Assembly: GCF_004365815.1 (NCBI RefSeq)
Contig: NZ_SODD01000015.1
Span: 21,179 to 44,938 of the forward strand
Direction: 5' to 3'
Length of the DNA: 23,760 bases
DNA from: Breznakia blatticola
Lineage (GTDB): Bacteria; Bacillota_I; Bacilli_A; Erysipelotrichales; Erysipelotrichaceae
Program-made: the position numbers and the translations under genes
In this document: positions 1-23,760 of the stretch, piece after piece
Position numbering within the stretch: the stretch's first letter is position 1
Layout of the letters: each line of letters begins with the position of its first letter
Notes under the pieces: generated by a model
Seen by the model: the letters and a program-made list of their open reading frames with translations, nothing else
The model's database searches: none
Told to the model about the DNA's origin: nothing

Positions 1-414
1 TGCTTTAGCATCATCTACTTCTTGTTGTGTTGCATTTGTATCTGCTACTACTGTTTTAGCATCTGCTAGTGCATCTTTAAGAACAGCCCATGAATCTGCA
101 GTATAATCTGTTTCAGTTAATGCTTCTGCATTTGTAATTACAGTTGTAAGTCCAGTCTTATCAACAACTGCAACTGCTACTAAATCATCAATTGCACTTT
201 CTAGTGCTGCTTTAGCATCATCTACTTCTTGTTGTGTTGCATTTGTATCTGCTACTACTGTTTTAGCATCTGCTAGTGCATCTTTAAGAACAGCCCATGA
301 ATCAGTAGTGTAGTCTGTTTCAGTTAATGCTTCTGCATTTGTAATTACAGTTGTAAGTCCACTCTTATCAACAACAACTGGTGAATCTGCTAAATCAATG
401 CAAGGCACAACAAC
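1..414. repeat. Tandem 207-bp (69-codon) in-frame repeat inside the GH101 gene, encoding FIVAR-type modules. Copy 1 starts at the window edge.
   Basis: Positions 1-96 are identical to 208-303. About 168 nt per copy align with 5 mismatches before the copies diverge. The encoded unit is VVDK(S/T)GLTTVITNAEALTETDYT(T/A)DSWAVLKDALADAKTVVADTNATQQEVDDAKA. A third, diverged FIVAR-like module lies at about 1745-1930. Confidence 0.85.
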
Positions 415-3400
415 ATATCCATCTTCTATAGATTTCACTGTGAAATCTTCACGAACATTAGTTCCAGCATTATCTACAACAACATATGCATTTCCAAATG
501 CTACATTTTTAAATTTGTAATTTCCGTTTGCATCTGTGCTCGTTGTAAATGTTTTTAAACTCTTTGTACCTAATGCACTTACGATCATTTTTGACCCAAG
601 TAATGGTGATTGTGCATAAAGTGTAACTGTTTTACCAACAACAGGTGTATCGTTATTCACAACTTTTCCAGCTACTACTTCATTATCACCTACTGGTGGA
701 TCATATGAAGTTACAACAACGTTGTCCACTTTCACCGTATTTGCAACACGTGTGTTCATACCAACACGTCCTACTTCTTGTTGAACGCTTGCCATTGTTT
801 GGTCAAATACAAGTGTTCCGTCTACCCAAAGTTTCATTTGTGTATCAACGATTTCAACTTTAAGGTGTAATGTTTTTCCTGCAGTAAATGAAGGTCCAGT
901 GTACATAGATGACCACTTGTTACCATTTTTACCCCAGTATTCTGCAAACCATTGGTTCGAAGTATCTCCAGTACCGATATATACACGGTTATTCATATCA
1001 TTTGCACGAAGTAAGATACCTAAACGTTTTCCGTCACCTTCTGATGTTACATCCATTTCCACCACACCATTTTTAAATGTAGGTGCAGCTGTATCATATA
1101 CATTTGCATGTCCTGAAGGGAATTTTATTTTCGTTTGTCCAGCTTCATGTTGAATTGTTGTACTTGAGTTGTTACCTGCAAGGTTATCCCAAGTCGTTCC
1201 ATCCGTAAATGAGTTTACATAATCAGCAACTGATTCTGGTTCAATCATGTAGTGTTTAGTTAATGGTTCACCTTTTGTTACTTGAAGTTCACCATTAAAT
1301 ACATCATATCCAGATTCTGGTGATTGAATTTTAATTTTGTATGAACCAGTTGTTAAACCAGCAAATTCAAATGTTCCATCCAATCCAGTTGTTGTCGAAC
1401 TAGACACTCCTGCTTCGTTTTCAATACGTACAGTTGCATTAGGCACAATATCACCAACCGCTGTTGCTTTTGCTTGTAATGAGTTAGTTAAGCGTGTAAG
1501 TGTTATATTTTTTGTTACATCTACTTGTGCATTTGAAGTAGTTACTTTATCAACAACTGTTTCAAAGTATTTATGGTTCACTTGAATATCATGTGTTCCG
1601 AATGCAACACCATGAATTTCATAATATCCTTTGCTATTTGTTTTTGCTTTGACTTTTGTTCCCGCAACATCAATAACAACTTCGATATCCGCTTGTCCTT
1701 TACTACCTTCACTTACAGTTCCACTTACTGTATTTGCAACGATTTCAAGATTTGCAATTGCATCTTTCAGGTTTTTAACACCTTGATCTACTTGTGCTTG
1801 TGTTGCACTTGCTTTGTCAAGTAATGCTCTACCTTCTTCCATTGCATCCGTGAAATCTGCCCAAGACTCTGCACTGTAGTTTACTTCAATTAAGTCTTTA
1901 TTTGCATCAATTAATGCTTGTAATTCACTTCCATCAGAAACAACTTTTTCAATTACAACATTATCAATCATAATGTCTTTGTATCCTCTAAAGTCAGCGT
2001 TTCCTCCAGAATCACCTTGTAATTCAGGTGTAACATTTGTTGAGTAAATACCAAACCAAGTTTGTCCAGTTTCTGAACCTGTAATTCTTGCTTGGAATTT
2101 TTGTGCTTTATCTTTTGAGTGCGTTTCTGTTAATGGTGTTAAGTTTGAAGCTGATTTGAATTCTCCATCTCCAACCATCACTGCATATGTACCTGTTGAT
2201 CCTACTTCATAATCGAAACTTACCATGTATGTTTCATTTGGTTCGAATCTAAAGTTTTGTGGAATTGTTTGGTATACAAGTTTTGAACGAGTTACCAATC
2301 CATTTGTTTTTAATGACCAATCTCCTTCGATTACATCATCAATGATTTTTCCATTCCATCCACGTTGTGTGTATGGTTCGTGTTTTTCAGAAAGGTGTGT
2401 ACGGTTATCTTGTACTCCTTCAATACCTCCAACTACAAATGGGTAGATTCCTTGTGGGACATTTTCAAAGTCTTGAACAAACTTACCATCTTTCATTGTT
2501 TCTGATTCATTTTCAAATACACGAATATCATCAAAGTATGTAAATCCTTCTTTTGCTTCACGTGATAATGTCAATGTTACATCACTTCCATCACTTGGTG
2601 CTGTAAAGAATACATACATGTTTTGGAAATAACTTGAGCCATCTACAGTTGAACTATTTGTATTGTGTGATGCAGCTTTTATATAGTTTTTCGCAATTGA
2701 TCTTGTTGTGTAGTTTGAAATAGTTTCTCCATTTGCTTCTACAGAAATAAATGCTTTTGCATCACTTCTGTTATCTACACCTACATACACTGCATATTTT
2801 TGACCTGGTGTTAAACCAGTAATTTTTTGACTAAGTTTTACTTCATCCGTTGTATTATTCAATGTTAGCATACGGTTACTTGCTTGTGATTTTGTTACTG
2901 TTGCTGCCGCTGTTTCTCCAGTAATATCCCAAGCATCTAAGTTACCTGAGTTAAATCCAGTGTCAACGATATGTGAATATTCAGACCACTGCACATTTTC
3001 ATTTGTACGAGTGTCTTTGTATACTACATATCCTTTTCCTTTTTCTGCAGAAATTGTAATTTTTCCATCTGTAATTGCTACTGTTTTAGGATTGATTTTT
3101 CCATCTTCACTAAGTTCGTAAACAATTGCATTCGTATTCCATCCTGCAGGCACTGCCCATGTACTTGTTCCACCATCTTTATTGTAGTGGTAAAGTTTTT
3201 CATCAGCTGATGCAAGTTGGTTTCCGTTTTGGTCCCAGTTCCATGGAATTAAATATTTTTCACCATCCATGATAACTTTGTCATTTAATGTCATTGTACG
3301 TAAACGGTATCCTGCAGAAGCAAAATCATTTGATTGACGTTCAATAACCAAAGTGTCATTACCTTCTTTTAATGTCACCTTCATTTCAGGTGTCCATTGG

Positions 3401-6084
3401 TATGTTTCTCCATTATCAGTCATTGATACTGGTGTTCCATTTTCCCATTTAATAACTTTAAAGTGTTGTACGTATTTTGAAGCAATATTGTCTTCAAATA
3501 AGTTTTCCATATATGCTTCGTAGTCATTACGTCCTTGCCAACCTTCAAAGTCTTTCATATCGTATCCACCTAAAAGTGGATTAATAGCTGCTCCACCATA
3601 TGATGGGTAATCACCTACCCAAGAATCTTTTTGGTGGTTTTGAATAAATCGAGCAATTGAACTGTTTACACCCTTGTTTGAGTATCCTCCATAAGTAAGG
3701 TCTGCTGCCCAGTGTTGGAATGTTGAATCATAATTAAATGCATGTCCCCATTCACCAGCAACACGCCAACCTAGGTTATTGATTTCTTTTGCAAGTTGAC
3801 TACTTGCCCAAGTTCCATTATCACCAGATTGTCCATTACCCCAAACATCCACATAAATGAAATCTAAATCATTGCTAGCACCACCTAATGCATCATAGAA
3901 ATCTTTAAAGCGCTCTGCTCTTCCATGTGTTAAGTCGTATGCTGCATCAATATTAATTCCTTGATCTAACCAGTTCCATCCGTATTTATAGTTTCCATTT
4001 CCATCTTTCAATAAACGATCTTCATTGAAGTATTTTGATTCTGGATATGTTTCACTTGCATTAACGTGTACTCCGAATGTTGCACCATATTTTTTACCTT
4101 CTTTTAATAAAGTAATCATATCTTTTGCACCACCAATACGTGTACCGATATCTGCATAGTTTAAGTGTCCAGAGTCATGTCCTTCACTTCCATAACCTTT
4201 AAGTAAGATTGTTTGTCCCAATCCATCCGTGTGTAAGTATACTTTTTTTACATTATCCAATGTCATCAAGAATGGGTTTTGTGCCATACTACCAAAGTTC
4301 ATTGCAATACGCATCGCTACTAAATCAGGAACTGTTTCATAACCAAGCGGGTTATTCATAATATCTCTATATGCAATTGCCCCATCTTGCCAATCAACAA
4401 CCGCATCATCATTTTCATCACCTGTTATAACTACTTTTGCGCATGGCAATTCAGCTTCTGTATTTTGTTTACGATTTTCAGCACCTTTTTGGTATGTCCA
4501 ACGTGTGCTACTTAATCCTACATTTTTATATGTTTCATATTGTGTAGATGTAGCACTTACACGTTGCCAATCTGCTGATACTTTATTTTCTGAGTTTGAC
4601 CATAATCCAGCACTTAATGAACTATTTGAAACGAATCCAAATGTGTATCCAGTAACTGCTTTTGGCATTTGATCAACTGTGTAAAAACGGTCTCCAGTTT
4701 TATGTGTGTTTGTCGACATTTGAGATCCTGCAAAATTCGCACTTGATTGTGTATTACGTACACTCACTAAACTATGATTAGGTATCTCAATAGTTTTCAC
4801 AATTTTATTATCTACTACATTTGTAATATTAAAACTTAATGTATTTTTATCTACTGATAATACTGCTGTTAATACACAATCTATATCATTATCCACATCT
4901 TTCGCTGTTAATGTATACGTTGCTTTTGAACCTTCAGTTTTATCTAAAGTAACAGTTGGTGTAACTTCAACATCATTAATTTTAATCACTGATAATTCTT
5001 CTGTTTGTCCATAGAATTTACGTCCAGCAAGATCACCTTTCATTTCATAGTAGATAACTCGTGGGAATTCTGTATCAATTCCAACTTTCATATCACTACT
5101 TTCAATGTGTTTTGGTGCAGTTACTTCAATTTCTTCTTCTGCAAGTAATTTGATTTCACCTAAATTAATATCTTCAGTCTTTGCTTCAACTTTTGCTGCA
5201 TAGCTTTGATATCCAGGCTTTGAAATAACTAAATTGTAATCCCCACTTGTGATGTTTTGGAAAACGAATTGTCCTTGTGCATTCGTATTTGTTGAAACTG
5301 ATCCTAGTTTCACAAGTGCATTATCTAAAGGAGCATTGTTTGAGTCTTTTACAACCCCATTAATATTCACTTCTGTAATGACCGGTTCTTGATACTGTGC
5401 TTCAAATACTTCTCCACCATGATTAGTAGATAGTTTCCAAGTATCTGTATTGTTACTTATTGTATTTGTTGCATTTTTATATGTGACATTTTTAAACAAT
5501 ACATCAGTAACTGCGTCTTTATAAGATCCAGCTTTTAAATACACTTTATCTGCTTGTATTGATTGAAGAGCATTAATTGCATATGGATTCCCACTATTTG
5601 TTGGCGTTCCATTAATGTCCACCCACATTTTATTGTCTTCCCATTTTACTTTTAATGTTGTTTCTTCCCCTTGATTAGGTCCAGCAACACCTAGTTTTGG
5701 ATATGATCCAGAACCATTTACTTTATATTCGTAAAACCAGTTACTTGATGCATCCATTCCCACGAAAACAAAATTATTCTTGTCTACGTAGCGTAAATAC
5801 ACTCCAAACCTTGTGTCTGTTTTTGTCGAACGTGGGGTAAATGTAAATGATAACTCCCCATTATCTGGTGTACCCACCTCACTATTCGTCAATTCAAGTA
5901 GTGCGACTTTTGCGCCATTGTCATTTCCACTACCAGATGCAAATCTTCTGACTACTTCTTCCGTTTCGTCAGCTTGCACTTCTGGTTTTTGCAACGTATT
6001 TAAAGAAATACTTGGAAAAACTGATGTAATAAACATCATAAATGTAACCAAAAGCGCAAAACTTTGCCGTTTCATTCGTTTCAT
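1..6084 (-). CDS. Secreted multidomain GH101 endo-alpha-N-acetylgalactosaminidase (O-glycanase). The 5' end is complete; the 3' end runs off the left window edge (>=2028 codons).
   Basis: Not in the ORF track because there is no stop in the window. My own minus-strand translation from ATG 6084 (SD GGAGGG at 6090-6095, 5-nt spacer) stays open in one frame down to position 1; 6084 = 3 x 2028. The N-terminus MKRMKRQSFALLVTFMMFITSVFPSISLNTLQ looks like a signal peptide. GH101-type blocks are present: FPRVIYYEMKG, LGQTILLKGYGSEGHDSGHLNYADIG, and NDLDFIYVDVWGNGQSGDNGTW...GWRVAGEWGHAF. These blocks are flanked by LamG/ConA-like modules near both ends, several CarboxypepD_reg-like beta-sandwiches (e.g. 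GVVKDSNNAPLDNALVKLGSVSTNTNAQGQFVFQNITSGDYNLVISKPGY) and FIVAR modules. Confidence 0.9.
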   Translation of the reverse strand, partial: MKRMKRQSFALLVTFMMFITSVFPSISLNTLQKPEVQADETEEVVRRFASGSGNDNGAKVALLELTNSEVGTPDNGELSFTFTPRSTKTDTRFGVYLRYVDKNNFVFVGMDASSNWFYEYKVNGSGSYPKLGVAGPNQGEETTLKVKWEDNKMWVDINGTPTNSGNPYAINALQSIQADKVYLKAGSYKDAVTDVLFKNVTYKNATNTISNNTDTWKLSTNHGGEVFEAQYQEPVITEVNINGVVKDSNNAPLDNALVKLGSVSTNTNAQGQFVFQNITSGDYNLVISKPGYQSYAAKVEAKTEDINLGEIKLLAEEEIEVTAPKHIESSDMKVGIDTEFPRVIYYEMKGDLAGRKFYGQTEELSVIKINDVEVTPTVTLDKTEGSKATYTLTAKDVDNDIDCVLTAVLSVDKNTLSFNITNVVDNKIVKTIEIPNHSLVSVRNTQSSANFAGSQMSTNTHKTGDRFYTVDQMPKAVTGYTFGFVSNSSLSAGLWSNSENKVSADWQRVSATSTQYETYKNVGLSSTRWTYQKGAENRKQNTEAELPCAKVVITGDENDDAVVDWQDGAIAYRDIMNNPLGYETVPDLVAMRIAMNFGSMAQNPFLMTLDNVKKVYLHTDGLGQTILLKGYGSEGHDSGHLNYADIGTRIGGAKDMITLLKEGKKYGATFGVHVNASETYPESKYFNEDRLLKDGNGNYKYGWNWLDQGINIDAAYDLTHGRAERFKDFYDALGGASNDLDFIYVDVWGNGQSGDNGTWASSQLAKEINNLGWRVAGEWGHAFNYDSTFQHWAADLTYGGYSNKGVNSSIARFIQNHQKDSWVGDYPSYGGAAINPLLGGYDMKDFEGWQGRNDYEAYMENLFEDNIASKYVQHFKVIKWENGTPVSMTDNGETYQWTPEMKVTLKEGNDTLVIERQSNDFASAGYRLRTMTLNDKVIMDGEKYLIPWNWDQNGNQLASADEKLYHYNKDGGTSTWAVPAGWNTNAIVYELSEDGKINPKTVAITDGKITISAEKGKGYVVYKDTRTNENVQWSEYSHIVDTGFNSGNLDAWDITGETAAATVTKSQASNRMLTLNNTTDEVKLSQKITGLTPGQKYAVYVGVDNRSDAKAFISVEANGETISNYTTRSIAKNYIKAASHNTNSSTVDGSSYFQNMYVFFTAPSDGSDVTLTLSREAKEGFTYFDDIRVFENESETMKDGKFVQDFENVPQGIYPFVVGGIEGVQDNRTHLSEKHEPYTQRGWNGKIIDDVIEGDWSLKTNGLVTRSKLVYQTIPQNFRFEPNETYMVSFDYEVGSTGTYAVMVGDGEFKSASNLTPLTETHSKDKAQKFQARITGSETGQTWFGIYSTNVTPELQGDSGGNADFRGYKDIMIDNVVIEKVVSDGSELQALIDANKDLIEVNYSAESWADFTDAMEEGRALLDKASATQAQVDQGVKNLKDAIANLEIVANTVSGTVSEGSKGQADIEVVIDVAGTKVKAKTNSKGYYEIHGVAFGTHDIQVNHKYFETVVDKVTTSNAQVDVTKNITLTRLTNSLQAKATAVGDIVPNATVRIENEAGVSSSTTTGLDGTFEFAGLTTGSYKIKIQSPESGYDVFNGELQVTKGEPLTKHYMIEPESVADYVNSFTDGTTWDNLAGNNSSTTIQHEAGQTKIKFPSGHANVYDTAAPTFKNGVVEMDVTSEGDGKRLGILLRANDMNNRVYIGTGDTSNQWFAEYWGKNGNKWSSMYTGPSFTAGKTLHLKVEIVDTQMKLWVDGTLVFDQTMASVQQEVGRVGMNTRVANTVKVDNVVVTSYDPPVGDNEVVAGKVVNNDTPVVGKTVTLYAQSPLLGSKMIVSALGTKSLKTFTTSTDANGNYKFKNVAFGNAYVVVDNAGTNVREDFTVKSIEDGYVVVPCIDLADSPVVVDKSGLTTVITNAEALTETDYTTDSWAVLKDALADAKTVVADTNATQQEVDDAKAALESAIDDLVAVAVVDKTGLTTVITNAEALTETDYTADSWAVLKDALADAKTVVADTNATQQEVDDAKA
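3385..4330 (-). other. Approximate catalytic (beta/alpha)8 region of the GH101 enzyme
   Basis: This region spans LVAMRIAMNFGSMAQNPF... to ...GGYDMKDFEGWQGR. The candidate nucleophile is Asp in YVDVW (codon 746, nt 3847-3849). The candidate acid/base is Glu in AGEWGH, 32 residues later. Boundaries are judged by eye only. Confidence 0.6.
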
Positions 6085-6132
6085 TCATACCCTCCTTCTT
6101 GTCTGTTTTAATAAACATACAGATATATTTTG

Positions 6133-6160
6133 ATAATATCATTGTGAAATTAGGTGTCAA
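6133..6160 (-). promoter_or_regulatory. Predicted sigma-A promoter of the GH101 gene
   Basis: On the minus strand: TTGACA (6155-6160), 16 nt, TATTAT (6133-6138), with a TG at the extended -10 position (aaTGaTATTAT). It lies about 45 nt upstream of the start codon. Confidence 0.55.
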
Positions 6161-6363
6161 TCGAGCGATTTTGAAAGAAAGCAAGAATTCGATAAAATAT
6201 CTTGAAAACGCTTACAAATGTCTTTTGAATGTTGTATTTGTATCATTTTTTAAGAATCTTGCTCTTTTTTTGACTTTTTTCTGATTTTTATTCAAATCTT
6301 GATATTTTCGATTTTTTTATTACTTTATAACGCTTTTGCAGTATCTACTATTTTATAAATCAT

Positions 6364-6392
6364 TTGTCAGGTTGACATAATTAACCTATAAT
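6364..6392 (+). promoter_or_regulatory. Predicted sigma-A promoter of the AraC-family gene
   Basis: TTGTCA (6364-6369), 17 nt, TATAAT (6387-6392), followed by SD GGAGGAG and ATG 6416. Confidence 0.5.
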
Positions 6393-6415
6393 GAAGTTAA
6401 AGTGGAGGAGATAGA

Positions 6416-7267
6416 ATGAGCAATCATAGGTATTCATTTGAAAAAAGTAAAATCGAAAAAATGAATTTAAAGCTTCGTTATATCACGCATGCAGAAAGTG
6501 ATGTTGACTGGCATAGTATAAAACATACACATCATTTTACCGAGGTCTTTTTTATCGTAAATGGTGACGGTGGATTTCTTGTAGAAAATGAACGATTTCC
6601 AGTTAAAGAAGGGGATTTAATTATTATCAACCCAAATGTTGCCCACACCGAAGAAGGACATGATAAAGGTGGATTTGAATATATCGTTTTTGGTATTGAA
6701 GGTATGCAATTTATGAGCAATGAGACAAGTTTGGCTAAAGATTATGTCATTTCTAACTTCGAGAATAATAAAGTGATTATCTTGCATTATCTTAATACAT
6801 TACTTCAAGAAATTAAGCAAAAAGACGATAATTACGAAATGATCATTCAAAACATTTTGGAAATCTTAATGGTTCAAATTGTACGAAAAACCAATAATGC
6901 GATTTCCTATGTCGCTACAAAACGTATTTCCAAGGAAATAAAAGTAATTGAAGAATATATCAACAATCATTATGCAGAAGAAATTACACTTGATACATTA
7001 AGTAAACTTACATATTTAAATAAATACTATATCATTCATGAGTTTAAAGAATACAAAGGGGTTTCGCCAATTAGTTTTTTAATCGCAAAACGCATTGAAG
7101 AAGCAAAAATACTACTTGCGACTACCGATTATACAATCGCAAGAATTGGTGAATTGACCGGTTTTTCTAGTCAATCATACTTCTCACAAATCTTTAAAAA
7201 AGAAACCAATACATCACCAAATCAATATCGTCGTGCTGCATTAAAAAACGAAATTGATTTTGGTTAA
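6416..7267 (+). CDS. AraC-family transcriptional regulator (cupin-like sensor domain plus C-terminal HTH)
   Basis: 283-aa ORF with SD GGAGGAG. The N-terminus HHFTEVFFIVNGDG...GDLIIINPNVAHTE is cupin-like. The C-terminus LSKLTYLNKYYIIHEFKEYKGVSPISFL...IARIGELTGFSSQSYFSQIFKKETNTSPNQYRR is a typical AraC double HTH. It is divergent from the GH101 gene. Confidence 0.9.
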   Translation: MSNHRYSFEKSKIEKMNLKLRYITHAESDVDWHSIKHTHHFTEVFFIVNGDGGFLVENERFPVKEGDLIIINPNVAHTEEGHDKGGFEYIVFGIEGMQFMSNETSLAKDYVISNFENNKVIILHYLNTLLQEIKQKDDNYEMIIQNILEILMVQIVRKTNNAISYVATKRISKEIKVIEEYINNHYAEEITLDTLSKLTYLNKYYIIHEFKEYKGVSPISFLIAKRIEEAKILLATTDYTIARIGELTGFSSQSYFSQIFKKETNTSPNQYRRAALKNEIDFG

Positions 7268-7300
7268 AAAAAGGACACTTTCAATTGAAGTGTCTTTTTT
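7266..7300. terminator. Bidirectional rho-independent terminator between the AraC gene and asrC
   Basis: A-run, GACACTT (7274-7280), 7-nt loop, AAGTGTC (7288-7294), then T6. It reads as hairpin plus U-run on both strands. Confidence 0.7.
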
Positions 7301-7323
7301 CATCGTTTGTATAAGGTATATTT

Positions 7324-8397
7324 CTAGTGACTATCTTGTGAACCAGGACCCGCAGTAAGGTGGTCTGCAGGTGCTTTTACAGAGAAGTTTGAACGATATT
7401 CCGTTTCTGACCAATTGATTCGTTCAGCAACTAGGCATTCTGGATTTAGTTTTACTCCATCAAGAATCATTTCTTTGAATTTCATGTATCCTGCGCGGTC
7501 AATTAAGTGCCCTCCATGTAGATACATTGGTTTATAGTCAAGTGCCCAAGCAGAGAATTTTTGCCAGTTAGCTAATGCTCCCATTACAACTTCTTCACTT
7601 GCCCAATTTAGGAATACTTTACCTGCACGTGGTGTTTGTCTACCTGTACGTCCACCAATAATGACACGATAGAATTTTTTCGGATTCCGTGTCCATGCTC
7701 CAGTTGGACAAAATCGTACACATTCTCCACAACCTGTACAACAACAGTCATCTTTAGCAGGAATTCCATTTGGTGTTCCTGACAAGACACGTGTTGCACC
7801 ATGTTTACAGACAGCGACACATTTTCCACAACCAATACAACGTTCTGGGTGGAAGTCAATTTTCGCAATTCCGATAATTCCAAAATCGCACATGTTTGCT
7901 TTATTGCAATCGTTTGGACAACCAGATACATTACATTTAATGTGGTAGTTTGAAGGGAATACAAGTTTTTCCACTTTCTTTGCAACATCTTGTGTATTTA
8001 CGTTTCCACAAATACAGTGAACATTTCCAATACATGCAGTAACGTTACGTGCACCAATGGTTGGATATCCTGCTTCTGGATCCCACTGTTCTGGTTTACC
8101 AGCAACTTTATCCATATCAACGCCAGCTTCACCTTCTGTACCTTCAATGTACGTTCTGATGTATTTATTTACTTCATCGATATCTTCGTATTTAATCCCA
8201 GTAAAATCTAAGGTTTGACGTGTTCCCATATGGAAATTCCCATCTCCCCAGCGATCTGCAATTTCTGCTGCCATTTTTAAATATTCAGCTTTAATCACTC
8301 CACCAGGAACACGCATTTGAAGCATGAACTCGCCATCTACTTTTGATTGACGGTAACAGTTTTTACGTACTGCGCCAATATTAATATCTTTATTCAC
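7324..8397 (-). CDS. asrC: Anaerobic sulfite reductase subunit C (siroheme/4Fe-4S catalytic subunit)
   Basis: 357-aa ORF with a GTG start at 8397 and SD GGAGG 8 nt upstream. It has a nitrite/sulfite-reductase-like core with a ferredoxin insert (CIGCGKCVAVC, CTGCGECVRFCP). It is the third gene after asrA-like and asrB-like genes, which is the canonical asrABC order. Confidence 0.88.
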   Translation of the reverse strand: MNKDINIGAVRKNCYRQSKVDGEFMLQMRVPGGVIKAEYLKMAAEIADRWGDGNFHMGTRQTLDFTGIKYEDIDEVNKYIRTYIEGTEGEAGVDMDKVAGKPEQWDPEAGYPTIGARNVTACIGNVHCICGNVNTQDVAKKVEKLVFPSNYHIKCNVSGCPNDCNKANMCDFGIIGIAKIDFHPERCIGCGKCVAVCKHGATRVLSGTPNGIPAKDDCCCTGCGECVRFCPTGAWTRNPKKFYRVIIGGRTGRQTPRAGKVFLNWASEEVVMGALANWQKFSAWALDYKPMYLHGGHLIDRAGYMKFKEMILDGVKLNPECLVAERINWSETEYRSNFSVKAPADHLTAGPGSQDSH

Positions 8398-8409
8398 GTT
8401 AGCAACCTC

Positions 8410-9204
8410 CTAGTCCACTAAGTCTTTGGCAACGGTATAATTGAAGACTGGACCATCTTGACAAACATATGTTTCATCAATACGACAGTGTCCACATTTT
8501 CCTATTGCACATGACATTTTTCGTTCGAATGACATCCAGATTTTTTCTTCTGGAACACCACTTGCAAGCAATTCCAATCCAGTAAATTTCATCATCATTG
8601 GCGGACCGACAACAACAACTTCAAAGTTATCATTAAAATCTTTCCAAGGTATTTCAGAAATAAATTTTGTGACCAATCCTGATTTAAAGCCTTCAATTTC
8701 TTCATTATCTAATGTATATGTTGTGTTAAAGCGGTTTTTCCACATGTCTAATTCTTTTCTAAAAACGATACATTCTTCATTTTTAAATCCAGAGATTAAG
8801 TGTAAGCTTTCTACTTTGGACATATCACTATCGAGAATGTTTAGCATACTACGTACTGGAGCTAATCCTGTCCCTCCTGTAATAATAACAAGGTGTTTTC
8901 CAGTGAACCTTTCAATTGGCCAACCTTTTCCATAAGGACCACGCATAAAGATCGTATCTCCTGGTCGCATATTAAAGAATTCATCAGTTAGTTTTCCAAC
9001 ACTACGAATGGTAAATTCAAGATACCCATCTCCTTGTGCACTTACAGAAATTGGAGCTTCGCCAACTTTTGGGATGGATAATTGCATAAATTGTCCATGT
9101 TTTGGATGTACATCAGTAGCAACACGAAATGTCCATTCATGTATACTTTCTTTATCAATACTTAAGATTTCACAAGCTTTTGGTGTCAATATATTGTAAG
9201 CCAT
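8410..9204 (-). CDS. asrB: Anaerobic sulfite reductase subunit B (FAD/NAD(P)-binding plus 2Fe-2S)
   Basis: 264 aa. It has a flavoprotein-reductase fold (RPGDTIFMRGPYG, VIITGGTGLAPV) and a C-terminal cluster motif CAIGKCGHCRI. It is tightly packed between asrA and asrC. Confidence 0.88.
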   Translation of the reverse strand: MAYNILTPKACEILSIDKESIHEWTFRVATDVHPKHGQFMQLSIPKVGEAPISVSAQGDGYLEFTIRSVGKLTDEFFNMRPGDTIFMRGPYGKGWPIERFTGKHLVIITGGTGLAPVRSMLNILDSDMSKVESLHLISGFKNEECIVFRKELDMWKNRFNTTYTLDNEEIEGFKSGLVTKFISEIPWKDFNDNFEVVVVGPPMMMKFTGLELLASGVPEEKIWMSFERKMSCAIGKCGHCRIDETYVCQDGPVFNYTVAKDLVD

Positions 9205-9205
9205 C

Positions 9206-10237
9206 TTATTCTCCCTTCGCCTTAATGTCTTCGATTGCTGCTGCCATTTTACTTACTGTTGAAGTAATTTCGATAAATGCAGGACATCTGTCAGAACAAC
9301 GACCACATCCCACACACATATGACCTTCATGGAAACGTGCATCATAGTCGTGAAACTTGTGCATCACACGGTAGCGAATTCGATCTCCGGCAGTTGAACG
9401 AAATTCTTTTTGCATCGCCATTTGGTCAAATCCAGGAACTTGACATGAAGCACTTACACGGCGTCGTTCTCCAGCTTTACTATTTTCACTATAGACAATA
9501 TCTCTAGTTGTAAAACATGTACATGTAGAACATCCAATCGTACAAGCACCACATGAAATACAACGTGAGTTAAATTGTTTCCAAACATCGTGTTTTTTTA
9601 GTTCGTTTTGAATTTCCTTGCTTGGAATTTCAGGAACAACTAAACTAAGATCATTTGATTCTGGAAATGATGCCGTATAATCGGTAATTGGTGCACCCTG
9701 TAAGTATGGTTCAAAATGATCATCTTTTACTGCAATTTTCAAACCATCATGTGTTTGCTTGATTGCAAATACATAGTTATCCGTTTTGTTGGTATTCATA
9801 CTTACACAAAAACATGAATCACTATCTTGTGGACATTCCATTAATACATATGAAATCACGTCTTCTAATCGTTTATAGTAAGGATCTACGAATCCTCCTT
9901 TTCCATCGTAAATTCGTGCTTGGATTTTTTGGGCATTGATATCACAAGGACGACCGAAACAAAGGATTTTCTTTTTTGGTCCACTACTTTCACGGAATTC
10001 TTCTTCTGTATAATAAAACAATGTTTGTTGGATTGGGTTGATTACTTCTTTCATTGGAAAGGTTGATTTTTTATCGAATACAATTTCAGCAAACGATTGT
10101 ACTTCTCCATATTGAATTAAATCTGTATCAGAATATCTTCCTGCTTTTTCGATTCGTTTGGGTGCATAAATCGTATATGTTTTTTTAAGCTCATTGAAAA
10201 ATGCTTCACTTGCTTCTTGGTTTAAGATATAGCTCAT
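9206..10237 (-). CDS. asrA: Anaerobic sulfite reductase subunit A (iron-sulfur subunit)
   Basis: 343 aa with SD GGAGGAG. It carries two ferredoxin-type cysteine motifs, CISCGACTIGCSTCTC and CVGCGRCSDRCP. Its stop lies 1 nt before the asrB start codon. Confidence 0.85.
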   Translation of the reverse strand: MSYILNQEASEAFFNELKKTYTIYAPKRIEKAGRYSDTDLIQYGEVQSFAEIVFDKKSTFPMKEVINPIQQTLFYYTEEEFRESSGPKKKILCFGRPCDINAQKIQARIYDGKGGFVDPYYKRLEDVISYVLMECPQDSDSCFCVSMNTNKTDNYVFAIKQTHDGLKIAVKDDHFEPYLQGAPITDYTASFPESNDLSLVVPEIPSKEIQNELKKHDVWKQFNSRCISCGACTIGCSTCTCFTTRDIVYSENSKAGERRRVSASCQVPGFDQMAMQKEFRSTAGDRIRYRVMHKFHDYDARFHEGHMCVGCGRCSDRCPAFIEITSTVSKMAAAIEDIKAKGE

Positions 10238-10276
10238 CTGTACTCCTCCATGTATTACATACTCTTGGTTTTCCTT

Positions 10277-10305
10277 ATTTTAGCACCAGATATACATAAT
10301 GAAAA
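10277..10305 (-). promoter_or_regulatory. Possible asrABC promoter (extended -10)
   Basis: On the minus strand: TTTTCA, 17 nt, TGc-TAAAAT (-10 at 10277-10282). The -35 is weak, so this call rests on sequence inspection only. Confidence 0.35.
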
Positions 10306-10369
10306 ATTAGAGTTTCTTAGTTTGTTATAAATATTATTAATGGTAGAATGAAGGAAAGGAAGTGAGTAT

Positions 10370-11257
10370 ATGTTAGACTATAAAATCAAAACATTTTTAA
10401 CTGTTTGCGAGTATTTAAACTATACAAATGCAGCAAAAGCCTTAAATTTAACACAACCTGCAATCACCCAACAAATTAAAGCATTGGAAGAATACTATGA
10501 TGTAAAACTCTTCAGTTATCATAATCGCAACTTAGCTTTAACTACACAAGGTGAAGTTCTTCGCACGGCAATGACAACCATGCTTTTTGATGTGGAAAAG
10601 CTACAAGAAAAACTACTACAAACTAAAAATCATACAAGTGAATTGAACTTTGGTTCCACACATTCTATTGGTGAAATCTATTTGCCTAATGCAATCATTC
10701 CCTATTTAGATAAACATAAGGGAACGATCATGAATTATAATGTGGACAACACCACAGAAATCCTTAATCAATTAAAACAAGGAACAATTGATTTTGCCTT
10801 TGTTGAAGGAACTTTCGAGAAGAAAGAATTTAGCTATATTCCAATTTCTAATCAACGTTTTATTGCTGTATGTAATAGTGAGCGCGAAATTCCAACAATT
10901 GATAATATCAACGAACTGTTTCACCATCCCATCATTTTACGTGAAACTGGATCTGGTGGACGGAATATCGTTGAAGAATTTCTCAAAGACAATGGATATC
11001 GCATTGAAGATTTCTCAACATTCTCAACCTTTAATTCGGTACGAACAATTCGTAAACTATTACAAGCAGATTTAGGAATTGCCTTTGTTTATGAAATTGT
11101 CGTAGAAGAGGATATTAAAAACGGAATATTAAAAGAAATTGAAATCCCTGGATTTCATATTGAGCATGAATTCAGTTTTGTATGGCGTAAAGACTCTCTA
11201 TACAAAGATGAATATCTTGCCTTCTTACACGAAATCCAACCAGAACTATCAAAATAA
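10370..11257 (+). CDS. LysR-family transcriptional regulator, divergent from asrABC
   Basis: 295 aa. N-terminal HTH is YTNAAKALNLTQPAITQQIKALEEYYDVKLF, followed by a LysR substrate-binding-type C-terminal domain. This is the classic divergent LysR/target-operon arrangement. Confidence 0.9.
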   Translation: MLDYKIKTFLTVCEYLNYTNAAKALNLTQPAITQQIKALEEYYDVKLFSYHNRNLALTTQGEVLRTAMTTMLFDVEKLQEKLLQTKNHTSELNFGSTHSIGEIYLPNAIIPYLDKHKGTIMNYNVDNTTEILNQLKQGTIDFAFVEGTFEKKEFSYIPISNQRFIAVCNSEREIPTIDNINELFHHPIILRETGSGGRNIVEEFLKDNGYRIEDFSTFSTFNSVRTIRKLLQADLGIAFVYEIVVEEDIKNGILKEIEIPGFHIEHEFSFVWRKDSLYKDEYLAFLHEIQPELSK

Positions 11258-11330
11258 CTAATGTCTATCTCAAAGAAATACAAACAATTCCCTATAATTA
11301 TTAAAGATAATATTTATTTTCTTAAAGTAT

Positions 11331-11359
11331 TTGACAATCCCACCCCTTTTCCTTATAAT
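11331..11359 (+). promoter_or_regulatory. Consensus sigma-A promoter of the MarR-family gene
   Basis: TTGACA (11331-11336), exactly 17 nt, TATAAT (11354-11359). An imperfect inverted repeat ATATGTATA / TATACACAT (11362-11370 / 11388-11396) lies immediately downstream and is a candidate operator. Confidence 0.6.
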
Positions 11360-11428
11360 CGATATGTATATATTATAAATAACTAATTATACACATGTAA
11401 TTAACATTCGTAGTAGGAGGGAACAAAG

Positions 11429-11890
11429 ATGGAATGGGAACTTATTAGAGAAAGTGAAAAAATTAAAGCAGATATTCAAACTGCTGGTGCATCATTGATG
11501 CAACCGTTTTATGAAAAGTATGGAATGAATTTCTTAAAGATTTCAGTGATTACTGAAGCAGAATTAAATGAAAACTTGACACTAAATGTACTAGCGCAAA
11601 ATGTAAACAAAGCTGCTGCAAACATGTCAGTCATCGTTTCAAACCTTGTGAAAGATGGATACCTAAAAAAAGTCACATCAACGTATGACCGTCGTGTGAC
11701 ATATATTCAAATCACAGATAAAGGTAGAGACATTCTACAAAAATCACGTTTATTTATCATCAAACGTTATGAAAGCGTAATGTCTGATGGAAAAGAAATT
11801 AGAGATTTAATCAATGCAGCAGGAACGTACTTAAACAAACTACTTGAAGCCAACCGTAAAATGGTAACTGCTGATAACTTCGATTTATAA
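11429..11890 (+). CDS. MarR-family transcriptional regulator
   Basis: 153 aa with SD AGGAGGG. The winged-helix core is LTLNVLAQNVNKAAANMSVIVSNLVKDGYLKKVTSTYDRRVTYIQITDKGRDIL. Confidence 0.8.
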   Translation: MEWELIRESEKIKADIQTAGASLMQPFYEKYGMNFLKISVITEAELNENLTLNVLAQNVNKAAANMSVIVSNLVKDGYLKKVTSTYDRRVTYIQITDKGRDILQKSRLFIIKRYESVMSDGKEIRDLINAAGTYLNKLLEANRKMVTADNFDL

Positions 11891-11921
11891 AAAAAGCTCA
11901 CATTTATTTGTGAGTTTTTTT
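11889..11921. terminator. Bidirectional terminator shared by the MarR gene and the convergent P-type ATPase gene
   Basis: A-run, GCTCACA, loop TTTATT, TGTGAG, then T7. It overlaps the last codons of the ATPase gene. Confidence 0.6.
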
Positions 11922-14192
11922 ATACCATACCCATTGATAGAGTGCATATAGCACGATGCTTAATGCAACTAATAGCAGTGTGCATGTAATCATACTTGTT
12001 GTGAATGGTGGAATTTTTAGTAATGAATGGAACAATAATACTGCTACATAAAAACCAATTGCCACGAACCAAAATAAGAATAAACGCAGTTTATTAAATG
12101 GTAAACATGCTTTAAGTACAGCTAAAATACTAATTGCTCCAACTACCATATACATAATTGCTGTTGCTTGTTCATCATTAAAGCCATAAGAGTCTTTGAT
12201 TGATAAAACAATGATAATATTCATAATGATCAACAGTGCATTTGGTAATGCATTTAGTAGTGATGTCTTTAAATAGGTTCCCGTTACTTGTTTGTTGTTT
12301 TCTTCAAACGAGATGAAGAATGATGGGAATCCTTCAATTGCTAAATCGATTAGCGTGATTTGAATCGGAATGAATGGGAAAGGAATATTCATCACGATAC
12401 ATAATAAACTTAGCAGTAGTGAATATATCGTTTTGATAAAGAAAATTCCTGATACTTTGGTAACGTTATTGATGATACGGCGACCTTCAGATAATACTTT
12501 TGTTAGGTTTGAAAAATCACTATCAAGTAAGACAAGTTGACTTACTTGTTTTGCCGCAGCATTTCCATTTGCCATCGCAATGGAACAGTTAGCTTCTTTT
12601 AAGGCGAGTACATCATTTACACCATCACCACTCATAGCGACAATATGATCCATATTTCTTAGTTCATTAACTAAACAACGTTTTTGTTCTGGAGAAACAC
12701 GCCCAAATACTTTGTGTGTATGTGCAAGTTTTCTTACCTCAGCTTCCTCTGTGACTTGACTTAGATCTACATATGCATCCCATCCATCAAGTCCAGCTTT
12801 TCTTGCGACGCTAGCAACTGTTAATGGATGATCTCCACTAATCACTTTTACTTCTACTCCTTCACGTTTGAAAAAGTCGAATGTAGCTTTAGCATTTTCA
12901 CGAATTGGATCATCTAAACAAATCGCTCCTAATGGCTCATCATTTAAAGAAACCATTAACACACGAAACCCATCTTCTTGTGCTTCATGTACTTCGTTTG
13001 GGATATCTTTTGGAACGCACATTTTTTCTGGTGCTCCAACTTTTACTACACCTAAATCAAGAAAATCAATACTTCCCCATTTTCTTTCACTTGAGAATGG
13101 TACTTTTTGACCCACTTGATAGTCGTGTTCTTTTTTACTAAAAAAGTATTCATGCATTGCTTGAAACGTTGCATTGTTATCTTGAGTTTGTTCAATGTAG
13201 TTTGCCATGATATTATCAATATTTTTCCCTTGAAACCCAAAGGCTTTAACAACACGCATATTTCCTTCTGTAATCGTTCCTGTTTTATCTAAACAAAGCA
13301 TATCCACATGAGCAAAAATTTCCATACAGTGCATATCTTGAACTAACACATTACGTTTACTTAAGTTAATAACTCCAGTGGCACTACCAATACCAATAAG
13401 TAAGACAAGTCCCTTTGGTAACATTCCAAGTAATGCAGCAGCACTTGCCACAATCGAGACAAACATCGTATTTTCACGCACCACAAAAGCTTGATAGAAA
13501 AGAATCAAACCAAGCGGAATAATAATAAAACTTGTGAATTTCGAAACTGTACGAATTGCTTGAATCAATTCCGAATGGTTTTTCTTATATTCTTTTACTT
13601 CACTTACAATTTTATTGGCAAACGCTTCATCACCAACACGAATGACTTGTGCTTGGCAACGTCCACCGACAATAAAACTTCCAGAGAATAATTCATCGCC
13701 AACTTTTTTAACGATTGTATCACTTTCTCCAGTCAGTAAAGATTCATTGACTTCTACACTTTCATTGACGACAATTGCATCTGCAGGAATTTGATCTCCC
13801 ATTTCCAAATAGAGAATATCATCCATAACAATATCTTCCAACGCAACTTTATCGACGTTTCCTTCACGCACTACACCTGCTTTATCAGCAGAAATAAGTG
13901 TCAGTTTTTCGACTAAGTTTTTTGCATGAATTTCTTGATAAATCCCAATTCCAATATTCATTAAAATAATTAATAAATAAAACATGTTGGAAATTGCACC
14001 AACACTTAATAAAGCCACTCCAATGGCAAAGTTTAGAAAGTTAAATAATGTACAAACATTGTCATAGACAATTTGTCCATTGGTTTTTGTGACTTTCTTT
14101 GGTGGATTATTGGATAACCCTTTTGCCTTTTTGTCGCTGACTTCTTTATATGATAAACCTTGTTTAAAATCGATTTCTTTTTCTAGTTTCAT
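11904..14192 (-). CDS. Cation-translocating P-type ATPase (HAD-IC superfamily, P2-like, 762 aa)
   Basis: Motifs present: TGES (LTGESD), the phosphorylation site DKTGTITEG (Asp302, nt 13287-13289), the hinge GDGVNDVLALKEA, and multiple TM helices at both ends. SD is AAAGGTGG. Ion specificity cannot be called from the sequence. Confidence 0.9.
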   Translation of the reverse strand: MKLEKEIDFKQGLSYKEVSDKKAKGLSNNPPKKVTKTNGQIVYDNVCTLFNFLNFAIGVALLSVGAISNMFYLLIILMNIGIGIYQEIHAKNLVEKLTLISADKAGVVREGNVDKVALEDIVMDDILYLEMGDQIPADAIVVNESVEVNESLLTGESDTIVKKVGDELFSGSFIVGGRCQAQVIRVGDEAFANKIVSEVKEYKKNHSELIQAIRTVSKFTSFIIIPLGLILFYQAFVVRENTMFVSIVASAAALLGMLPKGLVLLIGIGSATGVINLSKRNVLVQDMHCMEIFAHVDMLCLDKTGTITEGNMRVVKAFGFQGKNIDNIMANYIEQTQDNNATFQAMHEYFFSKKEHDYQVGQKVPFSSERKWGSIDFLDLGVVKVGAPEKMCVPKDIPNEVHEAQEDGFRVLMVSLNDEPLGAICLDDPIRENAKATFDFFKREGVEVKVISGDHPLTVASVARKAGLDGWDAYVDLSQVTEEAEVRKLAHTHKVFGRVSPEQKRCLVNELRNMDHIVAMSGDGVNDVLALKEANCSIAMANGNAAAKQVSQLVLLDSDFSNLTKVLSEGRRIINNVTKVSGIFFIKTIYSLLLSLLCIVMNIPFPFIPIQITLIDLAIEGFPSFFISFEENNKQVTGTYLKTSLLNALPNALLIIMNIIIVLSIKDSYGFNDEQATAIMYMVVGAISILAVLKACLPFNKLRLFLFWFVAIGFYVAVLLFHSLLKIPPFTTSMITCTLLLVALSIVLYALYQWVWYKKTHK

Positions 14193-14250
14193 ATGGCCAC
14201 CTTTAACTTTATTATTCTAACATAACCATACATACTTTTCATTAGGAATC

Positions 14251-14271
14251 AAAAAAAGGAACTTGCGTTCC
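14251..14271 (-). terminator. Putative terminator downstream of the Cof-type hydrolase gene
   Basis: On the minus strand: GGAAC-GCAA-GTTCC followed by T7. The stem is short (5 bp). Confidence 0.4.
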
Positions 14272-14272
14272 C

Positions 14273-15118
14273 CTACATAAATTTTGCTAATGCGTGTGCA
14301 ATTCCATCTTCATCATTACTTAGTGTAATATAATCTGCAGCTTCTAAAACAAGCGGTGATGCATTGGACATCGCAACACCAATACCTGCTGCTTCGATCA
14401 TCGTTAAATCATTATTTGCATCACCAAATGCAATGACTTCACTTTCATCAATATTTGTCAGTTCACAAATACTACGTAATGCCTTCGCTTTATCTACACC
14501 TTTTGGTGTAAATTCGAAAAAGAATGGTGCGGTAAACATGCAATTAAGTTCATCCTTAAATGGAGCTTGCATTTCTTCGAATACTTTCTCTAAGTATTCT
14601 GGTTCACCTGCAGTTAAAATCTTATTTGGTTCAAAATCCACATACTCAGCTAAATCACGATGTTCACAGATTAAGAAATTCCCACCGCGAATTTCATACT
14701 TCATAATATCAATCATTCTATCATCACCTACATTCATATGTATTTGTGGTGCATATGCATCAAGAACATTCATATATCCATGACGGTCTACCATTGGATA
14801 TACATTGAATTTCTTCATATGTTCAAGCACTCGTTTTGCTTGATTAACCTTAATTGCTTGGTTGTAGATGACTTCTTTACTTGTACAATCATAAACTTTA
14901 CTTCCGTTATAAGAAACTAACAATCCATGATTTTCTGCTAAATCTAACTCGTCGGCAAACTTACGAATCCCACTTGTTGGACGACCTGACGCAATCACTA
15001 AGCGTACCCCACTTGCTTGTGCTTTTAACAATGCCTCTTTTGTTTTTGGTGTTATCACCTTATCTGAGTTGACCATTGTTCCATCAACATCCATAATAAT
15101 CATTTTAATTTGGCTCAT
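14273..15118 (-). CDS. Cof-type HAD-IIB family hydrolase (sugar-phosphatase-like)
   Basis: HAD motifs are present: MDVDGTM (motif I), ASGRP (motif II), and GDANNDLTMIEAAG (motif IV). I place the start at ATG 15118 (MSQIKMIIMDVDGT), which has SD GGAGGG 7 nt upstream. The track's longer 15235 start lacks an SD and would overlap the upstream gene and its terminator. Confidence 0.85.
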   Translation of the reverse strand: MSQIKMIIMDVDGTMVNSDKVITPKTKEALLKAQASGVRLVIASGRPTSGIRKFADELDLAENHGLLVSYNGSKVYDCTSKEVIYNQAIKVNQAKRVLEHMKKFNVYPMVDRHGYMNVLDAYAPQIHMNVGDDRMIDIMKYEIRGGNFLICEHRDLAEYVDFEPNKILTAGEPEYLEKVFEEMQAPFKDELNCMFTAPFFFEFTPKGVDKAKALRSICELTNIDESEVIAFGDANNDLTMIEAAGIGVAMSNASPLVLEAADYITLSNDEDGIAHALAKFM

Positions 15119-15172
15119 ACTTTTTCCCTCCATCGTATCTATTATAAACTCTATTGTTGATGTAGAGTCAAT

Positions 15173-15203
15173 AAAAAAATCTTCACCTTTAGTTAGTGAA
15201 GAT
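15173..15203 (-). terminator. Terminator at the 3' end of the small membrane-protein gene
   Basis: On the minus strand: ATCTTCAC, 9-nt loop, GTGAAGAT (8 bp), then T7. The stop codon (15189-15191) lies in the loop. Confidence 0.5.
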
Positions 15204-15539
15204 CTCATAATTTCGTTTGTAGCATAGTGCCACAATCAAAACACATAATAAGGCGACTAAATTCCCCACTGGTAAATCTGTAACTACTTGAATATCTCCA
15301 CGAACAAAAAAGATACATACAGCTCCGGCGAAAGCTATAACATGAAGATAATCAACCTTGCTTAAGTTGCAGTAGACTTTTACACCAAATACTACAACCA
15401 ACCAAAGCAGGCCAAACACACAAATGTGTGCATATGCATTGCTTATATCTGTAAACAGAAGTAAGCCTACATTTAAACCCATAGAAACTAGAAATCCAAC
15501 GAGAAATATTCGCAAAAACTGAATAAATGTTTGATTCAT
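15189..15539 (-). CDS. Hypothetical small integral membrane protein (about 116 aa, about 4 predicted TM helices)
   Basis: The ORF is present in the track. I prefer the start at ATG 15539 (MNQTFIQFLRIFLVGF...), which has SD GGGAG, because the longer start lies inside the upstream terminator hairpin. I recognise no family. Confidence 0.5.
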   Translation of the reverse strand: MNQTFIQFLRIFLVGFLVSMGLNVGLLLFTDISNAYAHICVFGLLWLVVVFGVKVYCNLSKVDYLHVIAFAGAVCIFFVRGDIQVVTDLPVGNLVALLCVLIVALCYKRNYEIFTN

Positions 15540-15572
15540 AATTTCTCCCAAAATGTTCTTTGGAAGTATAAC

Positions 15573-15599
15573 AAAAAATGAGGTTACATGCAACCTCAT
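15573..15599 (-). terminator. Terminator after the VOC-family gene
   Basis: On the minus strand: ATGAGGTT, loop GCATGT, AACCTCAT (perfect 8 bp), then T6. It starts 5 nt after the stop codon. Confidence 0.65.
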
Positions 15600-15603
15600 C
15601 TAT

Positions 15604-15951
15604 TTATTCTTGAATTTGTATTGTTACTCCATTTGGATCTAACACATGGAAGAAATGAACATTTGGAGCTGGTGAAATTACATCACTTGTTACTAAACCT
15701 TTATGTTCTAAGTCTTTCTTTGTTGCTTCCATATCCTTTACTTGTAAGACAAAGCCAACAGTATTTCCTTTTTCAAGTAGCTTATCTGTTTTGATTAATT
15801 CTAAACATATACCTGTTTCATCTTTTAGAAATACTAAATGCATTCCTTCATTTTTTACTTCTTGTGCAACTTCAAGTCCAATATGATCAACATAAAATTG
15901 AAAAGATGTTTCCATTTCATTTACTAAAATTGTATTCCAAGCAATCTTCAT
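15604..15951 (-). CDS. VOC (glyoxalase / bleomycin-resistance / dioxygenase) family protein
   Basis: 115 aa from ATG 15951 (SD GGAGGA, 7-nt spacer). It has a betaalphabetabetabeta-type sequence pattern (MKIAWNTILVNEMETSFQFYVDHIGLEV...FFHVLDPNGVTIQIQE). Confidence 0.75.
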   Translation of the reverse strand: MKIAWNTILVNEMETSFQFYVDHIGLEVAQEVKNEGMHLVFLKDETGICLELIKTDKLLEKGNTVGFVLQVKDMEATKKDLEHKGLVTSDVISPAPNVHFFHVLDPNGVTIQIQE

Positions 15952-16028
15952 ATACGTATCCTCCTTCATATCTTTGACTTATTGTAACATATCAAAAAAT
16001 TTTTACGACTTGAATACCCTACAGTATT

Positions 16029-16058
16029 TAAAAATGGCACCCCTTATGGAGTGCCATC
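16029..16058 (-). terminator. Terminator of the ABC-transporter operon
   Basis: On the minus strand: ATGGCAC, 10-nt loop, GTGCCAT, then TTTTT. It begins 4 nt after the ATPase stop codon. Confidence 0.65.
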
Positions 16059-16061
16059 ATA

Positions 16062-16862
16062 TTAGTCTTTTACAAGAAGAACTGCATCATCATTCAATTC
16101 TTCACCAGTTGCGATTTCGAATTTTTCTAATAGATCTTTTACCGTAAGATTTTTCTTTTCTTCCCCTTTGATATCAAAGATAATTTTTCCATCATTCATC
16201 ATAATTAAGCGATTTCCATATGTAATTGCATCTTTCATATTATGCGTAACCATAAATGCTGTTAAATTTTCTTCCTTGATAATTTCATCCGTCAATGTAA
16301 GAACTTTTTTCGCAGTCTTTGGATCAAGTGCTGCTGTATGTTCATCCAACAATAAGATTTTTGGTTTTTGTAGAGTTGCCATTAATAGAGTTAATGCTTG
16401 ACGTTGCCCTCCAGAAAGTAAACCGACTTTTGCATCTAAACGATTTTCTAAACCTAAATCAAAGCGTTCCAAACGCTGTTTTAATACTTCTTTTTCATTT
16501 GGTGTAATTCCCCAACGAAGTCCGCGTTTTTTTCCACGACGATTTGCCATTGCTAAGTTTTCTGCAATTCCCATATCTGCAGCCGTTCCCATCATTGGAT
16601 CTTGGAACACGCGTCCAATTAAACGACTACGTTTGTATTCAGGATATAAGGAAATGTTCTCTCCAGCTAGTTCAATCGTACCACAATCAATTGGATACAC
16701 ACCGGCAATCAGGTTTAATACAGTTGATTTACCTGCTCCATTACCACCAATTACTGTTACGAAATCTCCTTCTTCTAAAGTAAGATCAATTTGATCAATG
16801 GCTTTTTTCTCATTTACGGTACCTAAATTGAAGGTCTTTGACACTTTTGAAATTTTAAGCAT
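16062..16862 (-). CDS. ABC transporter ATP-binding protein
   Basis: Walker A GGNGAGKST, signature LSGGQRQ, Walker B ILLLDEHT. I place the start at ATG 16862 (SD GGAGG, 9-nt spacer) rather than the track's TTG at 16871. It overlaps the permease stop by 8 nt (ATGCTTAA). Confidence 0.9.
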   Translation of the reverse strand: MLKISKVSKTFNLGTVNEKKAIDQIDLTLEEGDFVTVIGGNGAGKSTVLNLIAGVYPIDCGTIELAGENISLYPEYKRSRLIGRVFQDPMMGTAADMGIAENLAMANRRGKKRGLRWGITPNEKEVLKQRLERFDLGLENRLDAKVGLLSGGQRQALTLLMATLQKPKILLLDEHTAALDPKTAKKVLTLTDEIIKEENLTAFMVTHNMKDAITYGNRLIMMNDGKIIFDIKGEEKKNLTVKDLLEKFEIATGEELNDDAVLLVKD

Positions 16863-17784
16863 TTTTGTCAACCTCCTTCCCTGTTAGTTTTTTATATAAA
16901 TTGACTTGTTTACGTTTTGCCATCATGACTGGTAAAGCTAAAGACACCCCAACCAAAATAGCTGATAACAATTTCAAATCATCTGTTTGCATTCCCATGC
17001 GTAGAACAATTGCAATAATCACACGATATACAATTGAACCAATTACGATTGAAGATAAACGAAGTTTAAATCCACGCTTATTTCCAAATAGTACTTCTCC
17101 AATAACGATTGAAGCTAGACCAATAACAATTGCTCCTACACCCATTTTCACATCCGCGTATCCTTGCGATTGGGTAACTAGTGCACCAGAAAATGCCACA
17201 AGTCCATTAGCAATCATAATAGCAATAATCTTTGTTGTTTTGGTATTTACACTTAGTGCACTTGCCATTCTTTCATTATTTCCAGTTGCACGAATTGCTG
17301 AACCAATTTCCGTTCCAAAAAACCAGTAGAGCACTACGATCACAAGTACGACAATTAATGCACCTACAATTAAGCTTGCTTGTGCAGCACTAAGCCCAGT
17401 TAATTCACTAACACTTTTAAATACCGTATCACTTTGCATTAATGGTAAATTGCTTCGTCCCATAATTCTAAGGTTAATTGAGTATAATCCAATTTGTGTA
17501 AGGATCCCTGCAAGAATTGCTGGGATTTCAAATTTCGTAATTAATAATCCGGTAATAAATCCACAAACACAACCTGCAACCATAGCAAGTAATACAGCTA
17601 ATACTGGATTCATTCCACCTACAATACATACTGCACAAACTGCACCACCAGTAGCAAATGAACCGTCTACTGTCATATCTGCAATATCAAGAATACGGAA
17701 GGTAATGTAAACTCCAAGGGCCATAATCCCCCAAATAATTCCTTGTGCAACCGCACCTTGTAACGATAATAATAATCCCGTCAT
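16855..17784 (-). CDS. ABC transporter permease (BPD_transp_2-type, about 309 aa, polytopic)
   Basis: A hydrophobic multi-TM protein with SD AGGAGAAAG. It lies 9 nt downstream of the binding-protein gene and is translationally coupled to the ATPase gene. Confidence 0.88.
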   Translation of the reverse strand: MTGLLLSLQGAVAQGIIWGIMALGVYITFRILDIADMTVDGSFATGGAVCAVCIVGGMNPVLAVLLAMVAGCVCGFITGLLITKFEIPAILAGILTQIGLYSINLRIMGRSNLPLMQSDTVFKSVSELTGLSAAQASLIVGALIVVLVIVVLYWFFGTEIGSAIRATGNNERMASALSVNTKTTKIIAIMIANGLVAFSGALVTQSQGYADVKMGVGAIVIGLASIVIGEVLFGNKRGFKLRLSSIVIGSIVYRVIIAIVLRMGMQTDDLKLLSAILVGVSLALPVMMAKRKQVNLYKKLTGKEVDKNA

Positions 17785-17793
17785 ATCTTTCTC

Positions 17794-18768
17794 CTATTTC
17801 ACAATTTTTGCTTCTTTTAATAACTCTTCAGGAATCGTAATTCCTAGTTTTTTTGCTGTACTCTCATTGAATCCCATTTCTAATTTATCTTCAGAAGAGT
17901 ATTCAATTGGCATATCTTTTGGTTCAGCTTCACCACGTAAGATTTTAGCAGCTTGTTTTCCTGCTAAATATCCAATGTCGTAGTAGTTAATTCCGTATGT
18001 AGCAAGCGCTCCTTTTTCAACCATTGCAATTTCTCCAACAATTGTTGGCATATTATGTTCATTTGTTACACTGACAACATTTGCAATACTTTCACTTACC
18101 ATGTTATCTGTTGGGACATAGATTGCATCTACTTTTCCAACTAAGCTTTCTGCAACTTGTTGTACTTGATTTGATTCAGATACGGTTGCTGCTTCTACTT
18201 TAATTCCTTTTGCTTCAAGTGCTTTTTTAGCAATTTCGTATTGCAGTTCACTATTACGTTCTGCATTTGTATACATGACAGCTACACTTTTTACTTCAGG
18301 AGCAAGTTTTACTAGCAAATCAATTTGATCTTCAACTGGTGTTAAATCACTAACTCCTGTTACATTTCCACCTGGTTTCTCATTTGATTTTACAAGTTTT
18401 GAATCTTCTGGATTTGTAACTGCAGAAATAACAATTGGAATTTCTGTTGTTTTTTGTGCAGCGGCAATCGCACTTGGTGTTGCAATTGCATAAATTAAAT
18501 CATTCCCATCATTAACTAGTTTATCTGCAATTGTTTCTGCATTGCTTCCTTCACCTTGCGCATTTTGATCATCAAATGTAATGTTTTTCCCCTCTTCAAA
18601 TCCTTCATCTTTTAATGCATCGATAAAACCATCGTGTGCTTGATCTAAAGCAGGGTGTTGTGCATATTGGATAATTCCAACTTTTTTCATCCCTTCTGTA
18701 TCATCATCACAAGCAACTAAACCTATAACCATTAATAAACTCATGCAAATCATCATTAACTTTTTCAT
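17794..18768 (-). CDS. ABC transporter substrate-binding lipoprotein B (PF04392/COG2984-type). Predicted Tyr-responsive.
   Basis: 324 aa. The signal peptide has lipobox LVAC (MKKLMMICMSLLMVIGLVAC|DDD). It is a paralogue of the 19074-20054 product, sharing blocks such as GIIQYAQHPALD, LIYAIATPSA, GGNVTGVSDLTPV and LAGKQAAKILRGEA. It is preceded by a T-box leader with specifier UAC. Confidence 0.9.
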   Translation of the reverse strand: MKKLMMICMSLLMVIGLVACDDDTEGMKKVGIIQYAQHPALDQAHDGFIDALKDEGFEEGKNITFDDQNAQGEGSNAETIADKLVNDGNDLIYAIATPSAIAAAQKTTEIPIVISAVTNPEDSKLVKSNEKPGGNVTGVSDLTPVEDQIDLLVKLAPEVKSVAVMYTNAERNSELQYEIAKKALEAKGIKVEAATVSESNQVQQVAESLVGKVDAIYVPTDNMVSESIANVVSVTNEHNMPTIVGEIAMVEKGALATYGINYYDIGYLAGKQAAKILRGEAEPKDMPIEYSSEDKLEMGFNESTAKKLGITIPEELLKEAKIVK

Positions 18769-18797
18769 TTTAATACTCCCTTCGACTATTTGTGTAT

Positions 18798-19037
18798 AAA
18801 AAAAACGCCCTCGAATGAGGACGATTTAGAAACCGCGGTACCACCTCTGTTTTATACAATATGTATAACAACTCAAAACACGGTAATGGGTGTTAACCAG
18901 AGGTAGCCTACTGATATATAAACGTTCGGTACTCGACTCCATGATGTATTCATTCACCTTCTTATGTGCTATTTTCACCACCATAGCATCTCTTGTTTCC
19001 AAAGGATCATTACTTGTTCATTTCTACGTCTGTTATG
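18798..19037 (-). promoter_or_regulatory. T-box leader 1 (tRNA-sensing transcription attenuator), predicted specifier UAC = Tyr
   Basis: Minus-strand elements: AG bulge plus distal loop AGAGAUGCUAUGGUGGUGAAAAUAGCAC (18966-18993). Specifier loop UGAA-UAC-A (codon at 18946-18948). Stem III UUAUACAUAUUGUAUAA. T-box/antiterminator GAGG-UGGUACC-GCG...CGU-CCUC (T-box at 18831-18848). Terminator CGUCCUC-AUUC-GAGGGCG plus U8 (18798-18823). Confidence 0.85.
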
Positions 19038-19043
19038 CATTCA

Positions 19044-19072
19044 ATTGTAGTTTGTTCATTCGTTAAAGTCAA
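19044..19072 (-). promoter_or_regulatory. Sigma-A promoter P1 driving T-box leader 1
   Basis: On the minus strand: TTGACT (19067-19072), 17 nt, TACAAT (19044-19049). The -35 element starts 1 nt after the stop codon of the upstream binding-protein gene. Confidence 0.6.
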
Positions 19073-19073
19073 C

Positions 19074-20054
19074 TTATTCTAAAACTGTCGCTTTATCAAG
19101 TAAACTTTCAGGAATTGTGATATTCACTAAATCTGCAACCTTTTTATTGATTACAAGCTCTAATTCATCACCAGTTAAGTATTCAATTGGCATATCTGCA
19201 GCAACAGCTTCACCACGTAGGATTTTTGCTGCTTGTTTTCCTGCAAGTTGCCCTAACTTGTAATAGTCAATTGCATATGATGCAAGACCACCACCTTCTG
19301 TCATTCCTTTTTCACCAACAATACAAGGAATTCCTTTTTCGTTGGTTACTTGTGTTACTGTTGCAATTCCTTCAGCTAGTAAGTTATCTGTTGGAATATA
19401 CACTGCATCAACTTGACCAACTAAACTCTCTGCAACTTGTTGAATTTGACTAATATCAGAAACTGTTGTTTCTTGATATTCAATTCCTTCTTTTTTAAGT
19501 GCTTCTGCTGCAATATCTGCTTGGAATTTTGAATTATCTTCAGAATTCGTATACATAATTGCAACTTTTTTTACATCTGGCATAAATTCCTTAATCAAAG
19601 AAATTTGTTCCTTCACTGGCGTTAAATCACTAACCCCAGTAACATTTCCCCCTGGCTCTTCATTACAAGCAACAATTCCTGATGTTTTAGGATCAGTTAC
19701 TGCATTTACCACGATAGGAATATCTTGTGTTTTTTGTGCAACTGCTTGTGCACTTGGTGTTGCAATCGCATAGATTAAATCTGGATTGTCATTTACAAGT
19801 TTGTCTGCAATTGTCTCATTTGTAGAACTATCACTTTGCGCATTATTGCGATTAATTGTTAAGTTCTTTCCCTCTTCAAATCCTTCTTCTTTTAAGGCAT
19901 CAATAAATCCTTCATATGTTTTATCCAATGCTGGATGTTCTGCATATTGAATGACTCCGATAGTTGCATGTCCTTCTGCTTTTTCTTCTTCATTACACGC
20001 TACAAGCGTTAGACACATACAAACTAGTAATGATACGACTCCAAGTTTTTTCAT
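19074..20054 (-). CDS. ABC transporter substrate-binding lipoprotein A (PF04392/COG2984-type). Predicted Phe-responsive.
   Basis: 326 aa. The signal peptide has lipobox LVAC (MKKLGVVSLLVCMCLTLVAC|NEEE). It is a paralogue of the 17794-18768 product and is preceded by a T-box leader with specifier UUC. Confidence 0.9.
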   Translation of the reverse strand: MKKLGVVSLLVCMCLTLVACNEEEKAEGHATIGVIQYAEHPALDKTYEGFIDALKEEGFEEGKNLTINRNNAQSDSSTNETIADKLVNDNPDLIYAIATPSAQAVAQKTQDIPIVVNAVTDPKTSGIVACNEEPGGNVTGVSDLTPVKEQISLIKEFMPDVKKVAIMYTNSEDNSKFQADIAAEALKKEGIEYQETTVSDISQIQQVAESLVGQVDAVYIPTDNLLAEGIATVTQVTNEKGIPCIVGEKGMTEGGGLASYAIDYYKLGQLAGKQAAKILRGEAVAADMPIEYLTGDELELVINKKVADLVNITIPESLLDKATVLE

Positions 20055-20082
20055 AACTATTTCCCCCTATGACTCAATAAAC

Positions 20083-20306
20083 AAAAAAAGTCCTCATTAT
20101 GAGGACGATGAATCACCGCGTTACCACCTCGTTTGCCATCAAAACTGATGACCTCTTTGGTACACAAGATAATGGTTGTTAACCAGCTTGCCTTTTGTGA
20201 CAAGCAACTCCGTGATGAATTCAAAACTTTTCTCAGTGCTATTTTCACCAGCCATAGCATCTCTAATTTCCAAAAAGGATTTACTACTTCACTTCTTTGT
20301 TTAATT
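20083..20306 (-). promoter_or_regulatory. T-box leader 2, predicted specifier UUC = Phe
   Basis: Minus-strand elements: AGAGAUGCUAUGGCUGGUGAAAAUAGCAC (20236-20264). Specifier loop UGAA-UUC-A (codon at 20217-20219). Stem III CAUCAGUUUUGAUG. T-box/antiterminator GAGG-UGGUAAC-GCG...CGU-CCUC (T-box at 20114-20133). Terminator GUCCUCA-UAA-UGAGGAC plus U7 (20083-20106). Confidence 0.85.
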
Positions 20307-20312
20307 ATTACC

Positions 20313-20341
20313 ATTTTACCGATTATGTAAATATATGTCAA
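20313..20341 (-). promoter_or_regulatory. Sigma-A promoter P2 driving T-box leader 2
   Basis: On the minus strand: TTGACA (20336-20341), 17 nt, TAAAAT (20313-20318). Confidence 0.65.
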
Positions 20342-20422
20342 TCAAAAAAGAAACTTTTTACATTAAATGAAAGAATTTTCAATTCTGATTGCCAGTTCTT
20401 GAATGTAATTCTTACTTCAGCT

Positions 20423-20545
20423 TCATGTTTGTGACTCATTATGTATTCTTTGTTCCTGCTTTTCTAATAATCTTCGTATTTTGAGTAATTCATTATATAT
20501 ACCACCAAAATAACAAAACGCAATAATTGCTAAAATAATAATCAT
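20423..20545 (-). CDS. Possible 40-aa single-pass membrane peptide (below the ORF-track size cutoff)
   Basis: SD AAAGGAG lies 8 nt upstream of ATG 20545. The product is MIIILAIIAFCYFGGIYNELLKIRRLLEKQEQRIHNESQT: one hydrophobic helix followed by a charged tail. An AT-rich hairpin AGAATT-GAA-AATTCT follows. I have no homology evidence. Confidence 0.35.
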   Translation of the reverse strand: MIIILAIIAFCYFGGIYNELLKIRRLLEKQEQRIHNESQT

Positions 20546-20633
20546 AGATTTCGCTCCTTTCTTATCGTTATCTTTAAGTTAATGATACTACATAAATATA
20601 TTTTTGACATAAAAAACAATTCATATTTTCTCG

Positions 20634-20662
20634 TTGTCTATTTAGAGTGATTCAACTATACT
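20634..20662 (+). promoter_or_regulatory. Possible promoter for the short ORF and mgtC-like gene
   Basis: TTGTCT (20634-20639), 17 nt, TATACT (20657-20662). Confidence 0.4.
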
Positions 20663-20690
20663 ATATGTTTATGAAGGAGGATATTAAACA

Positions 20691-20801
20691 ATGAAAACAC
20701 TTGTTAATTTTAGCGATATAGATGAACTTACATTTATCGATGATACTGTCATACAACTAAATTGTATAATGCATTCAAGCGAGTTGGTGAAATATGTTTG
20801 A
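20691..20801 (+). CDS. Possible 36-aa acidic upstream ORF, translationally coupled to the MgtC-family gene
   Basis: SD AAGGAGG lies 10 nt upstream of ATG 20691. The product is MKTLVNFSDIDELTFIDDTVIQLNCIMHSSELVKYV. Its stop overlaps the mgtC-like start (ATGTTTGA, 8-nt overlap). I have no homology evidence. Confidence 0.35.
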   Translation: MKTLVNFSDIDELTFIDDTVIQLNCIMHSSELVKYV

Positions 20802-21471
20802 ACAATTTGATATTCTTTCCATCTTCATTCGTCTAACTATGTCTATGATATTTGGAGCATCAATTGGATTTGATCGTTCAAAAAAAGGAAGTCCAGCGGG
20901 TTTAAAAACACATTCTCTTGTTTGTATTGGTTCAACCCTTGTTATGCTTACAAGCGAATATTGCTTTGTAAATTACGGTCTAGGAGATATTACACGATTG
21001 CCTGCACAGGTTATTAGTGGAATTGGTTTTCTTGGAGCAGGTATGATTTTAGTTACTGGTAATGATCGAATCAAAGGACTTACTTCTGCAGCAAGCATTT
21101 GGTTTAGTGCTTGTATCGGATTAGCTGTTGGGATTGGCTTTTACTTTGGAGCATTTGTGGCAACTATACTTGAACTATTCGTCTTAAAGCTGCTTAGTAA
21201 ACATTTTTCTACACAAGCAAACCAAGTAACTATTGATTTATATATAGAATATACTTCATCATTTGATTTAAGTAGCATGATTTTACTCATGAAAAACCAT
21301 AAAATTGAGTTAGTAAATGAAGACAATCATCTACTCAAAAACTTAAATGTAAAGGAAAATAGTTACTCAACAATCATCTCCTTACAAATATCAAACACTA
21401 TGGATGAATCCGAACTTATTTCCTTGGTTCAAAACATTCAAGGAATTAATTGCGTGTATAACATAAACTAA
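20794..21471 (+). CDS. mgtC: MgtC/SapB family membrane protein
   Basis: 225 aa. The N-terminal MgtC-type TM domain is RLTMSMIFGASIGFDRSKKGSPAGLKTHSLVCIGSTLVML...ISGIGFLGAGMIL, followed by a soluble C-terminal domain. Confidence 0.88.
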   Translation: MFEQFDILSIFIRLTMSMIFGASIGFDRSKKGSPAGLKTHSLVCIGSTLVMLTSEYCFVNYGLGDITRLPAQVISGIGFLGAGMILVTGNDRIKGLTSAASIWFSACIGLAVGIGFYFGAFVATILELFVLKLLSKHFSTQANQVTIDLYIEYTSSFDLSSMILLMKNHKIELVNEDNHLLKNLNVKENSYSTIISLQISNTMDESELISLVQNIQGINCVYNIN

Positions 21472-21474
21472 AAC

Positions 21475-21516
21475 AAGCTAGAAACTTAGATTTATTCTTT
21501 GTTTCTAGCTTTTATT
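21475..21516 (+). terminator. Rho-independent terminator after the mgtC-like gene
   Basis: AAGCTAGAAAC (21475-21485), loop, GTTTCTAGCTT (21501-21511; perfect 11 bp), then TTTATT. Confidence 0.7.
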
Positions 21517-21613
21517 GTCCATTCATTTCTTTTGTCAATTATTGTTTCAGTAAACGATAATACTTTGATAAGCAGCAACCAATATTAATTTCCTGAAATC
21601 ACATGTAATTATT

Positions 21614-22429
21614 TTATTCTTTAGAATCTACTTGATGACCACACAAAGTCCTTGCGTACTCACTTGAGAATCCATAACCATAAGGGGCTTCATTTTCTTC
21701 ATCTATAAATTCAATCCAACACACATCCGAATTGTTAGCTGTAATTTGATTTCCCTTAAATACTATCTCTTCATTTGTGTTCGTATTATAAATATAATAC
21801 TGTAATCTGCTTCTACCTGGTAATGTTGCTTTACCATTCCAGTAGATAGAATCCTTGACCATACTGACCGTACCCATGTAGTCGGTTTTGAATAACTCAT
21901 TTATCGTATTGTTTTTTTCATCTAATGAATAAACTGCTGAATAATCTGATGAACTATCGACTAAAATATACACTTTCTTTCCATCATTAAACAATTGATT
22001 AATAAACTGCTGATCATCATTATAATTTTGAGAAGCTAAAAATTTGCTCTTTTTTGATTTCAAGTTTATTTTATTCAGTTCTGTATTCATTTCAACGTTA
22101 TCTATTAATATATAGTACAACTCATCATTTAGAATTGTAAATGACTCATGAATTACTCCTTTTAGTAAAACTGAATATTCATCGCTCTTTGTATCGTAAC
22201 AAATCAATTGTCCACCCTCAATAACTGGTAGTATGAAATACAATTCATTATTATGAATGACTCCTCCAGGTGTATCGAAATTTTCTCTATCGACTTTCTC
22301 ATTTCGTACTGAAGAAGAGTTGTTTTTATCAAAATCATACAATATATATTCTACATTTATAAGACTTTCATTTTCACTTCTCACACAATAAAAAATATAA
22401 TCATTATTAACGTCCAAAACTTGGATCAT
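21614..22429 (-). CDS. Hypothetical protein with repeated beta-propeller-like blades (DUF5050/YWTD-like by eye). Probably the 3' part of a split gene.
   Basis: 271-aa ORF with no convincing SD in front of ATG 22429. It has recurrent blade-like motifs: NNDYIFYCV, NNELYFILP, NDELYYILI, GKKVYILVD, KDSIYWNGK. See the finding on the split gene. Confidence 0.5.
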   Translation of the reverse strand: MIQVLDVNNDYIFYCVRSENESLINVEYILYDFDKNNSSSVRNEKVDRENFDTPGGVIHNNELYFILPVIEGGQLICYDTKSDEYSVLLKGVIHESFTILNDELYYILIDNVEMNTELNKINLKSKKSKFLASQNYNDDQQFINQLFNDGKKVYILVDSSSDYSAVYSLDEKNNTINELFKTDYMGTVSMVKDSIYWNGKATLPGRSRLQYYIYNTNTNEEIVFKGNQITANNSDVCWIEFIDEENEAPYGYGFSSEYARTLCGHQVDSKE

Positions 22430-22440
22430 CTCATTGAGTT

Positions 22441-22803
22441 CTATTTTTCTATTTCGATATATTCTTTTATTTCTAAATCATATACTAAAAGAGAATCTTG
22501 ATATGTATGCTCGCTATTTCTTTTGTATGAAACTCCAACTACTTTTTTTGAATCAGTTATTCTCTTTGGAACAAATAGTGCACCTTCAGTTGGATTAACA
22601 AGTTCATATTCTTGAGAAATTGTATCTGAAAAATCTAATTTTGATGCTGCATTTAGAATTTCAATATCAACTATCGGTTTAATATCATTCAAAGTTTTTT
22701 CACCTGATTCATTAACACCATTTTTACTAGTACATGATGTAATAATCAACAACAAACAGACCAAGCAATAAAGTTTGCTTGTTTTTTTTATGCTAATAGA
22801 CAT
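22441..22803 (-). CDS. Putative lipoprotein N-terminal fragment (signal peptide plus first blade). Probably the 5' part of the same split gene.
   Basis: From ATG 22803 the product begins MSISIKKTSKLYCLVCLLLIITSC|TSKNG, with an ITSC lipobox. The C-terminal LLVYDLEIKEYIEIEK resembles the blade motif of the downstream ORF. The start codon is uncertain; the track gives 22833. Confidence 0.5.
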   Translation of the reverse strand: MSISIKKTSKLYCLVCLLLIITSCTSKNGVNESGEKTLNDIKPIVDIEILNAASKLDFSDTISQEYELVNPTEGALFVPKRITDSKKVVGVSYKRNSEHTYQDSLLVYDLEIKEYIEIEK

Positions 22804-23354
22804 AATCCATTCCATCAACAACAAAGTTAGCACTTAACAATACGATTATAATTAATTTATTCATGTTTTCCCTTTCTTGAAACTTGCATATAACCAAACT
22901 TAATCTGAATATTTATTTATTTACTTCTTAGCAAGTACAGCAAAGTGTATTTGTTTTATCGGTTGTCTCATCAAAAGTATATTAATCCCCAGTTTCTAAC
23001 ATCCTTTGATCATTATCTTTATGCATCAAACTATGGAATGATACATTTTCCTATTATTCATTTTTGATTATATCTGTTTCTTTATTATATAGTTACACAT
23101 TATCATATGTTTATAATTATATCAAATATCAATATGCTTATTTATCAGTCGTAATAACTTTAATTCTATGTATTGTGAATCATATTGCATTTTATAATTA
23201 AGAATTTCCAGCCGTATGATGAGAAAAGTATTATAAATAGACGCACACGCACTTTAAAAGTTATCGCAGATTATTTAATTTTTCAAAGCAAATACACGAA
23301 CTTAATTATATTGCCAAGAAAGAAGTTAGTTTTTTGCTCTTGTTAGTTTTATTT

Positions 23355-23598
23355 TTACTTTGTAATTTCTGCTATCGTAATATCCAGTGTACTTGCAACC
23401 CTATGCAGATTTTTTAACTGAGAAAGTAACATCCTTTTTAGGATTTAGCTTCTTCCATAGAATTGAATATCCAATGTTCGCATCCTTCGCAAGGTTGTAT
23501 CAAGATATTTCTTTTTACTTAAGGTCGAAACATACGTTGTGAATAATAATGTCGTAGTCTTTTATGCTATGTCTATCATCCACCGAATCACTCCTTCC
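23355..23598 (-). pseudogene. Decayed XRE-like helix-turn-helix gene remnant
   Basis: SD GGAAGGAG (23591-23598) is followed by GTG/ATG. The reading frame gives ...IKDYDIIIHNVCFDLK*KEIS*YNLAKDANIGYSILWKKLNPKKDVTFS. A -1-shifted frame then gives LSQLKNLHRVASTLDITIAEITK*. The pieces resemble an HTH_XRE domain interrupted by two nonsense codons and one frameshift. This call is by eye only. Confidence 0.35.
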
Positions 23599-23760
23599 TG
23601 GTAAAACAAAAAAACAGCATACAAGTCAATCTATATATATAAAGAGTATTATCAGCAACATGGGGTTTTAGATTAGCTATTCAAAAACAAGGGGATGTTT
23701 TCTCCTATAGATAAACACCTGCAATATAGAAGTTCGGGGTTTATTGATTCTCAACATACT

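Follow-up and report, generated by a model that had tools for sequence, protein, structure and literature searches.

Gut Breznakia carries, on the minus strand of the window (the whole stretch of DNA analysed, 23,760 nucleotides long), one amino-acid import operon in which two binding-protein genes each stand behind a separate T-box leader. With moderate confidence, the operon is read here as encoding a single ABC importer of the TrpXYZ/CD0873 family placed under two separate transcription-attenuation switches. To judge from sequence, it probably imports the aromatic amino acids tyrosine and phenylalanine. The specifier of the first leader is UUC and that of the second is UAC, and the only permease and ATPase genes lie behind the second.

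Layout of the operon

All features of the operon lie on the minus strand. The upstream module begins with promoter P1 (20313..20341; TTGACA-17-TAAAAT, 11 of 12 consensus matches), the end of which lies about 7 nt ahead of the first base of the Rfam match to leader 1 and which is kept in the related loci of Erysipelotrichaceae bacterium MTC7 (L001) and of an Erysipelothrix MAG (L003). It is followed by T-box leader 1 (20083..20306; specifier UUC, Phe) and by sbpA (19074..20054), which encodes a lipoprotein substrate-binding protein of 326 aa with an LVAC lipobox and a PF04392 domain (2.8e-81). The internal promoter P2 (19044..19072; TTGACT-17-TACAAT, 10 of 12 consensus matches) begins right at the 3' side of the sbpA stop codon, and its counterpart (TTGACA) precedes leader 2 in L001 and L003. 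A terminator between the sbpA stop and P2 was sought by reading the sequence and by a scan, and none was found. The second module consists of T-box leader 2 (18798..19035; specifier UAC, Tyr) and sbpB (17794..18768), the product of which is likewise a lipoprotein substrate-binding protein with an LVAC lipobox and a PF04392 domain (324 aa; 1.1e-83).

Downstream of sbpB, and hence behind the Tyr leader only, are the sole copies of a permease gene (16855..17784; 309 aa; PF02653 BPD_transp_2, 7.9e-29) and of an ABC ATPase gene (16062..16871; PF00005, 2.8e-26). The open reading frame of the ATPase opens with TTG at 16871, and its likely start, as read from the sequence, is the ATG at 16862 with GGAGG before it. 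Just 3' of the ATPase stop codon sits a probable operon terminator (16030..16055), also read directly from the sequence as GGCAC-loop-GUGCC followed by A and U5; it is absent from the hairpin scan because its loop exceeds 8 nt. With genes for a PF04392 lipoprotein, then a BPD_transp_2 permease and finally an ABC ATPase, the operon has the make-up of a TrpXYZ/CD0873-type importer, and the single permease and ATPase that the earlier note had the two receptors share are borne out by Pfam, which finds one of each.

The two T-box leaders

T-box RF00230 was the only Rfam family matched in the window by cmscan, with two hits on the minus strand, both of them full length (model 1-219) and neither truncated. 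Leader 1 matches at 20306-20098 with 123.1 bits (E 3e-27) and leader 2 at 19035-18814 with 106.1 bits (E 8e-23); as both exceed the gathering score of 93, the two T-box elements reported in the earlier note are genuine. Every block on which that note had aligned them, from the AG bulge to the terminator, is found in both leaders. These blocks include the AGAGA bulge, the distal hairpin GCUAU-GG(C)UGGUGAAA-AUAGC, the specifier loop with AGUA on its 5' side and GAA-NNN-A on its 3' side, Stem III, and the T-box sequence GAGGUGGUA(A/C)CGCGG. The K-turn of Stem I, the specifier loop, the AG bulge and the distal loop are all present with support from base-pair covariation. The antiterminator bulge reads UGGUAAC in leader 1 (20120-20126; context GAGG-UGGUAAC-GCGGU) and UGGUACC in leader 2 (18837-18843; context GAGG-UGGUACC-GCGGU), so that the UGGU described earlier is indeed present in both (20126-20123 and 18843-18840). 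The terminator lies at 20106-20090, followed by U7, in leader 1 and at 18823-18806, followed by U8, in leader 2. In both, CCUC of the antiterminator is re-used in the terminator stem, which makes the two folds mutually exclusive. Both tRNA-Phe and tRNA-Tyr have A73; genes for these tRNAs (anticodon, A73) were sought in the window and in the fetched loci of relatives, and none was found there.

The specifier loop reads GAA-UUC-A in leader 1, with UUC at 20219-20217, and GAA-UAC-A in leader 2, with UAC at 18948-18946. When Stem I was folded by itself for minimum free energy, the canonical fold was not recovered and the result was no better than for shuffles; since such folding is uninformative for a motif-rich RNA, covariation among 16 related leaders was adopted in its place. 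A covariance model built from 2 sequences (R1) was too narrow and was rebuilt from 13 hits (R2). Across the 16 leaders, standard pairs fill 95.9% of the Stem I cells and compensatory two-sided changes occur at 16 of the 20 Stem I pairs, whereas slid controls are only 31-60% paired and none of 500 shuffles reached the observed values. The covariation of Stem I, set against the slid controls, thus establishes that the specifier loop has the 7-nt GAA-NNN-A on its 3' side. The register proposed earlier, with UUC for Phe and UAC for Tyr, holds in the covariance-model alignment as well as in the covarying helices. We give almost no credence to the formal possibility, raised in the earlier note, of a misread register, in which the specifiers would be AUU/AUA or AAU and the leaders would sense isoleucine or asparagine, because the covarying helices leave exactly GAA-NNN-A unpaired with the purine abutting the closing helix, and because the Ile leader of L008, which precedes an ilvE-like gene and reads AUC-A up to the helix, fits the same codon-purine-helix rule. 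UUC and UAC, moreover, both end in C, as T-box specifier codons typically do.

Stem II is canonical in leader 2, with its S-turn, and a plain hairpin in leader 1, where 9 model columns including the S-turn are deleted. This deletion would fit a decaying leader 1 which has lost tRNA sensing along with part of its Stem II, leaving control to the Tyr leader alone. Such decay is nevertheless highly improbable, as leader 1 scores above leader 2 against RF00230 (123 vs 106 bits) and keeps intact all of the motifs that contact the tRNA, namely the K-turn, specifier loop, AG bulge, distal loop and UGGU bulge. L001 shares the deletion, this form of the leader being 92% conserved there, and the leaders of L109 and L118 have a comparable plain Stem II hairpin. 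T-boxes of the glyQS type are likewise functional without Stem II.

Binding proteins and their relatives

Aligned from end to end, SbpA and SbpB show 59% identity, in line with the earlier description of paralogous PF04392 lipoproteins of about 60% identity. Among solved structures, SbpA matches 6HNI (CD0873) with 9e-70, 3LFT with 1.5e-59 and 3LKV with 3.4e-56, the ligands of which are Tyr, Trp and Phe, respectively, and its AlphaFold model (pLDDT 88.8) gives target-normalised TM-scores of 0.93-0.94 to all three. Against the TrpX equivalog NF041285, SbpA scores 332.1 bits and SbpB 334.9, both under the cut-off of 390; by this sequence measure the two proteins are relatives of TrpX and not TrpX itself.

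In CD0873, Glu-263 hydrogen-bonds the hydroxyl of tyrosine and Tyr-279 excludes tryptophan, and among 20 amino acids tyrosine alone gave a thermal shift (PMC6816091). Both residues have equivalents in SbpA (Glu248 and Tyr264), SbpB also retains the pair, and the two proteins therefore have a pocket of the Tyr-selective CD0873 type. The same pair occurs in all 20 Phe- or Tyr-linked relatives, and Glu stands at position 263 in 8 of 8 distinct Phe-linked binding proteins. The Phe-type pocket of VC_1101 (3LKV), the sole Phe-bound structure, has Ala at position 263 and Tyr at 279 and is absent from SbpA and from all Phe-linked proteins, which have Glu. Ala also replaces Glu at this position in the three binding proteins of neighbouring operons with UGG (Trp) leaders, where the pocket does go along with the specifier. 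The earlier proposal of two amino-acid-specific receptors thus finds no counterpart in the pocket, for with Glu and Tyr of CD0873 kept in both binding proteins a Phe-specific receptor is not evident from sequence. SbpB is most likely Tyr-selective, and SbpA, with its Tyr-type pocket, probably takes Phe as well as Tyr and is not a dedicated Phe receptor. No alignment column gave a clean split between Phe-linked and Tyr-linked proteins. Position 241 of CD0873 was considered as a selectivity site (Leu in Phe-linked, V/I/M in Tyr-linked proteins) and was dropped, as the Phe-linked L162 has Met.

The dual layout of Phe leader, SBP-A, Tyr leader, SBP-B, permease and ATPase recurs in two other Erysipelotrichaceae genomes, those of MTC7 and the Erysipelothrix MAG, and across the three genomes SBP-A and SBP-B are orthologous and the Phe-then-Tyr order is kept. 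A further locus, L166, is 99% identical to L003 in nucleotide sequence; it stems from that organism and was not counted as an independent case. The modules are paired as the earlier note had described them, but its term 'duplicated' cannot mean a recent duplication. Leaders 1 and 2 (62% identity from end to end when all 16 leaders are aligned; 78% mean column identity when the two are aligned as a pair) are no more alike than either is to the leaders of other genomes. The Phe and Tyr modules fall in separate, older clades, all 5 members of the sbpB clade have Tyr leaders, and the permease is nearest to those of single Tyr-type operons (L004, 82%; L033, 70%). These separate clades and the grouping of the permease point to an added module and away from a tandem duplication, and the Phe module seems to have been joined on upstream of a complete Tyr-controlled operon.

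A T-box ahead of the binding-protein gene is absent in most relatives, as surveyed with Rfam in 11 loci and with a regular expression for the 3' motif in all 166 loci. Where leaders do occur, the choice between UAC and UUC alternates among close relatives (20 related leaders). For example, at the syntenic loci L162 and L163, whose binding proteins share 80% identity, the leader is of the Phe and the Tyr type, respectively. The specifier therefore does not track the clade of the binding protein, a correlation for which the earlier note had recommended looking. Single operons of binding protein, permease and ATPase stand behind UUC leaders in L020, L086-090, L109, L118, L119, L121 and L162, which implies that control of whole transporters by tRNA-Phe has recurred in this clade.

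These observations bear on what the Phe specifier means for transport. A strict division of labour, with SbpA specific for Phe and SbpB for Tyr, each answering to its own uncharged tRNA and both feeding a shared translocator, is possible but doubtful. It would account for the UUC and UAC specifiers and for the conserved order of orthologous receptors in three genomes. It could also draw on CD0873 position 94, a putative pocket site (Asn79 of SbpA, within the opening turn of the helix that follows strand 2), which is polar (N/C/S) in 8 of 8 Phe-linked proteins and A/P/T in 11 of 12 Tyr-linked ones. However, Cys at this position is shared by the T-box-less proteins L008a, L014a and L016a, SbpA retains the Tyr-selective pair, and the 80% identity of the L162 and L163 proteins behind different specifiers argues against so tight a match of leader to ligand. 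The opposite reading, in which both receptors bind Tyr and the Phe specifier serves regulation only, with no transport specificity to match it (for example because import of Tyr spares a shared precursor, or as tolerated one-base drift), is improbable. The Glu and Tyr equivalents in every Phe- and Tyr-linked protein examined, the Tyr specificity of CD0873 with the same pair, and the commonness of specifier flips at the cost of one base all speak for it. Against it, UUC leaders are kept across several divergent lineages, where some control whole operons, and this conservation speaks for selection rather than drift. Nor is it apparent what a cell short of Phe would gain from importing Tyr alone, and the substrate of a transporter usually matches the specifier of its T-box, as Wels et al. 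2008 (PMC2494555) presuppose.

Regulatory logic and known systems

In the preferred reading of one importer for Tyr and Phe under two switches, P1 would drive leader 1, in which UUC would pair with the GAA anticodon of tRNA-Phe and the UGGU bulge with the ACCA end that is free in uncharged tRNA; the antiterminator would thereby be stabilised and sbpA transcribed. P2, right after sbpA, would drive leader 2, in which UAC would read tRNA-Tyr and gate sbpB, the permease and the ATPase. The cognate tRNA of each leader is predicted here from the specifier rule and the classical tyrS UAC-to-UUC experiment. As no terminator lies between sbpA and leader 2, transcripts from P1 should also enter the Tyr switch. 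Limitation for Tyr would induce receptor B together with the translocator. Limitation for Phe alone should raise only receptor A, since the permease and ATPase stand behind the Tyr leader only and P1 transcripts run into that leader; receptor A would then dock on translocator made by basal read-through. When Phe and Tyr are limiting together, both promoters would contribute and expression would be maximal. A translocator that stays uninduced under Phe limitation alone would be odd for a dedicated Phe uptake route. We put forward only tentatively a receptor-level logic of two tRNAs, in which the Phe T-box would add an extra receptor only, the Tyr T-box would control the second receptor and the translocator and gate the read-through, and the specifier would have been repeatedly retargeted between UAC and UUC in front of proteins with a 'tyrosine' pocket. 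If true, either a Glu pocket deemed exclusive for Tyr also serves Phe uptake, or unrecognised residues (e.g., CD0873 position 94) set selectivity, and bacteria adjust, through single-base changes of the specifier, the kind of starvation to which a shared aromatic importer responds.

T-box control of the TrpXYZ/HisXYZ family and one-base UAC-to-UUC retargeting are already textbook knowledge, and the locus shows no new mechanism; its dual leaders are a neat, if modest, variant of a familiar form of control. It offers a natural test bed for how far the specifier predicts the substrate of a transporter, as here the specifier says Phe and the published pocket rule says Tyr, and for how multi-receptor ABC importers split regulation between receptors and translocator. 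For Erysipelotrichales, among them lineages of the human gut, the locus adds Tyr and Phe to the Trp and His covered by T-box-based annotation of PF04392 proteins. Labels such as the KEGG-style 'tryptophan/tyrosine transport' or the bare 'ABC transporter substrate-binding protein' may be refined accordingly. The T-box-controlled ABC transporters tabulated by Wels et al. include those for Trp and His among others and none for Tyr or Phe (PMC2494555). A search of the literature on T-box-controlled Tyr/Phe ABC transporters, or on tyrXYZ, pheXYZ or aroXYZ, found nothing relevant.

Among known systems, TrpXYZ of S. suis and S. pneumoniae (SP1069; PMC9382623; NF041285) resembles the Breznakia locus in combining a PF04392 lipoprotein with a BPD_transp_2 permease and an ABC ATPase, and in placing a transcriptional T-box leader ahead of the gene for the binding protein; SbpA matches its structure 3LFT with a target-normalised TM-score of 0.94. 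It differs in having one receptor and one leader with the specifier UGG, against two receptors and two leaders with UUC and UAC, and in the pocket, which is Ala and Gln in the Trp binder and Glu and Tyr in SbpA and SbpB. HisXYZ belongs to the same transporter family and is controlled by T-box or HisR (PMC9413887; Wels 2008, PMC2494555); the T-box control is a prediction of comparative genomics, made for Erysipelotrichales among other groups. It has one receptor and a specifier for His, unlike the two receptors with Phe and Tyr specifiers found here. The nearest solved homologue is CD0873 of Clostridioides difficile (6HNI/6HNJ/6HNK; PMC6816091), with about 40% identity and a target-normalised TM-score of 0.93, whose selectivity residues both window proteins retain. 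C. difficile also has a second paralogous binding protein, CD0876, which is 70% identical to CD0873, but there each paralogue has separate ABC components (PMC6816091), whereas in Breznakia a single permease and ATPase are shared. Neither T-box control nor a Phe/Tyr split is described for the CD0873 system in the literature searched. A regulatory parallel concerns the same codon pair: in tyrS of B. subtilis, a change of UAC to UUC is sufficient to move induction from Tyr to Phe limitation, according to the account of Grundy et al. 1994 given in PMC7430163, so that one base retargets the leader while the UGGU bulge is unchanged. The tyrS UUC in that account is an engineered state of a synthetase leader, whereas in Breznakia both states are natural and stand side by side in one operon, and they recur among related transporter loci.

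The T-box leaders and their specifier codons

An Rfam scan of the window returned exactly two matches to the T-box family (RF00230; gathering score 93), each spanning the full model on the minus strand: leader 1 at 20306-20098 (123.1 bits, E 3e-27), leader 2 at 19035-18814 (106.1 bits, E 8e-23). Each follows, within a few bases, a near-consensus sigma-70 promoter on the same strand, P1 (TTGACA-17-TAAAAT, 20341-20313) and P2 (TTGACT-17-TACAAT, 19072-19044), and each ends in a G+C-rich hairpin and a U-run (20106-20090 and 18823-18806, minus strand); folding of the 3' domains recovered the same terminator hairpins. The antiterminators read GAGG-UGGUAAC-GCGGU and GAGG-UGGUACC-GCGGU, and hence both bulges start with UGGU. 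An earlier note, made from the sequence alone, had proposed that both leaders are real T-boxes with UGGU bulges; the two matches above 93 bits and the antiterminator sequences bear this out, and every shared sequence block that it described is found in both leaders. A73, the usual discriminator base of both tRNA-Phe and tRNA-Tyr, would be the partner of the U in UGGU. No tRNA genes were found within the window. Stem II of leader 1 (20150-20200) lacks the S-turn (GAA...AGUA) and is cut down to a simple hairpin of 5 bp, as it is in the orthologous leader of Erysipelotrichaceae bacterium MTC7 (locus L001, 5749-5972) and in the Phe leaders of loci L109 and L118; the canonical Stem II is kept in all examined Tyr leaders, L120 possibly excepted.

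The specifier register was read from a Stem I covariance model seeded on the two window leaders and widened with matches from related loci. In the resulting alignment of 16 distinct leaders, each before a homologous binding-protein gene, standard pairs occupy 95.9% of cells and compensatory changes occur in 16 of 20 pairs; no shuffle reached the observed pairing values, and sliding the 3' partners by 1-3 columns left pairing at only 31-60%. The 3' side of the specifier loop holds exactly seven unpaired bases, GAA-NNN-A, between the flanking helices, with the purine adjoining the closing helix, so the specifier codons are UUC (Phe) at 20219-20217 in leader 1 and UAC (Tyr) at 18948-18946 in leader 2, both on the minus strand. 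The codons first proposed thus held their register, and the alternatives AUU/AUA and AAU are ruled out by helix covariation. An unrelated Ile leader (Faecalicoccus locus L008, 8724-10071; also locus L009, 3765) agrees: its loop, GAAU-AUC-A, places AUC-A before the helix by the same rule, and shows that what fixes the codon is the purine together with the closing helix, not direct adjacency to GAA. The gene downstream of this Ile T-box in L008 is branched-chain aminotransferase-like by eye. As PMC7430163 summarises the work of Grundy et al., altering the specifier of B. subtilis tyrS from UAC to UUC suffices to move induction from Tyr to Phe limitation, and the one-base difference between the window leaders is therefore mechanistically sufficient.

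One importer behind two switches

Leader 1 precedes sbpA (19074-20054; 326 aa) and leader 2 precedes sbpB (17794-18768; 324 aa), both encoding PF04392 proteins with an LVAC lipobox, and these are followed by a single permease gene (BPD_transp_2, 16855-17784), a single ABC ATPase gene (16062-16871) and, by direct sequence reading, a hairpin with a U-run at about 16030-16055, all on the minus strand. SbpA and SbpB are 59% identical, which matches the paralogues of about 60% identity sharing one permease and one ATPase that had been described. A protein identical to SbpA is annotated in an unclassified Breznakia (Erysipelotrichaceae). Against the NCBIfam TrpX equivalog both score 332-335 bits (cut-off 390); judged by sequence, they are relatives of TrpX, not TrpX. 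Among solved structures, the nearest are CD0873 of C. difficile (6HNI, E 9e-70; crystallised with Tyr), SP1069 of S. pneumoniae (3LFT; with Trp) and VC_1101 of V. cholerae (3LKV; with Phe), the ligands being those given in PMC6816091; the AlphaFold model of SbpA (pLDDT 88.8) gives target-normalised TM-scores of 0.93-0.94 against them.

That this one importer carries two T-box modules of functional appearance, one for Phe and one for Tyr, is solid. The anatomy of the operon points to asymmetric control, the permease and ATPase lying behind the Tyr leader only. Under Tyr limitation, sbpB would open together with the permease and ATPase genes; with Phe alone limiting, sbpA would be the only gene to open. 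No terminator was found between the stop codon of sbpA and P2, which starts right behind it, so transcripts that pass leader 1 would enter leader 2.

Just upstream of P1 lies a small hydrophobic ORF (MIIILAIIAFCYFGG...; 20419-20545, minus strand) with a good RBS, followed by an A/T-rich spacer before leader 1. A glyoxalase/VOC-family gene, with no evident functional tie to the importer, follows the operon in the window (15604-15969) and in MTC7 (10511-10867). The minus strand of 1-6000 is a single T-, D- and A-rich ORF of at least 2000 aa, open at both ends and running past the window's left edge, by appearance a large surface or repeat protein.

Distribution of the leaders and origin of the dual locus

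The relatives comprise 166 loci encoding related binding proteins, six of them found by exact look-up. A T-box lies directly upstream of the matched gene in only 23 of the 166. Rfam applied to 11 further loci and a motif scan of all loci served as a cross-check of this count. L003 and L166 (99% nucleotide identity) were counted once. The distinct leaders, both window leaders included, number 20, and every bulge begins UGGU. Eight carry UUC (window leader 1, L001a, L003a, L020, L086, L109, L118, L162) and 12 carry UAC (window leader 2, L001b, L003b, L002, L004, L033, L081, L082, L120, L163, L164, L165), a and b denoting the first and second binding protein of a locus. The exact dual layout (P1, Phe leader, SBP-A, P2, Tyr leader, SBP-B, permease, ATPase) recurs in two further genomes, MTC7 (L001) and an Erysipelothrix MAG (L003); the remaining T-box loci have one leader, Phe or Tyr, before a complete three-gene operon. 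At L161 (3233-3500), a TTGACA promoter and a terminator-like hairpin lie upstream of a close SbpA-like gene belonging to the L002/L165 clade; even a permissive Rfam scan detected no T-box there, and the leader may have been lost or replaced.

The suggested covariation of specifier with binding-protein clade holds on one side: the SBP-B clade (window SbpB, L001b, L004, L033, L003b) is uniformly Tyr (5/5), whereas the clade containing SbpA mixes Phe and Tyr leaders. For example, Tyr leaders precede the genes for SbpA-like proteins in B. pachnodae (L002) and Breznakia PF5-3 (L165). Likewise, L120 (Tyr) clusters with L109 and L118 (both Phe), and L162 (Phe) and L163 (Tyr), from one common sample, have binding proteins 80% identical and resemble each other in their flanking gene families (SIS_2 and 5'-nucleotidase upstream, a PRD/PTS-EIIA regulator downstream). 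The Phe (5746-5978) and Tyr (7046-7275) leaders of L003 cluster together and carry a private GGUGGUACCACG (ACCACG) variant of the T-box sequence, which suggests copying or homogenisation (gene conversion) of a leader within the genome of that lineage, with the two then differing chiefly at the specifier. In the 2008 survey of Vitreschak et al., T-boxes reportedly duplicate, move and change specificity.

The window leaders are 62% identical, no closer to each other than either is to foreign leaders. The 'duplicated module' of the earlier note therefore stands as two modules with paralogous lipoproteins, not as a recent tandem duplication. The window permease falls among the permeases of single Tyr-type operons (L004, 82%; L033, 70%). 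In our reading, a complete Tyr-controlled operon gained a Phe-controlled receptor module on its upstream side.

Receptor pockets and known systems

The melting temperature of CD0873 is shifted by Tyr alone among 20 amino acids, a specificity assigned to two residues: Glu-263, which hydrogen-bonds the phenol hydroxyl and is replaced by Ala where Phe or Trp is the bound ligand, and Tyr-279, which keeps out Trp and is Gln in the Trp binder (PMC6816091). Glu and Tyr occupy these positions in all Phe- and Tyr-linked proteins of the set, including SbpB and SbpA (Glu248, Tyr264). In neighbouring operons with UGG (Trp) leaders, three binding proteins (L014b, L030b, L008b) have Ala at position 263, so elsewhere in the family the pocket rule does follow the specifier. 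Applied to the window, the rule makes SbpA and SbpB both look like tyrosine binders.

The earlier note had proposed one importer with two amino-acid-specific receptors, SbpA for Phe and SbpB for Tyr. The two T-box modules on one importer agree with it; the Tyr-type pocket kept by both receptors argues against a simple Phe-specific SbpA, and a strict division of one receptor per amino acid is a possible but less likely reading. No alignment column perfectly separates Phe- from Tyr-linked proteins. The best, CD0873 position 94 (SbpA Asn79), is polar (N/C/S) in 8/8 Phe-linked and A/P/T in 11/12 Tyr-linked proteins; Cys also occurs there in T-box-less relatives, and the AlphaFold model of SbpA places this candidate in the opening turn of the helix that follows strand 2. 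Position 241, another selectivity candidate, failed when L162 joined the alignment. Most economically, the Glu-type clade would import Tyr and probably Phe, leaders would have switched between the two by single-base changes, and the second receptor module would give the importer a second starvation input in three lineages. The original observation is confirmed and its interpretation partly supported.

In Absicoccus (L014, 8720-11571; L030, 8720-11559), two complete SBP-permease-ATPase sets lie in series: a Glu-type operon without a T-box and, directly behind it, a set headed by a UGG (Trp) T-box. The second set, whose SBP has Ala at position 263, therefore looks TrpXYZ-like. Faecalicoccus (L008, 10071-12960) has the same two-set arrangement, with an extra Ile T-box and gene between. 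For L005, L007, L011, L012 and L085 (Faecalicoccus, Faecalitalea and relatives), the observation is limited to the corresponding T-box 3' motif AGGTGGTACCGCA, located 3-4.6 kb beyond the first SBP gene in the downstream direction.

The link that the earlier note drew between this transporter family and Trp and His T-boxes is correct, control being shown experimentally for TrpXYZ of S. suis (PMC9382623) and predicted for HisXYZ (PMC9413887; Wels 2008, PMC2494555). The Wels table contains no T-box-controlled Tyr or Phe ABC transporter, and literature searches, of incomplete coverage such that an earlier listing is possible, found no description of a Phe/Tyr T-box pair. The architecture of the locus is neat and offers a useful test of specifier-based annotation, with no new mechanism. 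As in TrpXYZ, a transporter of the same family is placed under T-box control, but the specifiers in the window are Phe and Tyr and its binding proteins score below the TrpX cut-off.
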